From assembly GCA_934096125.1 (NCBI GenBank), contig CAKOLB010000006.1, forward strand, positions 778 through 64,777: a stretch of 64,000 nt of DNA, given 5' to 3'. Of the stretch, positions 1-64,000 are shown piece by piece; the stretch's first letter is position 1, and the number at the start of each line of letters is the position of its first letter. Both the position numbers and the translations under genes were made by a program. The notes under the pieces were generated by a model. It was not told the DNA's origin. It saw only the letters and a program-made list of their open reading frames with translations, and made no database searches. Origin of the DNA: an uncultured Bacilli bacterium (GTDB lineage Bacteria > Bacillota_I > Bacilli_A > RF39 > UBA660).

Positions 1-50
1 GCCAAAAGCTTTCAAGATTCATAACATTTTCATCCATAAAATCACCATAC

Positions 51-608
51 TTATATTTGCTTATTTTCGCTATTTAAATAACAACCACTCTCATGAGAAT
101 TAATAACACCAATTGCTTGCAAGTAAGAATAAATTATTGTACTTCCTACAAACTTCATTCCTCTTTTTTTAAGATTTAAAGATATTCTATCTGATAAACT
201 GGAAGTTATCTTATCTATCTCATAGTAAATCTTTTGACCAGTAAATTCCTCTAAATATTTTCTAAATGTTCCATACTCATTTTGAATACTTTTAAACACT
301 TTAGCATTATTCACACTAGCTTGCACCTTTAATCTATTTCTAATTATTTTCTCATTATTAATAAGCTTATCTATTTTCTTATCATCATATGCTGCCACTT
401 TATCTACATCAAAATTATCATAAGCTTTTTTAAAATCTTCTCTTTTGTTTAATACACATTCCCAAGATAATCCCGCTTGAAAAGACTCCAAGATAAGCAT
501 CTCAAACAAATAATCATCATCTAAGTTCAAAACTCCCCACTCTTCATCATGATATTTTACATACAATTCATTTTTTAAATTACACCAAGAACACCTATTT
601 TTCATCAT
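51..608 (-). CDS. tag: DNA-3-methyladenine glycosylase I (Tag)
   Basis: Translated ORF has the Tag signature: the CSWC zinc motif, YHDEEWGV, and FE.L.LE.FQAGLSW. Confidence 0.85.
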   Translation of the reverse strand: MMKNRCSWCNLKNELYVKYHDEEWGVLNLDDDYLFEMLILESFQAGLSWECVLNKREDFKKAYDNFDVDKVAAYDDKKIDKLINNEKIIRNRLKVQASVNNAKVFKSIQNEYGTFRKYLEEFTGQKIYYEIDKITSSLSDRISLNLKKRGMKFVGSTIIYSYLQAIGVINSHESGCYLNSENKQI

Positions 609-701
609 TTTTCTCCCAACCTATATATACTATAACAAAAGGTTAGATAAAAAGGCAAATACCAAAAAAGTTATCGCTTACCTTTAAGCCATAACTCATC
701 T

Positions 702-1187
702 TTAATCTTTAATAAATCCAAACTTACTAAAAGGAAATAATCTAAATACTACTTTACCTTTAATATCTTTTTCTTTAACCGGCCCAAAATACCTAGAGTC
801 TTTACTAACAAGTCTATTATCTCCTAAAATAAAGTATTCATCACTTCCTAAAGTTATCTTATTATAATCACTTGTCTCTCCATAGGCATGAAAATCATCA
901 ATAACTTTATCATTTACATATATTTTATTATCTTTAATTGATACTGTATCCCCAGGTATACCGATAACCCTTTTAATAATTATCTCATCATCTTTTTCTT
1001 CTTTTAAGACAATAATATCTTGATAATCTATCTTACCCATCTTATAAAGTAGCAAAATATCTCCATTTTGAAGCGTATTTTTCATGCTCGAGCCATCAAC
1101 CCTAACCGGAGTTATTACAAACGTCCGAAGCATAACAATTACCAAAATAATTAAGATATAAGGCATTAGTTCTTTTAATTTATTCAT
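702..1187 (-). CDS. lepB: signal peptidase I
   Basis: N-terminal TM helix, a GSSM..TL..GD serine box and a GDNR..S.DSR box. It follows rplS, as in the Clostridial rplS-lepB arrangement. Confidence 0.8.
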   Translation of the reverse strand: MNKLKELMPYILIILVIVMLRTFVITPVRVDGSSMKNTLQNGDILLLYKMGKIDYQDIIVLKEEKDDEIIIKRVIGIPGDTVSIKDNKIYVNDKVIDDFHAYGETSDYNKITLGSDEYFILGDNRLVSKDSRYFGPVKEKDIKGKVVFRLFPFSKFGFIKD

Positions 1188-1217
1188 ATAATCTCCTAAT
1201 TCAAAAAAGGAAAAGAA

Positions 1218-1559
1218 TTAACTTCTTTCCTTAACTTTATATTCTTTGCGCATTCCTTTAATAAAGTTCAATTTAACTCGACGTACTTTACCTTTTTTAA
1301 CTACCACAATCTTATCAATTGTTGGCGTATTAACTGGAAATATTCTTGAAACTCCAACAGTACCACTTTTCTTTCTAACTGTAAAAGTTTCTGAAACTCC
1401 TCCACCTTTCTTAGATACTACAAGACCTTCAAAAGATTGGATTCTTTCCTTCTTTCCTTCTTTTACCCAAACGTCAACTCTAATTGTATCTCCAACTCTA
1501 AATTCTGGAATATCAAGACGAATATGTTTAGCTGCAATTTTATCAACTAAATTAGCCAT
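1218..1559 (-). CDS. rplS: 50S ribosomal protein L19
   Basis: Strong L19 similarity (MANLVDKI...RIFPVNTPTIDKI). The start was moved to the ATG of MANLV, preceded by GGAGG plus 8 nt; the ORF-track start at 1577 is upstream of the SD. Confidence 0.9.
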   Translation of the reverse strand: MANLVDKIAAKHIRLDIPEFRVGDTIRVDVWVKEGKKERIQSFEGLVVSKKGGGVSETFTVRKKSGTVGVSRIFPVNTPTIDKIVVVKKGKVRRVKLNFIKGMRKEYKVKERS

Positions 1560-1672
1560 ACTTTTTTCCTCCTTCACTAAATTTTACCTATAATCATATT
1601 ATAAATAGCGGATTATATACCTTTTTGGGTCAAATAAATTGTAGCATACTTCAAAGGCTTTGGCAACCAATT

Positions 1673-2812
1673 TTACAACAAATTATCCCCAAATTCCTCA
1701 TTCAAATACTCTTTTTGTAAATTTCTATTTAAAATACTCATCAAATAATATCTATTAGTATTTAAAAGTTTTAACAAATCATATATTCCTCTTTCTTCAT
1801 TTAAAATATAAACTCTATCTTTCGGCTGCATACCTTCATCGGCCTTTACCACTATATAATCTATCTCATCTACTAATATATCCCTTTTATAATTATTTAT
1901 TCCAACATAACTAACTGCTTTAGTAATTCCATCTTTATGTCCAATTGGAATTAAAGCCACATACATATTCTCTTTAGCCACATAATTCTTTCCAATAATA
2001 CTTCCCTTTTTTACAAACTTTGTCTGCATAACTTCACTAGTTATATTAAATATTAATTTCAAATCAATATCTGGAAACTCTAAATCATTATATTTCTTTT
2101 CAATCCCTTTTATTTTCATACTAGTAAAAAAATCATCACTTATATTTTCTTCAATCCCTAAAATGGATAAATCAAATCTAATTCCATTTACATAATTTAT
2201 TTTTTTATGATACATAACCGGTTCATTAAAATGAACTAAATACTCATCACTTAGATATTCTTTAGTAATTTTATAAAAATTATTAACCTCTTCATAATAA
2301 TGTTCATCATCTACCCCAAGGGTCGTAAGCTCAGTATAAAACCCCTCTAATTTAATATGTTTATTTTCTTTTATTAAATTTATTATATCTTCAAGTTCAC
2401 TGGAAGTACTTACCCCCATTAAATTAGCCCCATTATCAATCAAAATCTGAACATTTAAATCATCTTTAACATTTAAAGAAAGTATTAACTTTAAGTGTTC
2501 TAAACTATAAATTGTAACTGTTAAATTATTATTAATCGCATCATATATCTCATCTAAAGACACATAATAATTAACTAAAATTTTCACATCTTTATTAAAT
2601 TTTCTTATATTTATTCCATCTTTAAGCGAGCCTACCGTAAAATAATTTATGCCATTATTTGCCATCGTATTAACAATTTTTAAGCCCAGTCCATGACCAT
2701 TATCCTTTAAATCAACCATTTTATACTTATAATCACTATAACTTTTACAAAGTAAATTAGTATTACTTTTAAGTTTAGCTAAATCTATTTCCATCTTAGT
2801 TTCAAATTTCAT
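1673..2812 (-). CDS. alanine racemase-family PLP enzyme (divergent)
   Basis: About 380 aa. The N-terminal VDLKDNGHG stretch resembles the PLP-lysine motif VVKANAYGHG, and the C-terminal TNRYYLMSILNRNLQKEY resembles the Alr tail. The protein is divergent and the assignment is tentative. Confidence 0.5.
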   Translation of the reverse strand: MKFETKMEIDLAKLKSNTNLLCKSYSDYKYKMVDLKDNGHGLGLKIVNTMANNGINYFTVGSLKDGINIRKFNKDVKILVNYYVSLDEIYDAINNNLTVTIYSLEHLKLILSLNVKDDLNVQILIDNGANLMGVSTSSELEDIINLIKENKHIKLEGFYTELTTLGVDDEHYYEEVNNFYKITKEYLSDEYLVHFNEPVMYHKKINYVNGIRFDLSILGIEENISDDFFTSMKIKGIEKKYNDLEFPDIDLKLIFNITSEVMQTKFVKKGSIIGKNYVAKENMYVALIPIGHKDGITKAVSYVGINNYKRDILVDEIDYIVVKADEGMQPKDRVYILNEERGIYDLLKLLNTNRYYLMSILNRNLQKEYLNEEFGDNLL

Positions 2813-2896
2813 AAACTAATCTCCTCATACATTATATTTTCTTTCTTCCTCTAATATGTTAAAATATTTCCAGATAAAACACAAGCCCCAAAAGTT

Positions 2897-4252
2897 ATGA
2901 AACCCGATAAATATCAAAAAGCTGCTATTTTAGAAACCGGTAATTGCTTACTCCTCGCTGGTGCAGGAAGTGGCAAAACTTTTACAATTGTAGAAAAAAT
3001 TAATTATTTAGTTACCTCTAACATATGTACCTCATCCGAAATTTTAGTTATATCTTTTACTAACAAAAGTGTAAATGACCTAAAGAAGAAGATTAAATAT
3101 CCTTGCCAAATTTTCACCTTCCATAAACTAGCTTTACATATTTTGAAAATGTATAATCAAAACTTCTCTTTAGCACCAAGTAACCTTTTAGATTATGTAG
3201 CAAAGGAAGTTTTCTTAAGTCTTTCAGAAACAAAATTACAAGAAGAATTAAAATCATATTTTCACGTTAAAACTTATAACCAAATTTTTGCATCTAAAGA
3301 TTTTAAAGATTTTCAAAAAATAATTATAACTACCATTAAACTTTTAAAAACAACAAACACTTCTAAAGACATATTAAAATCAAGTTACAAAGAAAATTCC
3401 ATTTTAACTAAATACGCTTTAATCATTCAAAAGATTTATGAAACTGAACTTAAGTCATGTGGTAAGAAAGATTTAGATGATATCATAATTGATGCAAGCA
3501 ACATCTTAGATAAAAATCTCGGCTACAAATACATTATTATCGATGAATTTCAAGATACTTCCCCAATTAGATTTAATTTAATATATAAAATTTTTTCCCT
3601 AAGCAAGGCCAAAATATTTGCAGTTGGCGATGACTATCAATCGATTTATCATTTCACTGGATGCAACCTAGATATCTTTTTAAACTTTCCCAAACTTATT
3701 CCAAACACTAAAGTTTTAAAACTAGAAACCACTTATCGCTTTTCTCAGAATTTAATCGACATCGTTACTAAATTTATTACGAAAAACCCTAAACAGCTTG
3801 GCAAAAACATCAAAAGTCCAAGCCAACTTTCAAATCCAATAGAATTTATTTATTACTTAAATTCCCATAAAGCATTTGAAAAAATTTATCAAAAGTTAAA
3901 GAAAGAAAAGCAATCATTTTTTGTTCTTGGGAGAAATACTTTCGATATCAAAAACTTCACGTCCAAGGCTATTCCCGAATTTTTAACAGTCCACAGTTCT
4001 AAAGGTCTTGAGGCTAAAAACGTTATTATAATTAATTTAAGCAATAACAAAAATGGTTTTCCCAGCCAAGTAGTAAACCATAAAATACTAGAGATAATTC
4101 ATCCTAGTGATGCCTCTTACCTTTATGCCGAAGAAAGACGCTTATTTTATGTTGCTCTAACCCGAACTCAAAACAAAGTCTACCTGCTTGTTCCCTATTT
4201 TAAAAAATCAATTTTTATTAAAGAACTAAAAAAGATAATAAAATCATTATAA
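2897..4252 (+). CDS. compact UvrD/PcrA-family DNA helicase
   Basis: All SF1 motifs are present in order: I AGAGSGKT, II IIIDEFQDTSP, III VGDDYQSIYHFTG, IV TYRFSQN, V TVHSSKGLE, VI ALTRTQNKVYLL. At 451 aa it is far shorter than UvrD. Confidence 0.7.
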   Translation: MKPDKYQKAAILETGNCLLLAGAGSGKTFTIVEKINYLVTSNICTSSEILVISFTNKSVNDLKKKIKYPCQIFTFHKLALHILKMYNQNFSLAPSNLLDYVAKEVFLSLSETKLQEELKSYFHVKTYNQIFASKDFKDFQKIIITTIKLLKTTNTSKDILKSSYKENSILTKYALIIQKIYETELKSCGKKDLDDIIIDASNILDKNLGYKYIIIDEFQDTSPIRFNLIYKIFSLSKAKIFAVGDDYQSIYHFTGCNLDIFLNFPKLIPNTKVLKLETTYRFSQNLIDIVTKFITKNPKQLGKNIKSPSQLSNPIEFIYYLNSHKAFEKIYQKLKKEKQSFFVLGRNTFDIKNFTSKAIPEFLTVHSSKGLEAKNVIIINLSNNKNGFPSQVVNHKILEIIHPSDASYLYAEERRLFYVALTRTQNKVYLLVPYFKKSIFIKELKKIIKSL

Positions 4253-4274
4253 CTTCATTATCTTTAAAAATTTC

Positions 4275-6449
4275 TTATTCTGCCTTTTCTTTCTTTGTCT
4301 TCTCACTTTTTTTAATTTTATCAGGTTTTGGCAAAGTATCTTTGCGTGATAAGTTAAGTCGGCCTCGATTATCATAACCAAGTGACATCACATTTATCTC
4401 ATCGCCCACTTTAAACATATCCTTTGGATTTTCAACTCTTTCATGAGCTAGCTGTGAAACATGAACAAGCCCTTCACAACCTGGCCAAAGTTCGACAAAC
4501 AAACCAAAATCTTCGACTTTAGTTACTTTTCCTTGGTAAATTTTTTTCATTTCAACTTCCCGAACAACATTTAAAATCATTTCCTTTGTCTTAGCAATGA
4601 TATCTTTATCCTGATGATAAATAATTACTCTTCCATCATCTTCCAAATCAACTTTAACTGCATCTTTATCATTTACAGTTTTTACATTTGACGCTTCTAA
4701 AATTATCTTGGTAATCATTTCTCCTCCACGACCAATAATATCGCGAATTTTTTCCGGGTCAACATTAAATGTTTCAATCTTCGGTGCATATTTACTAACT
4801 TCTTCTCTTGGCTTTTCAATAACTTTTTCCATCACATCAAGTATTTCAAACCTTGCTTTTTTCGCTTGTTCTAACGCTTCTTTAAGAATATTTTCTGTTA
4901 CCCCTTTAATTTTAATATCCATTTGCAAGGCTGTTATCCCTTTTTTAGTACCAGCCACTTTAAAATCCATATCTCCCATATGGTCTTCTAGCCCTTGAAT
5001 ATCCGTAAGAATTGTATACTTATCACTTTGTTTATCTGTAATAAGTCCCATAGCAATTCCTGCCACTGGAGCTTTTATTGGCACACCTGCGGCCATCAAA
5101 CTTAAACACCCAGAACAAATAGATGCTTGCGAAGAAGAACCATTACTTTCCAAAACTTCACTAACTACTCTAATTGTATAAGGGAATTCCTCTTCACTTG
5201 GAATTACATATGATAATGCTCTTTCTCCTAAAGCTCCATGACCAATTTCTCTTCGTCCCGGAGAACCATATCTTCCAACTTCTCCTACTGAAAACTGTGG
5301 AAAATTGTAATGAAGCATAAATCTTTTGGAGTCTTCAATACCAAGTCCATCAAGTATTTGATGCTCTCCAATTGCTCCTAAGGTTGTAGTTGCTAAAACC
5401 TGTGTTTCCCCACGTGTAAATAAAGCAGAGCCATGAGTCCGTGCAAGCAAATCAATACTCGCTGAAAGGGGCCTAATCTCATCCATCGCTCTTCCATCTG
5501 GTCTAATATGCTTATTGATAATTAAATTACGTACACATTCTCCCTCAATAATTCCAAGCAGTTTACTTACCATACTCATAATATTATCTTTATCTTCATC
5601 ATTTTCATAAAGCTTTTCAAAATGATTTATAGTATTCTCTTTAACTTCATCAATCTTTGCATATTTTTCTAACTTTTCCTTAATTTGCACTGCCATAAGC
5701 ATATCATCTGTGGCAAACTTGCGCACCATTTTTTCAAGCTTTGTATCTATAACAACAGGCTCTAAAGCAACTTTAGGAAGTCCTATTTCTTTAATGATTT
5801 CCTCTTGAAATAAACATAGTTTTTTTATTTCTTCATGAGCAAACATTAAAGCATCTACCACTACATCTTCTGGTAATTCTAAAGCTCCAGCTTCCACCAT
5901 ACATATCGCATCTTTAGTACCTGCAACAGTTAAGTTAAGAATACTTCTCTCACTTTCTTCACTAGTTGGATTTATCACAAACTTACCATCAACCATTCCA
6001 ACAATTACACCCGAAACTGGAATATCAAAAGGTATATCACTTATACCTATGCTTAAAGATGAACCAAACAAAGCAGCCATTTCCGGAGAATTATCAGGTG
6101 TCACTGACAAAACAGTATTAACAACTTGAATTTCATTTCGTAAATTTTCATCAAACATTGGTCTAATAGGTCTATCAATAAGCCTTGCTGCCAAAGTTGC
6201 AGCTTCACTTGGTCTTCCCTCTCTTTTGATAAAACCACCTGGAATTTTCCCAACCGAATAAAGCCTTTCTTGATATAAAACTTGCAGTGGAAAGAAATCT
6301 CCAGCTACTTTATTTTTTCCCATAACACATGTAGAAAGAACTGCCGTATCCCCATAACGAACTAAAACAGAACCATTAGCTTGCTTAGCCAAATCACCAA
6401 TTTCTACTACAAGCAAGCGCCCTCCACACATTACTTCATATTTTTTCAT
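4275..6449 (-). CDS. pnp: polynucleotide phosphorylase
   Basis: Two RNase PH domains plus KH and S1 domains. Start set at the ATG of MKKYEV, preceded by GGAGG; rpsO lies immediately upstream. Confidence 0.95.
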
Positions 6450-6500
6450 TTCTACCTCCATTTAAAGAAAAAAAGACACTAAAAACATGTGCCTTTTCTT

Positions 6501-6770
6501 TTACTTTCTTAAATTTAATTTTTTTATAACTTCTCTATAACTTACTACATCATTTTTCTTTAAATAATCAAGTAATTTTCTCCGACGTCCAACTTTCATT
6601 AAAAGTCCACGTTTAGAATGAAAATCATGCTTGTGTTCTTTTAAATGTTCAGTTAAGTTATTAATTTCATGTGTCAAAATTGCAATTTGCACTTCTGCAG
6701 ACCCACAATCATTTTCAGACTTAGCAAATTCTTTAATAATCTTTGCCTTTACATCTTTTTCTAAAGCCAT
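6501..6770 (-). CDS. rpsO: 30S ribosomal protein S15
   Basis: 89 aa with conserved S15 sequence ([13 protein letters not shown]...HKHD.HS.RGLL). Confidence 0.95.
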
Positions 6771-6884
6771 AATATCCTCCTTATTTTTAAATTGGTTTAA
6801 TCTAAGTAAAGAATTGGAGTAAATCTAAACTGAGAATAAACTTCCTGTATATATTATATTTTAAAACTCACTACTTTTCAAGGT

Positions 6885-7421
6885 TTATTTTAAAGCTTCT
6901 AACAATTCATTTTTTTTCATTGTTGAGTAGCCTTTAACACCAGCTTCTTTAGCCATTACTTTTAATTCAGCTAAAGTTTTCTTACTCATATCTGTAACAT
7001 TTTTTTCTTCTTTTACTTCTTTAGTTTCTTTCTTTACTTCTTTTTTTTCTAAAGTAACACTTTTACCATCTAACGCTTTTTTAGAAGTTTCAACTAAACT
7101 TGCAAATGCCTTTGGGTCATCTATTGCTAGTTCAGATAACATTTTTCTATTGATTTGAATGCCTGCTTTACTTAATCCATTCATAAATTTAGAATAACTA
7201 ATATCATTCATTCTACAAGCAGCATTAATTCTTGTTATCCATAATTTTCTAAAGTTTCTTTTATTTTGTTTTCTATCTCTATAAGCATATGCTCCACTAT
7301 GGAATAATTGTTCTTGAGCAGTCTTATATAATCTATGTTTACTTCCAAAATAACCTTTAGCTTGTTTTAATACTTTTCTTCTTCTATTTTTGGAAACATT
7401 TCCACCTTTAACTCTTGCCAT
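6885..7421 (-). CDS. rplT: 50S ribosomal protein L20 with a C-terminal Rho_N/SAP-like extension of about 60 aa
   Basis: L20 core MARVKGG...RKLWI.RINAA. The protein is 178 aa where L20 is normally about 118 aa. The tail [30 protein letters not shown] resembles the N-terminal domain of Rho. Confidence 0.9.
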
Positions 7422-7438
7422 TTTATATTACCTCCATG

Positions 7439-7633
7439 TTAGATAACAGACTTTAATCTGTTTCTATCTCCTTTAGCTAAAACGCCTTTATTACGTCTTT
7501 GTCTTACTTCTTTAGCAGTATCTTTTCCAGTCTTATGATTACTACCAGACTTCTTATAAGTTAGTTCCCCATTTTTTTTCTTATTAAATACTTTTGCACT
7601 TGACTTATGTGTTTTTTGTTTTGACTTTGCCAT
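7439..7633 (-). CDS. rpmI: 50S ribosomal protein L35
   Basis: 64 aa, lysine and arginine rich, with the MAKSKQKTHK start. It sits between infC and rplT. Confidence 0.8.
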   Translation of the reverse strand: MAKSKQKTHKSSAKVFNKKKNGELTYKKSGSNHKTGKDTAKEVRQRRNKGVLAKGDRNRLKSVI

Positions 7634-7639
7634 AACTTC

Positions 7640-8191
7640 CTATTTCCCTTCTCCTTTTTTTGGTGCTAAAATCATTGCCATTTGTCTTCCATCTAGTTTT
7701 GGTTCCATTTCTATTACGCTACTATCCTTTAATGCATCCGCAAACTTAAGCAAAACTTCTTTTCCATACTCAGGTTTTGCCATTTGTCTTCCCTTAAAAC
7801 GAATAAAAGCTTTTATCTTATGTCCTTTTTTAAGGTATGACTCAGCATTTTTTCTTCTCGTCTCAAAATCTCCCACATCAATAGTAACAGACAAACGATA
7901 TTCTTTGACATCCTTATTTGCTTCTCTTTGCTTTTTTTGAGTTTCTTTTAATTTCTTTTGTTTCTCATAACGGTATTTATTATAATCCATTATTTTTACA
8001 ACCGCCGGAACACCATTACCATTCATTAAAACCAAATCCAAACCAGCATAACTTGCAAGGGTCAAAGCATCCGCTATCTTTTTTAAGCCCATCTTTTCTC
8101 CATTCGGGCCAATAACCATTACCTCAGGAATTTTAATGTTTTCATTAATTAATAATTCTCCACTATTATTTGCTATATTAAGCACCTCCAA
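7640..8191 (-). CDS. infC: translation initiation factor IF-3
   Basis: IF3 N- and C-domains (MDYNKYRYE...). No canonical ATG is present. The frame opens with TTG at 8191 inside the GGAGG, so the likely start is the rare ATA at 8176, 6 nt after GGAGGTG. IF3 genes typically autoregulate through such rare starts. Confidence 0.85.
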   Translation of the reverse strand: MEVLNIANNSGELLINENIKIPEVMVIGPNGEKMGLKKIADALTLASYAGLDLVLMNGNGVPAVVKIMDYNKYRYEKQKKLKETQKKQREANKDVKEYRLSVTIDVGDFETRRKNAESYLKKGHKIKAFIRFKGRQMAKPEYGKEVLLKFADALKDSSVIEMEPKLDGRQMAMILAPKKGEGK

Positions 8192-8355
8192 ATATCAAAA
8201 AATGAATACAAACTTTGTATCCATTCCATCTTAAAGTATATCTCTAATGGCTTTTTACCTATCGTTATTTTAACAATCAGGTGGATACAAAATCTCTTTC
8301 CTTTTTCAACAACAACTATATTCTATACTAATATCTTACTCCTGTCAACCCATTT

Positions 8356-8862
8356 TTATGCCATTTTCTTAGACATAACTAAACTCATTCGAGCCATATC
8401 TTCATTTTTTCTTTTTAAAACTAAGGCAGCATCCTTTTCCCCAAGCAACTCTTTAATCATAAACTCTGGTAAATGATAAAGACCTTCAACCGAAAATATT
8501 CCTTGACATACCAGTAAATTACGGACCTTTGTATCAACATATATTCCCTGGAAATCCGCTAAAGCCTCAGCATATTTATTAAACTTTTCTTTAGTATCAA
8601 TACCATACTTTTTTAATGAAAACACATAAGACTTCATCACATCTATTAAACTATCAGCATACATGACAGACACTTCATCACTACCAGGAAACTTATCATC
8701 ACAAGCTTTAACAACCGTAGTCAAAAAGTCACTTGGAAGTATTTCTCCAAGCACTTCATAATAACCTCGGTCTTGAAAAGATATATCTGAACTATAAAAT
8801 ATAGCATTTACAAAACTCATTCGCTCTCCCCTCATATTTTTATTCTCCATTTCCTCCTTCAA
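8356..8862 (-). CDS. hypothetical protein
   Basis: ORF only; no family recognised. The likely start is the internal ATG of MSFVNAIFY, about 8820, which has an AGGGGAG SD. Confidence 0.3.
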   Translation of the reverse strand: MKEEMENKNMRGERMSFVNAIFYSSDISFQDRGYYEVLGEILPSDFLTTVVKACDDKFPGSDEVSVMYADSLIDVMKSYVFSLKKYGIDTKEKFNKYAEALADFQGIYVDTKVRNLLVCQGIFSVEGLYHLPEFMIKELLGEKDAALVLKRKNEDMARMSLVMSKKMA

Positions 8863-8937
8863 ATGTTTAGTATTCTACCACGTCTTTAAAAAAAATACAA
8901 GAGGCATATCTCTCATATTTCTTATTATAAATATTAT

Positions 8938-10695
8938 TTATTTTTTATTATTTATTTTTTCATTCACCATCAAAACAAACTCTTCTAAAGAAAGGCAAGT
9001 AACATCTTTACTTCCAAAGCATCTAAAACTAACGCTTCTACTTTCCTTTTCTTTATCCCCTAAAACTAAAGTAAGTGGCACTTTACTAATTTGAGCTTCT
9101 CTCATTTTATAAGATAATTTTTCATCTCTATCATCTAGTTTCACTCTAAAGTTTTCTTTTTCTAGTGCCTTTTTAACTTCTTTAGCATACTCCAAATGAT
9201 ATTCATTTTTAACAGGAATTATATCTATCTGCATCGGAGCAAGCCAAAGCGGTAACACACCTTTAGTTTCTTCAAGTAAAAATGCTATAAATCTATCTAG
9301 TGAACCCAAAATTGCTCTATGAATAACCACTGGAGTTTCTTTATTACCATCTTTATTAATATAATTAAGTTCAAACCGGCGAGGAAGCAAAAAGTCTAAT
9401 TGAATAGTTGGAATAGCTACTTCATTACCTACCGCAGGTTTAATCAAAATATCTAACTTTGGTCCATAAAAGGCTGCTTCACCTTCAACTTCCACAAAAT
9501 TAACATTTAACTCTTGTAAAACTTTTCGAAGAGCATCTTCCGCCATTTCCCACATCGCATCATCATCAAAATATTTCTCTTTATCATTTTTATCTCTTAA
9601 TGAAAGTCTAAACTTATTTTTAGTAATATCGATATTAAAGTCTTTATAAACTTCAATTGTTAAATCTAACACATTTTTAAACTCTTCTGCAATTTGTTCT
9701 GGTGTGCAAAATATATGCGAATCATTTTGAGTAAATGCTCTAGCCCGCTCTATACCTTTAACTGACCCAGCTGACTCATAACGAAAGTCATTAGCAATTT
9801 CAGCAATTCTCACCGGTAAATCTTTATATGAATGCAAGAAGTTTTTATAAATAACCATATGATGGGGACAATTCATTGGCCGAAGCACATAAGCCTCATT
9901 ATCAAGTTCCATCGCTGGAAACATATCATCTTTATAGTGATCCCAGTGCCCACTTGTTTTATATAGATTAACACTACCAAGATCAGGTGTATGAACATGT
10001 TTATATCCATGTGAAACTTCTTTTTCTGTCATATAATTTTGAATGATACGCCACAAAGTATAACCATTTGGAAGCCAAATTGGAAGCCCTCTACCAACTA
10101 AATCAGAAAGCATAAATATTTTTAAATCTTTCGCAATCTTTCGATGGTCTCTTTCTTTTGCTTCTTCTAATTCTTGTAAATAGTTTTGCAAATCTTCTTC
10201 AGTTTCAAAGCATACCCCATATATTCTTTGAAGCATTTGATTATTTGCATCATTTTTCCAATAAGCTCCACTTACTTTAAGTAGTTTAAAATGTTTTAAA
10301 AGCTTCACAGTTTCAAGATGAGGTCCTCTACATAAATCCGTAAAATCTCCTTGAGTATAAATACTTATAACACTACCATCCCCCAGATTATTAATTAAAT
10401 CTAGCTTATATGGGTCATTTTTAAACATTTCTAACGCTTCATCTTTTGTTATTTCATGCCTAACAATTCTCTTACCATCCTTAGCTATTTTCTTCATCTC
10501 TTTTTCCAGTTTTGGTAAATCTTCTTCGCTCAAAGTAATACTACCAAGGTCGATATCATAGTAAAAACCATCTTCAACCACTGGACCTACCCAAAACTTA
10601 GCATCTGGATACAAATGCTTAACCGCTTGAGCTAGCAAATGCGCACACGAATGATTCATTACATTCAAACTTTCATTTTCTTTAATATTTATCAT
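8938..10695 (-). CDS. thrS: threonyl-tRNA synthetase (short form lacking the N-terminal TGS domain)
   Basis: Second additional domain (HSCAHLL), class II core and anticodon-binding domain. At 585 aa it is shorter than the roughly 640 aa typical of ThrS. Confidence 0.95.
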   Translation of the reverse strand: MINIKENESLNVMNHSCAHLLAQAVKHLYPDAKFWVGPVVEDGFYYDIDLGSITLSEEDLPKLEKEMKKIAKDGKRIVRHEITKDEALEMFKNDPYKLDLINNLGDGSVISIYTQGDFTDLCRGPHLETVKLLKHFKLLKVSGAYWKNDANNQMLQRIYGVCFETEEDLQNYLQELEEAKERDHRKIAKDLKIFMLSDLVGRGLPIWLPNGYTLWRIIQNYMTEKEVSHGYKHVHTPDLGSVNLYKTSGHWDHYKDDMFPAMELDNEAYVLRPMNCPHHMVIYKNFLHSYKDLPVRIAEIANDFRYESAGSVKGIERARAFTQNDSHIFCTPEQIAEEFKNVLDLTIEVYKDFNIDITKNKFRLSLRDKNDKEKYFDDDAMWEMAEDALRKVLQELNVNFVEVEGEAAFYGPKLDILIKPAVGNEVAIPTIQLDFLLPRRFELNYINKDGNKETPVVIHRAILGSLDRFIAFLLEETKGVLPLWLAPMQIDIIPVKNEYHLEYAKEVKKALEKENFRVKLDDRDEKLSYKMREAQISKVPLTLVLGDKEKESRSVSFRCFGSKDVTCLSLEEFVLMVNEKINNKK

Positions 10696-10960
10696 TTTTC
10701 TCTCCTCCTAAACACAAAAAAAGAATGTTACCAAGGAGTCAAACTTATGACGGTACCATCCTTTTATTTTTCTTCATTTTGATAACGGCCAAAACCGGAG
10801 TCTATTAAACTCGAAGCATCCGTAAAGTAGTAACCCTTAGCCTTCCTTGCTAGCTTTCCACCACCGCTAACTCTCTAGAAATTCCAATCTAAAAGTCTTG
10901 TCTTTCGTCAAACGCTCAACACCTAAAATATAGCACATTTCCACTTATCTATCAAGTAGC
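10696..10960 (-). promoter_or_regulatory. putative T-box riboswitch leader of thrS
   Basis: The minus-strand leader contains AAAAGGATGGTACCGTCA, one mismatch from the T-box consensus AANNNGGGTGGTACCGCG. It is followed by a U-run (CATTCTTTTTTT) and then the thrS SD. The AGAGAG stem-I element lies further upstream. Confidence 0.5.
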
Positions 10961-10962
10961 AA

Positions 10963-11796
10963 TTAAGCAAAATATGCTAAAATATCTTGCCAAAGCACTT
11001 CATGATTTAAATCAAAAAGCACTTTATGTCCAGCATTATAATCTTTACTTGTAACATTTGCTCCCTTTTGCCTTAAATACTTTTCTAAATTTACTAGCGA
11101 GCCTTTTTCACTTAGCGTACTATCCAAAGAGCCATGAACTAAAAATATATTTTGCAATTCAAACTCAAGCTTTTTCACATTTGCTTCTAGTCTCACTATC
11201 TCATATATACTTTTATTTTTATAGTTGTAGTAGCAATTTGCATCACTTTTAAACTCATTTGTAGCAACACTACTTGAAAAAAGTACTGTCTTACTTCCAA
11301 AACCTAGTACACTTTGCATATAACTACTTTCCCCATTTTTTCCAAGTATTCCCAGCATAAACTTTAAAAGTTTAAGTGTTGCTATGGCACTTTCACTAAA
11401 AATCGGTGAAACCAAAACTGTTTTTACAGGCTTTATTTGCGGCAAAGCATTAAAACATACAAGCGCCCCTAAACTATCACCAAGAACATAAATATCTTTT
11501 CCCCCAAATCTATTTTTCGCATAATTATAAACAATAACTAAATCATCTATTAACTTTCCAGCATCACTAATAACCCCAAGTTCATTTTCTTTACTTATGC
11601 TTTTCCCATGTCCCCGCATATCATAAAGAAGAATATTAAAACCATTTTGATAAAAATAATTAGCCATATTATAATATCTTTCTTTATACTCATTTATCCC
11701 TGGCACAATAATTAAAGTTTTACTTGCCCCTATATTTTCCATAATACTTACAGATAAATAAAGTAAATCACAAGATTTTAAACTAACTTCAATCAT
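10963..11796 (-). CDS. alpha/beta-fold hydrolase (lysophospholipase/monoacylglycerol-lipase-like)
   Basis: Nucleophile elbow GDSLGA, YDMRGHGKS, and a C-terminal His in AGHKVLFDLNHE. It overlaps the upstream HerA-like gene by 4 nt. Confidence 0.7.
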   Translation of the reverse strand: MIEVSLKSCDLLYLSVSIMENIGASKTLIIVPGINEYKERYYNMANYFYQNGFNILLYDMRGHGKSISKENELGVISDAGKLIDDLVIVYNYAKNRFGGKDIYVLGDSLGALVCFNALPQIKPVKTVLVSPIFSESAIATLKLLKFMLGILGKNGESSYMQSVLGFGSKTVLFSSSVATNEFKSDANCYYNYKNKSIYEIVRLEANVKKLEFELQNIFLVHGSLDSTLSEKGSLVNLEKYLRQKGANVTSKDYNAGHKVLFDLNHEVLWQDILAYFA

Positions 11797-13532
11797 AACA
11801 TCTCCTCCTCATACCAAAGACTAGCAACATCTACACTAGCATTTTTTGGTGCCACCTTAGGCATCTCAAGTTTTATCAAAAGAGGCATCTTAAAACCTGT
11901 TCCAAAAGCATAACACACCCCTGCATTTAACTCTTTTATTTTCTCAATCACATTTAAAGACATATTTGTACTCATTTGTTTTATCTGTTCCAAATCCGCG
12001 GGATGAATAACCCGAAAAACCAAATAATTAGCACATTGACTTAACGCAGTCGATGAAAGCTCACTTGGCCTTTGTGTTATAAAAGTCATAAGACATCCAT
12101 ACTTTCTTCCCTCTTTGGTAATACGATTAAATATATTATAACCAATAACTTCCTCATCACTATCATTTTGAACATACCTATGGGCTTCTTCTAAAATTAT
12201 ATTAAAGGAAAAAGACCCATTATCTCTATTTTTAATCAGATAATTAAATATAAGCTTACTATATAGTTTAGTTAAAACTTTAGCAAATCTACTTTCTAAA
12301 TCACTTAAATCTATAATAGTTAAATTATTACAAACAAACATATCTTTCATAAACTTATCATAATCTATAAAATCATCATATTTAAATATATTATTTTTAG
12401 GACTATTAATAATTGCTTGCAATCTTGTTTTTAATATATTTACTTGTTTATAAGCTTCATCACTATTTAAAGTACCTTCACTTATAAGTGCAAACTCCAA
12501 AGCATAATACAAATCTTCTAAATCATATGCAAAATCTTTTATTACATCTATATTATCTATATTTATTATTTCGAAATTACTCAAAAAATTCATAACTTCA
12601 TATATAGCATTAATTTTTCCTTGCTCATCAATTAAAAGACACTGGCGAAGTGTTCTATCATACCCCGGCTGATGAATTATTGACTCCAAATTTAAGTCTT
12701 TCGTATTATAATGAGATAAAACCGCAATTACTTGGTCACGAGTACTACTAGATGATTTACCAGACGTTAAAATATCCATTATACACTTAGCTATTATATC
12801 ATTTTTGTACTCTTGCATCTTAGGACTTTTACTTTTAAAAATACTTACAAGTTTCAAAGTTTTATCAAGTACCGCTATCTGCTGAGCATTAGTAGCTCCA
12901 AGTAATATTGCTAAATCATCTGTTTCTAAAAAATAAGCTGGATATTTAAGAAACCTCTCTTCTGCATTTATAGATGAATATTTTTGAATAGTAAGTCCTT
13001 TTTCTTTTATCATATCAAAAGCATTTACATATTCTCCATAAGCATCAAATAAAACAAAATGAGCATTAAATGGCGTATTTATCCCTAAAAAAAGATTTTG
13101 AAGTATCCGTGTTAACCCACAAGACTTACCACTTCCTGTATTTCCTACAATAGCGTTATGAAATGAGAAAAAATCATTAAGTTTTACCAAAACATTAAAT
13201 TTTTCATAAAGATAAGATTTTCCCAAAACTAAAGAATTACCAGCCAAATTATTATCGCCAAGAATAAGAGCAAGTTCATCAGCATTAATGGGGCGAATAC
13301 TTGCATCAGATGATAAAGGCGCATTACCACCTGCATAAAATCTATTTTGCCAAATAAACCCCACCAAAAAACATTTTATTATCTTTTCACTAACAAGTGT
13401 AACTTCAGCTACCACTTTTTTATCATCTATAACAAAAACAATATACCCACCAAGCAAAGTTGCATCAACACTTTGCTTTTTATTTTCTAAGGTAATCTCT
13501 CTAGTCTGCACCTCTAATATTTTGCCAAACAT
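11793..13532 (-). CDS. HerA/DUF87-family (FtsK-HerA superfamily) ATPase
   Basis: N-terminal HAS-barrel-like region, Walker A GNTGSGKS, Walker B ILEEAHRY, and the C-terminal motif FITQRPSEL typical of HerA/DUF87. Confidence 0.75.
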   Translation of the reverse strand: MFGKILEVQTREITLENKKQSVDATLLGGYIVFVIDDKKVVAEVTLVSEKIIKCFLVGFIWQNRFYAGGNAPLSSDASIRPINADELALILGDNNLAGNSLVLGKSYLYEKFNVLVKLNDFFSFHNAIVGNTGSGKSCGLTRILQNLFLGINTPFNAHFVLFDAYGEYVNAFDMIKEKGLTIQKYSSINAEERFLKYPAYFLETDDLAILLGATNAQQIAVLDKTLKLVSIFKSKSPKMQEYKNDIIAKCIMDILTSGKSSSSTRDQVIAVLSHYNTKDLNLESIIHQPGYDRTLRQCLLIDEQGKINAIYEVMNFLSNFEIINIDNIDVIKDFAYDLEDLYYALEFALISEGTLNSDEAYKQVNILKTRLQAIINSPKNNIFKYDDFIDYDKFMKDMFVCNNLTIIDLSDLESRFAKVLTKLYSKLIFNYLIKNRDNGSFSFNIILEEAHRYVQNDSDEEVIGYNIFNRITKEGRKYGCLMTFITQRPSELSSTALSQCANYLVFRVIHPADLEQIKQMSTNMSLNVIEKIKELNAGVCYAFGTGFKMPLLIKLEMPKVAPKNASVDVASLWYEEEML

Positions 13533-13628
13533 CTTATCAACCTCTACTTTAAAATAAGTATATCACACTTTATTTAGGGTTGCACTTTCTTTTTTTTTTT
13601 GATATACTCATTTTGTTAGCAAAAAATT

Positions 13629-13704
13629 GTCTCCTTAGCTCAGTTGGTAGAGCAACTGACTCTTAATCAGTGGGTCTAGAGTTCGAATCTCTAAGGGGAC
13701 ACCA
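13629..13704 (+). tRNA. tRNA-Lys (anticodon CUU)
   Basis: Manual cloverleaf: acceptor GTCTCCT/AGGGGAC, D-arm GCTC..GAGC, anticodon stem ACTGA/TCAGT with loop CTCTTAA, T-arm GGGTC..GTTCGAATC, and an encoded CCA. Confidence 0.9.
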
Positions 13705-13769
13705 AAAAGATAACAAAAAGGTACGTAAAAGTACTTTTTTTAATTAAAAAACACTTTCTTTCAAGTGTT

Positions 13770-14390
13770 TTAATTTTTTATAGTAGCAAAATCATCTACT
13801 CTACTCTCATCTGGTATTATAGTAAATTCAATTTTTTGTAGTTTAGTTGTACTTTGCTTATTATCATCAGTAGCAGTATATAAAATCCAGTATTGATCTG
13901 TTCCAGTACTTTCATTTACTTCATGATATACTTTATGAGTTATTTTAACATTTCCGCCACCACTTACTTCTAAATGGTCATACTTTATATCGTCAATACT
14001 ATTTACATGATATGTATCCTCATAAAATTTAATAGCTAAACTACTAGTTTCATTGGGATTATTTATATCTTTTAAATACTTAGTATCTTTTGGATTAGCT
14101 ATCCACCCATATTTACCATCTTCATATTCGATATGATACCAGTAATTATCATTTTTACCAACCATATCATCAACAGCATATATTTCTCCCTTTTTCACTT
14201 CGCCAAGCTCACTACTATTGCGGTCAGCATCATTTCTTATCTTAATATACTCATTAAGCACCTCAACATGCCATCCTTCTTTAATTTTCTCAAGTTTAGC
14301 GGCAGCTATTTTCTCTTTAACAAAGCCATAACCAAAATACCCCCCAATACCTAGTCCAATTATAACTAGCACTATAACAAATTTTTTCAA
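13770..14390 (-). CDS. membrane-anchored protein with a bacterial SH3-like segment
   Basis: N-terminal TM helix. The GEVKKGEIYAVDDMVGKNDNYWYHIEYEDGKYGWIA stretch resembles SH3b domains. Confidence 0.4.
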   Translation of the reverse strand: MKKFVIVLVIIGLGIGGYFGYGFVKEKIAAAKLEKIKEGWHVEVLNEYIKIRNDADRNSSELGEVKKGEIYAVDDMVGKNDNYWYHIEYEDGKYGWIANPKDTKYLKDINNPNETSSLAIKFYEDTYHVNSIDDIKYDHLEVSGGGNVKITHKVYHEVNESTGTDQYWILYTATDDNKQSTTKLQKIEFTIIPDESRVDDFATIKN

Positions 14391-14487
14391 ATTTCTTCAC
14401 TCCCATATATTACAATTATACCAAATATTTATAATTTTACTAGTACTATCCTCTTTTTTTTGTTATACTAATCCTGGTGATAAAAAT

Positions 14488-14796
14488 TTGAAAAAATATA
14501 AGTATTTAACCTTATCAAAGGAAGAACAAAAAAAGTTACAAGAGAAATATTTCCAAACTAATGATGGCATTAATCTAAAAAAAATATTTAATAGAATAAT
14601 AATGTACTCAATATGTTTAATAATTATCGGTATTGTCTTATCAGTTCAAAATTATTTAAACGATAAAGGAACAACAAGTTATATATATAGTATTTTCTTA
14701 GTAATAGTAGGTATTGCCTTTCTAATTGCTAGACACAATATATTTATCAAAAAAATAAATGAATATTTAATAAACTCCAAAAAGAAAAGTAAATAA
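14488..14796 (+). CDS. small membrane protein
   Basis: 102 aa with two hydrophobic helices; no family recognised. Confidence 0.3.
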   Translation: MKKYKYLTLSKEEQKKLQEKYFQTNDGINLKKIFNRIIMYSICLIIIGIVLSVQNYLNDKGTTSYIYSIFLVIVGIAFLIARHNIFIKKINEYLINSKKKSK

Positions 14797-15030
14797 AAAG
14801 TAAGGATACACCTTAATAGGTGATATCTTTTTTTGGTTCTTCGAAATCTGGTGAGGAGTTAAAATTGAATAAAGTCAATTAACTCCTAATTAAAAACCAT
14901 ACGTTTAAAAATACTTGTTTTTTTGTATATATAAACCAATCTATTTCATTGCTATATTTGTTTTTAAGCAATCTATAATCCTTACTATTATAACTAATTA
15001 TCCTGTAATCTTATTTTATTTTACTACATA

Positions 15031-15264
15031 TTGAAAATAAAAGCCAATGACTACAAAGCCAATGAGGTAATAAAAATAATTAGAAAATGGAGTGGAAAAA
15101 CCCAAACTGAATTTGGCAAAGAAATAAATCGTACTAAAAACGCTATTCAATTTTATGAATACGGCCAAAGAAACTATGATTTTGAACTTCTTTTAGAAAA
15201 TGCTAAAAAAGAAAATTTTATTATCACTATCGAAAAAATAATAACTAAAAATTGGAAGTTGTAA
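15031..15264 (+). CDS. XRE-family HTH transcriptional regulator (TTG start)
   Basis: HTH_3-like core SGKTQTEFGKEINRTKNAIQFYEYGQR. It lies directly upstream of the Y-family polymerase operon. Confidence 0.5.
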   Translation: MKIKANDYKANEVIKIIRKWSGKTQTEFGKEINRTKNAIQFYEYGQRNYDFELLLENAKKENFIITIEKIITKNWKL

Positions 15265-15309
15265 ATTTCTATATACTACCTTATAATATTTTATAGAAAC
15301 AAAGGTTCG

Positions 15310-16569
15310 GTGATAAAAATGAATGAAACAAGAAACATTTTATGTATTGATTTAAAAAGTTTTTTTGCCTCATGCGAATGTATCGAGCGCGGACTAGATC
15401 CTTTTACCTATCCTCTTGTTGTTGCTAATAAAAAACAAGGAAATGGTGCTATTACTCTAGCTATAACTCCGGCCTTAAAAAAACTAGGAATTGCATCAAG
15501 AACTAGATTATTTGACATTCCAAGTCATATAAAATATGACATTGTTCCTCCGAGAATGAAGTTATATATCCAAAAAAGTAAAGAAGTTGTCGGTATCTAT
15601 CTAGACTTTGTTGCTCCAGAGGACTTACACATCTACTCGATCGATGAATGTTTCCTAGATGTCACAGACTACCTAAAACTCTATAAAAAAAACGACTATG
15701 AACTAGCAGAAACTATTTTAAAAACTATAACTAAGAAAACTGGTCTTACCGCTACCTGCGGAATTGGTCCCAACCTGCTTCTTGCTAAAGTTGCCATGGA
15801 TGTTGAAGCGAAAAAATATAAAAATGGTATTGCTAAATGGACTTATGCAGATGTTTCCACTAAACTTTGGAGCATAACACCTCTTTCTAAAATGTGGGGA
15901 ATAGGCAAAAGAATGGAAAAAAAACTAAATTATTTAAATATTTATACCATTGGCGACCTAGCAAAATATGACGTTAATAAATTAAAAGATAAATTTGGAG
16001 TAATGGGAGAAGAGCTTTGGCGGCATGCTAACGGTCAAGATGAAAGTCGTATTTCCGATTTTAAAATAACATGCAAAGAAGCATCTTTCAGCCACTCCCA
16101 AGTTCTATTTAAAGATTATAATGAAACAAATATTAAACTAATCATTAAAGAAATGGTTGAAGTACTCACATCTAGACTTCGAAAACATAACAAAGAATGT
16201 ATGAAAATTGGCTTTGGAATTAGCTATTCTAAAAGTATCGGCGGTGGCTTTTATCATCAACTAAAACTTGATAGACCTACGGATGACACCACAGAAATCA
16301 CTGATATGTGTCTTCTTATCTTTGATAAATTTTATGAATTTTTACCCATCCGTAAAGTAAGCATATCTTGTAATAACCTAATTACTAAAAAAGGTAAACA
16401 ACTAAGTTTGTTTGAAGAAGATAAAGACCAAAAAGCTAACAATATTGATACAACTATTGATGAAATAAAGGATAGGTTTGGGAAAAATAGCCTCTTAAAA
16501 GCATCTAATCTTCTTGATGACTCAACAGCTATCGAAAGAAACAAAAAAATAGGAGGCCATCATGAGTGA
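15310..16569 (+). CDS. Y-family DNA polymerase (UvrX/YqjW/UmuC-like)
   Basis: ILCIDLKSFFASCE and IDECFLDVT catalytic motifs. The frame opens with GTG at 15310; the ATG at 15319 (MNETRNILCID) is the likelier start. Confidence 0.85.
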   Translation: MIKMNETRNILCIDLKSFFASCECIERGLDPFTYPLVVANKKQGNGAITLAITPALKKLGIASRTRLFDIPSHIKYDIVPPRMKLYIQKSKEVVGIYLDFVAPEDLHIYSIDECFLDVTDYLKLYKKNDYELAETILKTITKKTGLTATCGIGPNLLLAKVAMDVEAKKYKNGIAKWTYADVSTKLWSITPLSKMWGIGKRMEKKLNYLNIYTIGDLAKYDVNKLKDKFGVMGEELWRHANGQDESRISDFKITCKEASFSHSQVLFKDYNETNIKLIIKEMVEVLTSRLRKHNKECMKIGFGISYSKSIGGGFYHQLKLDRPTDDTTEITDMCLLIFDKFYEFLPIRKVSISCNNLITKKGKQLSLFEEDKDQKANNIDTTIDEIKDRFGKNSLLKASNLLDDSTAIERNKKIGGHHE

Positions 16570-16876
16570 TAGAAAAATGATCAAGTGGCTTCCCTTTAAC
16601 TCCGTTATCACTGGCAAATCAGTTTTATATGATAATTTAAAAGCTAAAGCTAAAATTCCCAAACCAAAAATAAGTGAAGACGAAGAAAAAATCATTGAAA
16701 ACACCTTAATAGATGCCTACTATAGTCAGTATACTGTTAAAATAACCTATTACTTAAATGGATACCTTCAAGATACTATTACCAAAATTAAAAAAATAGA
16801 TAAATTTCAAAAACTTATCTATTTAAATAACACTATTATCTATTTTCATCAAATAATAACTATGAAACCGGTGTAA
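16562..16876 (+). CDS. YolD-like protein (UmuD functional analogue)
   Basis: About 100 aa, overlapping the polymerase stop by 8 nt. MIKWLPFNSV... is typical of the YolD-like family that pairs with uvrX/yqjW. Confidence 0.6.
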   Translation: MSDRKMIKWLPFNSVITGKSVLYDNLKAKAKIPKPKISEDEEKIIENTLIDAYYSQYTVKITYYLNGYLQDTITKIKKIDKFQKLIYLNNTIIYFHQIITMKPV

Positions 16877-17777
16877 TGGAAACAAAATAATAATTGTTAT
16901 CATTACCCTTTTTATATGTCCATTTATAAGTAGGAAGTATTGATAAAGAGTTAAAACTACGATCATTATTTTGATCAACAAAATTAGTTATGACACTTCC
17001 ACTTTGCATAGCATTACCATAAACATCATAAAGACCTTCACCTGTGTTTATAAAATATCCAAAATATTCATAAATATAAAGTTCATCACCCTTAGTTGTT
17101 GCTTTACTAAGACCCTTTAGTACAAAATCATTAGACTCTAAGTTGCAAGCATTTAAAGCAATCGTATATATACCCTCAGCATCCTTTGTAACTGTATAAT
17201 TATCAATGTTAACTGTCACAATATTTTCAAGACCTAATGCAAGTGATTCATCATCAAATATATTTATAGCCATATTTTTTATATCATCATATGTCTTATA
17301 AACTGTCAAAGACTCACAAGTAGCCCCCAAATTACTAAAGATAACTGCTAACTTTTGATTAGTCGAAAGATCAGTTACCATAACTTCATGATCACTATAG
17401 ATATCTTTAAAAATACTGGCAAGGTCATTAACATTTGTCGCCGTAATTTTCTTATAAGCATCATATACTAACACGGAATTATCAGTAACATCCAGTTCAT
17501 CCGTACTTTTATTATTAACAGCAAGCACATTGAAATTTTCATGAGCTTCATCAAAATAGTGAAAACCAATATAAAATGCATAAATTGACTTAGACATAAA
17601 ATAAACAACAAAAAGCGAAATAACCACAGTCGTTAACAGAACTCTATTCTTTTTCAAATAATTAAAGCATTTAGAAAAGCTTCTTTTATCTTTAGTACTT
17701 CTTTCATTTTCTCTCAAAAACCCAAAAGTTTCTTCTTCATCCCTTAAAAGTGGTTCAATTTTTTTATCCATTTCCAA
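16860..17777 (-). CDS. hypothetical membrane-anchored protein
   Basis: One TM helix near residue 45, followed by a large extracytoplasmic domain. No family recognised. Confidence 0.3.
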   Translation of the reverse strand: MEMDKKIEPLLRDEEETFGFLRENERSTKDKRSFSKCFNYLKKNRVLLTTVVISLFVVYFMSKSIYAFYIGFHYFDEAHENFNVLAVNNKSTDELDVTDNSVLVYDAYKKITATNVNDLASIFKDIYSDHEVMVTDLSTNQKLAVIFSNLGATCESLTVYKTYDDIKNMAINIFDDESLALGLENIVTVNIDNYTVTKDAEGIYTIALNACNLESNDFVLKGLSKATTKGDELYIYEYFGYFINTGEGLYDVYGNAMQSGSVITNFVDQNNDRSFNSLSILPTYKWTYKKGNDNNYYFVSITPVS

Positions 17778-17831
17778 TCACCTTATTCTTTATTAAAAAG
17801 TATAACATAATTTGAAAAAATAAAAAAGAGC

Positions 17832-18719
17832 TTACCTCCGATTTTCACTAATAAGCTCATAATCAGATGTAAGTTGCTTTATTCTTTCTATTATTCTTCT
17901 AGCTTTTACTTTATCAACACTATCTTTTGTTAAAGATAAATTTCTCTCTAACTCATCAATTGTTAAATTAGAAGTAATAAATGTTGACATTTTATTATTC
18001 ATTCTATACTGAAGTATTGTTCCAAGAATCTCATCTCTTCCCCAAGCTGTAACATTCTCCGCTCCTAAATCATCAATTAAAAGCAAATCAACTTCTTGAA
18101 ACTCTTTGATATAATCAGATATAATGCTAAAATCTTCTTTCATCTTGCGTAAAGCCTCAGGAAAATACACAACCATAATCGAAGCATGTTTTTTCACCTT
18201 TAGTTCATTTAATAAAGCTGATATCAAAAAGGTTTTTCCACTTCCAAAAGAACCATGCAAATAAAGTCCTTTAAGAGAACTAGTTTTTTCATATTTATCA
18301 TAAAAATCTTTAAGCCATTTTATCACTGCTACTCTATTTTTATCCGTTATATCAATATCTTTCATTCTAATATTTTCTAGTTCATTAATACTATTTAATT
18401 TTTCCAGTTTCTTTTGACTTTCTTCTTTTTTATACCGACAAGGCATATAAATAAATTTTAAAAAGCCCCCATCATAACTAGGGTAAAGCACATAACCACT
18501 TAACTTATTTTGACAATTTATAAGCCCTTTGCAATTTTGGCAATTTTTAAGTTCTAAAACAGTATCCATAAGTTTAGTATTATTTTTAAGAGCATCAGCT
18601 CTCGTAATTTTATTTCTCTTTAATAGATCACAAAACTCTTTTGTTTGCATAGATATATTTAGCTCTTTTTCTAATTCTTCTTTTATTTTATCTATCCTAC
18701 TCATCTTTATTTTTTCCAT
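17832..18719 (-). CDS. dnaI: primosomal protein DnaI (helicase loader)
   Basis: N-terminal Cys cluster, Walker A GSFGSGKT, and position immediately after dnaB. Confidence 0.8.
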   Translation of the reverse strand: MEKIKMSRIDKIKEELEKELNISMQTKEFCDLLKRNKITRADALKNNTKLMDTVLELKNCQNCKGLINCQNKLSGYVLYPSYDGGFLKFIYMPCRYKKEESQKKLEKLNSINELENIRMKDIDITDKNRVAVIKWLKDFYDKYEKTSSLKGLYLHGSFGSGKTFLISALLNELKVKKHASIMVVYFPEALRKMKEDFSIISDYIKEFQEVDLLLIDDLGAENVTAWGRDEILGTILQYRMNNKMSTFITSNLTIDELERNLSLTKDSVDKVKARRIIERIKQLTSDYELISENRR

Positions 18720-19984
18720 TATTTAAACTCCTTTAATAAGTTTTCTAATTCTTCCTTTTCTTCCTCAGTCATCTGTTCTTTTTCATTTAATTTATTAAAC
18801 CATACTGGTTCTTTTGTCTCTGTCTTTGCAAAAGCCATCTTCTTTGTTAACTTTTTATTTTCTTTTTCGGCAAAATCCATCGCTTCTTTAGCGGTTTTAA
18901 GTCCCGACCTTTTCCACTGCCCTGCAATAGCTTCCACATAATTAGTAGATAGTTTATTATTGTTTTTTCGCAAAACATAATCAAGTAAAACATTTACTAC
19001 AGCCGGTGGCATCTCTAAATCAACAATTAAATTCTCAATAATCTTTATATCTCTATTAGTAGGCTTAACTCCATTATATTTAGTCATCAAAAAGTCCACT
19101 GGATTAATGCTTTCAAACATTTGAATAATTTTTCCTCGCATTGATGTATCTCCAGATGGCGTTTTTAAATATTCAGGCTGAGCTCTATAAATTAAAGTTG
19201 GCAATCCACCTTTAGTATTTTGATACATCTTTCTAGCCGCAAGTCGCAAAGCATTCTTATCAATCATTCCATATTCATTTAAAACACTTCGAATAAGCTC
19301 CATCATTTTTAAAGTATCAATTTTATATAAAAAAGCTATCTCATTAATAAGTTCCTTCGTTTTCTTATTAAAAGCTCTTTCATTAATTATTCCCTTAGGA
19401 ATTGAAGAAACTAGCAAATCAAAATCAATTATATTTCCAACACTTATATCTAAAGTTTCTCTATCAACTGCTTCAAATGCTATATTCAGTTTACTTTCAT
19501 ACACTTCATCCATTTTCTTCGTTATATCAGTATAATCCTTTGTATCAATTCTAAACTTTTTATATTTTTTCTTTAGATATTCATATTCAGTTGCTCCAAT
19601 ATTATTATATAAAACAATATTTAAAATAGGATGAGAAAAAAACTCATTCGGAGTAAGCGGTGTATAAAGTTCATAAATGTAACTATTTACATCTCCAGCT
19701 TTAAAAAAGCTTCGAATAAGACCCACTGCTTCCAAAGATTCTCTTGCCACTTTTATATTTTTAAGTGGTGTTTTCAAAATAGACATTAAGTGATGATGAG
19801 TAAGTTCTCTCGATATTTGCATGCTACTTTCTAAATCATTAAACAAAGTTAAATATAAACTTGTTGCTAGATGTCCAATAATCGGTTCATAAAAGGAAAT
19901 TAAATTTTTCTTATCTTCATCAGTTAAAATACTTTTATTTACTACTGTATAACAGTCCGCTGGTAATAAACTCACTTCCATCAA
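18719..19984 (-). CDS. dnaB: replication initiation/membrane attachment protein DnaB (DnaD-domain)
   Basis: DnaD/DnaB-like domains. Its stop overlaps the dnaI start, the conserved Firmicute dnaB-dnaI pairing. Confidence 0.7.
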   Translation of the reverse strand: MMEVSLLPADCYTVVNKSILTDEDKKNLISFYEPIIGHLATSLYLTLFNDLESSMQISRELTHHHLMSILKTPLKNIKVARESLEAVGLIRSFFKAGDVNSYIYELYTPLTPNEFFSHPILNIVLYNNIGATEYEYLKKKYKKFRIDTKDYTDITKKMDEVYESKLNIAFEAVDRETLDISVGNIIDFDLLVSSIPKGIINERAFNKKTKELINEIAFLYKIDTLKMMELIRSVLNEYGMIDKNALRLAARKMYQNTKGGLPTLIYRAQPEYLKTPSGDTSMRGKIIQMFESINPVDFLMTKYNGVKPTNRDIKIIENLIVDLEMPPAVVNVLLDYVLRKNNNKLSTNYVEAIAGQWKRSGLKTAKEAMDFAEKENKKLTKKMAFAKTETKEPVWFNKLNEKEQMTEEEKEELENLLKEFK

Positions 19985-20022
19985 ACATCACTTCCCCATT
20001 AACCTGATTATAGCATGATTTT

Positions 20023-20634
20023 TCAAAAAAAATACAATCTTTTTACTTTTAAAACCTTAATTGTTCTATTATATCGTTTCCAAATTATTTTTATAAAAAT
20101 TATTAAAAGAAAAAGTCCTAAAACAACTTTAGCATATTTATCTAAAACATCAAGCATTATTCCATAATTTTTTCCTAAAACTCGTCCAGAAACAATTAGA
20201 ACACTATTCCATATAAGTGAGCCAAAAGTGGTATAGATTAAAAATGGCAAAAAAAACATTTTACTTACTCCTGCAGGAATACTTATAAGACTCCTGATTA
20301 TAGGGACAAACCTTCCCAAAAAAACTGCTTTCGTTCCTTTTGAAAGAAACCAAGCACTAGCTTTTCCCACATTTATTTTCTCCTTTTTCATAAGATTTCG
20401 TCCTGTATACCCAAGATAGTAAAGAATAATTGCTCCCAGCACTGAACCAAGCGTTGAAAAAAGTATAACTCCCCCTACTTGCAAAGAAGTATTTGTAGTA
20501 AAAAATCCCCCCAATAGCAAAATAACTTCAGAGGGAATAGGTGGCAATAAGTTTTCTAACATTATTAAAAACAAAATACCCAAGTAGCCAAAATCGTTAA
20601 TAACAACCAGTATAAACTCTTGCACATAAATCAC
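20023..20634 (-). CDS. DedA/SNARE-associated family membrane protein
   Basis: Multi-TM protein with a DedA-like core (GRFVPIIRSLISIPAG). YtxB in Bacillus occupies an analogous position. Confidence 0.75.
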   Translation of the reverse strand: MIYVQEFILVVINDFGYLGILFLIMLENLLPPIPSEVILLLGGFFTTNTSLQVGGVILFSTLGSVLGAIILYYLGYTGRNLMKKEKINVGKASAWFLSKGTKAVFLGRFVPIIRSLISIPAGVSKMFFLPFLIYTTFGSLIWNSVLIVSGRVLGKNYGIMLDVLDKYAKVVLGLFLLIIFIKIIWKRYNRTIKVLKVKRLYFF

Positions 20635-20939
20635 CTTGATATAATTATATTATTCATACAACTATTTATAACGTGCAACTTCACAATTATTCAAAATTAA
20701 CTTTAATAAATTATCATTAGCATTTATATTTTCAAAATAGCACTTTACAGGTATGTGAAACTATTAATACTTTTTTATCTTTATACTCAGCTTTAATTTC
20801 ATCTAAAATGTATATATTCTTTCCAAAAACTCTTCAACAGTTTCTGCCATCTCATAAGTTCTCGTTTTAATCCATCAGCGAGAATAAGAGCCGTCTCTTT
20901 AGTCTTTTTAATGGAGAACAAATAATTAAATCTATATTT

Positions 20940-21194
20940 TCATTTTTTCATGTTTTCTAATGCTTTTGAATAATTACCAATCACCTTTAAAATTTCTTGA
21001 CTGTCGCTATTTTGTAAATCATCATTTATTCTATTAGCTATATCGATTAACTGAACAGTCTTTTCTAAGCACTCTAGTCTCCTTTGATTAATTGCGTATC
21101 CTTGCAACATATAATCTTTCAAAATCTTATTAGCCCATCTTCTAAAAACAATTCCATTTTGTGATTTAACCCGATACCCTACGCTTATTATCAT
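20940..21194 (-). pseudogene. remnant of a RhuM-family (Virulence_RhuM) gene
   Basis: The 84-aa ORF begins in the middle of the RhuM domain (IISVGYRVKS.NGI.FRRWANKILKDYMLQGYAINQRRL). There is no N-terminal half, and the region downstream is degenerate. Confidence 0.5.
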
Positions 21195-21248
21195 ATCTAG
21201 ATTATAGTAGTCAATATTTCTAGTTACTTTTCTATTTTCTTCTTTTTG

Positions 21249-21273
21249 AACTGTCGCAAATTTTGCGACAGTT
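21249..21273. repeat. perfect 25-bp palindrome AACTGTCGCAAATTTTGCGACAGTT
   Basis: Arms of 12 nt with a 1-nt centre, GC-richer than the flanks. Lies between the RhuM remnant and the DUF362 gene. Confidence 0.7.
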
Positions 21274-21292
21274 GAAGCATCAAGTTCTCCCT

Positions 21293-22207
21293 TTAATCTA
21301 TATTTATTATTTCATACTCTCTGTTTCCAAGTCCTAGCTCAAAAGCAGTTTCTACAATATGAATAGCATGCTTTTCTTTCATTCTATGAATCAAAGATTC
21401 TTTTCCCGGATCGTTAGAATTAACAATAGTATCATAACAACATTGATCTAAAGCCACTGGATCAACACTTGCAAATATTCCTATATCTGCCATCTCTGGA
21501 TCTGCCGGATTTGAATCACAATCACAATCTATAGAAATTTTATTAGCAATATTAATATAAGCCATATTCTCTGGTTTAAAATATTCCACAACAGCTTTAT
21601 CTGCTTCGGCCATACTTTCTAAAAAACCATCTTGGTCATCTGTTAATTCCCACACTTTTTTAGTATCACTAGTTCTTCCCACAGAATGTATCCAAGCCTT
21701 CCCATTACTAGATGCAACTCCAATACTCATATTTTTTAAAGCGCCTCCAAAACCACCCATTACATGACCCTTAAAATGCGATAGCATTAACATTGAATCA
21801 TAATTTTGAATATGGCTACCAACAATATTTTTATTTTGTAAATGTTTTCCACCATTAACAGGTATTTCTATCTCACCTTCTTCATCCATGATATCACACG
21901 GAGCAATTTCCATAAAACCATGAGCCTTAATTGTTTCCCAGTGATCACTAGAAATCATTCTCTTCCCAGGATATGCTGTGTTACATTCCACTAAAGTTCC
22001 ATTTAATTTTTGAACTAAGCCTTTAATTAAATTAGGATCAAGAAAATTATGACCGCCCATTTCTCCCGTTGATATTTTAACAGCTACTTTTCCCTTTAAA
22101 GGATGATTTAGTGCCTCATATATTTTTATAAGTCCTTCCTTACTAATATCCTTTGTAAAATAAACTTTTGATTTTTCCATAATATTTTCCCTCCATTTAC
22201 TTATCAT
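21293..22207 (-). CDS. DUF362-like conserved protein
   Basis: About 300 aa with many Cys and His residues (CDCDSNPADPEMADIG..ALDQCCYD), which loosely recalls DUF362 proteins; the family assignment is tentative. Confidence 0.4.
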   Translation of the reverse strand: MISKWRENIMEKSKVYFTKDISKEGLIKIYEALNHPLKGKVAVKISTGEMGGHNFLDPNLIKGLVQKLNGTLVECNTAYPGKRMISSDHWETIKAHGFMEIAPCDIMDEEGEIEIPVNGGKHLQNKNIVGSHIQNYDSMLMLSHFKGHVMGGFGGALKNMSIGVASSNGKAWIHSVGRTSDTKKVWELTDDQDGFLESMAEADKAVVEYFKPENMAYINIANKISIDCDCDSNPADPEMADIGIFASVDPVALDQCCYDTIVNSNDPGKESLIHRMKEKHAIHIVETAFELGLGNREYEIINID

Positions 22208-22273
22208 GTTTTCTATCTACATATTAACTTACTTTGTTTTCATCTACAACTAAAACTTATCACTTTTTAAGTT

Positions 22274-22501
22274 TTAATCTTCCGCATGTTTATCCCAATC
22301 AAGGTCCGGGTCAAATCCATTTTCTTTTTCCCATTTGATATGGGCATCGCGAGCATTCCGCACAGCTAACGACCCAGAATTTTTTGTAATAGAAGCACCT
22401 TCAGTTACTAAAAAAAACGATAAATTATATTTTTTAGCTAATTCATTTACTTCTTGACAAAATTCTCTAGCTTTTTTCACTTTTTCATTATTCATTTTCA
22501 T
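22274..22501 (-). CDS. small hypothetical protein
   Basis: 75 aa, overlapping the upstream CMD gene by 14 nt. Confidence 0.25.
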   Translation of the reverse strand: MKMNNEKVKKAREFCQEVNELAKKYNLSFFLVTEGASITKNSGSLAVRNARDAHIKWEKENGFDPDLDWDKHAED

Positions 22502-22808
22502 AAACCTCCTTAAGTAAATTAAATACCGCCCAACCTTTTGGCCATCCTACATAAAAGGCAGTATGTGTCACGATTCCCACCATTTCGTTTCTAGTAACGC
22601 CATTATTTTTAGCATTTACTAAATGATATTTAAGCGAGTTATCAGTAATACCACTAGACATAAGTGCCACAATAGTAATAATACACCTTGTCTTTAAATC
22701 AACAGATGAATCATTCCAATTCTCTCCAAATAATATATCATCATTATAATGAGCAAAAGCAGGTGCTAAATCACCTAATTGCTTTCTTCCAGCAGTTTGG
22801 ACAATCAT
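22488..22808 (-). CDS. carboxymuconolactone decarboxylase (AhpD-like) family protein
   Basis: CMD core ...GVTRNEMVGIVTHTAFYVGWPKGWAV. Confidence 0.7.
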   Translation of the reverse strand: MIVQTAGRKQLGDLAPAFAHYNDDILFGENWNDSSVDLKTRCIITIVALMSSGITDNSLKYHLVNAKNNGVTRNEMVGIVTHTAFYVGWPKGWAVFNLLKEVYENE

Positions 22809-23023
22809 TTATTCTCCCTCTTTCTTTATTTTTTCAAGCCACTTTTTATCTTTTCAGTACAAGTTATCAAAGTATCTGAATAACTTTTAAACACAATATT
22901 CATTTCATCTTTCACATTTACATTATGACATATTTTCTTGATTATCATACTCAACAAATGGACCAGAGTGTCTTATTAAACAAACTAGAGCTTTAATTTT
23001 TTTTACAACTTTTATAATAGACT

Positions 23024-24220
23024 TTATTTAATTTTTAGGATGCACACACATTCCACATGATAAGTATAACAAAACATATCACAAACATAAAAATTTTGAA
23101 TATCATAACTATCTTTAATTAAGTTTAAATCTCTTGCTAAAGTATGATAATCACAAGATATATAAATTATTTTCTCAGGTAGTTTTTCCTTTATCAAATT
23201 TATTACACTAATTGATACCCCTTTTCTCGGTGGGTCCAAAATCAAAGTATCAAATACTCCGGCATCAATCTTTCCAACATCTTTAGCATCCAAAAGCAAA
23301 AAATCTGCATCTAAATTATTTAATGAGGCATTATACCTTGCATTTAATACTGCATTATCCACTATTTCTATTCCCATAGTTATCGCTTTTTTCCTAGCAG
23401 CTGTTAAACTTAAAACCCCAACACCTGAATATAACTCTAAGACCTTATCACCTGGCTCAATATAGCTACTCACAATACCCAGCAATTTATCAGCAACAGC
23501 CAAATTAACTTGAAAAAAAGCATCATAACTAACTTTAAACTTCAAATCATTTATTACTTCATAAAAATAATCATCACCAAAAACAAGATTATCATTTACT
23601 ATTATTCCTTTAATAAAAGAAACATTTTTTAATTCATTAACATCTACATTTTCCAAAGTCTTAATACTAACTATGACATCATTTTGATAATTAGCACGGA
23701 TAACTACCTCGCCATCTAAAATATTAATTTTCTTTATATAATAGGTGCACTTATTAATCACTTCTTTAGCAAGCATGCATTTATCTATTTTCACAAGACT
23801 ATGACTTTCCCTTTTATAATATCCAAGATTTCCATTTTTTATCTTAAATGTTATTTTATTTCGATAATGTGTACTCACAGGGCTATAAACAACTTCTGGC
23901 TTAATATCTATCTTCATCTTTTGAAAATAATTAACTACCATTTTCTTTTTTTCTAAAACAGTATCTTGATAAGTTAGGTTCTGCAGTACACACCCATCAC
24001 ATTCATCATAAAAAGGACAAAAAGCATCCACTCTTTTTAAAGATGGCTTTACTATTTTTTCTACTTTCGCTACATTATAACTTTTCTTTTTAGTATCTAT
24101 ATCTATTTCTACTATATCCCCAGGAACAGTCTTTGAGACAAAAGTAACCTTTCCATCCACAAATGCTATACCTTTGCCATAATCATCTAACTTCTCTATT
24201 TTCACTTTCATTTGCATCAC
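23024..24220 (-). CDS. rlmD: TRAM-domain 23S rRNA (uracil-C5)-methyltransferase, RlmD/RumA family
   Basis: N-terminal TRAM (GKGIAFVDGKVTFV..PGDIVEI), four Cys residues, a SAM-MTase core with DPPRKG, and a C-terminal catalytic Cys. Confidence 0.8.
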   Translation of the reverse strand: MMQMKVKIEKLDDYGKGIAFVDGKVTFVSKTVPGDIVEIDIDTKKKSYNVAKVEKIVKPSLKRVDAFCPFYDECDGCVLQNLTYQDTVLEKKKMVVNYFQKMKIDIKPEVVYSPVSTHYRNKITFKIKNGNLGYYKRESHSLVKIDKCMLAKEVINKCTYYIKKINILDGEVVIRANYQNDVIVSIKTLENVDVNELKNVSFIKGIIVNDNLVFGDDYFYEVINDLKFKVSYDAFFQVNLAVADKLLGIVSSYIEPGDKVLELYSGVGVLSLTAARKKAITMGIEIVDNAVLNARYNASLNNLDADFLLLDAKDVGKIDAGVFDTLILDPPRKGVSISVINLIKEKLPEKIIYISCDYHTLARDLNLIKDSYDIQNFYVCDMFCYTYHVECVCILKIK

Positions 24221-24277
24221 ACCAATATTCTAGCATAAATAAAGAATTTTAGTAAACATTAATAATGGTGAAATCTT

Positions 24278-25699
24278 ATGAATAAACTTACGCACTTTCT
24301 ACAAAATGAATTTAAAAACACTCCCGATTTAATTACTAAAACAATAAACATAAACCATTTTAATATAATATATATAATGTATTTAGAAACAATCAGCAGT
24401 AGTAACAGAGTTAATGACTACATATTAAAAGAACTAGTAAATAACAAAGATAAAATAAATAAAAATAATATTGAATCTTTTATCGCCGGTCCTAATAGCG
24501 TACAAATTGAAAATAAAGATAAATGCAAGTACTACTTAACAAATGGATACACTCTTGTAATTATCAAGGATAAAATAATCGCAGTTGAAACCAAAGCAGA
24601 TTTAACTCGCGCTATCGAAGGTAGTACAGTGGAGTCATCAATCAATGGTCCGAAAGACTCTTTTACTGAAAACATTCAAACCAATATCGGCCTTATTAAA
24701 AGAAGAATTAAATCTAATACTTTAAAAACAGAAAATAAAGTAATTGGTCGCAAAACTTTAACAGCTATAAGTCTTTTATATTTTGAAGATATCACTGATA
24801 AAAAAATTATTAAAAACATCCAAGAAAGACTTGAAAACATTGACATCGATGGCATCGTCGACTCTAGTTCTCTTGGCTTTTTAATCGATAATCAAAACTC
24901 TGTCTATCCAACCTTTGTGCAAACTGAAAGACCAGATACTGCTGCTACTTCCCTTTTAGAAGGTAAAATAGTCATTTTAGTAGACACATCTCCCTTTGCT
25001 ATCATTCTACCCGCCTTTTTCATCGATTTTATCAATCCAACCGTTGACAACTACAACAAAAGTCCTAATATCAACTTCATTAAAATATTAAGATTTTCAA
25101 CCTTTTTAATCTCCATGATTGCCCCAGCCCTCTACATTGCTATCATGAACTACAACGAAGAAACTATTCCAACAAGCCTACTTTTAAATTTTGCTATCCA
25201 GCGCGGTGGAGTTCCATTCCCAACCATCATTGAAACTCTCATCATGCTAATAGTCTGCGAAATTTTAAGAGAAAGTGATTTGCGTTTTCCATCCAGCTAC
25301 GGTTCAACTGTTTCCATCCTTGGAGCAATTGTTCTAGGTGAAGCATCAGTATCCGCCGGAATAGCCTCTCCGATAACTATCATTGTTATTGCTATTACCT
25401 TTATCTCTAGTCTAACCTTTACAACAATTGAGATAAATAATGCCTTAAGATACTTCCGTTTTATCTTTATCATATTTAGTGGTTTTCTAGGTCTTTATGG
25501 CATAACCCTAGCCTTCTTATACTTTTTAATCTACACAGTTAGCACCAGCTCTCTAACATTCCCTTACTTTGCCCCAATATCTCCCTTTAATAAAGAGTAC
25601 TTTAATGCATCAGTCTTAAAACAAGATATCAAAAAAGACATTAAAAGAAGCACGCTTTTTACCCATAAAAATATAATCAAACAAAAGGAGGTCAAATGA
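24278..25699 (+). CDS. spore germination protein, GerA/GerKA family (A subunit)
   Basis: GPKDSFTENIQTNIGLIKRRIKSN and C-terminal TM helices are typical of GerAA. Confidence 0.85.
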   Translation: MNKLTHFLQNEFKNTPDLITKTININHFNIIYIMYLETISSSNRVNDYILKELVNNKDKINKNNIESFIAGPNSVQIENKDKCKYYLTNGYTLVIIKDKIIAVETKADLTRAIEGSTVESSINGPKDSFTENIQTNIGLIKRRIKSNTLKTENKVIGRKTLTAISLLYFEDITDKKIIKNIQERLENIDIDGIVDSSSLGFLIDNQNSVYPTFVQTERPDTAATSLLEGKIVILVDTSPFAIILPAFFIDFINPTVDNYNKSPNINFIKILRFSTFLISMIAPALYIAIMNYNEETIPTSLLLNFAIQRGGVPFPTIIETLIMLIVCEILRESDLRFPSSYGSTVSILGAIVLGEASVSAGIASPITIIVIAITFISSLTFTTIEINNALRYFRFIFIIFSGFLGLYGITLAFLYFLIYTVSTSSLTFPYFAPISPFNKEYFNASVLKQDIKKDIKRSTLFTHKNIIKQKEVK

Positions 25700-26772
25700 A
25701 AAAAATAATCATTTTACTTGTTGTTTTAAGTTTCACATCCGCTTGCTACGACTACAAAGAAATTAATGATTTAGCAGTTATAAATGCAATTGGTATTGAC
25801 TATCAAGATGAAAAATACATAGTTACTTTAGAAGTATTAAATGATAAAATCGATAAAAACTCATCTAAAATTACATCTTACACTAAAAAAGGAAGTGGAA
25901 AAACTTTAACAGAAGCCATAGAAGCATCCGCTGATAAACTAGAAAATCAAGCCTACTACAATCATATCAAATTAATGATTATCAGCAAAGAAATAGCAGA
26001 AAATAAATTTAAAACAATCATTGACTTCTTTCTTCGTAATACTTATTTTAGGGAAAACTTCTATCTAGTATCAAGTTTAAGCACTTCACCCGAAGACCTA
26101 TTAGAAAACACTGGCAAAATAAATCCTATTGCAAGTAATAACATTATCAAAATGCTTGAAAACAACAAATATTCATCTAACATCGCTGTTTTAAAAACCT
26201 TTGATAAAATCATAGAAGAAGTAATAACCTTTGGAATTGATACTTCCTTTTCAAATATAACTATCAATGATAATGAATTTAAGATCGACGGGTTAACAGT
26301 TTTTCATAATGAAACCTACCAAGGATTGCTAGATAATAACATAGCCAAGATATATAACATTTTAAACGATGAGTATTACCGGCCAAGTTTTAGCGCCCAA
26401 ATAAATGATGTCCCTTTTTCCATTTCTCTTCTAACTGGAAAACCAAATGTTACTATCACTAAAAATCAAATAAATATCACGGGAAATGTGCAAGGCAAAA
26501 TACTTGATAATGCATCCGAAATAGATATCAAAAATACAAATAATTTAGAAAAGATAAATGCAAAATTCACCAAAAGTATTAATGAAGAGTTCACAAGCTT
26601 TTTTAAAATCGTCCAAAAATCAAATGCAGATATCCTAGGGCTTTCCCGGCAAAACTATATTAAAACCCGCCACAAAAATAATAGTTTCTGGCACCATTTA
26701 AATATTTCTTCCAACATAAAATTTACGATAAATAAAAAAGGTTTAATATACGAGGTAAAAGATGAAAACTAA
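25696..26772 (+). CDS. spore germination lipoprotein, Ger(x)C family
   Basis: Lipobox LSFTSAC and GerC-family length. Overlaps the A subunit by 4 nt. Confidence 0.75.
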   Translation: MKKIIILLVVLSFTSACYDYKEINDLAVINAIGIDYQDEKYIVTLEVLNDKIDKNSSKITSYTKKGSGKTLTEAIEASADKLENQAYYNHIKLMIISKEIAENKFKTIIDFFLRNTYFRENFYLVSSLSTSPEDLLENTGKINPIASNNIIKMLENNKYSSNIAVLKTFDKIIEEVITFGIDTSFSNITINDNEFKIDGLTVFHNETYQGLLDNNIAKIYNILNDEYYRPSFSAQINDVPFSISLLTGKPNVTITKNQINITGNVQGKILDNASEIDIKNTNNLEKINAKFTKSINEEFTSFFKIVQKSNADILGLSRQNYIKTRHKNNSFWHHLNISSNIKFTINKKGLIYEVKDEN

Positions 26773-27784
26773 TTCTAATCTATTAACATATTTTCTCACT
26801 CGCATTTTATTTTTAGGCGGTGGAATATCTATGATGTATGAACAAAGTCAAAGAGATGCCTACATTTCTTGTTTTTTAGGTACTCTTCTTGGAATTGCTA
26901 TAATCTATATATTCTCCTATTTCTATCAAAGGATTAATATGCCACTAAAAGTCTATCTTCAAAAAAAATCTATCATAAACATCATTTTAAAAATAGTTTA
27001 TTCTTTTTATATCATATTTCTCATTTTTATTATTCTTATTATATTATCTACCTTTATATATTCTTACTTTCTTCCCTTTACTCCATCCTTTTTATCTTGT
27101 CTTCCCTTTATATTTCTAGCTTGTTATAAATGTCCAAAAATCTCAAGTACTATATATTATATTGGTTTTATATTACTTATCTTAAGTTTATCTATAATTA
27201 TATTAAAAACAAGCTTGTTATCATCTGAACTTAATATTCAAAATATTTTACCAATTATTAATGTAAAGCCATCAAAAATCATATTAGCATCATTTATCTA
27301 TGCCATTTTATCAACTGCTCCATTTCTTCTAACTATTGGCGAGCCATCAACCTTTAATCAAAATATTAAATATTACATACTAGCATCATTTATGAATCTT
27401 TTAGTTATAACAACTCTTATCCTTGTTCTTGGTGATATGGTTTATATCTATAGTTATCCAGAATATGCCGGTCTTCGGAAAATAAGGTTCTTTAACTTCA
27501 TTGAAAACATTGAAAACTTCATCAGCATCAGTTGGTTCTACGACATATTTATTGCCTTATCACTTGCTAGTCTAAAAATTAAAGATATATTTAATACTTC
27601 CAAAACTAACATTTCATTTACCATATCTTTAATCACTTTATTTATAGTTAGTAAATACATCTCCACTAATTTTGCCACTTCCATTCAAATCTATAAAGTA
27701 TTTCCCTTTATCCTATTTGCAGCCATGCTTCTCATTTTAATTCTTTTAATTATTAAAACAAACATGAAAAAACACAATGACTAA
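26762..27784 (+). CDS. spore germination protein, Ger(x)B family (APC-type permease)
   Basis: 340-aa polytopic membrane protein. Third gene of the A-C-B operon, as in gerK. Confidence 0.7.
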   Translation: MKTNSNLLTYFLTRILFLGGGISMMYEQSQRDAYISCFLGTLLGIAIIYIFSYFYQRINMPLKVYLQKKSIINIILKIVYSFYIIFLIFIILIILSTFIYSYFLPFTPSFLSCLPFIFLACYKCPKISSTIYYIGFILLILSLSIIILKTSLLSSELNIQNILPIINVKPSKIILASFIYAILSTAPFLLTIGEPSTFNQNIKYYILASFMNLLVITTLILVLGDMVYIYSYPEYAGLRKIRFFNFIENIENFISISWFYDIFIALSLASLKIKDIFNTSKTNISFTISLITLFIVSKYISTNFATSIQIYKVFPFILFAAMLLILILLIIKTNMKKHND

Positions 27785-27802
27785 CCACTGTGTTTCTTTT
27801 TA

Positions 27803-27994
27803 TTAAAGAGACCTTTTATTTTTCTTATGAGAATTTTTAATTCCTTCTTCTTTTTTAATTCTTCTTTCTACCCCAGGTTTAACAGCATATTTTCTTTTTT
27901 TAAATTCTGAAGGGAGTCCACTTCTTGCCACTTTAGCTTTAAATTTCTTTAGTGCTACATCAACATTCCCATTTTGCACAATAACCTTTGTCAT
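27803..27994 (-). CDS. rpsU: 30S ribosomal protein S21
   Basis: 63 aa; VIVQNGNVDVALKKFKAKVARSGL..E.KKR..Y.KP matches S21. Confidence 0.85.
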   Translation of the reverse strand: MTKVIVQNGNVDVALKKFKAKVARSGLPSEFKKRKYAVKPGVERRIKKEEGIKNSHKKNKRSL

Positions 27995-28089
27995 TTTCAG
28001 CCCTCCCTTCTCGTTTTCCTAACCTATTATAGCAAAAGAAAATATGCTTTTCAACCATTTAAAAGGCACTTTTCTCTTGTTTTTCAAAT

Positions 28090-28233
28090 TTAACACGTTT
28101 TTAGAAGTGATTTTAACCCCATACCTAAAGCATAACCAATATCATATAAAAACTGACCAGCACTTCTTAAGGCATTTATAACCGAAGAAGACAAACCTCC
28201 AACAATTTTACTTAGTTCTTTATCACTTAGCAT
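28090..28233 (-). CDS. class II bacteriocin-like prepeptide B with double-glycine leader (47 aa, not in ORF track)
   Basis: Manual translation: MLSDKELSKIVGG-LSSSVINALRSAGQFLYDIGYALGMGLKSLLKTC. Its ATG overlaps the stop of peptide A (TAATG), and the leader is LS..ELS.I.GG. Confidence 0.6.
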   Translation of the reverse strand: MLSDKELSKIVGGLSSSVINALRSAGQFLYDIGYALGMGLKSLLKTC

Positions 28234-28379
28234 TAACTTCCCTCCTTACTACATACACCACTAGCATTTAAAAAGCCTGCAATAATGCCTGTCACAAAAG
28301 CTCCAATACCACTAAGTACAGTCCAAAATGCTGAGCCACCCCCAATAATACTTCCAAGTTCTTTAGTTTCTAACTCCAT
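28233..28379 (-). CDS. class II bacteriocin-like prepeptide A with double-glycine leader (48 aa, not in ORF track)
   Basis: Manual translation: MELETKELGSIIGG-GSAFWTVLSGIGAFVTGIIAGFLNASGVCSKEGS. AGGAGG sits 5 nt upstream, and the mature peptide has GxxxG motifs. Confidence 0.6.
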   Translation of the reverse strand: MELETKELGSIIGGGSAFWTVLSGIGAFVTGIIAGFLNASGVCSKEGS

Positions 28380-28388
28380 AACATCCTC

Positions 28389-28790
28389 CTAAAGCAATAG
28401 TTTTTTTAATTTTTCATACCCCTTTTCTTCATTATAAAATATACTCATTGATACAACCTGATTATCAATAAAATTTGCATTTATTTTTATCTTCACCTCT
28501 TGATAATTATCCATAAAAACTTCATCTAACATATAATCACTAATACTTTCAATTCTAAATTCATACCTTTTATTATCTATTTTTATATATTTTATATTAT
28601 TTAGTATTTCTCTATCATCTATTCTTAAGTTTATATTTAACAAATTATCATAAGCATACCCTTTTGTCACATAAATATCACAAAAAGATTTATCAAGCAT
28701 ATAAACCATAAAAATAATAGCAATCAAGAAAAATATAATTAACTTCAGTTTATAGTGATATTTAATATTAATAAGCTCTAAAATACTCAT
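28389..28790 (-). CDS. small single-TM protein (putative bacteriocin accessory or immunity protein)
   Basis: N-terminal TM helix, about 100 aa outside. Overlaps the ABC transporter by 4 nt and precedes the prepeptides. Confidence 0.35.
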   Translation of the reverse strand: MSILELINIKYHYKLKLIIFFLIAIIFMVYMLDKSFCDIYVTKGYAYDNLLNINLRIDDREILNNIKYIKIDNKRYEFRIESISDYMLDEVFMDNYQEVKIKINANFIDNQVVSMSIFYNEEKGYEKLKKLLL

Positions 28791-30811
28791 AACTTAATTT
28801 CTCTTTCAAAAAACTTCCCATATCTTTTATGACTTATATAAATAATGGTTTTTCCTAAAAAATATTCTCGCATCATCTTCAAAATATTTTTTTCTTTATT
28901 TTGATCAACTTCACTTAAGGCCTCATCTAAAATAAGGATATTAAACTCTGCCATCAAGGCTCTAGCTAGCATAATTCTTTGTTTTTCCCCCCCAGATATA
29001 TCATGAGAATTATTACTTATCCAAGTATAATACCGCACCGGTTTATTATTAACAATTTCATCTACCCCACAAATCTTACATATTTCATAAAATTTATCTA
29101 AAGAAACATCTCTATCTAGCAAAATATTATCTTTAATTGTTCCACTAAAAATCTTTTCATCCTGTCCACAATATAAAATATTATCTCTAACTTGCTTCAA
29201 ACTTAAATCTCGTATATTTATTCCGCCTAAATAAATATCTCCTTTGTAATCCGTGATGTTTTGAAGTAAAATATTACAAAAAGTTGACTTTCCACATCCA
29301 CTATTTCCTTTTAAAAGTACTACTTCCCCTTCTTTAATTAAAGTTGTAAAATTTTGAAACAGAATACCACTTCCCTCATAACTAAAAGATAAACTTGAAA
29401 TATAAAGATCAAAGTGGTTATTATGAAAATCTTTACCTAGCATTTCCTCCGGAATACTCAAAAAATCATTAACTTTTAAAAGTACCGCCCGAGCATGACA
29501 AATATTTGGAACTTCTCTTAAAAATGCATCAATCTTTGCATAAACCATCACCATAAATGTATTAAAAGTAATTAAATTAGCAATAGTTATACTACCATTA
29601 TAAATATTTAAAAAAGCTAAGGCATTAAAAAGAAAAAGACCACCTTCTTTTAAACTAAAAGAAACTACTTCCAAATCATTTAAGTACCATTTTAAACTAA
29701 AGGTATCATAAATATATGCCCCTAAAACATTTTTAGTTTTCTCCAAAAACCTCCCAGTTTCTCTTAAATTTTTAATCGATGGCATCATTGTTAAATCTTC
29801 AATCACTTTATTTTGAAAATTACTTGCTACTTCCATATTTTTATAAAGCCTCTCATGTAGTTTATAACTTTTACCAAAACTAACTACTACATATAAAAAA
29901 AGCACTAAAACAAAGACTAAAAATAAGGACTTAGAAATCTTACTCAAAATAATAAATACACCGATTACAACTAATAAATCTGGAACAATCTTGATTAGAA
30001 AAAAGACCACTAAATTTTTAATATAAATCAAATCTTGAATGCGAACCATTACCTCTCCAACTTGCCTTGAAGAAATAACTTTTAAAGGGAGATTATATAT
30101 ATGACTTAAAAAATCAGCAATAAGCACCGCATCAATATTTTTAGTTAAATGATTTTCCAAATAGCTTTCAAGTTTAAACAAAAATATTCTAGCAAGCAAA
30201 ATAAATAGAAAAATTATAATTGTAAGTTTTATGAAAGAAAGGGATGCATTACTATTTATAAGCTTTAAAACCACTTGAAAGAAAAAACCATAACATAAAG
30301 TGTAAAAGGTTAACAAAAGCATTACCATAAGTATCAGGGTAACAAGACGCCTCTCCCCTTTTAACACTTTCCTTAGTATTTTATTTATCGAAATAGCATT
30401 TTTTAAAAGCACAATTTTTTGCTTAGGATAAAACACAATGACAATGCCACTCCATAACTCCTTAAATTTATCTAGCCCCATTATCACCTTACCTTTCGCT
30501 GGATCCATTAATACAACTTTATTTTTTGTGTTTTTCACAACCACCACATAATGATATCCATATTTTAAATTTAAGTGAGCAATACAAGGAAATTTGGAAA
30601 CCTCATCTATATTTTTAAGCTTAAGACCCATCGCATCAAACCCATACTTCCGACTTGCTAAAATCATATTCAAAGCTTTTGTTCCCTCTTTATTAGTATC
30701 AACATCAAGCCTAATTTTCTCAAGTGAAACATAACCTTTGTAATAGGAAATAAGCCAAAATAGGCAGCATGGTCCACAATCAGATGCATCTCTTTGTCTT
30801 ACAACTTTCAT
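28787..30811 (-). CDS. bacteriocin-processing ABC transporter with N-terminal C39 peptidase domain
   Basis: C39 DASDCGPCC with His and Asp downstream. Six TM helices; NBD with GNSGCGKST, LSGGEKQRIMLARAL and ILDEALSEVD. Confidence 0.85.
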   Translation of the reverse strand: MKVVRQRDASDCGPCCLFWLISYYKGYVSLEKIRLDVDTNKEGTKALNMILASRKYGFDAMGLKLKNIDEVSKFPCIAHLNLKYGYHYVVVVKNTKNKVVLMDPAKGKVIMGLDKFKELWSGIVIVFYPKQKIVLLKNAISINKILRKVLKGERRLVTLILMVMLLLTFYTLCYGFFFQVVLKLINSNASLSFIKLTIIIFLFILLARIFLFKLESYLENHLTKNIDAVLIADFLSHIYNLPLKVISSRQVGEVMVRIQDLIYIKNLVVFFLIKIVPDLLVVIGVFIILSKISKSLFLVFVLVLFLYVVVSFGKSYKLHERLYKNMEVASNFQNKVIEDLTMMPSIKNLRETGRFLEKTKNVLGAYIYDTFSLKWYLNDLEVVSFSLKEGGLFLFNALAFLNIYNGSITIANLITFNTFMVMVYAKIDAFLREVPNICHARAVLLKVNDFLSIPEEMLGKDFHNNHFDLYISSLSFSYEGSGILFQNFTTLIKEGEVVLLKGNSGCGKSTFCNILLQNITDYKGDIYLGGINIRDLSLKQVRDNILYCGQDEKIFSGTIKDNILLDRDVSLDKFYEICKICGVDEIVNNKPVRYYTWISNNSHDISGGEKQRIMLARALMAEFNILILDEALSEVDQNKEKNILKMMREYFLGKTIIYISHKRYGKFFEREIKL

Positions 30812-30876
30812 ATATTTTTTCTCCCTTCACTTTTTTTATTTTCCCAAATAAAAAAATGGATATTTTTTTCATCCAT

Positions 30877-31287
30877 TTATTTACACTTTTTAACACATTT
30901 CTTTTTCAAAAACAAAAAATAAAACACAATAATAAGAACGAGTGCAAGCCCAAGCGTTACCATCATTTTCTCCAAATGATAATCATTAGGTGCTTCCACC
31001 TCCAGCATCTGGGCTTCATTTTCTTTAAAGACAGCCACTTCCATTTTCTTCTTAGTTACAACTAAAGTATATCTTTCTATATTCTCCCCATCAAATACAT
31101 CTACATAAACATTATTTATATCTTCATCTAGCACATTATTACTAATTGCTACACTTTCATTTCCCTTTAACTTATAACTAATATCAAGCGTCTCCTCATT
31201 TTCATCAACTACAACTGTATAAACATTAACATATTTATCAAATAGAAGCCCCATAGTCCCATTTAAAACCTCTAAATCTTCCAGCAT
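30877..31287 (-). CDS. hypothetical C-terminally membrane-anchored protein
   Basis: Acidic N-terminus and a C-terminal TM helix with a KKKCVKKCK tail. Confidence 0.3.
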   Translation of the reverse strand: MLEDLEVLNGTMGLLFDKYVNVYTVVVDENEETLDISYKLKGNESVAISNNVLDEDINNVYVDVFDGENIERYTLVVTKKKMEVAVFKENEAQMLEVEAPNDYHLEKMMVTLGLALVLIIVFYFLFLKKKCVKKCK

Positions 31288-31325
31288 ACCCTCGCCTCAC
31301 CTCTAGGTATAGTATGCCCCAAATA

Positions 31326-32408
31326 TTAAATAATTTTCAAAAGAATTTCATTCATAATATAAATATAAATTGGATTAATATAGATATATCCCCTTTTTTT
31401 AATTAACTCTTTACTTTTTAAAAGCGGTTCTAAATTATATTCTTTTTCAATATCAACTTGATATTTCTCAAAAAACTTAGCTATATTTATTCCTTCTAAC
31501 TTCCTTAAGCCAAGCATTATTTCATAATCCATCTTCTCTTTTTTACCAAGTATTTCCCTACTTTTTACAAAATTACCTAGTAAATAATCTTTCAAACTTT
31601 TTGTATTAGTATATCTAACATCATCGATATAACCACTAGCCCCAAGACCAAACCCATAATATTCTTCATTATTCCAGTATACAAGATTATGTTTACTTTC
31701 GTATCCTTTTACAGCAAAGTTACTCACCTCATAATGATTAGCACCACTTAAAGTATTACAAATTAAATTATACATATCATAATCAAGTTCTTCTTCTATA
31801 TAACTTACATCTTTAACATAAGCCTTGGTATGTTTTTCTAAAATTAAACTATATGTACTTATATGCTCTGGCTTAAGTTCTAAAAAAAGTTCTAAATCTC
31901 TTTTTAAAGTCTTTATACTCTCCCCAGGCAAGGCATACATCAAATCCAAATTAATATTGTTAAACCCAAGTTTTCGGCACAACTTTATTTTTTCTTTTGT
32001 ATCTTTAAAATCATTACTTCTTTCCATAAATTCTAAATTCTTTTTATCAAAAGACTCAATTCCAATGCTCAATCTATTTACTTTATAATTTTTCAAAAGC
32101 AAAAGTAGTTCTTCCGTTATATCCCCAATATTACATTCAAAAGTAAACTCTTCAAGAGAGCTTGTATCAATAACTTTTAACATATCCAAAAGTTTCTTTA
32201 TCTCCTGAATTGATAACGCACTTGGAGTACCACCCCCAATATAAATGGTTCTTATTTTTTCCCCCATGTATCTATCATTTATCTCATTTTTTAACGCTTT
32301 CAAATAAACATAGACCCATTTTTCATTATAGATAAACTTACAAAAATCACAGTAGGAACAAATCGTTTTACAAAAAGGAATATGGATATATATTGCTCTA
32401 GCCATCAT
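31326..32408 (-). CDS. hemW: radical SAM heme chaperone HemW (HemN-like)
   Basis: CKTICSYCDF radical-SAM cluster and a HemN C-terminal domain. Downstream of lepA, as in Bacillus. Confidence 0.85.
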   Translation of the reverse strand: MMARAIYIHIPFCKTICSYCDFCKFIYNEKWVYVYLKALKNEINDRYMGEKIRTIYIGGGTPSALSIQEIKKLLDMLKVIDTSSLEEFTFECNIGDITEELLLLLKNYKVNRLSIGIESFDKKNLEFMERSNDFKDTKEKIKLCRKLGFNNINLDLMYALPGESIKTLKRDLELFLELKPEHISTYSLILEKHTKAYVKDVSYIEEELDYDMYNLICNTLSGANHYEVSNFAVKGYESKHNLVYWNNEEYYGFGLGASGYIDDVRYTNTKSLKDYLLGNFVKSREILGKKEKMDYEIMLGLRKLEGINIAKFFEKYQVDIEKEYNLEPLLKSKELIKKRGYIYINPIYIYIMNEILLKII

Positions 32409-32815
32409 ACTTCCTTTCGCAAAGTTCTCTTAGCTACTTCATTAACCATTTCCTCTGTTACAAGTTTTGGTTTACTCTTATGAAGAAGCAAAAACCTCTC
32501 TGTTAAATCATTTAAAACTTTCCTTTTTGTCGCCTTTTGTTCATCTGCAATTGCCTCAATACTTTCTCCATTTATTAACATATTAAAACTCTTTAATATT
32601 CTACTTTCATCTTCCTCACTAAGATTAACATCATAACTTCGCATTCTTCTTAAAACTTGATCATATTTATTTTCATCAATTCTTCGAAGCTTAACTAAAA
32701 GCAGATGATTTAATTCAGATGGAAGCATATCCATAAGTCTAGCAATACTCTTTAAAGACTTCCCGTCTATATATAAATCAGCTAAAAAAAGGATTAAACC
32801 ATTATCTTTAATCAT
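32405..32815 (-). CDS. hypothetical protein (possible HTH)
   Basis: 136 aa between lepA and hemW, with overlapping stop and start codons at both ends. Confidence 0.3.
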   Translation of the reverse strand: MIKDNGLILFLADLYIDGKSLKSIARLMDMLPSELNHLLLVKLRRIDENKYDQVLRRMRSYDVNLSEEDESRILKSFNMLINGESIEAIADEQKATKRKVLNDLTERFLLLHKSKPKLVTEEMVNEVAKRTLRKEV

Positions 32816-34605
32816 TATTTTTCATCTCCTAACACTGCTAAAAAGGCTTCTTGAGGAACTTCAACTGCTCCAACCATCTTCATTCTCTTTTTTCCTTCTT
32901 TTTGTTTTTCAAGTAGTTTTCTCTTTCGGGAAACATCTCCCCCATAACACTTGGCAAGAACATTTTTCTTCATGGCACTAATAGTCTCTCTTGCTATAAC
33001 TTTTGACCCAATGCTCGCTTGAATAGGAATTTGAAACATTTGTCTTGGGATAAGTTTTCTTAGTTTTTCCACAATAACTCTTCCTTTAGCATAAGCAAAA
33101 TCTTTATGCACAATAACACTTAAGGCATCAACGACTTCACCATTTAATAATATATCCATTTTCACAAGTTTACTTACCTTATACCCACATAAATCATAAT
33201 CAAATGAAGCATATCCTCTTGTTGTACTTTTTAACTTATCATAAAAATCATACACAATCTCTGATAAAGGTATTTCATAATGAACATTTATTCTTGTTGC
33301 ATCTATATAATCAACAGATTTATATATCCCTCTTTTACTTTGGCAAAGTTCCATAAGAGCTCCAATATATTCGGCTGGGGCAATAATACTTGTATAGATA
33401 AACGGTTCTTCAATATAACTAATTTTCGCCGTCTCTGGCATCTTCGTTGGCGAGTCCACATCCACTACACTTCCATCAGTTAAATAAACTTTATATATAA
33501 CACTTGGACTTGTTGCAATTATACCAATATTAAACTCTCTTTCAATTCTAGTAATAATAACATCCATATGTAAAAGGCCTAAAAATCCAATCCTAAATCC
33601 AAACCCTAAAGCTTTACTATTTTCCGGTTCAAAACTTAAAGCCGCATCATTTAGTTTTAGTTTATTAAGTGCTTCTTTTAACTCTTCATATCTATTTGGT
33701 TCTGTTGGAAATATTCCCGAAAACACCATTGGCTTCATTTCTTTATATCCTTTTATCGGCTCAAATGCTTCATTTCCAAAAACCGTAATAGTATCGCCAA
33801 CTGCAACAGTACTTATATCTTTTATCGCAGCACATATATAACCAACTTCACCACTTTCTAAAGATGTGCATTTTTTCTCTTTCGGAGTATGCATCCCAAG
33901 TTCAACAACTTCAAAAGTACTTTGACCAGCCATAAGTTTTATTTTATCGCCAATTTCAATCTTGCCATCCACAAGCTTCACAAGAAGAACTACTCCCCTA
34001 TAAGAATCAAAGTAAGAGTCAAAAATCAAAGCTCTAGTCGGAGCCTTTTTATTAATCTTTGGTGGCTCTATCCTTTCTATCACAGCCTTTAGTATATCCT
34101 CAACTCCCTCGCCAGTTTTACCACTTGCAAGTATTATTTCATCTTCCTTAAAACCTAAAACATCTACAAGCTCTTTTTTTACTTTAGGCACATCAGCATT
34201 CGGCAGATCAATCTTATTGATAACTGGAATTATCGTCAAATCTTGCTCCATTGCCAAATATAAATTTGCTAAAGTTTGAGCCTCTATTCCTTGCGCAGCA
34301 TCCACAACTAAAACAGCTCCCTCACAAGCCGCTAAACTTCTTGACACCTCATAAGAAAAATCAACATGCCCCGGAGTATCAATTAAATTAATAAGGTATT
34401 TCTCTTTATTATATGTATAACTTAAATTAACTGCATTAAGTTTAATTGTAATACCTCTTTCTCTTTCTAAATCCATGCTATCTAAAAGCTGATCTTTCAT
34501 CTCTCTTTTACTCACTGCCCCCGTAAGCTCTAAAATACGATCCGCAAGCGTACTCTTCCCATGATCTATATGAGCAATAATTGAGAAATTTCGTATATTT
34601 TCCAT
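32815..34605 (-). CDS. lepA: elongation factor 4 (LepA)
   Basis: G-domain AHIDHGKST and DTPGHVDF, plus the LepA C-terminal domain. Confidence 0.95.
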
Positions 34606-34677
34606 AAGCTAACACCCAGAAATATTTTACCAAAAGATTAAAGATAAGTCCATTTAAACTTATCTTTTTGGTCCTGA

Positions 34678-34860
34678 AATATCTATATCAAATTTATCAT
34701 AAATCCCCGGCAAAACTATTCTAGATATGAAATTGGGGCTATATCAATGCCTATGGAAAAATATAATAAACTGGCTAATTTTTATGATACATCCATTGAC
34801 TATTTAATTGGTAGAACAGATGAACGCAAACCATACCCTAAATCAATATTAAAAGAATAA
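34678..34860 (+). pseudogene. 3' remnant of an XRE-family HTH gene
   Basis: The open frame ...NPRQNYSRYEIGAISMPMEKYNKLANFYDTSIDYLIG is the second half of an HTH_3 domain. There is no start codon or N-terminal half, and its end overlaps the next gene. Confidence 0.4.
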
Positions 34861-35172
34861 ATTTTTAATAGCATCTAAAAGTCCTTTAAATCCTTTAGTA
34901 ATAAAAGTAATAAATCCTTTACTAACGCCTTCTCCCATTTTTGTAAACTTATTACTATAATTTTTATTATCATCAAGCACATAATTTTCTATATCCACAA
35001 CTTTTCCCTCCATTACATCTTTTTCAAACCTTTCTTGCTCCGCTTTTGTTAAAGCCACCTTTCCTCCTACTTTAGCTTCATAATACCCACTAACAGAAGC
35101 AATGTAAAGGCCTAAAAATATCACAAAAAGAATTCCTACTAAAGTTTTAAAAGGTTTTTTTTTCTTTTTCAT
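34849..35172 (-). CDS. YqxA-like small membrane-anchored protein
   Basis: 107 aa with an N-terminal TM helix, lying between lepA and spoIIP exactly as yqxA does in B. subtilis. Confidence 0.45.
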   Translation of the reverse strand: MKKKKKPFKTLVGILFVIFLGLYIASVSGYYEAKVGGKVALTKAEQERFEKDVMEGKVVDIENYVLDDNKNYSNKFTKMGEGVSKGFITFITKGFKGLLDAIKNLFF

Positions 35173-36113
35173 ATCATTTCTCCCATCACTTCATAAACAG
35201 CATTTGCAAGTACCTTCAAAGAATTATTAACTTCTTCTATATTATTATATTGCCCACCTACTTCAACAAGAATTGTACTGGGATGAAAATCTTGATTATA
35301 TATACCATTAACTCCAGGCCCTTTCTTAGTAAGTACTCCTCTACTTATAGATGGATTAAAAGCCTTTAACTTTTCATTTAACTTATTTGCCAAATCTAAA
35401 TTAGCTTGATAATTGTCATGTTCAAGGCCAACTACAAAAAGCATCTTAGCATATTTTTTTCCATCGATATCTAAAACTGTCCGCTCATAGCTAGCAGAAT
35501 CTCTATGTAAATCGATAAAAAACTTAAGACTAGGGTTTTCATGATAAGCATTTTCAAGTAATATTCTACTAGCCTTATAGCTTCTTCCATACTTCCAACC
35601 ATTAGCATTTAAAATATCAACTACAGCATTTTCCTCAACCACTGTCCCCAGCCCTAAATCACTTAAGTACTCTCCTAAAATATGACTAGCAAAATACACA
35701 GTATTATTTATATTAAAACTTTCTAAAAAATTACTTTGATACCCCTCTGTTTGATGCGTATTAAAAATATAAACAAGAGGCTTAGTACTTTCCTTTTTTA
35801 TATTAACATCAGTCATATTCTCCGCATTCACAACAGGCTCTATCCCCGAGTTAAAATTATCAATTCCAAAAGAATACTTCAGCAAAAACTCTGTACTACT
35901 TAAAAACTTAATATCGCTTAAATTATAGGTGCTAAAAGAATCATTAACTAAAAAGTCCAAATACTCTTCTTCGGTTAAATCCAAATTAATACTATTATAT
36001 AATATTTTAAAAATAAGGAGAAATGACCCTCCCAAACTAGCTCCCACAATTAACAATTTTAGACCCCAAAATCTACTTCTTCTTTTTTTTAACCTAACTT
36101 TCATATTTATCAC
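35169..36113 (-). CDS. spoIIP: stage II sporulation protein P (SpoIIP-like cell-wall hydrolase)
   Basis: N-terminal TM helix, YIFNTHQTEGY resembling the SpoIIP YIYHTHN.E.Y motif, and conserved context upstream of lepA. Confidence 0.7.
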   Translation of the reverse strand: MINMKVRLKKRRSRFWGLKLLIVGASLGGSFLLIFKILYNSINLDLTEEEYLDFLVNDSFSTYNLSDIKFLSSTEFLLKYSFGIDNFNSGIEPVVNAENMTDVNIKKESTKPLVYIFNTHQTEGYQSNFLESFNINNTVYFASHILGEYLSDLGLGTVVEENAVVDILNANGWKYGRSYKASRILLENAYHENPSLKFFIDLHRDSASYERTVLDIDGKKYAKMLFVVGLEHDNYQANLDLANKLNEKLKAFNPSISRGVLTKKGPGVNGIYNQDFHPSTILVEVGGQYNNIEEVNNSLKVLANAVYEVMGEMI

Positions 36114-36211
36114 AAAACTATTATAGTAAAGTTAAATAAATAATTATGTCGAATTTACTTCTTTTATCTTTATTTTTTATATTATTTCGGTATAATTAAA
36201 GTGGTGGTAAT

Positions 36212-37288
36212 ATGGAAAATATAATTAGCTACATGGAGAAAAGTAAAGATAAAACCTATAAACAAATGCCATTTAATGAACTTGATGCTTTAGTCTATGC
36301 CTTACTTCCTTATATCGATTTTTCAGGAATTTCCATGAATGAAATAACTATTAAAGAAGCATATAAAAGATTAAATCAAAAATTTTTCTTAAAAAAGAAA
36401 GATAAATTTACAGAAAAGAATAGAAACGTTTTAAAGCTTGCCGCCTTAAGTCAAAGATACTGTGATAATATCATTACAAATTATACAAAAATAAATACTA
36501 GTAGCACTCAGTTTTGTGCCCTTACAATCGTTGTTCCACATCATTTTAAGTACATTGCTTTTGAAGGAACCGATGATAACCTTGTTGGCTGGGAAGAAAA
36601 CTTTAAAATGAGCTATACATATCCAGTCGAGGCGCAAAGTCTTGCCGCTAAATATTTTCATGATAACACAAACTTTAAAGACTTGACCCTTTTTGTAGGA
36701 GGCCACTCTAAAGGTGGTAATCTCGCTGTTGCAGCAGTTATGGAAAATAATTTCTTTAAACGTTTTCAAGTTGACTACATCTTTAACTTCGATGGTCCAG
36801 GCTTTCTTTCCAACATCGAAAACAGTTGTAAATATCGTCGCATCACTTCCAAAATAAGAAATTACTATCCAGAAGATAGTTTTATCGGCATGATTTTAAA
36901 ACAAAAAGGCAAAGAAAAATATCTAAAAAGCAAAAGTCATCTTGCCTATCAACATGATGCCCACAACTGGCAAATTATAGACAATCATTTTGTTCTTGGC
37001 GAAAAGTCTAAATACAGTTTAAGTTTCCAAAAAAGAATAGATAATCTTTTCAAAGAATACGATTTAGAAAAAAGGCAAATATTTGTAACGTCCTTTTTCA
37101 CTCTTCTTTTTGCCGCTGGATATACTAAAAAGTCGGAACTAACCAAGGTAAGCATGAGCAAAATCAAAAATATTTTGAAAAATAATGCTGAGTTAGATAG
37201 TGAAAAGCGAAGCCTTATCATAAATGTCTTTAAAACCATTATAAATAACCCTGAAAATGATGAAACACAGGAAAAGTATAGAAAATAA
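36212..37288 (+). CDS. Mbeg1-like/DUF2974 lipase-fold protein
   Basis: GGHSKGGNLA nucleophile elbow and overall DUF2974 resemblance. Confidence 0.55.
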   Translation: MENIISYMEKSKDKTYKQMPFNELDALVYALLPYIDFSGISMNEITIKEAYKRLNQKFFLKKKDKFTEKNRNVLKLAALSQRYCDNIITNYTKINTSSTQFCALTIVVPHHFKYIAFEGTDDNLVGWEENFKMSYTYPVEAQSLAAKYFHDNTNFKDLTLFVGGHSKGGNLAVAAVMENNFFKRFQVDYIFNFDGPGFLSNIENSCKYRRITSKIRNYYPEDSFIGMILKQKGKEKYLKSKSHLAYQHDAHNWQIIDNHFVLGEKSKYSLSFQKRIDNLFKEYDLEKRQIFVTSFFTLLFAAGYTKKSELTKVSMSKIKNILKNNAELDSEKRSLIINVFKTIINNPENDETQEKYRK

Positions 37289-37347
37289 CTTGATAAGTTT
37301 CTAAATATTTGATAAAATTAGGAAGAAATGAGGAAGGAGCAAAGATT

Positions 37348-37611
37348 ATGCCAAATATTAAAAGTTCAAAAAAAGCTGTTAAAGTAATAGCTAAAAAGAC
37401 AACAAATAATCATGAACTTAAAATGCGTGTTCAAAACCTTATTAAAAACTGCGAAAAAGCAATTTCTGCAAATAAAGTAGAAGAAGCAGACAAATTAAAT
37501 AAAGACATTCAAAAATATATAGATAAAGCAGTTAGTAAGGGATTAATTAAGAAAAATACTGCCGATCGTCAAAAATCTAGATTGACACAAAAAATCAAAA
37601 ATATGAAGTAA
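37348..37611 (+). CDS. rpsT: 30S ribosomal protein S20
   Basis: MPNIKSSKKAV..; start reset to the ATG at 37348, which has a GGAAGGAG SD. Confidence 0.9.
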   Translation: MPNIKSSKKAVKVIAKKTTNNHELKMRVQNLIKNCEKAISANKVEEADKLNKDIQKYIDKAVSKGLIKKNTADRQKSRLTQKIKNMK

Positions 37612-37665
37612 CAATTGTTTACTTTATTTTTTTTTGCTATTATAAAAGAAGAAAGAAGGTTTGCT

Positions 37666-38613
37666 ATGAAAAACTTTTGTAAATTACTAATTGTTCTCTT
37701 GCTTTGTGGTCTTATCGCTATTTTTATCGACCCTATCACGGAAAAAATAAGTGATTTATTACAAGATAAAAAAACTTTAGTAATTAAAGAAAGTAATAAA
37801 TACACCAAAGATAAAGATTATTTATTTGTCCAAAAATCAAAAGACTACGTTCCTTATTCCTATCATGATTTATTAAACATCTACTATAGCATTATCGATA
37901 ATGGCTGGGACGAATTCACCTTTTATTGTCCTAAAGAATATACAAATTGTACCAAAGATGCGGAAAGCATAAGTGGCGATGAAATTATTTTAACTCATCT
38001 AAACAATTATGTTCACCCCTTTAATAGCTTTACCAACATCAAAAGTTCTATCAATGATAATGGTGAGATAACCCTTAAAATAAGTTATTTATATACACCT
38101 GATGAAACAAATCAAATAGATAGCAAAACCGATGAAATTCTAAGTAATATAATTAGTGATAATATGGACGACTATGACAAAATTAAAACAGTCCACGATT
38201 ACATCATAAATAATGCTAAGTATGATGTGGAAAGAAATGAAAAAAATACCAGTCCTTATAAATCATATAATGCTTATGGACCTTTATTCGAAGGCTACGC
38301 AACATGTAATGGTTACACTGATTTAATGGCTATTTTCTTAAGCAAGCTTGGATTTGATAACTACAAAATTGCCACAACACCAGAAGAAATTAGTTACTCT
38401 GCCACCGGCCACATATGGAATGCTGTTAAATACCAAAATACTTGGAAACACATTGATTTAACTTGGGATGACCCTGTTAGTAGTGACAATGCTGATTACC
38501 TCTTTCATACTTACTTTTTAGTAACAACCGAAGAAATGCATAAAGCTGACCAAGGAGAAACAACCATTGAAGAACATAACTTCAATAAAGAATATTATTT
38601 AGAATTTAATTAA
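37666..38613 (+). CDS. transglutaminase-like cysteine protease-fold protein, membrane-anchored
   Basis: ATCNGYTDLMAIFLSKLG (catalytic Cys), TGHIWNAVKY (His), DLTWDD (Asp). Start placed at the MKNFCK ATG; the ORF-track start overlaps rpsT. Confidence 0.6.
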   Translation: MKNFCKLLIVLLLCGLIAIFIDPITEKISDLLQDKKTLVIKESNKYTKDKDYLFVQKSKDYVPYSYHDLLNIYYSIIDNGWDEFTFYCPKEYTNCTKDAESISGDEIILTHLNNYVHPFNSFTNIKSSINDNGEITLKISYLYTPDETNQIDSKTDEILSNIISDNMDDYDKIKTVHDYIINNAKYDVERNEKNTSPYKSYNAYGPLFEGYATCNGYTDLMAIFLSKLGFDNYKIATTPEEISYSATGHIWNAVKYQNTWKHIDLTWDDPVSSDNADYLFHTYFLVTTEEMHKADQGETTIEEHNFNKEYYLEFN

Positions 38614-38652
38614 TCAAAAAATTGTTAGAAATCAAATCTAACAATTTTTTTA

Positions 38653-40134
38653 CTACTCGTCTTCTTTTTTCAAATAATTAATAGTTATAACGCTTGCATC
38701 TGCATCAGTATGCGGTGGTTCAATTTGTTCTCCTTGCGAATCTTCCTCTTTTACAACCACTTGCTCTTCTTCTAGTGGCATAATATCACCAATACCTTTA
38801 GTATAGATATAAGTTACTTCAATTGTTCCATCTATATAATTACCACTAGTATCACCTAAAACTTTCAAAAACTCATAACCATTAAATTCTTTTAATTCTG
38901 TTTGATAAGGATTTCCTACTGCATCTTCATAGTTTAAAGATGTAGTAAGTTTATTTCCTTCATCATCAACATAATTAACTATTAATTTTCCCATTTTTCT
39001 TTCTAGTTCAAACCCCATATCATAACCAAACTTCATATTTTCGTGAGCATTAACAACATATTCAAAATCAATAAACATTTTTATCGGCGTCAAATCATAA
39101 GTACTACCCTTTTTTATTTGACCTAAATCTTTATTAACTACTTTTTCTGTAACAGTATTTTTATGCCTCATATAATCGCCTAAATAAAAGCCACTATCTT
39201 TTGTATTATCTGTACTAAGCTTACTTCCAGATTCATCATAAATTGGATAAAAGCCTAAACCTTTATTATAAAACCAGTTATAACCAAGACTACTTACTAA
39301 AGCATTAGTTTCTCTATTAGAGCAAGTATTTCCGTTTAAAATACCTCCTAAGTACTCATTAAGAGAGTCCATATAACCATAAATAGCTTTTCCTGGTAAG
39401 TCTTCTAAAACTTTAGCATCACTCTTAAATACTTTATTATAATAATCTAAATAATATTTATCTAAATCATTAATTCCATTTGCATAACCTGTCCTCACTA
39501 ATTCGGCTCCTAAAATTTCATCAGTTAGCAAAACATCACATAAATTTGATTTCCAATTAGTTGAAAAAGTACATAAGACCTCATCATTTAAACGATAAAC
39601 ATACTTCCATGACCTATTAACTTTTTCTCTTTTAGTCATTTCAGAATTTTCATATAACTTTTTAAGCGCATCATTCATCGTTCTATTAACAGACCAATTC
39701 GCCGCTATAAGCTGACCATCAAATGATTTTGTATCTTTAACATAAGTTCCACTTGCCTTACCATTTCTATCAAAACTATAATAAATACTATGACTATCAA
39801 GTCCACTTAAATCTTTAGTTATAACTTGAAAAGAATTCTTAACATAACTAAAATCAAACTTTGAATCATTGATAATTCTAACAGCAAATGGTTTACTTTG
39901 CCCAGGAACATACTTCCCTTCCGTAATGCGAGCAACATCTTCACTTATATTGAAGTATACTTTTTTCTTATCATAATCTTTAGATATCGTATAAGTAATC
40001 ATATCACCATTAAAACTTACACTTACGCCATTAGATGTCTCACCAAGCTCTACTCGCGTAACATCCCACTTTGACGCTGAAACACTCATCATCCCCATTA
40101 CTAGCAATAACATTGCAAACAATCTCTTTTTCAT
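38653..40134 (-). CDS. secreted protein with C-terminal MucBP-like domain
   Basis: Signal peptide. The C-terminal VNYVDDEGNKL...GNPYQTELKEFNGYEF...GTIEVTYIYTK matches the MucBP repeat pattern. Confidence 0.5.
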   Translation of the reverse strand: MKKRLFAMLLLVMGMMSVSASKWDVTRVELGETSNGVSVSFNGDMITYTISKDYDKKKVYFNISEDVARITEGKYVPGQSKPFAVRIINDSKFDFSYVKNSFQVITKDLSGLDSHSIYYSFDRNGKASGTYVKDTKSFDGQLIAANWSVNRTMNDALKKLYENSEMTKREKVNRSWKYVYRLNDEVLCTFSTNWKSNLCDVLLTDEILGAELVRTGYANGINDLDKYYLDYYNKVFKSDAKVLEDLPGKAIYGYMDSLNEYLGGILNGNTCSNRETNALVSSLGYNWFYNKGLGFYPIYDESGSKLSTDNTKDSGFYLGDYMRHKNTVTEKVVNKDLGQIKKGSTYDLTPIKMFIDFEYVVNAHENMKFGYDMGFELERKMGKLIVNYVDDEGNKLTTSLNYEDAVGNPYQTELKEFNGYEFLKVLGDTSGNYIDGTIEVTYIYTKGIGDIMPLEEEQVVVKEEDSQGEQIEPPHTDADASVITINYLKKEDE

Positions 40135-40410
40135 TCCTACAGTCCTTTCCTACAAATATAATATTCATTTCTTTCCTAAGGTATACTATATCTATCCTCC
40201 AAAAAGGGCAAGTTCACTCGAAACTGCTCACAAAATAACTCTTAAACCAAACCCTACTTTAGAAGGGCTAACATAGCCTTTCCTTATTGACATTTATCCT
40301 AAGCGAAATATCGACAAAAGTCAACAAAAAATTAGCATATTTTTCCAAAAAATTTATTTTAAAAAAACTTTAAAACAATTGTTCTAAAGTTTTATATCCC
40401 CCAAATACAT

Positions 40411-41133
40411 CTACTTAATCTTTTTAGCACACACAAGCAAATATTTATTTTTATATTTTTTATACTTTTTATGATGACTACAAGTCTGTAAAATTAGTAT
40501 CTCATCATCTTCTGACAACTTTCCCCCAGTTTCATACCAAGACTTAGACTTTAGCTTTTTTAAATGACTAAGCCACTTATCTTTAGTTAAATTATTATCC
40601 ATATAACCCCAATCACTAGTTTCAACAAATACTGAAAAAATCTGATACTGCCATTTATTTTCTTTATCCTCTAAATAGATATATTTATTTTTTTCATAAA
40701 ACTTTTCATCATAATATTTCTCTAAATCTTTAAATGGTACATCTAGTGATGATGAGTTATGACTATAAATTATATTTTTCTCTTTATTTATAACCATTCG
40801 ATAATCAAGATAAACGGACCCTACCATATTTTTCTTTTTATCTATTCCATGACTTAAATAAAAAGAGTTATCACTTCCCTGCAAGACTGGCTCACTAATC
40901 GAAGTTCCAGGCACAATCAAATACCCTATAATATCTTTATTATTATACTCATTTTGAAGTTCTACTACTTTAGTTATTTGCATTTTTGCATAACTATCAC
41001 AAGCAAATGTTCCTTCATAAATAATTCTGTTACTATCTTTTTCCAAAAACAGTATGGAAAAAGATAGTAACATAGCTCCTAGAACAAAGCCTAAAAGCCT
41101 CTGATACGAAATCTTTTCCATTATAATCCCCAC
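40411..41133 (-). CDS. srtB: class B sortase
   Basis: N-terminal TM helix, His in IIYSHNSS, TLxTC-like LILQTCSH; 240 aa. Confidence 0.55.
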   Translation of the reverse strand: MGIIMEKISYQRLLGFVLGAMLLSFSILFLEKDSNRIIYEGTFACDSYAKMQITKVVELQNEYNNKDIIGYLIVPGTSISEPVLQGSDNSFYLSHGIDKKKNMVGSVYLDYRMVINKEKNIIYSHNSSSLDVPFKDLEKYYDEKFYEKNKYIYLEDKENKWQYQIFSVFVETSDWGYMDNNLTKDKWLSHLKKLKSKSWYETGGKLSEDDEILILQTCSHHKKYKKYKNKYLLVCAKKIK

Positions 41134-41202
41134 AATATGCCCCTATCCTATCATTGTTTTAATTATATGTCAATTAAAAAAAATGATTACATTTTGTAAC
41201 CA

Positions 41203-42423
41203 TTATTTCACTACTTTAAATATTGTCGGAATTCCTCTTGTTCTATGTCTCATCGCTGAATCAATTGGATCATTAATCATTTTTCCTTCAACCACCATAA
41301 CACTAGAAGTACCTCCATCAAGGTTAGAAGCATTAACCGCTCCATATCTTTGCATAATCTGTACTAAATCTGCCATTGTAGCCCCTTTACTTCTTGTCTC
41401 ATTACTATCTACAACTAAAAATAATACAATTCCATCTTTTCTTTGACCAATCGCCGTTCTCGCAGCAATTCCCCAACCGCCATTACCTTTAACATACGAA
41501 GGCTTACCATTAACAATCAAGAAAGGTCCCATTGTTACGGCATCTCTAATTCCCTCATGGATTAATTGGTGAGCATTAAAATTTTGTTTCAAAACTAAAG
41601 TATTATCCTTATTAAAGCCAATAACTCCATAGCTACCTCCAACTTTTTCATCAGTAATAATCTTTCCATTACTAATAGTAACTCCAATTGGGTCTGCCCC
41701 TTTACTATTTTGACCTGGGTCTTTAAATCCTCCCCCATTAATAGTTAAAACAGAGTTTTGTTCTTTAGCCATATCATAAATGTATTGACCACTAGTATGA
41801 AGCCACTTTGTATAACCAACACTTATTTTACTAGCATCATATACAACTCCAAGATAAGCATTTACATCATTATATTTAAATTTAATAACTTTATATAACT
41901 CACCCTTTTTATGTTCTAACACAGCTTTTTCATACTCATTTTCATAATCTATAGTTTTTTTATGGTCAACTAAACTCGGGTCAGTCTCCGCTCCACCAGC
42001 ATCAATATAATTAGAACCAAGCACTTTATTAATATACTCATCACTATAAAATATCCGGCAATAATACTGATGATTCATCGTTCCCATTGCTGTTGTAATC
42101 AGCCAGTTTCGAAACCCATCATAAGGACCATACAAAATAAAGATAAAACCACTACAGCCAAGCATATAAAGACTTATTAGAATAGATACCAAAACAAGCT
42201 TTAAAGCCTTAAAACTTTTCCTATACCAATATTTACATCGCCAGTATATACCAAAAACTAAAGTAATAAAGCTAATAACACAAATAATCATGAAACCTAT
42301 TTTAAGAGGCATTTTAACTAAATAGTCAGAATGAAAACCAATAATAGCTAGAACTAAACTACTAAAAAATACAAATAAACTTCCTAAAATTATTACTATG
42401 CCTCTTTTTTTTCTATTCTTCAT
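41203..42423 (-). CDS. phosphodiester glycosidase (DUF2233/NAGPA-like) family membrane protein
   Basis: Four N-terminal TM helices and a C-terminal domain (...GGGF..PG..S.G.DPIGVTI.NG...DGGTSS) typical of PF09992. Confidence 0.55.
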   Translation of the reverse strand: MKNRKKRGIVIILGSLFVFFSSLVLAIIGFHSDYLVKMPLKIGFMIICVISFITLVFGIYWRCKYWYRKSFKALKLVLVSILISLYMLGCSGFIFILYGPYDGFRNWLITTAMGTMNHQYYCRIFYSDEYINKVLGSNYIDAGGAETDPSLVDHKKTIDYENEYEKAVLEHKKGELYKVIKFKYNDVNAYLGVVYDASKISVGYTKWLHTSGQYIYDMAKEQNSVLTINGGGFKDPGQNSKGADPIGVTISNGKIITDEKVGGSYGVIGFNKDNTLVLKQNFNAHQLIHEGIRDAVTMGPFLIVNGKPSYVKGNGGWGIAARTAIGQRKDGIVLFLVVDSNETRSKGATMADLVQIMQRYGAVNASNLDGGTSSVMVVEGKMINDPIDSAMRHRTRGIPTIFKVVK

Positions 42424-42457
42424 ATTATCTACACCACTTTAATATTTATATCATAAA

Positions 42458-43315
42458 TTAATGTTTATGACAACTTATTATATATTCCTTGACACTTTCA
42501 ATTGTCTTATTAAAATCTTCATAATCTACAGTAAACCATTTCAAATCCATTTTATTATTAAACCAAGTATATTGCCTTTTTGCATAATGCCTACTATTTT
42601 TCTTTATTAAATCTATCATTTCTTCTTTATTTATATTACCATCTAAATACTCAATTACTTCTTTATAACCTATCGCTCTTTTCAGAACTAAACTATCTTT
42701 ATATTTATCTTTTAAACATTTTACTTCTTCAATTAACCCATCATCAATCATTTTATCAACCCTCTTATTTATAATACTATATAAATTTTCTCTATCAGTT
42801 GTAAGTCCCACAAAAACTACATCATCATATAGAAGTTTCGCTTCTTTTTTTACATTATTTCTTTTAAGTATTCTTTCCATTCTAACTCTATTATTAACAT
42901 GAATATCTATATCTTTATCTTTCTTCTTTATAATGTCATATAATTCTTCATTAGTATACTTATCTAAAGTAATATCTTTATCATTTAGAAAAACATAATC
43001 ATAAAATAAAGCACTTGCATAAAGTCCTGTTCCTCCTACCACAATAAAATTTTTATGAGGATTTTTCTCAAATATCTCGCGAGCACCTTTCTGAAAATCT
43101 CTGACATTATACTCTTCATCTGGACTTTTAATATCTAGTAAATAATGCTTAACACCTTCCATTTCCTCCCTTGTTACCTTTGCACTACCAATATTTAAAT
43201 CTTTATACACTTGCACAGCATCTAAATTAATAACATCAGCATTTAACCACTTTGCAAGTTCGATACTCATTTTTGTCTTACCAACACCTGTTGGTCCTAA
43301 AACTACTACTTTCAC
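42458..43315 (-). CDS. miaA: tRNA dimethylallyltransferase
   Basis: P-loop GPTGVGKT, then DAVQVY and IGSAKVT. Confidence 0.9.
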   Translation of the reverse strand: MKVVVLGPTGVGKTKMSIELAKWLNADVINLDAVQVYKDLNIGSAKVTREEMEGVKHYLLDIKSPDEEYNVRDFQKGAREIFEKNPHKNFIVVGGTGLYASALFYDYVFLNDKDITLDKYTNEELYDIIKKKDKDIDIHVNNRVRMERILKRNNVKKEAKLLYDDVVFVGLTTDRENLYSIINKRVDKMIDDGLIEEVKCLKDKYKDSLVLKRAIGYKEVIEYLDGNINKEEMIDLIKKNSRHYAKRQYTWFNNKMDLKWFTVDYEDFNKTIESVKEYIISCHKH

Positions 43316-43387
43316 ATGCCACCTCTAAAATATTATAACATTTACTTCTATTTTTTTAAATGCTATAATTTCTATGAGGTGACAAAG

Positions 43388-43753
43388 ATGATTACAGGAG
43401 AATTTCTAGATTATAATAATGTAGTAGTAAGTGAAGATGAGAAAGGATATAAAGTATCTGTTGAAATAACAGACAGAACTCTTAACCCATTTGACATGGT
43501 CCATGGTGGCCTTACCTTTTCACTAGGAGATACAGTCATGGGCTTAGAGACTAGAAAAATAAGCGGAGGCAAAACTGCTGTAACTTTAAATGCTTCAATT
43601 GAATTTTTACGTCCCGGAAAAGGAAAGTATTTAATTGCTCGAGGAAAAGTTATCAAGCTTGGAAAACAAACATGTACTTTACAAGCCGAAATAAAAAATG
43701 AAGAGGATAAACTTATTGCCATCATGACTTCCACATACGTTTTTATCTCTTAA
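43388..43753 (+). CDS. PaaI/hotdog-fold thioesterase
   Basis: DMVHGGLTFSLGDTVMGL is characteristic. The start is at 43388, which has a GAGGTGA SD. Confidence 0.7.
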   Translation: MITGEFLDYNNVVVSEDEKGYKVSVEITDRTLNPFDMVHGGLTFSLGDTVMGLETRKISGGKTAVTLNASIEFLRPGKGKYLIARGKVIKLGKQTCTLQAEIKNEEDKLIAIMTSTYVFIS

Positions 43754-43762
43754 GGTGTTTTT

Positions 43763-44851
43763 ATGGATGTTATCGGTATAATATGTGAGTACAACCCTTT
43801 TCATAATGGCCACATCTATCACATTCAAAAAATCAAAGAAAAATATCCAAATTCTTTAATTATTCTCATTTTAAATGGATACTTTTTACAAAGAGGCGAA
43901 ATATCCATTTTATCTAAAGAAAATAAAACTAAGATTGCCATGAATAATGGCATCGATATAGTAATGGAACTACCTACCATTTTTGGAAGTCAATCTGCAG
44001 ATAATTTTGCAAATAGCTCCATTAGTATTTTAAATAAACTTGGGGTTAGTAAAATAATCTTTGGAAGTGAGTGCAATGACAAAGAAAAACTTACACACCT
44101 TGCAAAAGCTCAAAACTCACCAGAGTTTGTGAAAAACTTAAAAAATTATTTACAACAAGGCTTAAATTATCCAACTGCTCTATCACTTGCAAGTAGTAAA
44201 GAGTTTACATATAACCCCAATGACATTTTAGGTATTTCTTATATTAAGAGTATTTTAAATAATAATTTTAATATTTCATATGAAACAATTAAAAGAACAA
44301 ATGATTATCATAACATAGAAGGTGATGATGAAATCATCAGTGGCGTGGGCATAAGAGCAAGACTAGCTAGTAATGAAAGTATTGATAAGTATGTCCCTAA
44401 AGAAGTACTAAGCGCTATAGAAAGTGTAGATACAAAAAGATACTTCCATCTTTTAAAAGTCAAAATTCTAACCGACAACCACTTACTTGAGTATTTAGAT
44501 GTTGATGAAGGTATTGAATATAGACTTCAAAAGCATATAAAAAAAGCACAAACACTCACTGAGTTTATAAACCTTATCAAAACCAGAAGATATACTTATA
44601 ATCGTTTAAACAGAATGTTTATTCATATTCTTCTTGGCATACCCAAAACTATTAATGAAGAAAGTATCTCTCTAAAAGTTCTTGGATTTACCAAAAAGGG
44701 CCAAAAATACTTAAAAAAAATAAAGTATAAAAATGTTGAAAATAAAACTATCTGGGAATATGAAAGAAAAGCAAGCATCATCTATGATATAATTTGTCAT
44801 ACCAACACTTACGAGTTCGAACTAAAAAACAAACCAGTTATCAAAGACTGA
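43763..44851 (+). CDS. tmcAL: tRNA(Met) cytidine acetate ligase (YlbM/UPF0348)
   Basis: N-terminal GIICEYNPFHNGH nucleotidyltransferase motif and overall length. Confidence 0.8.
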   Translation: MDVIGIICEYNPFHNGHIYHIQKIKEKYPNSLIILILNGYFLQRGEISILSKENKTKIAMNNGIDIVMELPTIFGSQSADNFANSSISILNKLGVSKIIFGSECNDKEKLTHLAKAQNSPEFVKNLKNYLQQGLNYPTALSLASSKEFTYNPNDILGISYIKSILNNNFNISYETIKRTNDYHNIEGDDEIISGVGIRARLASNESIDKYVPKEVLSAIESVDTKRYFHLLKVKILTDNHLLEYLDVDEGIEYRLQKHIKKAQTLTEFINLIKTRRYTYNRLNRMFIHILLGIPKTINEESISLKVLGFTKKGQKYLKKIKYKNVENKTIWEYERKASIIYDIICHTNTYEFELKNKPVIKD

Positions 44852-45479
44852 TTTGTTTTTCTTTTGACTTATTTATATCATTCAACACATCTTTTAACTT
44901 TACCAAAGCTTTATCTATAGTAAGTCTCACCTTCGCTGGATGAACATCAAGTCTCCTAGCAATTTCACTTATATTGTATTTGACATAACCAAGCCCAAAA
45001 TATTCCTTTAAAACTCTAAGTTCCAAAGGATCAAGTACTAATAAATCCTCTGTGCTTAAAAAACAGGTTTCCATTACTTTTTTATAATAATTTTTATACT
45101 CATCACTTGTCATATTACCTATCTCATCAATACTATAAACCGGCTCATCTATTATCCACTTATGCATATAATAATAGTTATAATCAAGCCTCATAAAGGA
45201 AAGTAGCCCATAAAAATAATCCTTGCGATAAAGCACTTCAATTATTGATAATTTCTTTTTAAAACGAGTAAAATAGTTTCTTTTAATAGCGCTAACATTG
45301 GCAAGACCTAGTTCTTTTTCAAGTTCTTTAGCTCTTGTTACCTCACCAGCAGTACCAAAAAGCCGTCTTAATATATATGTCTCTTTCTCCGACATAAATG
45401 TAACTTTTGTAAGTTTTCCAAATAACTTCTCCACTTCATACTTTATTGCAACTATATATTTATCTTGCTCATCTGGCAT
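44841..45479 (-). CDS. protein with two tandem sigma-70 region-4-like HTH domains
   Basis: Residues about 30-77 (ETYILRRLFG...ELEKELGLANVSAIKRNYFTRFKK) and about 140-200 (LELRVLKEYFGLG...SEIARRLDVHPAKVRLTIDKALVKLK) each match region 4.2. There is no region 2. Confidence 0.45.
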   Translation of the reverse strand: MPDEQDKYIVAIKYEVEKLFGKLTKVTFMSEKETYILRRLFGTAGEVTRAKELEKELGLANVSAIKRNYFTRFKKKLSIIEVLYRKDYFYGLLSFMRLDYNYYYMHKWIIDEPVYSIDEIGNMTSDEYKNYYKKVMETCFLSTEDLLVLDPLELRVLKEYFGLGYVKYNISEIARRLDVHPAKVRLTIDKALVKLKDVLNDINKSKEKQISL

Positions 45480-45535
45480 AAGCTCTAACTTTTCTAAAAC
45501 AATTTTTAATACTTCTTCTCTAGTTATTTTAACAC

Positions 45536-45982
45536 CTACTTAGATATTTTTTTCATCACATATAGCTTTGTATCTTCATAACTTAAGCCCAAAGCAATAC
45601 TAAGTTCATCATATAAATAATTTTCAGCTCGCTCAAAATACTCATTATCTCTATCACTAATCTTCTTATTATTACTAATTCTTACTTGATTTCTCATATA
45701 AGTTGTCTTAATAATTTTTACTAAATCTTCATGTGTTCCCGAACTCATAAGTTCTTTATATACTTGTTCAATAAGCCTATCGGTATTATCTACCACTTCA
45801 ATATCCGGAATTCTCTTAATCAAATCATCTACTTCACCTTTACTTATTACTTCTCTTAAAAGATTGGACTTCGTAGGTATTTTATACTTTATTGATTTAT
45901 CACGAATAGGTACAAGCTCATATACCCCATTTTCTTCTTTCACAACCTCACACACTTGTTTTCGATACACAATATATTTCAT
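45536..45982 (-). CDS. CarD/CdnL-family RNA-polymerase-binding regulator
   Basis: The N-terminal Tudor-like segment (YRKQVCEVVKEENGVYELVPI) and the C-terminal helices match CarD_CdnL_TRCF. Confidence 0.55.
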   Translation of the reverse strand: MKYIVYRKQVCEVVKEENGVYELVPIRDKSIKYKIPTKSNLLREVISKGEVDDLIKRIPDIEVVDNTDRLIEQVYKELMSSGTHEDLVKIIKTTYMRNQVRISNNKKISDRDNEYFERAENYLYDELSIALGLSYEDTKLYVMKKISK

Positions 45983-46081
45983 TTCTACCTCCCATAATAA
46001 ACAAAGCTATAAAACAGGACTTACGCCATATTTTATAGCCACACGTTTCTAACAACCATTATACCACTTTTTTCCCAAAAT

Positions 46082-46612
46082 TTAAACAGTCATTAATTCT
46101 TCATTCTTTTTCTTTATTTCTTCATCAACTATTTTATTATATTTATTAATTAATTCTTGAATATCTAAAAGTCTTGCTTTTTCTTCATCTTCCGGAATTT
46201 CTTCCTTTTTTATTTGATTATTAGCATCTTGTCTAATATTTCGAAGGGCAACCTTAGCTTCTTCTCCAAGCGCTTTAGCTTGTTTAACATATTCCATTCT
46301 TCTTTCTTCCGTAAGCTCAGGAATTGCCAAAATAATCATTTCCCCATTATTGGTGGGAGCTATTCCTAAATTTGCTTCATTAATCGCTCTTTCTATATCT
46401 TTTATTATCGATTTGTCATATGGTTTAATAAATAATTTTCTTGCTTCTGGGGCCGTAATATTGGCAACACTTTGAAGTGGTGTTTGGCTACCATAACATA
46501 AAACATTTATCCCATTTAACATCGCCGGATTTGCTCTTCCAGCCCGAACATTTAAAAGCTTAGTTTGTAAACTCTCTATTGTACTCATCATTCTTTTTTC
46601 AATCATTTCCAT
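46082..46612 (-). CDS. frr: ribosome recycling factor
   Basis: 176 aa with full-length RRF similarity. Confidence 0.95.
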   Translation of the reverse strand: MEMIEKRMMSTIESLQTKLLNVRAGRANPAMLNGINVLCYGSQTPLQSVANITAPEARKLFIKPYDKSIIKDIERAINEANLGIAPTNNGEMIILAIPELTEERRMEYVKQAKALGEEAKVALRNIRQDANNQIKKEEIPEDEEKARLLDIQELINKYNKIVDEEIKKKNEELMTV

Positions 46613-46627
46613 TATTTATATTCTCCC

Positions 46628-47386
46628 TTAATCAATTTCTATACTATCATTATAATTAATTTTATTAGATTTGACAATAAAATTAATCACTAACTTTCCG
46701 TTTTTACTAACACTTAAAGCCTTATTTGAACCATAACTACCTGTTTTAATACTTTCAAGTGTTCCATCTATATCAATAATTTGGCTATCACCATCTAAAA
46801 CCTGCGTACTACTTAGTCTATTTTTTATCGCCTCTTCTATATCACTTTCACTTTTATTAAATCTCTCAAGTAAATCCTCATTAGTAATTATTTCTCCAGT
46901 TTCTTTAGATACAACATAAGACTTAAGTGCAACTGGTAAACTTCCCAAAGCACAATTATACTTATAATCTTTAATAACTAAACTAACGTATTCTTTAAAG
47001 GTTTCCGATACATACTCCCTATAACCAGTTTCATATATATCTTGGTCACAAACCTCTCCATCTTGAAGTGTCACATCACTTGTCAAAGTATAACCTGAAT
47101 AAATACTTTCCAGCTCATTATGAAGTGTATTATTTATACTTTCCATTCCCTTAAAATTAATCACTACATCTTCTTTTATTATATCTTCCATTATTTCTTT
47201 TTCATTTTCAAAGTATATATAATCTTTAGAAGAATCTTGTTTTTTATCATCTACATTTTCTAAAGGCACATCACTTGACTTCGTATTTTTAATCATATAT
47301 TCTTTAAAATAAAACCCGCCAACTACAAAAAAGGTCAGTACTAAAAGAAGCAAAAACATCCCAATTTTATTTTTTGTATTTTCCAT
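46628..47386 (-). CDS. hypothetical membrane-anchored protein
   Basis: N-terminal TM helix; no family recognised. Confidence 0.3.
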   Translation of the reverse strand: MENTKNKIGMFLLLLVLTFFVVGGFYFKEYMIKNTKSSDVPLENVDDKKQDSSKDYIYFENEKEIMEDIIKEDVVINFKGMESINNTLHNELESIYSGYTLTSDVTLQDGEVCDQDIYETGYREYVSETFKEYVSLVIKDYKYNCALGSLPVALKSYVVSKETGEIITNEDLLERFNKSESDIEEAIKNRLSSTQVLDGDSQIIDIDGTLESIKTGSYGSNKALSVSKNGKLVINFIVKSNKINYNDSIEID

Positions 47387-47396
47387 TTATTTCACC

Positions 47397-48041
47397 TCAC
47401 TTTTGCAAATACTCTAGAAAGGCAGCTTTTATCTCAGCCTTTTTCTTTCCAACCTCAAAACTATTCCAGTATACTTGAGGTGTTACTTTCCCTGTTATAA
47501 ATGCCGTTTCACTATCAAAATATAACACTTCATCTTTAGATACCACTAGTAAAGATGGTGCATACATATCTGCATTACCTTTATCATTATAAGTCACATA
47601 ATTCTCAAGCTTAACCAGTATATCTTCATAAGAACCATTATTCTCTTGTCTATTCTTTCGAAAATCATAATAATATATTTCTTTAATCCCTACTTCTTTA
47701 GCAACATCATTAACTATCTTCGCATAATAATTAACCCATTCATTATTACTCATTCCAAATAACACAATACCTTTTTGCCCAGAGGCAACCATTCTTGCTT
47801 CCACTACATCAACATATTTGTAAACATTATCAGTGCCAACTTGGTTAAACTCCATAGCAAATTTCACATTATCTTTTATATTATGACTATAACTCATTGT
47901 CCCTAAATAAATAAACATGTAGATAAGGAAGGCAAAAATTAAAATATAAATTATCATTTGCCATTTACTTTTAAACATTTTTTCATTTTTTACATATATT
48001 TTTTTACCCATCAGAAAACATCTCCCCTTATATTTTATCAA
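47397..48041 (-). CDS. hypothetical membrane-anchored protein
   Basis: One TM helix; no family recognised. Confidence 0.3.
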   Translation of the reverse strand: MIKYKGRCFLMGKKIYVKNEKMFKSKWQMIIYILIFAFLIYMFIYLGTMSYSHNIKDNVKFAMEFNQVGTDNVYKYVDVVEARMVASGQKGIVLFGMSNNEWVNYYAKIVNDVAKEVGIKEIYYYDFRKNRQENNGSYEDILVKLENYVTYNDKGNADMYAPSLLVVSKDEVLYFDSETAFITGKVTPQVYWNSFEVGKKKAEIKAAFLEYLQK

Positions 48042-48107
48042 ACTATAATTATTTTATAAAGAAAAGGCTTACTAATATATGTCAATTCTTGTAAAAAACA
48101 AGCCTTC

Positions 48108-48887
48108 TTAAGCTTGTTTAAATCCTGTTAAATAAAAATTATCATCTTTTAAAGTATAAATATATTCAAATACAAAGAAGTCTTTTTCATTTTCATTAAA
48201 CTTTGCATCTAATTCACTTTGAGAAGCCTTTTCATCTTCTACAACTATTTCAATGTTTTCCTCATTACTTAATGTACTCGGTCCAACACTACCAGCATAT
48301 TCATATAACCCGTAATAACTAGCAATATAATTTTCTCCATACTTTTTCACATCTTTAAGTTTATAATTATATACCTTTTTTTGGTCAAGTTCACTTAACA
48401 AATCACTACCTAAAACTTTTTCATTATATACATACTTAGAAGTAGTACTATCATATTTATAAAGTGGTTCTTCATCTGTTTCCAAAATATAATAATCTTT
48501 CTTTTCAAGTCCTAAGGTACTTCCAAAAACAGCCACTAAATTATTTTCTAAAGTACTATAATTTTGCTCATTTAATATACCAGCCATATAAAGTTTATTA
48601 CTATTATTCATACTTGTAAAATAATTAATTAAATCACTTTTATTACTTTTTATATAGCTATATAATCCCCCTTTTATATAACTAGATACTTCCTTTTGTT
48701 TTAAAACATCTAAATTCTTCTCTTCTTTTAATAAATCACTAGAATTTAGTTTATTCTCTACTTTTCCAGTATTTTCAACCGTTTTATCATCTGTAAACTC
48801 AGTCCCTAAATAAAATCCACCAATACCCATTAGAACTGCACAAAATACAACAATAAGCGTAAAATATAATTCTTTCCCTTTTTCCAT
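48108..48887 (-). CDS. hypothetical membrane-anchored protein
   Basis: N-terminal TM helix; no family recognised. Confidence 0.3.
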   Translation of the reverse strand: MEKGKELYFTLIVVFCAVLMGIGGFYLGTEFTDDKTVENTGKVENKLNSSDLLKEEKNLDVLKQKEVSSYIKGGLYSYIKSNKSDLINYFTSMNNSNKLYMAGILNEQNYSTLENNLVAVFGSTLGLEKKDYYILETDEEPLYKYDSTTSKYVYNEKVLGSDLLSELDQKKVYNYKLKDVKKYGENYIASYYGLYEYAGSVGPSTLSNEENIEIVVEDEKASQSELDAKFNENEKDFFVFEYIYTLKDDNFYLTGFKQA

Positions 48888-49237
48888 AAAATTTCTCCTT
48901 CTTACTACTATTAGTACAAAACAATAATATCAAAATGACATAAAAAAAACAACCTCTTCTGGTTAGTTATATTGATAAGGCATATTACTTCTTAGGCTAA
49001 ACTTACTTAAAAAGCCAAAATGTAAAAGCCATTGCTTATAAAATGTGCTTTAAATGCTATTAAAGTATATACTTTAGCCAATTTGTTTTTCCAATATAAT
49101 TACACGAATAGCCACTATCATATCATACGCAGTATACCACAAAAAAAGACTATCTCTAGTCCTCTTCACAATTATTTTATCATTCGTTTTTGGAATCACA
49201 ATCATTAAATCCCTCAAATTACAAGTTACAACTGCTA

Positions 49238-50962
49238 TTAATTATTTTTTTTTAACTTATATGATAAAAATCCAAGACTTGCTGCAGAAACCATCAAAAT
49301 GGCTACATATCTTACAATATCATCTCCAGTAGCAGGATTCACTACAGTTTTGATTTCAACATCTTCATAAGCAACTGCGTATGTAGAGAATCTATCAGTT
49401 TCAAAACTTAAAATATTACCATCAATTTTAGCAGCTAATTTTTCAGCTTTACCATCATGATATCTTATGACATAGTAATTTCTTTCTATATTGCTTCCAA
49501 TATTTAATAATTCTTCTGGAATTGCTACATTAAATTTAATTTTTTTATTTAATTGTGTTAAAGTTCCTAATTGTTCATTAGAATCACTATCTAACACATT
49601 TAATGTAATATCGAAATATCCAGCAATTTTCGCATTTTTAGCACTAATTAAATCTTTAATACTAGTTAATACTTTGTTATCAATGTTACTTTCTTCTGTT
49701 TTATTAATAGCAATTTCAACTTTAGCATTTTTATCTGTAGTATCTATTTTGAAATCTTTCAAAGAATCTTCAATTATATTTTTAGTATCTGTATCTTCTA
49801 CAATACCCATTTTGATTTCTTTTACAGGAGTATTGTCAATTACAGGCCCTTCAATTTTAAATTCTTTTTTAGCAACAGTATACATACCATTGGCTTTAGT
49901 TACTTCATGAGTTGTTGGTACATATTTACTAACATCACTTGAATATTTTCCGCCAGTAATAGTAGCACTAACTTTACCTACATAGTCTTTATTATTATAT
50001 CCTGATTTGATATTTGTAATTTTTAAATCATCTAAATTTAATACATCAAAAGCACCACGTGTAGTACTATTAGTTTTAATTTCAACATTTCTAGAAATAT
50101 TAACTTTCATTTTTTGAGCAACTTTAGCAATATCGTAAATAGCAATACCACTACCTAATTTGTTAGTAACATTAAAGATTCCACCTGTGATATTTAAATC
50201 TAAAATGTTTGTTTCACCAGTAATGTTTGTGTTATATGTCCCGCCCATTACAAATAAAGCATCAGCTAACCAAACATTTCCATTATAAGCATAGTAATCT
50301 TGATCAGTAATATCATCTAAACTAGCGGTAGCAGCATTGATGATACCACCAGAAATATTGACTTTTCCCATTCTAAGTGAAATACCACCATTAAGGGTTC
50401 CACCAGTAACGTCTAAGCTAATAGGACCTGACATATAAATGGCTGGACCATATTTAGTAGTAAGAGTTCCACCATTAACTACAAATTTCATTGCACCAGT
50501 AGTATTATTACCAGTTAAAACAGAATAGTCAGCCGTGATTTCTCCACCATTAATGATAATTTCTCCACCATTTTTAGCATATAAACCATAGTCTTGCAAT
50601 TTTGTAAACGTTAATTTACCTGAATCTAAGACAAATGTACCATTATCTACTACAAATGTTCCAAAGCTTTTTATTTCTCCGCTATCCTTTGAATCTTTAA
50701 TAGTTAATTTGCCATAAATTTCTAAAGTTTTAGCATTATCCCCCGTATCAACGCTAGTACTAGTGATTGAATGCCCGTTTAAATCAATTGTAATATCTTG
50801 ATCTTTACCAACTGTAAAAATTTCTGTATAATCTTGATCCAACACTATTTCTTTACTTCGATTTCCATCAATTTGACTTTGTAATGTTTCACTTGCATTA
50901 ACATTAATTATAAAGCCAAGTGAAACTAATAACACCATTAATAATCTTCCTCTTATTTTCAT
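49238..50962 (-). CDS. sortase-anchored surface protein with parallel beta-helix repeats
   Basis: Signal peptide (start reset to the MKIRGRLL ATG at 50962), G-rich beta-helix repeats, and a C-terminal NPATG, hydrophobic stretch and KLKKNN sorting signal. Confidence 0.6.
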   Translation of the reverse strand: MKIRGRLLMVLLVSLGFIINVNASETLQSQIDGNRSKEIVLDQDYTEIFTVGKDQDITIDLNGHSITSTSVDTGDNAKTLEIYGKLTIKDSKDSGEIKSFGTFVVDNGTFVLDSGKLTFTKLQDYGLYAKNGGEIIINGGEITADYSVLTGNNTTGAMKFVVNGGTLTTKYGPAIYMSGPISLDVTGGTLNGGISLRMGKVNISGGIINAATASLDDITDQDYYAYNGNVWLADALFVMGGTYNTNITGETNILDLNITGGIFNVTNKLGSGIAIYDIAKVAQKMKVNISRNVEIKTNSTTRGAFDVLNLDDLKITNIKSGYNNKDYVGKVSATITGGKYSSDVSKYVPTTHEVTKANGMYTVAKKEFKIEGPVIDNTPVKEIKMGIVEDTDTKNIIEDSLKDFKIDTTDKNAKVEIAINKTEESNIDNKVLTSIKDLISAKNAKIAGYFDITLNVLDSDSNEQLGTLTQLNKKIKFNVAIPEELLNIGSNIERNYYVIRYHDGKAEKLAAKIDGNILSFETDRFSTYAVAYEDVEIKTVVNPATGDDIVRYVAILMVSAASLGFLSYKLKKNN

Positions 50963-51037
50963 ATTCTTCTCCTTGCTACTATTATTACAAAAAAATAATA
51001 TCAAAAAAAATCAAAAAAAGCAACCACTTTTGGTTAC

Positions 51038-51916
51038 TTAATTACCTTTCACTTGACTCATTACTTCTTCAGCAAAGTTATCATTTCTTTTTTCCATACC
51101 TTCACCAACTTCATAACGAACCATTTTTAAAATTTCTCCACCATTATTAGCTACAAACTTACTAACAGAAAAATCACTATCTTTAATAAATGCTTGTTCA
51201 GCTAAACAAATCTCTTTAAAGAATTTCTTAATTCTTCCTTCTACCATCTTTTCAGCTATTTCTTTTGGTTTTCCTTCATTCATTGCTTGTTCTGTAAGAA
51301 CCATTTTTTCATTATCAACAACATCTGCAGGAACATCAGAAATATTTAGATACATTGGCTTCATTGCAGCAGCTTGCATAGAAACATCTTTAGCTATTTC
51401 TTCACTAGCTCCTTTTACTAAGGTAAGAGCAGCAATCTTTCCACCCATATGAATGTATGAACCAAAATGTTCATCATCATTTTTAGTTAAAATTTCAAAT
51501 CTTCTCAAAGAAAGTTTTTCCCCAATCTTAGCGGTTTTAGCAATAATTAACTCACCAATAGTACCTTCAGAAGTAGCCACATCTTTTGCTTCTTCTACAG
51601 TTTTTGCATCACTTGAAAGCAAAGCCTTTCCAATAGTATCAATCATTTCTCTAAACTCATCATTTTTACTAACGAAATCAGTTTCACTATTTACTTCTAA
51701 AATAACAGCTTTATTTCCATCTACATAGATATTAGCAAGTCCTTCTGCTGCAATTCTTGATTCTTTCTTTAAAGACTTTGCAATACCTTTTTCTCTTAGG
51801 TAATTGATAGCTTCTTCCATATTACCATTTGTTTCGGCAAGAGCCTTCTTACAATCCATCATTCCAGCCCCTGTTTGTTCTCTCAAGTCTTTAACCATAC
51901 TTGCTGTAACTTCCAT
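51038..51916 (-). CDS. tsf: elongation factor Ts
   Basis: UBA-like N-terminus (VKDLREQTGAGMMDCKKAL) and EF-Ts dimerisation domains. Confidence 0.95.
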   Translation of the reverse strand: MEVTASMVKDLREQTGAGMMDCKKALAETNGNMEEAINYLREKGIAKSLKKESRIAAEGLANIYVDGNKAVILEVNSETDFVSKNDEFREMIDTIGKALLSSDAKTVEEAKDVATSEGTIGELIIAKTAKIGEKLSLRRFEILTKNDDEHFGSYIHMGGKIAALTLVKGASEEIAKDVSMQAAAMKPMYLNISDVPADVVDNEKMVLTEQAMNEGKPKEIAEKMVEGRIKKFFKEICLAEQAFIKDSDFSVSKFVANNGGEILKMVRYEVGEGMEKRNDNFAEEVMSQVKGN

Positions 51917-51934
51917 AATTTATATCCTCCTTTT

Positions 51935-52843
51935 TTATTTATTTAAATTTTCAATTATTTCATCTTTTTTCATTGTAGAATAACCTTTAATACCAGCTTC
52001 TTTAGCCATTTTTTTTAGTTCAGTCAAAGTTTTACTTTCAAGTTCATCATTAACTTTCATTTCTTTAACTTCTTCTATAACAGATTCATCTACTTTTACT
52101 TCTTCTTTTGTATCTTTACCTTTAACTTTACTATCTTCTTCAGATACATAATCATCTAGTGGTAACTCATTTGCTTCACAAATTGCATTAGTAAGTACCC
52201 CAAGCATTACTTTAATTGACCTAACTGCATCATCATTTCCTGGAATAACAAAATCAACATCATCAGGATCACAATTTGTATCAACAACACCAAATACTGG
52301 AATATGTAACTTTCTAGCTTCTCTAATTGCATTATATTCTTTTTTAGGATCAACAACAATTAAAGCTTGTGGTAATTTTTCCATATCTCTAATACCACAT
52401 AATACTTTATTTAGTTTCTCATATTCTTTCTTTAGACCAATTACTTCTTTTTTGGGAAGCAATTCAAATGTCCCATTCTTTTCCATATCTTCAATTTCTT
52501 GAAGTCTTCTAACTCTTCTTCTAATTGTTCTAAAGTTTGTTAAAGTTCCCCCTAACCATCTTTCAGTAACATAGTAAGAATTACTTCTTTTTGCTTCTTC
52601 TAAGCAAACTTCTCCAGCTTGTTTTCTAGTACCTACAAATAAGAACTTTCCACCATTACTAGCGATTGTTTTAACTTCTTCATAAGCCTTTTCCAAACAT
52701 GCTTTAGTCTTTTCAAGGTCGATAATATAAATATCATCTCTTGATGTAAAAATATACTCTTTCATTTTTGGATTCCATCTTTTAGTTTGATGGCCAAAAT
52801 GAACACCTGCTTCTAATAAATAACTCATAGAAACTACTGCCAT
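51935..52843 (-). CDS. rpsB: 30S ribosomal protein S2 with a C-terminal Rho_N/SAP-like extension of about 65 aa
   Basis: S2 core, but 302 aa where S2 is normally about 245 aa. The tail [31 protein letters not shown] is near-identical to the L20 tail. Confidence 0.95.
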
Positions 52844-53026
52844 AAATTATCCCTCCTTCGTTTTTTCTTCTTGATACTTCAGCTTACCATAACACCCTCT
52901 TCAGGCACTCGATACAGTAATCCATATCAATGATTATTTCGCATTTACAGCACTTAAATTCTACCAAAAATCCCTTGAAAATACAAGAGATTTCTAAATA
53001 AAAACAAAAAAGGCCAAAAGTTAGCC

Positions 53027-54082
53027 TTAAAATATTCGAATTATATCTTGAATAGTGATATAAATCATCAAAAGCAAAAGTAGGAAAAAACCTATCATAT
53101 GACACGTATTTTCAAACTTAGAATTAACAGGACTACCTTTTATTTTTTCAACTAGCAAGAAAAATACTCGTCCTCCATCAAACGCTGGGAATGGTAAAAT
53201 ATTGATAAACCCAACATTGATTGATAAAAATGCCGTTATATAAATCATATAATTAAGCCCATATGAAACTGACTCATCGATAACTTTATACATACCAACA
53301 GGACCTGCCAAAGCGCTTGTCGATATTTTACCCGTAAGTAACCCAGTAACTGTTAACTCCATTGAATGAACAATACTTTCAAATTTTGCAAAAGCATATT
53401 TACAAGCACCACCAATACCAGTAAGTTTATTATTCTCAACTTCAATGCCAAATACTTTCTTTTCATTACCATCCGCATCTTTTTCCACTTTCGGAGTTAC
53501 TTTATAAGTTTCAACTTTTCCATTTTCATGTTCTACTTTAAAAGTATAATAAGCTTTATCATTTTTCATATATAAAACTATTTGAGCAACATCCCAGCTT
53601 TTAACATTATGCCCATTAATAGCTAAAATCTTATCCCCACTAGTTATCCCAGCTTCTTTCATCGGATAACCATCAACTGCAGTTTTCACAACCGGCTCAA
53701 GTGTATTTCCTCCCCATACTAAAGCACTTACAAAAAGAAGTAGTATTGCTAGTAAAAAGTTATTTACAACCCCAGCGACTAAAATGATAAGTCTTTGCCA
53801 CCAAGGTTTATTACACATAAATTTTTCTTTTTTTATTGTTTTAGTATCAGCATCTTCATAAACTTCCCCAGCCATGGAAACAAATCCGCCAATCGGAAAA
53901 GCTCTTATATTATAATCAATTCCATCTTTGCCCTTATGAGTACGAATCACAGGTCCCATCCCAATAGAAAACTCATAAATATATACTCCAAACTTTTTTG
54001 CCCACATAAAATGACCAAACTCATGAACTAAAATAATTATTCCTAAAATAAATATTAAAATAAGTAACGAAATAAGCCACAT
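53027..54082 (-). CDS. rseP: RIP zinc metalloprotease RseP (site-2 protease)
   Basis: HEFGH zinc motif, PDZ domain and C-terminal LDGG motif. Confidence 0.85.
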   Translation of the reverse strand: MWLISLLILIFILGIIILVHEFGHFMWAKKFGVYIYEFSIGMGPVIRTHKGKDGIDYNIRAFPIGGFVSMAGEVYEDADTKTIKKEKFMCNKPWWQRLIILVAGVVNNFLLAILLLFVSALVWGGNTLEPVVKTAVDGYPMKEAGITSGDKILAINGHNVKSWDVAQIVLYMKNDKAYYTFKVEHENGKVETYKVTPKVEKDADGNEKKVFGIEVENNKLTGIGGACKYAFAKFESIVHSMELTVTGLLTGKISTSALAGPVGMYKVIDESVSYGLNYMIYITAFLSINVGFINILPFPAFDGGRVFFLLVEKIKGSPVNSKFENTCHMIGFFLLLLLMIYITIQDIIRIF

Positions 54083-54095
54083 AATTATCCTCTCC

Positions 54096-54884
54096 TTATA
54101 AAGACATTAAAAACATATATGTTAAAAATACAAATATAGTACTATCTAACCTATCCAAAATTCCCCCATGCCCTGGCATTAAATTAGAAAAATCTTTTAT
54201 TCCATTTTCTCGTTTAATTTGACTCATTACCAAATCTCCCATTTGACCTATAACAGAAAGAGTAGCAACTAAAAGCACAACTTTTAAGGTTATACTTCCA
54301 ACCAAAGTTCCATAAATTGCTAAACCACCAGCAAGACCAAAAAGTAAACCACCAATTGAGCCTTCCCAAGTCTTCTTTGGACTAATAAGTGGACAAAGCT
54401 TATGCTTCCCCCATCTTTTTCCAATTAAAAAAGCAAAAATATCATTTATCATCGGCACTACAATCAAGAAGACAAAAAGCCATAAACTATCCATTCTAAC
54501 TTTAATTAAAGTGCTAAATGTCAAACCTAAAAATATAATAATTGCAAGTAACATAAAAGCATCACTTGGCTTATAAACTCCTTTTTCATAAAAAATAGTT
54601 GGAAGCAATACGAGAAGCACAACAATACTTAAAAGCTGATAACTATAAAACGGAAAACATCCACCAATTATATTATTACTCAATATTAACAGGATTAAAC
54701 TAATAAGCCCTAAAAAAACCATCATACACGGAATATGTCCATGAGTTTTAGGAAGTTCAAGTAGTTCTTTAAAGGCAAGTACCCCAAGTAAACATACTCC
54801 AATTCCAAAAAATACTCCCCCTAAAATAATCAAAGGAACTGCAATAAGGGAAGCAACTACTGCACTTATTACTCTCTCTTTCAT
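54096..54884 (-). CDS. cdsA: phosphatidate cytidylyltransferase
   Basis: Polytopic, with the C-terminal CdsA signature (SQIKRENGIKDFSNLMPGHGGILDRLDS). Confidence 0.85.
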   Translation of the reverse strand: MKERVISAVVASLIAVPLIILGGVFFGIGVCLLGVLAFKELLELPKTHGHIPCMMVFLGLISLILLILSNNIIGGCFPFYSYQLLSIVVLLVLLPTIFYEKGVYKPSDAFMLLAIIIFLGLTFSTLIKVRMDSLWLFVFLIVVPMINDIFAFLIGKRWGKHKLCPLISPKKTWEGSIGGLLFGLAGGLAIYGTLVGSITLKVVLLVATLSVIGQMGDLVMSQIKRENGIKDFSNLMPGHGGILDRLDSTIFVFLTYMFLMSL

Positions 54885-54972
54885 CTCTTCTTACCACCAT
54901 CATTTCTAATACTAGTATATCAAAACTATATTCAGAGTACAATATTTTTTGCCATAGCTAAGCTTATATGCT

Positions 54973-55986
54973 TTATCTTGCTAAAGATTTTTGATCTAAA
55001 CTTTTTATATTACTCATACTATTTTCTACTAAAGTTTTAAAATCTTCTCTATTATCAATTAACTTTCCATTTTCATATCTCATCAGAGGCTTATTAACTA
55101 AATCTGCCACTTTTTGAATATACTTAACACTTGCAGTAGCCATTTTAATCAAATTTTTATAAAAATGATATTCATCTTTGCCAGCATATTTAAAATCCCC
55201 AAAACCGACAATATAATAAATATTTTCTAACTTTTTATTATCAAACATCTCTCTAATTAAATTCATATTATCGGAACAAACAGGCATTTTCAAAAACACA
55301 ACTTTTGTTGTCTCACCAGTACTATATCTTTCTAACAATATTTTATAATCAGTAAATCTTAAATCATGACCTTGACTGTTATCCACCACTTTATGTATTT
55401 TACGAGAATTCTCGGGATTATTATAACTAACATTAAAAAGAGTATTTAGTGCTTTAAAAGAGCGCTCCAAAGACATTTTTCCATGACCCAAAAAACCTCC
55501 ATTTAAATTTATAATACTATCAAAATCATCTGGAGTTATAATTAAATTTACAACATTTTTTATTTCCTCATCACTTTTATTTTTCTCAAGTATCCAAAGC
55601 ATCTCATTAAGAACATAAATAGCATTATCAAAAATATTATAACCATCAAATATTTCAAACAGTTCTATAGTCTCTTCTTCGGGATTATTTAAAGTTTTCC
55701 AAAAATCATCTAATTCTTTTTCTAAAATATATTTGCAAAACATTACAATATTATACTCATCAGCATTAGGACAATACTTTATAAAAAAATTAATATTATC
55801 TTTAGCATTTAACCCAATGTTAAAATAATCCTGATATCTCACACTATAACCACCAGTATTTTGCAAATTACTAGCTAAGTCTTCACATATTTTATAATCA
55901 GTTAGTATTTTATTAATTTTATAAGCTATATGCGTAGATACCCCATCAAATACTGCTTGGTTCTTAATATCACTTAACATATCCAC
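54973..55986 (-). CDS. hypothetical protein (337 aa, soluble)
   Basis: No recognisable motif. Overlaps its upstream partner by 17 nt. Confidence 0.3.
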   Translation of the reverse strand: MDMLSDIKNQAVFDGVSTHIAYKINKILTDYKICEDLASNLQNTGGYSVRYQDYFNIGLNAKDNINFFIKYCPNADEYNIVMFCKYILEKELDDFWKTLNNPEEETIELFEIFDGYNIFDNAIYVLNEMLWILEKNKSDEEIKNVVNLIITPDDFDSIINLNGGFLGHGKMSLERSFKALNTLFNVSYNNPENSRKIHKVVDNSQGHDLRFTDYKILLERYSTGETTKVVFLKMPVCSDNMNLIREMFDNKKLENIYYIVGFGDFKYAGKDEYHFYKNLIKMATASVKYIQKVADLVNKPLMRYENGKLIDNREDFKTLVENSMSNIKSLDQKSLAR

Positions 55987-56365
55987 TTTTCCTCTTCTTC
56001 ATTCTTTTTATTAGCAAAATTTCTGACTTTTCAATAGGCAATCCCTCTTCATAAGCTAGTAGCCCAAGTTCATAATATAATCTTTCTATCTTCTCTCTTT
56101 CCTCATTACTTTTAATACTTTGCAATTTAGTAATTATATTTTTTTCTCTTTTTACCCTATTTTGAACCAATATAGCACCAGAGCCATGCTTCAATCCACG
56201 ATTAGTTGCTCTAAGTAATAACATAATATCATCAATATTAATTTCTTTTACATCACTTTTATCTACTTTGCTTTTACTGCTATCGTACAAATAAAGTAAA
56301 TATAAAGACTCCTTTTTAGTTAGCTTTTCATCTTTTATAAATTGTACTACCTCTCTTTTTCTCAT
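55970..56365 (-). CDS. hypothetical protein (131 aa, basic)
   Basis: No recognisable family. First gene of an overlapping pair. Confidence 0.3.
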   Translation of the reverse strand: MRKREVVQFIKDEKLTKKESLYLLYLYDSSKSKVDKSDVKEINIDDIMLLLRATNRGLKHGSGAILVQNRVKREKNIITKLQSIKSNEEREKIERLYYELGLLAYEEGLPIEKSEILLIKRMKKRKSGYVK

Positions 56366-56423
56366 AAGTAAACCTCCAAAACATTATAAGTATACCACGA
56401 ATTATACCTAAAGAAAAAATAGG

Positions 56424-56864
56424 CTAAAACCTATCATCAAAATTTTCCATTTCATCAAGTTGTTCTTCCACTAAATTTCTAAACTTTCTTTTATATACAG
56501 CTACTTTTCTACGCAAACTTTCAGCTTCTGACTCTATTCTCTCGGCCTTAGTAAGAGCATTATTTATAACTTTAGTAGCATTTCTTTTCGCATCTTCAAG
56601 TATTACTTTTGATTCATCATAAGCAGCCTTTTTTATATTACTCGTGGACTCTTCTGCTACCAAAATAGCTCTATTCAAAGTTGCTTCTATATCTTTATAA
56701 TGCTTTAACTCATCTTTTAAATTATTAACTATCTCACAACTTTTCTTAAGTTTATTAAGCATACTTTCATATTCTTTAGTTACTTCCTTAACAAACTCAT
56801 TAACCTCTTCTTTTTTATAGCCTTGAATACTTGTACTAAATTTATTTACCATAAGGCTCACCAC
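56424..56864 (-). CDS. divIVA: DivIVA-domain cell division protein
   Basis: KFSTSIQGYKKEEVNEFV matches the DivIVA N-terminus; coiled-coil rest. Confidence 0.75.
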   Translation of the reverse strand: MVSLMVNKFSTSIQGYKKEEVNEFVKEVTKEYESMLNKLKKSCEIVNNLKDELKHYKDIEATLNRAILVAEESTSNIKKAAYDESKVILEDAKRNATKVINNALTKAERIESEAESLRRKVAVYKRKFRNLVEEQLDEMENFDDRF

Positions 56865-56869
56865 CTATA

Positions 56870-57283
56870 TTACCAGTCTAATTCTTCATCGGAATTATTT
56901 TTATTACTTTTATCACTCTCATCACTTATCTTCCCTTGAACACTTACATTTTTGGGAGCGACCAAATAAATACCTACTCCAATTTTTTGCATAGAACCAC
57001 CAATAGCATATATGACGCCACTTAAAAAGTCAATAATTCTTTTTGCTTGGTCAGATGTAACTCTTTTTAAATTAACAACAACACTATTTCTATTTTTTAA
57101 ATGGTCTGCAATTTGTTGTGATTCCGAATAAGCCCTAGGCTCTAGCAATATCATCTTATTTCCTGTTTTATCAGCCTCTTTAACCGCTTCTTCTTCAGAT
57201 ATATTATAGTACCCATCTTCTGTACCATTTAAATTATCATCATCACCATCATATTTAAAGACATTTTTTAAGTTAAAAGCCAT
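56870..57283 (-). CDS. sepF: cell division protein SepF
   Basis: C-terminal SepF domain (ILLEPRAYSESQQIADHLKNRNSVVVNL...). Upstream of divIVA, as in the ylm cluster. Confidence 0.8.
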   Translation of the reverse strand: MAFNLKNVFKYDGDDDNLNGTEDGYYNISEEEAVKEADKTGNKMILLEPRAYSESQQIADHLKNRNSVVVNLKRVTSDQAKRIIDFLSGVIYAIGGSMQKIGVGIYLVAPKNVSVQGKISDESDKSNKNNSDEELDW

Positions 57284-57387
57284 TTGTGTTTCCTCCTAGT
57301 CTACTTTTTAATTTTATCAAACTTTTATTTTTTTTACAAGCCCTTTTAATTTACATCTATTATAAAAAGATATGCTTTACTCGCATA

Positions 57388-58761
57388 TCAAAACTCTATT
57401 TTTCTCGCTATATAATCCCTAACTTCATCTATTTTCATAGTCACTTGCTCCATAGTATCTCTATCTCTTACAGTAACTATATTATTTTCAAGAGTATTAT
57501 CATCAATCGTTATAGAAAAAGGTACTCCAATTGCATCACTTCTTCTATATCTTTTTCCAATAGAACCTGACTCATCATAAATACATTCAAAATACTTACA
57601 TAAATCTCCATATATATCATTAGCTTTATTTCCATGAACTTTTTTAATAAGCGGTAAAATACTTACCTTATATGGTGCAAGTGCTGGATGAATTTTTAAA
57701 ACAATTCTTTCACTATCTCCAGCCATTTCTTTCGTATAAGCATCTGTCAAAACTGCCAAGAATAGTCTATCAAGCCCAACAGATGGCTCAATAACATATG
57801 GCAAATATTTTTCTCCAGTCTCAGCATCAAGGTATCTTAAATCAGCCCCAGAATGCTCCATATGCACACCTAAATCATAATCAGTTCTATCGGCTATACC
57901 CCAAAGTTCACCCCAGCCCATTGGATACTTATATTCAATATCCGTCGTAGCTTTACTATAAAACACTAACTCTTCTTTCAAGTGGTCTCTAAGTCTTAAA
58001 TTTTCTTCTTTTAATCCAATACTTTTTAAAAAGTCAAAACAAAAACTCTTCCAATATCCAAACCACTCTAAATCAGTATTTGGTTTACAAAAAAATTCCA
58101 GTTCCATTTGTTCAAACTCTCTAGTTCTAAAAATAAAGTTCCCTGGTGTAATTTCATTTCGAAAAGCCTTACCAGTTTGAGCAATTCCAAAAGGAAGCTT
58201 AAGCCTCATACTTCTTTCCACATTTTTAAAGTTCACAAATATCCCTTGCGCTGTTTCTCCCCTTAAATAAACAGTACTTTTACTATCATTTGTAACCCCA
58301 ACTTTAGTTTCAAAAAGCAAATTAAACTTTCTAATTGGTGTAAAATCACTCTTACCACACTTTGGACACTTTATTTTATTATCAGCGATAAACTTCTCAA
58401 GTGCTTCATTTTCCCAACCATCACCTGTAACCTCACCATGAGTATATTCTTCCACTAACTTATCAGCTCTATGTCTACTCTTACATCCCCGGCAATCAAT
58501 AAGGGGATCTGCAAAAGATGCCACATGCCCAGATGCCACCCATACATTTGGATTCATAAGTATCGCCGCATCCACTCCAACATTATAAGGATTTTCTTGA
58601 ATAAACTTTTTCTTCCAAGACTTTCGTAAATTTTCCTTTATATTTGTTCCAACTGGACCATAATCCCACGAATTAGAAAGCCCCCCATAAATTTCACTTC
58701 CTTGAAATATAATTCCATATTGCTTAGAATAGTTTACAAGTTCTTCCATTGAATTTAACAT
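57388..58761 (-). CDS. glyQS: glycyl-tRNA synthetase (alpha2 single-chain type)
   Basis: Class II motifs and about 460 aa. Start reset to the MLNSMEEL ATG, 9 nt after a GGAAG SD. Confidence 0.9.
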   Translation of the reverse strand: MLNSMEELVNYSKQYGIIFQGSEIYGGLSNSWDYGPVGTNIKENLRKSWKKKFIQENPYNVGVDAAILMNPNVWVASGHVASFADPLIDCRGCKSRHRADKLVEEYTHGEVTGDGWENEALEKFIADNKIKCPKCGKSDFTPIRKFNLLFETKVGVTNDSKSTVYLRGETAQGIFVNFKNVERSMRLKLPFGIAQTGKAFRNEITPGNFIFRTREFEQMELEFFCKPNTDLEWFGYWKSFCFDFLKSIGLKEENLRLRDHLKEELVFYSKATTDIEYKYPMGWGELWGIADRTDYDLGVHMEHSGADLRYLDAETGEKYLPYVIEPSVGLDRLFLAVLTDAYTKEMAGDSERIVLKIHPALAPYKVSILPLIKKVHGNKANDIYGDLCKYFECIYDESGSIGKRYRRSDAIGVPFSITIDDNTLENNIVTVRDRDTMEQVTMKIDEVRDYIARKIEF

Positions 58762-58830
58762 ATCAATCACTTCCTTAGTAGCCTCATTATAACGAAAAAA
58801 AAACAAAGAAACAAGCCTTTGCGAGACATT

Positions 58831-59562
58831 TCAAAATTTTAATACACTTTTTAAAAAATTCTTACTATTTAAGTATATCCCCGTATATCTATCATAGTAT
58901 TCATTCAAAAGCTCATTTACAAACTGTTTACTATTATCATCTATTTCTATTTTTTTCACCTTTGCTATATCTACTAAACTATAATTTTTAATAAGTCTAA
59001 CTACATTTCCAGGCACTACTACTTCATTATGCCGACAACTCGCACAAATAAATCCTCCTTTAGAAATATCAACGCTTAACAAATTTGCATCACTTCCACA
59101 AACAGCGCAAGAAAGAAACGCCGAAGAAAGCCCCAAATACTTTAGATACTTTACCTCCAGTATGTTAGCAAGAACAAAGGAATCCAGTCCCTCTTCCATC
59201 TTCAAAATACTTTTGATAAAAATCTCATAAATTTCTTCATATCTATCACTTTGCCTAAGCACTTGATAAGTCAAATCACTCATATAATTTAAAAAAGCAA
59301 CCAAGACTATATCACTCTTGATTTTCTTTAAGGGATTAATAATATCACTACTAATTAAGGTAGATAGTTTATTTTCTTTATATTTAATATTGAGTCTCAC
59401 ATAGGAAAGCTTCATTGTACTTACTCTATTTTTACTTTTAACACGTTTTACCCCTTTACACATAACTCCAAGTATCCCGCAATTGGTAAAAACATTAATT
59501 ACTTTACTACTTTCCCCATAATCTACTTCACTTAATACAAAACCATCTACTTCTTTATCCAT
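58831..59562 (-). CDS. recO: DNA repair protein RecO
   Basis: OB-fold N-terminus, Cys4 zinc motif (CAVCGS..CASC), and conserved era-recO-glyQS order. Confidence 0.8.
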   Translation of the reverse strand: MDKEVDGFVLSEVDYGESSKVINVFTNCGILGVMCKGVKRVKSKNRVSTMKLSYVRLNIKYKENKLSTLISSDIINPLKKIKSDIVLVAFLNYMSDLTYQVLRQSDRYEEIYEIFIKSILKMEEGLDSFVLANILEVKYLKYLGLSSAFLSCAVCGSDANLLSVDISKGGFICASCRHNEVVVPGNVVRLIKNYSLVDIAKVKKIEIDDNSKQFVNELLNEYYDRYTGIYLNSKNFLKSVLKF

Positions 59563-59695
59563 TATTTTTCCTTACCCTCAAGCTTTTTATACTCTAAATA
59601 ATCTTCTACTTTCCCACTATTTTTAAATTTTTCCCAAGCTTCTTTTTTATTCATTTCATATCACCCATATATTATATGTGTAATACTTTTACTTT

Positions 59696-60586
59696 TTATT
59701 CATTATTTTCTTTAAAACCTAGTTCTACTAAATATCTTTCTTTTTCCTTCCAGTTTTTAATAGTTTTCACATAAAGTTCTAAGTAAACTTTTTTACCCAC
59801 TAGTTCTTTTTCTATCTCACTTCTAGCTAAACTTCCAACCATCTTCAGTCTACTTCCACCTTTACCTATAATTATTTTCTTTAAATTATCTCTATCTACT
59901 ATTATATCTACTATTATATTGACAATATCTTTTTTCTCTTCAAAGCTTTCTGTATAACAAGTAATGCTGTGAGGAACTTCATCTTCTGTCACTTGCAATA
60001 GCTTTTCCCGCACAATCTCACTTACCATAAATTTTAAGCTACTACTAGTATAATATTCATCGGGAAAATACTTCACATCATCATGTAAATATTTAAGAGT
60101 TACATCCACCAGCCTTTTTATGTTATCACTTTTTAACCCTGATACAGGCACTATCTCTGCAAACGGATACATATCTTTATGTTCATCTATTATCTTTAAA
60201 AGCTTCTCATTACTTAGTCTATCTATTTTATTTAAAACAAGCACCACCGGCACATCTACATTTTTTAAGGTACTTAAAATATATTTATCCCCTTTACCAA
60301 TACCTGATGCTGCATCTACCACAAACAAAATAATATCAACATCACTGGTATTAGCCATCGCTTCTTTATTTAAAAACCTTCCAAACTTTCCAACCGGCTT
60401 ATGAATACCAGGCGTATCCACAAACACTATTTGGGCATCTTTATCATTATATATTCCTTGAATAACATTTCTAGTTGTCCCTGCAACATCACTAGTAATT
60501 GCAACTTTTCTTTTAACAATAGCATTAATCAAAGTACTCTTCCCAACATTTGGTCTTCCAATTACACATGCAAATCCACTTCTCAT
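59696..60586 (-). CDS. era: GTPase Era
   Basis: G1 GRPNVGKST, G3 DTPG, G4 NKID, plus a KH domain. Confidence 0.9.
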   Translation of the reverse strand: MRSGFACVIGRPNVGKSTLINAIVKRKVAITSDVAGTTRNVIQGIYNDKDAQIVFVDTPGIHKPVGKFGRFLNKEAMANTSDVDIILFVVDAASGIGKGDKYILSTLKNVDVPVVLVLNKIDRLSNEKLLKIIDEHKDMYPFAEIVPVSGLKSDNIKRLVDVTLKYLHDDVKYFPDEYYTSSSLKFMVSEIVREKLLQVTEDEVPHSITCYTESFEEKKDIVNIIVDIIVDRDNLKKIIIGKGGSRLKMVGSLARSEIEKELVGKKVYLELYVKTIKNWKEKERYLVELGFKENNE

Positions 60587-60595
60587 AAATCCCCC

Positions 60596-60991
60596 TTAAA
60601 AAAGTGCTATAACCTTTGGTACAAAGATAAAAAGACAAATAATTAAAGCCATAATACTACTAACAAAAGCCGCCGCACTTCCACAGTCCTTAGCAATTTT
60701 TGCAAGCGGATGAATTTCTTTAGTAATAAGGTCAACTGCTGCTTCAATCGCCGTATTTAAAAGTTCTACTGCCAGTACTACCACAAGCGCAATAATCACA
60801 ATTGCCCACTGCGTAAAACTAATTCTAAGTAAAGCTCCAAGAGTTAAGGCAGCTACCGTACTAATCGCATGAAGCCATAAACTTTGCTCATTTTTATAAG
60901 CATAAACCAAACCATCAATTGAATAATCAATACTATTTAAAAACCTTTGAAAACTCATTTTCTTATGTTCTTCGCGTTTCTTCGAACTCAT
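60596..60991 (-). CDS. dgkA: diacylglycerol/undecaprenol kinase
   Basis: Three TM helices and the DgkA signature (ELLNTAIEAAVD). The true start is probably the internal ATG of MSFQRF, near 60958, which avoids overlap with ybeY. Confidence 0.8.
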   Translation of the reverse strand: MSSKKREEHKKMSFQRFLNSIDYSIDGLVYAYKNEQSLWLHAISTVAALTLGALLRISFTQWAIVIIALVVVLAVELLNTAIEAAVDLITKEIHPLAKIAKDCGSAAAFVSSIMALIICLFIFVPKVIALF

Positions 60992-61472
60992 TTAAAATCA
61001 ACTCCTGCCGTGCAAACATTTCTTTTTCTTCTTTTTCTCCTAGAGTATGGTCATAACCCAATAAATGTAGTATACCATGAACTGTTAAAAAAGCAAGTTC
61101 TCTTTTCTCACTATGACCATATTCTATGGCTTGAGCTTTCATCTTTGGAATACTTATAAATATTTCCCCCAAAACTCGCACCCCAGCATCAATACTTCCA
61201 TTATCTTCAAAAGCAAAAGATAACACATCAGTTGTGCGGTCAATCCCTCGGTAAGCTTTATTCATCTCATGCATCTTTTCATCACTGATAAAAACAAGGC
61301 TAAGGTAAGCATCACTTACCTTTTCCATCTTTAAAGCTTTATCTATCACTTTTTCTAAATAACCAGTGTCAACACTTTCATAATCTCCCTTTATAATATC
61401 AAAACTATTCATAGAAGTACTCCCATCATCTTTAGTAAGTAAATAACAATCACAACAAGTATTATGATGCAC
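60963..61472 (-). CDS. ybeY: endoribonuclease YbeY
   Basis: HGILHLLGYDH zinc motif. The likely start is the internal ATG of MNSFDI, about 61412. Confidence 0.85.
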   Translation of the reverse strand: MHHNTCCDCYLLTKDDGSTSMNSFDIIKGDYESVDTGYLEKVIDKALKMEKVSDAYLSLVFISDEKMHEMNKAYRGIDRTTDVLSFAFEDNGSIDAGVRVLGEIFISIPKMKAQAIEYGHSEKRELAFLTVHGILHLLGYDHTLGEKEEKEMFARQELILNEFEETRRT

Positions 61473-62023
61473 ACCACATTTAAAATGCTTTCCTTTTGCA
61501 AAACTTTTGGTAAATGTCTATATATTGCACTTCCTCCAATATATAAAAGATACCCAATAATACAACCTAAAACATTTAATATAATATCATCAACATCAAA
61601 ACTTCTCCCAATATTAAGCTGAACAAACTCTACTGTTGAAGAAACAATCAAAGATATCAAAAATGGCGATAGCACAGTTTTCGGTTTAATATAGGCTGAG
61701 GCAATAATCCCAAACACCACAAAAGCTGCAATATTTCCAAACACATTATAAATAAAAAGCCTACTTCCAACTTCATACCTAAATATCTCTGTAAAGGGCA
61801 CTAAATTATACCCTCCTCCTTGGTTAAGCTCAACTTTTGTTAAAAGTTGAAAGAGCAAAAATATATAAACAATACTTATAACGGTAAAAAACTCTTTATA
61901 AAAGGATGTCTTCTCTCTACTTGTTTTAACCGCAAAAAAACGCATGCTTACAATAGTCACTATAAATATTACTAGTATTGACCAGTTATCTTCCAAAACT
62001 GTCTTAATCGTATTTAAAAACAT
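61409..62023 (-). CDS. VanZ-like family membrane protein
   Basis: Four TM helices with the N.VPF and N...F.P.G motifs of VanZ-like proteins. Confidence 0.5.
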   Translation of the reverse strand: MFLNTIKTVLEDNWSILVIFIVTIVSMRFFAVKTSREKTSFYKEFFTVISIVYIFLLFQLLTKVELNQGGGYNLVPFTEIFRYEVGSRLFIYNVFGNIAAFVVFGIIASAYIKPKTVLSPFLISLIVSSTVEFVQLNIGRSFDVDDIILNVLGCIIGYLLYIGGSAIYRHLPKVLQKESILNVVCIIILVVIVIYLLKMMGVLL

Positions 62024-62024
62024 C

Positions 62025-63161
62025 TTAATTACTCATTTCCTCTCTAGTTGTACTTATAAGTTCTTTTACTATTATAAATACATCTATATCCATTGTACTA
62101 TTATTTACTACTTTTTTCAAAACTTTTTTATCTATTATTTCTCCTTTATTTTGAAGCTGCACCATTATACTATCACCACTTTTTTCTAAGGCATACAAAA
62201 GCACTTCTTCCTCACTTCTTTTTTTAACTACCCTTTTTCTTTCTTCTTCCCTTGTTATATATATTTGATAATCAAAAATATCTAGCACTTTCTTATAATT
62301 AGTATCATACTCTTTATATCTACTTTTAAGTATCTTTTTTTCTTTTCCCTCATGTTTATATACTATATTATATTTCTTCTTCCCCGTTTTATATTTATCA
62401 TTATAGTTATAAGGAACTTTAATATTTACTGTATACCAAGTTGTCGCATAAACTTCTCCATCTGCACACACATTTCTTTTTACTTCCTCATTATGTTTTA
62501 TTACCCCACTAATTAGTATATCCCCTTTTCTAACATAATCATTTACATTTACTTTCGCTTCACCCGCTCTTACTTGTACTGCACTTACAACCCCATTTTT
62601 ACTAGCAACTACATCACACACTTTTGTATTTTCTTCTATATCTACTATCTTTCTCTCTTCTACCCGAACAGTCATAACCATTCCCTTTACTTCAAACTCC
62701 ATCCAATCGAGCGTCTTCGGATGCTTATCTAGTATTTCTCCCCTAATTTTATTAAGTTTTGCATAACTTTTCTTAAAACTAAGCACCTTTATCCCATAAT
62801 TATCAAGTTCATCTTTAATAATATCTCTAATTTCTTGATTTTCATGAACAATATTAATCTTCACAATCATATTTTGAAGCCCAAACATTAAAACAAGGCC
62901 AAGCACAACTGCCACTACCCATATCTTATTATCATGCCAAAAATCTATAAGTTTTCCCAGCCCCATTTTTTTAACAACCTTAAACTTATAGCTAACTAAA
63001 TACTTTTCTAATCTTTCAAGACTCTCTTTAGAAACCAGCAAATAAATATATTCTCCATTATATTTAGCATCATAAACCAAAACGTCCATATACTCAAGTT
63101 TACTTATCAACTTGTAATAATCAAGACATCTTGCTCTTACCCATATCTTATTATCTTTCAT
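62025..63161 (-). CDS. yqfD: sporulation protein YqfD
   Basis: About 380 aa with a single central TM helix. Sits downstream of yqfC and upstream of ybeY, matching the Bacillus yqfC-yqfD...ybeY cluster. Confidence 0.6.
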   Translation of the reverse strand: MKDNKIWVRARCLDYYKLISKLEYMDVLVYDAKYNGEYIYLLVSKESLERLEKYLVSYKFKVVKKMGLGKLIDFWHDNKIWVVAVVLGLVLMFGLQNMIVKINIVHENQEIRDIIKDELDNYGIKVLSFKKSYAKLNKIRGEILDKHPKTLDWMEFEVKGMVMTVRVEERKIVDIEENTKVCDVVASKNGVVSAVQVRAGEAKVNVNDYVRKGDILISGVIKHNEEVKRNVCADGEVYATTWYTVNIKVPYNYNDKYKTGKKKYNIVYKHEGKEKKILKSRYKEYDTNYKKVLDIFDYQIYITREEERKRVVKKRSEEEVLLYALEKSGDSIMVQLQNKGEIIDKKVLKKVVNNSTMDIDVFIIVKELISTTREEMSN

Positions 63162-63408
63162 ATACTTTACTTAACCCTTGTATACTTCCCTTAATAAGTA
63201 TCTCATTCTTAGCCATTTTCACAATAAAAAGCGATCTTCCCTTGATTAGAACACTAAAATCTTCCATATCCAGCTTAATAGCATCTTCTTTAATATATAC
63301 AAGTTTCTTATAATTAAAAACATGCACATATTTATCATACATACTTATAAAATAATCTTTATCATATAGAAAATTAAGTAATGTATCTTTAATATGCACA
63401 TGTATCAC
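63151..63408 (-). CDS. yqfC: sporulation protein YqfC
   Basis: 85 aa with YqfC-like sequence (...VLIKGRSLFI..M..NEILIKGSIQ), immediately upstream of and overlapping yqfD. Confidence 0.5.
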   Translation of the reverse strand: MIHVHIKDTLLNFLYDKDYFISMYDKYVHVFNYKKLVYIKEDAIKLDMEDFSVLIKGRSLFIVKMAKNEILIKGSIQGLSKVYER

Positions 63409-63894
63409 CTTTAGTAATTATATGAATTTAACTCTTAATATAATTACTTCAAAAAGTTTTATACTGTAATTCGACTTACCTACGGACAATTTTTCAAATA
63501 AAAGAAAATGATATAATACAATGTATACCGTGGCCTGTACTGTTGTTCTATTTCTAACTATCATTGATAACGATTATTCTAAAAATACCAATTGTTATAA
63601 AACTGAAAAGATTGTTACTCATAAAGTTTATAAAAATAAAGGGAAAGTACGGGTTATGTCCTTATTTAGGATTGGTTTAACTTTATTTCATCGAGCTGTA
63701 AATTCACTAAAGTATATTCGATTGCCAATAAGATTTATTCTCTATGATATTTAACGATAAAATTTTTATGACATTTCATATTAACATTTTCAACAAAATC
63801 TTTTTCGCGTGCAATAAATTTAGAAATTGCATATTCACAAGTGTAAATATGTGGTTTTTCACCATCTTAAGCATCTAATTAGCAACATAGTGTA

Positions 63895-63947
63895 TCAAAA
63901 AAGAGGCAAATCGTCGAGCACTGGTCGAACTTTTTGCCTCTTTTTGG
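63895..63947. terminator. putative bidirectional terminator hairpin
   Basis: AAGAGGCAAA (63901-63910) pairs with TTTGCCTCTT (63933-63942). There is an A-run before and a T-run after. The 22-nt loop is unusually long. Confidence 0.4.
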
Positions 63948-64000
63948 CTCGGTTTCACCGTTGTTTTTTTAAAACTGTCCGTCAATCAGCCTATTCTAAT

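Follow-up and report, generated by a model that had tools for sequence, protein, structure and literature searches.

HerA ATPases and Their Partners

Bacterial HerA ATPases are now studied mostly as scaffolds or activators of anti-phage effectors, for example SIR2 or DUF4297. In the SIR2-HerA systems (Nezha; S. aureus SaSir2-HerA, PDB 8yhx and 8yho; also E. coli and Paenibacillus), the gene for the SIR2 NADase lies upstream of that for the ATPase and overlaps it, and in the complex whose structure is solved SIR2 docks on the N-terminal barrel of HerA (PMC11514289). DUF4297-HerA (PDB 9c1m and 8ziq) is another defense system of this kind. The HerA-NurA machinery of DNA-end resection in archaea and bacteria (Sulfolobus, 4d2i; Thermococcus, 9x1m) is chromosomally encoded and has a cellular rather than a defense function. 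The DNA translocases FtsK, SpoIIIE and SftA share the FtsK-HerA P-loop superfamily with HerA, and the soluble SftA of B. subtilis is reported to be recruited by SepF (PMC9320952).

The locus considered here lies in a 64,000-nucleotide stretch of DNA (the window) from an uncultured Bacilli bacterium, where the gene of a HerA-family ATPase is directly followed by that of an alpha/beta hydrolase (Table 1). The block reads dnaB-dnaI ... tRNA-Lys-HerA-hydrolase-thrS-infC-rpmI-rplT-pnp, and the neighbors of the pair are thrS, tRNA-Lys and an SH3 protein. A first-pass annotation had given the sizes and coordinates of both open reading frames, their ATGA overlap and a run of 11 T in the space shared by HerA and tRNA-Lys, all of which are found again in the ORF list and the raw sequence. 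The start codon of the hydrolase is overlapped by the HerA stop codon, and the strong Shine-Dalgarno sequence of the hydrolase falls within the 3' end of the HerA gene. Scans gave no convincing sigma-70 consensus on the minus strand of the HerA upstream region and no terminator-like site between the hydrolase and the thrS regulatory region. The pair had also been placed between a thrS T-box leader and a divergent tRNA-Lys gene. The divergent tRNA is indeed there; the leader is matched by Rfam over the full length of the model (E 3e-9) at 46.7 bits, with no match at the gathering score of 93, and is probably real. A 168-aa ORF downstream of thrS, considered as a third operon gene, is not homologous to the gene of about 170 aa that follows the hydrolase in relatives.

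Table 1. Coordinates of the HerA-hydrolase locus and its flanks in the window
Feature	Position	Strand	Basis
thrS (threonyl-tRNA synthetase), downstream syntenic anchor	8938..10695	-	ORF; synteny
thrS regulatory region, directly 3' of hydrolase stop	10731..10955	-	promoter/terminator scan, Rfam
T-box-like thrS leader	10920-10731	-	Rfam RF00230
Promoter-like TTGATA-17-TATATT with TG, before thrS	10955-10927	-	promoter scan
Alpha/beta hydrolase (Hydrolase_4, monoacylglycerol-lipase-like) gene	10963..11796	-	ORF, 277 aa
Hydrolase His257	11028-11026	-	
Hydrolase Asp225	11124-11122	-	
Hydrolase Ser108 (GDSLG)	11475-11473	-	
HerA/hydrolase coupling junction	11793..11810	-	raw sequence: GAGGAGGAG Shine-Dalgarno and ATGA
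HerA TGA stop	11795-11793	-	raw sequence
Hydrolase ATG	11796-11794	-	raw sequence
Hydrolase Shine-Dalgarno, GAGGAGGAG	11810-11802	-	raw sequence
HerA-family (DUF87) P-loop ATPase gene	11793..13532	-	ORF, 579 aa
HerA Walker B region, IILEE-AHRY (aa 445-453)	12200-12174	-	
HerA Walker A, GNTGSGKS (aa 130-137)	13145-13122	-	
HerA upstream region, common to divergent tRNA-Lys	13541..13628	-	sequence
HerA ribosome-binding site, AGAGG	13545-13541	-	sequence
11-nt A run (T on + strand), HerA/tRNA-Lys intergenic region	13590-13600	-	sequence
tRNA-Lys (anticodon CTT)	13629..13704	+	ARAGORN; Rfam tRNA 70.5 bits

The ATPase and Its Relatives

The larger protein is a HerA-family ATPase with intact motifs and the complete HerA architecture that the first-pass annotation had described. 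With PF01935 (DUF87/HerA central domain, cut-off 23.2 bits) it scores 61.3 bits, and after the Walker B region (Walker B proper being aa 445-449) it carries an Arg/Lys cluster, KEGRKYG (aa 473-479), followed by FITQRPSEL (aa 484-492). In the ortholog alignment K136 is invariant and E448 is conserved in at least 90% of the sequences, while E449, the second Glu of Walker B, is present in the window protein and missing in three divergent family members. In the AF2 model (pLDDT 86) an all-beta N-terminal barrel of the HAS type (seven strands in aa 2-81, extending to about aa 100) joins a RecA-like core with helices inserted at about 204-400, and Foldseek superposes the model full-length on solved HerA structures (TM 0.6-0.75). 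By homology, the protein would be expected to form a ring, and its substrate is presumably a nucleic acid. Some orthologs are longer (829, 940 and 943 aa, and up to about 1010 aa). Their additional C-termini, inspected as possible domain fusions pointing to a partner, are Ser/Asn/Pro-rich low-complexity tails with no Pfam domain.

The best sequence and structural relatives of the window protein are the SIR2-HerA defense ATPases, the closest characterized ones being about 32-34% identical. The alignment covers aa 48-577, approximately, with SIR2-associated HerAs of Listeria and Enterococcus plasmids and of metagenomes, and the domain order (beta-barrel, RecA core, helical bundle) is the same. 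The nearest non-orthologous relatives (30-34% identity) are likewise SIR2-HerA proteins in defense or mobile contexts, namely plasmids, insertion sequences and restriction-modification loci. Sequence and fold searches of the PDB point to defense HerAs as well: the top sequence match is DUF4297-HerA 9c1m (E 3e-39), with a full-length fold match, SaSir2-HerA 8yhx is recovered by Foldseek with a TM of 0.75 (E 1e-30), and the HerA of the HerA-NurA machinery, which shares family and fold, is more distant in sequence than the defense proteins. The PADLOC HerA model PDLC04102, which like other PADLOC models has no curated cut-off, scores 328 bits over aa 97-577. This closeness to anti-phage SIR2-HerA and DUF4297-HerA is an observation that stands against the cellular role preferred below. 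The NCBIfam antiphage-HerA models do have cut-offs, and the window protein falls far under them, short of equivalog level (NF042944, 150 bits against 850; NF042943, 145 bits against 800).

Where does the window protein part from the defense HerAs? The similarity is weakest in the first 100 residues or so: the PADLOC match and those to the nearest relatives begin at about aa 97. This region corresponds to the SIR2-binding barrel (PMC11514289), and a difference just there is what a swap of partners would predict. The partner itself also differs, being an alpha/beta hydrolase encoded downstream, and the context of the window family is vertical and housekeeping, in contrast to the plasmids, insertion sequences and defense islands of SIR2-HerA. 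The same differences hold with respect to DUF4297-HerA, for which no DUF4297 or Cap4-like nuclease gene is found near the window HerA. Likewise, no gene for NurA, Mre11, Rad50 or another nuclease is present at the window locus or recurs in the best 80 of the ortholog loci described below, which separates the protein from the HerA-NurA machinery. Other origins of the gene were considered: a search of a phage collection gave terminase- or helicase-level noise only, and the plasmid relatives are SIR2-HerA pairs of at most 33% identity.

Could the protein instead power secretion or conjugation in the manner of VirB4, VirD4 or TraG, or drive competence or a pilus, with the hydrolase as secreted or envelope-modifying cargo? 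Weak Pfam matches to FtsK_SpoIIIE and TrwB_AAD_bind, and pilin-like genes that lie only a few genes from HerA in about six loci, would suit such a motor, but genes for type IV secretion, a relaxase or pilus assembly are absent from the locus and do not recur in the best 80, no signal peptide is apparent in the hydrolase sequence, and Foldseek places the ATPase squarely among HerA proteins, which makes this extremely improbable. The protein is not of the FtsK family by sequence either, and no gamma domain or membrane anchor is detected in it.

The Hydrolase

With Pfam Hydrolase_4 (PF12146, cut-off 27 bits) the downstream protein scores 90.3 bits, over profile positions 5-238 of 239, so that profile searches place both members of the pair above their Pfam cut-offs. 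Its lipase- or lysophospholipase-like nature, proposed at first pass along with the GDSLG serine nucleophile, is upheld by the Ser-Asp-His triad and by the fold: in Foldseek the AF2 model (pLDDT 88) has a TM of about 0.8 to the human and M. tuberculosis monoacylglycerol lipases. S108, D225 and H257 are invariant in an alignment of 15 homologs down to 22% identity, and from this the enzyme looks active; its substrate is probably an ester or a lipid. With the monoacylglycerol lipases and lysophospholipases of Hydrolase_4 (human MGLL, M. tuberculosis Rv0183, E. coli PldB) it shares the full-length Pfam match, the fold with the helices of the cap region, and the triad with its GxSxG motif, but it is just 14-21% identical to them, and with the NCBIfam model for lysophospholipase L2, whose cut-off is 362 bits, it scores only 33.

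The family also differs from these enzymes in its distribution. It is narrow, with 38 detectable clusters, and nearly all of its members sit in an operon behind a HerA gene. Orthologs are seen only at this chromosomal position, and a metagenome scan for relatives added two further loci lacking HerA and otherwise distant generic hydrolases only. None of 78 more distant hydrolases examined is adjacent to a HerA gene; the association is therefore specific to this hydrolase family.

Coupling and Separability of the Pair

Hydrolase orthologs of at least 33% identity stand directly after HerA in three downstream contexts: the intact pair is followed by thrS, by a synthetase of class I whose Pfam families make it leuS/valS-like, or by Sel1/SDF genes. 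The spacing between stop and start ranges from an overlap of 4-11 nt to a gap of about 9 nt. In the syntenic relatives of the window locus HerA is 55-59% and the hydrolase 34-44% identical. These comparisons show the pair to be a conserved, translationally coupled unit within one sub-lineage. Tight coupling, together with a hydrolase family nearly confined to the vicinity of HerA, is the pattern to be expected of an effector and its motor, an observation that does not favor the cellular reading.

The coupling is nevertheless not obligatory, as either gene persists without the other. A lone hydrolase occupies the same locus in seven relatives, in one of which it adjoins the same divergent tRNA-Lys; in this sub-clade HerA has been cleanly lost, the triad is intact and the hydrolase is served by a ribosome-binding site and an upstream region of its own. 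Conversely, four loci nested inside the hydrolase-bearing clade have HerA and no hydrolase.

It is possible, if somewhat unlikely, that no functional tie exists between the two genes, a hydrolase with a housekeeping role on lipids or esters having been packed behind a conserved HerA, with the ATGA reflecting operon compaction in an AT-rich, gene-dense genome. Their separate persistence would fit, as would the much faster evolution of the hydrolase (34-52% identity against 55-60% for HerA in the same genomes), the self-sufficient upstream region of the lone hydrolase and the tight packing of HerA orthologs elsewhere against many unrelated genes. Against it, the pair stays adjacent, overlapping or nearly touching, whichever genes lie downstream, and the hydrolase is bound to this one position and to HerA in the way described above. 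A physical contact between the two proteins may be supposed. No published description of a HerA-hydrolase pairing was found in the literature, in agreement with the first reading of the locus; a lipase-fold partner of HerA is previously undescribed.

Core Chromosome or Acquired Island

tRNA-targeting integrases use the 3' end of tRNA genes. HerA and the hydrolase are located 5' of tRNA-Lys, which counts against acquisition at a tRNA hotspot, as had been suggested for this site. An island integrated at tRNA-Lys was considered and rejected: no att-like direct repeats are found, no integrase is present, and the GC content is flat (0.27-0.33 across the pair, 0.26-0.36 across the 18 kb scanned). 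The same divergent tRNA-Lys adjoins HerA in a relative with conserved thrS synteny and in one of the loci that have HerA without the hydrolase, and the adjacency of tRNA-Lys and HerA is ancestral. Synteny with thrS is kept in nine related loci, and the pair is present in 23/23 conspecific contigs read. The locus is, as far as gene order and composition indicate, a block of syntenic core chromosome and not an acquired island.

Is the pair then an anti-phage module? In such an abortive-infection system, fixed in the chromosome of the lineage, HerA would sense phage DNA or assemble a ring, upon which a docked lipase-fold hydrolase would be activated and degrade membrane lipids or another ester-linked metabolite. 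The kinship of the ATPase with SIR2-HerA and DUF4297-HerA, the defense or mobile contexts of its nearest outgroups, the divergence in the barrel that docks the SIR2 partner, the joint occurrence of the pair in three contexts and the narrow hydrolase family all speak for it. On the other side stand the solo orthologs in 78 of 80 species loci, placed inside essential-gene operons, the core-like rate at which HerA diverges, the low NCBIfam scores, the absence of presence/absence variation in the conspecific contigs, and the survival of an intact hydrolase after the loss of HerA and of HerA without the hydrolase in the same clade. PADLOC finds no match among 10 neighboring genes or in the hydrolase. 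The patchy distribution in defense islands or mobile elements typical of such systems is replaced here by synteny and by gene contexts that track phylogeny. An anti-phage function is consequently judged unlikely, and from its stable housekeeping location and vertical inheritance the pair does not look like a newly acquired module.

HerA Orthologs in Housekeeping Operons

Relatives of the window HerA occur at no fewer than 591 loci of GTDB species, mostly uncultured gut Bacilli. Context and partners were surveyed in the best 80 of these, each from a different species. The hydrolase is present in two and absent in 78, where HerA stands solo within operons of essential genes. The recurring arrangements are ftsY-c6-ylxM-[HerA]-ffh (the SRP operon, with gaps of 3-18 nt in most loci), [HerA]-sepF-divIVA, yqeG-yqeH-[HerA], prsA/recX and tcdA/rarA/xerD, and each context forms a clade of its own in the HerA tree; one entire clade lies directly upstream of sepF-divIVA. 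The genes directly downstream in other clades are unrelated housekeeping ones such as LepB, LDH, TatD (in only two loci), PFOR, TrpS and YebC. When the immediate neighbors in the best 80 loci were clustered and read, no partner or effector recurred apart from housekeeping genes, and no SIR2 or DUF4297 gene was near HerA. It may be, as a point against the cellular reading, that housekeeping neighbors merely mirror gene-dense genomes, the role being suggested by context. The "hydrolase of unknown substrate" beside ftsZ-sepF in the JCVI minimal cell is a verbal parallel only and is not used as evidence.

Within clades HerA is 63% identical, as compared with 73% for SepF, 70% for FtsY, 57% for DivIVA and 51% for YlxM. 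The divergence of HerA is mostly positively correlated with that of its neighbors (Pearson 0.39-0.71; Spearman 0.36-0.60 for SepF, DivIVA, YlxM and FtsY, and about zero for YqeG/YqeH), and the protein diverges at a rate comparable to that of core neighbor proteins. Two MAGs hold two HerA paralogs each, so that orthology across clades is not strict, and the "core" status of HerA is judged from loci and contigs. The first-pass proposal of a defense-like module finds no backing in this housekeeping, vertically inherited setting with few hydrolases and no defense neighbors. The conservation of the neighborhood, raised there as a check, holds as a coupled pair within one sub-lineage and fails beyond it. 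A core locus and a lack of co-conservation, which that annotation had itself named as speaking against its proposal, are largely what is observed.

Possible Roles of the Pair

The preferred explanation, held at about even confidence, is that the pair forms an operon of two genes, fixed in the chromosome and passed on vertically, rather than a mobile defense cassette, with HerA performing a cellular job and the hydrolase as an accessory. HerA, with intact catalytic motifs and a ring expected by homology, belongs to a family that is usually solo inside housekeeping operons (SRP, sepF-divIVA and yqeG-yqeH) and is spread over hundreds of species of gut Bacilli. What it primarily does is for this reason most likely lineage-wide and cellular. 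By analogy with the HerA/FtsK superfamily, this job could be the ATP-driven translocation or remodeling of DNA or nucleoprotein, possibly in connection with the cell cycle or the maintenance of the chromosome. The predicted active, MGL-like serine hydrolase would have joined HerA in a single recruitment, within the sub-lineage to which this organism belongs. As it would share a transcript with HerA and is translationally coupled to it, its role is probably that of an accessory partner, and not an obligatory one.

A bolder version is quite improbable: the window HerA clade would be a defense-type HerA, sister to SIR2-HerA, domesticated as a core motor of the cell cycle or chromosome maintenance. 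It would act as a soluble ring translocase similar to SftA or FtsK, expressed together with the SRP operon or sepF-divIVA, and in this sub-lineage a docked lipase-like subunit would couple the motor to the remodeling of membrane lipids. The cell-division link of the HerA orthologs is drawn from gene neighborhood.

Concluding Remarks

A sister family of the defense HerAs behaves like a core gene in hundreds of mostly uncultured gut Bacilli, usually solo and embedded in operons of the SRP, of cell division and of ribosome biogenesis. On either reading, the locus cautions against calling a defense system from a HerA match and a nearby tRNA gene. If the pair were a defense system after all, its effector, with a lipase fold and HerA as the scaffold, would be of a new class. 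Should the family serve the cell itself, machinery would here have been exchanged between immunity and housekeeping, and a widespread uncharacterized protein of the gut microbiota would gain a function.

A HerA-like ATPase overlapping a lipase-fold hydrolase

The first-pass annotation had read two overlapping genes as a HerA ATPase and a lipase-like alpha/beta-hydrolase; both assignments hold, as do the ORF boundaries, the ATGA overlap and the GDSLG motif. The ATPase starts with MFGKI, a start conserved among orthologues, downstream of a ribosome-binding site (AGAGG). Its sequence carries Walker A (GNTGSGKS), Walker B (IILEE) and FITQRPSEL, and matches Pfam DUF87/HerA over the cut-off (61 bits). 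The AlphaFold2 model (pLDDT 86) combines an all-beta N-terminal barrel with a RecA-like core and a large helical insertion, and aligns with solved HerA structures along its entire length (Foldseek, TM 0.6-0.75). Set beside these matches, the alternative that the protein is a secretion ATPase is scarcely credible. The HerA TGA stop shares bases with the hydrolase ATG, and a strong Shine-Dalgarno sequence (GAGGAGGAG) lies inside the final HerA codons. The hydrolase matches Pfam Hydrolase_4 over the cut-off (90 bits), its model (pLDDT 88) resembles human and mycobacterial monoacylglycerol lipases (TM ~0.8), and Ser108, Asp225 and His257 are invariant in 15 homologues.

Features of the window, and HerA-adjoining TatD genes of two relatives
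Feature	Position	Strand	Remark
L20 with C-terminal Rho_N extension	6885-7421	minus	178 aa; Rho_N 39 bits
ORF in thrS-infC gap	8356-8862	minus	168 aa
thrS leader	10731-10920	minus	sub-threshold T-box match
Hydrolase ORF	10963-11796	minus	277 aa; ORF call
HerA-like ORF	11793-13532	minus	579 aa; ORF call
T11 run	13590-13600		sequence read
tRNA-Lys(CTT)	13629-13704	+	
HTH, Y-family polymerase, YolD cassette	15031-16876	+	77, 419 and 104 aa
glyS-sepF-divIVA	56445-58806	minus	~43 kb from HerA
TatD-family hydrolase, locus L086	7905-8660		
TatD-family hydrolase, locus L090	3628-4374		

Chromosomal setting of the pair

The source organism is a low-GC spore former (GerA/B/C, SpoIIP and YqfD are present), and the pair stands in a core block that is classical for Firmicutes: dnaB, dnaI, a 305-aa ORF, the YolD/Y-family polymerase/HTH cassette, a 102-aa ORF, an SH3 protein, tRNA-Lys, HerA, hydrolase, thrS, the 168-aa ORF, infC, rpmI, rplT(+Rho_N) and pnp. 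The leader of thrS aligns end to end with the Rfam T-box model but, at 46.7 bits, stays below the gathering score of 93 (E 3e-9); it may be a divergent T-box of an AT-rich lineage.

The tRNA-Lys gene and 11-T run that had suggested acquisition at a tRNA hotspot are both present, but the acquisition itself finds no support. No att-like repeats were found at the locus, and GC is flat (0.27-0.33 over the pair, 0.26-0.36 over the 18 kb scanned). Integrases that target tRNAs insert at the tRNA 3' end, whereas the pair flanks the tRNA gene at its 5' end. The divergent tRNA-Lys adjoins HerA in the window and in the related loci L008 and L001, and a lone hydrolase in L006, which marks the tRNA gene as an ancestral part of the locus and not a site of integration. 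Nor does the locus resemble a defence island: PADLOC defence models matched neither the hydrolase nor any of ten neighbouring proteins, and the best 80 family loci lie in housekeeping contexts. An acquired defence-like island is not supported, in view of the conserved core block, the same arrangement in all 23 metagenomic contigs read that encode the identical ThrS, and a gene context that tracks phylogeny.

Several neighbouring features vary among relatives. The glyS-sepF-divIVA block, distant in the window, stands directly upstream of SH3, tRNA-Lys and HerA in L008 and L104/105, which indicates a rearrangement in the window's lineage. The polymerase cassette, 3' of tRNA-Lys, runs on the strand opposite to its neighbours; conspecific contigs L099 and L101-103 carry a 39-aa ISL3 transposase remnant in place of its HTH gene. 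The L20-Rho_N fusion recurs in L093 and L099. The thrS-infC gap is a variable cargo slot, holding AbiEii and a 279-aa ORF (L006/7, L093), IS605 TnpB and AbiEii (L104/105), Fic (L005) or, in the window, the 168-aa ORF, which matches nothing in Pfam or PADLOC. The slot resembles a small defence/toxin-antitoxin hotspot more than the HerA site does.

Relation to anti-phage HerA proteins

The closest characterised proteins in sequence and fold are HerA subunits of anti-phage systems. The window HerA scores 328 bits against the PADLOC HerA model, its PDB sequence matches are 9c1m, 8xau, 8ziq, 8j4u and 8wiv, and its top Foldseek match is S. aureus SaHerA (8yhx; PMC11514289). Among metagenomic relatives outside the orthologous family, the nearest is P0177 (34% identical), half of an overlapping SIR2_2-HerA pair that has an Eco57I-type methylase and a DUF3427 helicase for neighbours. 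On plasmids, the nearest relatives (32-33%) belong to SIR2-HerA pairs in Listeria and Enterococcus, with recombinases or IS elements at their flanks. The family is thus a sister group of the defence HerAs.

It nevertheless lacks the marks of an anti-phage system. Two NCBIfam antiphage-HerA models, whose cut-offs stand at 850 and 800 bits, give the window HerA 150 and 145 bits and, unlike anti-phage systems, it has no SIR2 or DUF4297 partner, island context or patchiness. Similarity is weakest over the first ~100 residues (PADLOC and nearest-relative matches start at about residue 97), the counterpart of the N-terminal beta-barrel that binds the effector in SaSir2-HerA (PMC11514289); inside the family this region is well conserved. 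With kinship in its favour and these differences against it, a fixed HerA-lipase defence system is improbable.

Breadth and gene contexts of the HerA family

A word-indexed search returned thousands of relatives, many ~59% identical and on long gut-metagenome contigs. When 50%-identity representatives were searched exhaustively, the full-length clusters aligning from residue 1 numbered only about a dozen, further hits being longer, more distant proteins aligned only from about residue 97. Scanning one genome per GTDB species gave at least 591 loci, nearly all in uncultured Bacilli, 'Tenericutes' or Firmicutes MAGs. For the best 80, ORFs were called, neighbours clustered and an NJ tree built, on which gene context tracks phylogeny. 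One clade lies within the SRP operon, between ylxM and ffh (gene order ftsY, small membrane protein, ylxM, HerA, ffh, rpsP), and most of its loci show gaps of 3-18 nt. Others lie immediately upstream of sepF-divIVA(-ileS), after yqeG-yqeH or near tcdA/rarA/xerD; the prsA/recX-neighbouring clade includes the window's sub-lineage.

Within clades, HerA is about as conserved as its essential neighbours (mean identity 63%, against 73% for SepF, 70% for FtsY, 57% for DivIVA and 51% for YlxM). Divergence of HerA and neighbours is mostly positively correlated (Pearson 0.39-0.71; Spearman 0.36-0.60 for SepF, DivIVA, YlxM and FtsY, ~0 for YqeG/YqeH). Where no neighbour recurs, the gene directly after HerA is an unrelated housekeeping one, coding for signal peptidase, LDH, TatD (two loci), PFOR, TrpS, YebC or membrane proteins. 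No NurA, SIR2, DUF4297 or other recurrent effector gene was found near HerA in the best 80 loci.

TatD, which follows HerA at 2 nt in one of its two loci and at 77 nt in the second, is the sole nuclease-like neighbour in this set. Two MAGs each carry two paralogues, a sepF-type or yqeG-type plus an SRP-operon-type (L064/L075 in SIG199, L055/L082 in CGS3Y1-bin4), which, provided neither bin is a mixture, implies two or more ancient lines of paralogues. Some orthologues, mostly of the SRP-operon clade, bear disordered-looking Ser/Asn/Pro-rich C-terminal tails of 100-430 aa in which a Pfam search found no domain (L073, L075, L076, L060, L067, L088; also P0165, P0166, P0178). In P0164, P0170 and P0178, all divergent members, Walker B has lost its second acidic residue.

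Linkage of HerA and the hydrolase

Are the two genes functionally linked? With 38 clusters detectable at 90% identity, the hydrolase family is narrow, and orthologues down to 33% identity lie directly 3' of a HerA orthologue, the two genes overlapping by up to 11 nt or standing up to 9 nt apart. They do so in three settings: beside thrS (window, L005, L008, L009/10, L011, L012, L093), beside a class-I aminoacyl-tRNA synthetase, leuS/valS-like by Pfam families (L091), and in a Sel1/SDF/aldolase context (L095). The pair thus stays together as it moves, which speaks for a real operon, and HerA and hydrolase are probably functionally linked.

The link is restricted and not obligatory. Among the best 80 of at least 591 species loci only two (L011, L012) have the hydrolase, and HerA adjoins none of 78 more distant hydrolases. 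Loci L001-L004 (~59% HerA identity; spoIVA, tRNA-Lys, HerA, ftsY, ylxM) nest in the hydrolase clade, yet lack the hydrolase. The window's closest hydrolase relatives (52-53%) occupy the same syntenic site with HerA cleanly absent (sepF, divIVA, p103, SH3, tRNA-Lys, hydrolase, thrS), and have their own ribosome-binding site and an intact triad. Such loci fit unrelated genes merely packed in one operon, a reading that the joint retention in three settings renders unlikely, though less so than a fixed defence system.

The two-gene module of the first-pass annotation is therefore partly upheld: the pair is real and conserved in its own sub-lineage, and no published description of the pairing was found, in line with that annotation, whereas the acquired, defence-like status is not supported. 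What that annotation had itself named as counting against its proposal is largely what was found.

Proposed role

We give about an even chance to a vertically inherited HerA ring ATPase with a lineage-wide cellular role, joined in one sub-lineage by a non-obligatory hydrolase accessory. The SepF-SftA precedent (PMC9320952) hints that the sepF-adjacent clade may be a translocase linked to division, as a lead only. Across the family, HerA would translocate or remodel nucleic acid in connection with the cell cycle or with chromosome maintenance; in the window's sub-lineage it would be co-expressed with a non-obligatory monoacylglycerol-lipase-like accessory enzyme.

Follow-up and report, generated by a model that had tools for sequence, protein, structure and literature searches.

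A candidate class IIb-like two-peptide bacteriocin operon upstream of rpsU in uncultured gut Bacilli

The window analyzed here, a 64-kb stretch of DNA from an uncultured Bacilli bacterium, contains a four-gene operon that is best, and probably correctly, read as encoding a two-peptide, class IIb-like bacteriocin. Judging from their sequences, the two peptides, PepA and PepB, look like a new family of this type. According to this reading, pepA and pepB would be translated as precursors with double-glycine leaders of 14 and 13 residues, the C39 domain of an ABC transporter would cut after Gly-Gly, and the same transporter would export both 34-residue peptides, probably assisted by a cotranslated 133-aa membrane protein. 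In the target membrane, helix A (hydrophobic) and helix B (cationic and amphipathic) would then pair via invariant GxxxG motifs, and the A-B pair would probably act on a membrane-protein receptor, making the target membrane leaky and killing the target cell. In favor of the bacteriocin reading are the intact peptidase and ATPase motifs, the consensus leaders, the invariant GxxxG motifs, dN/dS values of 0.03 to 0.20, the weak kinship of pepA with PF10439, the predicted helix and amphipathicity of pepB, the presence of the cassette in 13 lineages, a third gene (ORF3) in relatives, and the membrane-fusion-protein-like fold of the putative accessory protein. Against it are the lack of an immunity gene in the window and of a regulator within 10 kb, the sub-threshold scores with known families, the deep and fixed conservation, and the slightly short leaders.

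The four genes, like rpsU, its promoter, and the ribosome-binding sites described below, are on the minus strand. The 674-aa exporter is encoded at 28787..30811, and its stop overlaps (ATGA) the start of the gene for the 133-aa single-pass membrane protein (28389..28790), at the coordinates given in the original prediction. The two minigenes that follow were likewise found in the sequence exactly as first described: pepA (28233..28379) encodes a 48-aa precursor, and pepB (28090..28233) encodes a 47-aa precursor. The predicted AGGAGG ribosome-binding site was seen 5 nt before the ATG of pepA (28385..28390), and pepB has an AGGAGG of its own, 7 nt before its ATG (28241..28246). The pepA stop and the pepB start overlap by one base (TAATG) in the same orientation, as had been noticed earlier. 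The cassette had been placed between hemW and rpsU, and both flanks were identified there, with hemW upstream (31326..32408) and rpsU, the gene for ribosomal protein S21, at 27803..27994 (Pfam Ribosomal_S21, 1.2e-13; TIGR00030). A sigma-70-type rpsU promoter (TTGAAA, 17 nt, TG-TATAAT; 11/12 matches) was located at 28026..28054, and a terminator was found after rpsU (27767..27798). The hairpin between pepB and rpsU did not exceed shuffled sequence in stability (z −0.75), and no convincing terminator was found there. An Rfam search gave no match near the cassette, and PADLOC returned only generic ABC matches. The description of the peptides as unannotated was correct in that they are unnamed, but identical sequences have already been called as genes in public catalogues, which hold the exact pepA sequence on 85 contigs, the exact pepB sequence on 35, and pepB variants differing at 1 or 2 residues on 59 further contigs.

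The double-glycine leaders proposed for both peptides (pepA, 28338..28379; pepB, 28195..28233) fit the consensus L-12, E-8, L-7, I-4, G-2, G-1 of 87 pepB and 19 pepA family sequences. A relaxed double-glycine-leader pattern matched 2 of the 606 small open reading frames in the window, pepA and pepB only, and gave no matches in 20 shuffles; the leaders are more than chance. With 14 and 13 residues they are slightly shorter than the 15 to 30 residues quoted for class IIb leaders (PMC2850506), which they otherwise resemble. The pepA family consists of about 19 clusters and the pepB family of about 92, all of them unnamed and from metagenomes or metagenome-assembled genomes; a three-sequence alignment used as the seed for a metagenome scan recovered 7 loci. 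By sequence comparison, pepA and pepB are real genes under purifying selection (dN/dS among close relatives, 0.06 to 0.19 for pepA and 0.03 to 0.20 for pepB).

The mature parts of PepA (28236..28337) and PepB (28093..28194) are both 34 residues long with one Cys each, as the original prediction had it. The GxxxG motif had been ascribed to A, where it is present (GIIAG, G17-G21 in mature numbering), but not to A alone is it restricted, since B also carries a single one (GYALG, G20-G24). [quoted passage not shown] In precursor numbering, the invariant residues are I11, G14, G31, and G35 in pepA and G13, G33, and G37 in pepB, where L7, G12, R41, and C47 are nearly invariant; both glycines of the motif (G31/G35 and G33/G37) are thus among the invariant positions. 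The amphipathicity claimed for both peptides held for B (hydrophobic moment 0.53, p=0.004) but not for A, whose moment was not significant (p=0.07). Mature B is cationic (pI 9.1) with its Cys at the C terminus; mature A is neutral and hydrophobic (GRAVY 0.94), with a transmembrane-like helix. The calculated monoisotopic masses are 3302.67 Da for mature A (GSAFW...KEGS) and 3588.91 Da for mature B (LSSSV...LKTC). The AF2 model of pepB has a leader helix (residues 4 to 11) and a mature helix (13 to 46), and the mature part is thereby predicted to form one long helix.

Neither peptide reached the curated threshold of any bacteriocin family searched, and a literature search for their motifs gave no match. 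A kinship was seen with PF10439 (Bacteriocin_IIc), which matched 9/18 pepA family members at E<=0.01 (best, 4.7e-5), in alignments spanning the leader plus a hydrophobic core rich in glycine. The pepA copy in the window scored 17.8 bits, below the gathering score of 27.1, and the sequences thus suggest that pepA is only distantly and weakly related to this family. The same profile did not match the pepB copy in the window and matched 1/50 pepB family members, and no Pfam domain was found in the pepB family. The best scores with the lactococcin G/enterocin 1071 families (NF038035 and NF038034) were 18.1 to 18.5 bits, short of the cutoff of 37, and the best alignments were mostly to the leader (residues 2 to 13 of pepB and 3 to 21 of pepA).

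That A and B act separately, as one-peptide (class IId-like) bacteriocins with a common exporter and no synergy, is in our assessment very unlikely. Loci that encode multiple double-glycine bacteriocins unrelated to one another are frequent (blp and rtg), and mature A and B do belong to different sequence families. However, A is directly followed by B in 13/13 lineages, the two genes overlap in the window, each peptide has one invariant GxxxG, and in one subclade the Cys changes position in both peptides together. Adjacency of the two co-oriented peptide genes in one operon is also how class IIb genes are arranged.

The large protein encoded upstream had been proposed to be a C39-peptidase ABC transporter, and this was well supported. 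It has an N-terminal C39 cysteine peptidase at residues 1 to about 135, a six-helix membrane domain, and a nucleotide-binding domain (Peptidase_C39, 3.4e-33; ABC_membrane, 3.8e-16; ABC_tran, 7.8e-25; all above the Pfam thresholds), and its full length matched PCAT1 (4ry2, 1.8e-69) and, as second-best solved relative, ComA (8hf7, 1.5e-62). The catalytic Gln, Cys (DCG), His (HYVV), and Asp (DPA) of the C39 domain are kept in every cassette lineage, and the Walker A, signature, Walker B, and H-loop motifs are present. An N-terminal C39 domain with Cys and His, fused to membrane and nucleotide-binding domains, is what defines a PCAT. Because it scored below the curated cutoffs of TIGR01193 (bacteriocin_ABC; 274 versus 524 bits) and TIGR03796 (298 versus 853 bits), the protein is, on its sequence, a divergent branch of the PCATs. 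The three-domain architecture and the C39 catalytic residues are common to this exporter, PCAT1 of Clostridium thermocellum, and ComA of Streptococcus pneumoniae. ComA is partnered by ComB, a protein of ∼450 aa, and PCAT1 is not known to have such a partner, whereas the exporter in the window is partnered by the 133-aa protein. PCATs mostly serve bacteriocin export, alone or with one accessory protein, although the functions of their substrates are diverse (PMC7018657).

The resemblance to ComA, together with sub-threshold ComC matches, might suggest a quorum-sensing role, with the peptides as ComC/BlpC-type pheromones and the transporter and its partner as a ComAB-like export pair. This is barely credible, as the mature peptides are long, hydrophobic, and helical with GxxxG, unlike pheromones, and the 10 kb on either side contained neither an Rgg regulator nor any histidine kinase, other kinase domain, or response regulator. 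Nor was a sensor or regulator found beside the cassette in other lineages.

The 133-aa protein had been offered as a candidate for immunity. Its fold resembles the beta-barrel of membrane-fusion (adaptor) proteins, and it is probably a minimal transport accessory of that kind rather than an immunity protein. As in the adaptors MacA, AcrA, EmrA, and Spr0693, an N-terminal membrane anchor precedes a beta-barrel domain, and a gene that directly follows and overlaps the ABC gene is a feature shared with membrane-fusion proteins. Unlike these proteins, it consists of the anchor and one barrel, with neither a coiled-coil hairpin nor a lipoyl domain. No sequence-level relationship to membrane-fusion proteins was found, and the Foldseek comparison with them was not significant. 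Comparable accessory proteins of bacteriocin systems, ComB, LcnD, and PlnH, are of the HlyD type. When the 133-aa sequence alone served as the query of a word-index search, 2 relatives were recovered; the family became visible only in an exhaustive search of representatives.

The cassette (ABC exporter, putative accessory protein, A, B) is present in 13 lineages; in 12/13, rpsU follows these four genes immediately and in the same orientation, and the upstream neighbor varies. The original prediction regarded it as an accessory insertion into a conserved housekeeping block, which these data do not support. Given that base composition did not differ between cassette and flanks (no GC anomaly), that rpsU adjacency is maintained, and that divergence of the ABC protein tracks that of S21 and YqeY (Spearman 0.83 and 0.85, respectively), the comparisons indicate that a clade of uncultured gut Bacilli has long inherited the cassette vertically, at a fixed place just upstream of rpsU. 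A recent horizontal insertion was rejected because of the flank-like base composition and the codivergence with neighbors. The cassette spans a deep divergence, with YqeY identity down to 46 to 50% and S21 identity down to 52 to 57%. In the species itself, pepA looks near-universal because 116 collection blocks list the exact sequence, compared with 83 for the LepA of the species. Bacteriocins typically vary between strains, and vertical conservation of this depth at a single site in the chromosome is unusual among them.

Such conservation bears on the possibility that the exported peptides serve the physiology of the producer (envelope or membrane, sporulation or germination, or cell-cell interaction) and not warfare. 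We consider this unlikely. The proteins of the cassette evolve much faster than its flanks (26 to 46% identity versus 71 to 74% for hemW and S21), which is typical of arms-race loci, and the paired GxxxG helices, the cationic amphipathic partner, and an immunity-like third gene in relatives fit a toxin. A physiological role would nevertheless be consistent with vertical inheritance beside rpsU over deep divergence, with the near-universal look of pepA, with the lack of an immunity gene, and with the diversity of PCAT substrates (PMC7018657).

Class IIb operons invariably include the immunity gene (PMC2850506). The original prediction noted no obvious dedicated immunity or regulatory gene, and none was found in the window. 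Between pepB and rpsU there are only 95 nt with a 25-codon stub (GTG start; VLNLKNKRKVPFKWLKSIFSFAIIG; 28019..28096, minus strand), which begins inside the last pepB codons and overlaps the rpsU promoter. ORF3, a gene for a small membrane protein, overlaps the end of pepB in five deep lineages, and the stub sits at the position of ORF3 in these distant relatives. A position overlapping the end of the last peptide gene is canonical for an immunity gene. The ORF3 product is a leaderless, membrane-anchored look-alike of peptide B, and from its sequence ORF3 is a candidate immunity gene in the five distant lineages. Profiles of pepB and ORF3 did not significantly match the stub, which is probably a nonfunctional remnant, and a profile search of all 64 kb turned up no gene resembling ORF3.

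The other immunity candidate named earlier, the neighboring 136-aa C-terminally anchored protein, was rejected. Its gene follows hemW and accompanies it, not the cassette, and is missing where the cassette is not beside hemW; it was absent beside the cassette in lineages L002, L006, L016, L020, L022, L024, and L026. Visual inspection also showed that an AT-rich hairpin and its T-run (about 30849..30876) separate the 136-aa gene from the ABC gene.

With a stub in place of the third gene of distant relatives, the locus could be decaying or silent in this sub-lineage, a toxin pair left nonfunctional without its immunity partner. Some related assemblies do have a frameshifted pepB (P0011 and P0092), and in one variant (P0115) the GG cleavage site has become GS. 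Such decay is nonetheless highly improbable, because all four genes and the catalytic motifs are intact, the 85 pepA contigs share one sequence, pepB is identical on 35 contigs or differs by 1 or 2 residues on the other 59, and the clade without the third gene shows dN/dS of 0.03 to 0.20.

A more elaborate form of the bacteriocin reading, which we regard as unlikely, is an ancient lineage-wide system with a covalent A-B heterodimer and an ancestral decoy immunity, both undescribed for class IIb. In that case, the active species may be an A-B heterodimer joined by an inter-peptide disulfide, with an expected mass of 6889.55 Da. Exactly one Cys is present in the mature peptide in 81/87 pepB and 17/19 pepA sequences, usually near the C terminus. 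In one subclade both C-terminal tails are lost, and the Cys of A instead lies inside its GxxxG (GIFCG), as does that of B (DIGCxVG) in 2/3 of the lineages of this subclade. The ancestral immunity protein may have been a copy of the C-terminal half of B that had no leader and was anchored in the membrane, where it would have captured peptide A on the producer's side. The sub-lineage of the window would then have lost the B-like gene yet kept the toxin pair under purifying selection.

Taken as a class IIb-like locus, the cassette was compared with the description of that class, which includes lactococcin G, enterocin 1071, and plantaricins EF and JK (PMC2850506). As in class IIb, two different small genes with double-glycine leaders lie side by side in one operon, and the mature peptides are predicted to be helical, within the range of about 25 to 40 residues, and carry a GxxxG each. 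As with lactococcin G, a dedicated C39-ABC exporter, which would remove the leaders, and a probable accessory protein are encoded in the same operon as the peptides. Unlike class IIb, the mature parts have no significant sequence similarity to known members (∼18 versus 37 bits with the lactococcin G families), the operon has no immunity gene, the putative accessory protein is only 133 aa, and each peptide has one conserved Cys. The locus is also chromosomal, deeply conserved, and fixed by rpsU, rather than strain-variable or plasmid-borne. What stood of the original proposal of a class IIb-like locus was the leader pair, the C39-ABC exporter, and the invariant GxxxG; the insertion and the assignment of immunity to the 133-aa or 136-aa protein did not.

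These results would add two uncharacterized peptide families and a minimal, ABC-coupled putative accessory family of ∼133 aa to the class II bacteriocin repertoire. The families belong to uncultured Bacilli of the human and animal gut, in which the sequences are unnamed, and the peptides are short and unmodified, so that direct synthesis is feasible. If the peptides do kill, this gut clade would carry a core, vertically inherited weapon instead of a mobile one.

The layout at the center of the original prediction, two double-glycine-leader peptides encoded next to a C39-ABC exporter, was confirmed as an observation. In minus-strand order the region contains hemW (31326..32408), the gene for a 136-aa C-terminally anchored protein (30877..31287), the gene for a 674-aa ABC transporter (28787..30811), the gene for a 133-aa protein, which overlaps the end of the ABC gene (28389..28790), pepA (48 aa; 28233..28379), pepB (47 aa; 28090..28233), and, downstream of pepB, rpsU (27803..27994). 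The sequence bears out the predicted ATGA and TAATG gene overlaps and the AGGAGG that precedes pepA by 5 nt; a second AGGAGG lies 7 nt ahead of pepB. Only two of the 606 small ORFs of the window matched a relaxed double-glycine-leader pattern, exactly pepA and pepB, and none did in 20 shuffles.

The cassette (the ABC transporter, 133-aa protein, pepA, and pepB genes) is probably its own transcription unit, because an AT-rich hairpin and T-run, identified by eye and not called by the scan tool, follow the gene for the 136-aa protein (approximately 30849..30876). Because the window has no terminator after pepB, the transcript may read through into rpsU as far as the terminator at the end of that gene (27767..27798). 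Only 95 nt separate pepB from rpsU, and they contain an rpsU promoter (11 of 12 matches), a 25-codon GTG stub, and a hairpin whose stability does not exceed that of shuffled sequence. An Rfam search of the region found nothing. Consistent with the earlier impression that no regulatory gene is obvious, the 10 kb flanking each side contain no kinase, response regulator, or Rgg-type gene in this species.

The ABC protein contains Peptidase_C39 (3.4e-33), ABC_membrane, and ABC_tran domains and, over its full length, aligns with both PCAT1 (4ry2, 1.8e-69) and ComA (8hf7, 1.5e-62). The Gln, Cys (DCG), His (HYVV), and Asp (DPA) of the C39 domain are conserved in the window protein and across all related lineages, and the ATPase motifs (Walker A, signature, Walker B, and H-loop) are likewise intact. 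Its score falls short of the curated cutoffs for the named NCBIfam subfamilies, and the protein is therefore, judged by its sequence, a divergent peptidase-containing ABC transporter (PCAT).

The 133-aa protein had no match in Pfam, NCBIfam, PADLOC, or PDB sequence searches; its family comprises 103 clusters, with full-length members of 121 to 154 aa. It had been put forward as a candidate immunity protein. However, the start of its gene overlaps the ABC stop codon and Gram-positive PCATs act alone or with one accessory protein (PMC7018657), and it is therefore regarded as a minimal transport accessory instead, with moderate confidence because the evidence is at the level of the fold only.

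Both pepA and pepB are real genes that define two families. In profile searches, relatives of pepB formed 92 clusters and relatives of pepA 19; all are of metagenome or MAG origin and are either unnamed or annotated as "hypothetical protein" of "Bacilli bacterium" or Candidatus Onthousia. All five cassette-region proteins occur with exactly the window sequences in a public collection, in which exact pepA was found on 85 contigs and exact pepB on 35, with variants of one or two residues on 59 more. The second cleavage-site Gly and G33/G37 (GxxxG) are invariant among 50 pepB sequences, and L7, G12, R41, and the C-terminal Cys are nearly so; I11, G14, and G31/G35 (GxxxG) are invariant among 18 pepA sequences. 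The leader consensus is L-12, E-8, L-7, I-4, G-2, and G-1. Among close relatives with unsaturated synonymous sites, dN/dS was 0.03 to 0.20 for both peptides.

Natural variants also occur. The cleavage site IIGG is changed to IIGS in pepA allele P0115 (5 contigs), and frameshifts near the C terminus give 75- to 76-aa products in the pepB relatives P0011 and P0092, suggesting occasional inactivation in some strains. In L006, one of the related cassette-bearing loci, the sole ATG of pepA (8484-8639) gives a six-residue leader, MDINGG; a full leader (IKQLDANELMDINGG) lies in frame downstream of a good AAAGGAG site but would need an ATT start. Another such locus, L002, may encode a third exported peptide, because an additional 36-aa ORF between the accessory gene and pepA (8447-8557) has an AG-type leader (MDLNNRDLASISAG) and a 22-aa mature part with a Cys.

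It had been proposed that the cassette is an accessory insertion into a housekeeping block, but the comparative data speak against a recent insertion. Uncultured gut Bacilli of 13 distinguishable lineages carry the cassette (from humans, including Hadza, rabbits, and other sources), and in 12 of these lineages a co-oriented rpsU follows pepB. The gap is mostly 65 to 280 nt and is longer only where it contains a PDDEXK_2-type gene or other insert. The upstream neighbor is variable (hemW, rsgA/rpe, ftsA-ftsZ, clpC, toxin-antitoxin genes, or an HTH regulator and recombinase). Pairwise ABC identity follows the identities of S21 and YqeY, which are encoded next to the cassette (Spearman 0.83 and 0.85), falling in the deepest range to 28 to 35% where S21 is at 52 to 57% and YqeY at 46 to 50%. 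Between the window and L001, L003, and L005, cassette proteins are 26 to 46% identical, compared to 71 to 74% for hemW and S21. Cassette GC (0.23 to 0.33) is the same as that of the flanks. Given the fixed rpsU adjacency, the codivergence, and the faster change than in the flanks, the cassette is old, vertically inherited, and fast evolving. Such deep vertical conservation beside rpsU also favors the main rival explanation, that the exported peptides serve a conserved role other than warfare.

The pepB-rpsU junction tolerates insertions, as some close relatives carry PDDEXK_2-type (transposase-like) sequences there: a gene at L001:8893-10081, a gene or fragments in the ∼1.1-kb gaps of L013 and L014, and a remnant at L005:8913-9044. 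The window rpsU is unusually divergent, since its S21 is only 68 to 77% identical to those of L001, L002, L003, L005, L006, L012, L016, L019, and L020; the S21 of L001 is 92 to 100% identical to those of L002, L003, L005, L012, L016, L019, and L020 and 64% identical to that of L006. The window lineage also lacks the yqeY that follows rpsU in most relatives and has instead a convergent gerA-type germination operon (24278-27784).

The 136-aa protein, the second immunity candidate of the original prediction, is not part of the system, because its gene stays with hemW and is absent from every cassette locus that lies elsewhere. Homologues follow hemW at L001:5391-5816, L003:5512-5919, L005:5391-5816, and L012:2352-2777, and within the clade this 135- to 141-aa protein is always found in that position. 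It has a C-terminal transmembrane anchor and a weak, below-threshold match to a cadherin-like beta-sandwich (0.0012), and it is fast evolving (33 to 36% identity versus 71 to 74% for hemW). Another 136-aa protein, encoded between lepA and hemW (32405-32815, minus strand), has no Pfam domain among precomputed hits; its counterparts in relatives are 162 to 212 aa long.

In class IIb operons the immunity gene is always found together with the two peptide genes (PMC2850506). The cassette of this genome differs in this respect: as the original prediction had suspected, the window has no dedicated immunity gene. The GTG stub (VLNLKNKRKVPFKWLKSIFSFAIIG; 28019-28096, minus strand) starts within the final codons of pepB and also overlaps the rpsU promoter. 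At its exact position, five deep lineages have an ORF of 38 to 55 aa that likewise starts inside the last codons of pepB (L006:8802-8954, L022:6150-6305, L024:6156-6272, L026:6153-6317, and L028:6183-6350). The product of this third gene has a basic N terminus and a single transmembrane helix and carries, at the C terminus, a G(R)xIGTxIR..C segment similar to the GxxxG-TAIRR..C part of pepB. The pepB profile aligned all five ORFs to one and the same region of pepB, with scores reached by 0 to 2 of 1,000 shuffles per sequence, and the next-best matches of a five-ORF profile were pepB ORFs. These reciprocal matches and the shuffle test identify the third gene product as related to the C-terminal half of pepB, but leaderless and membrane anchored. 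An immunity function, in which it could serve as a decoy for peptide A, is plausible. The start of the stub (M-L-x-L-K-N-K) resembles those of the third genes of L006 and L026, but no significant homology between stub and third gene was demonstrable. The third gene is absent from the window sub-lineage, yet the peptide pair there is under purifying selection, and the missing immunity gene is a further point in favor of a non-warfare role.

The mature peptides have different characters. Mature B, with a pI of 9.1 and a hydrophobic moment of 0.53 (P = 0.004), is a cationic, amphipathic peptide predicted to form one long helix; mature A is neutral, hydrophobic, and transmembrane-helix-like. Comparison with curated families did not place them, as neither pepA nor pepB reached any curated threshold. 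No family was found for pepB in these searches. The pepA peptide is a distant relative of PF10439 Bacteriocin_IIc, which half of its family (9 of 18 members) matched at E ≤ 0.01. PDB searches with both profiles found no solved bacteriocin, and the characteristic peptide motifs were not found in the searchable literature.

Exactly one Cys is present in the mature part of 81 of 87 pepB and 17 of 19 pepA sequences, mostly among the last few residues. The C-terminal tails have been lost from both peptides in the L002/L019/L020 subclade, where the Cys lies within the GxxxG of A (GIFCG or GVFCG) and, for two of these three lineages, also within that of B (DIGCxVG). This pattern is compatible with an interpeptide disulfide but is only a lead, because it reflects a single evolutionary event with one exception.

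A class IIb-like two-peptide bacteriocin is still the best explanation. The system would work as class IIb bacteriocins do but lies outside every curated bacteriocin sequence family, and for this reason and the missing immunity gene it is filed as a variant rather than a plain class IIb member. It would consist of a PCAT, a minimal accessory protein, and two double-glycine peptides. That these form an antimicrobial pair seems reasonably likely; that they are cleaved after GG and exported is predicted with much greater confidence.
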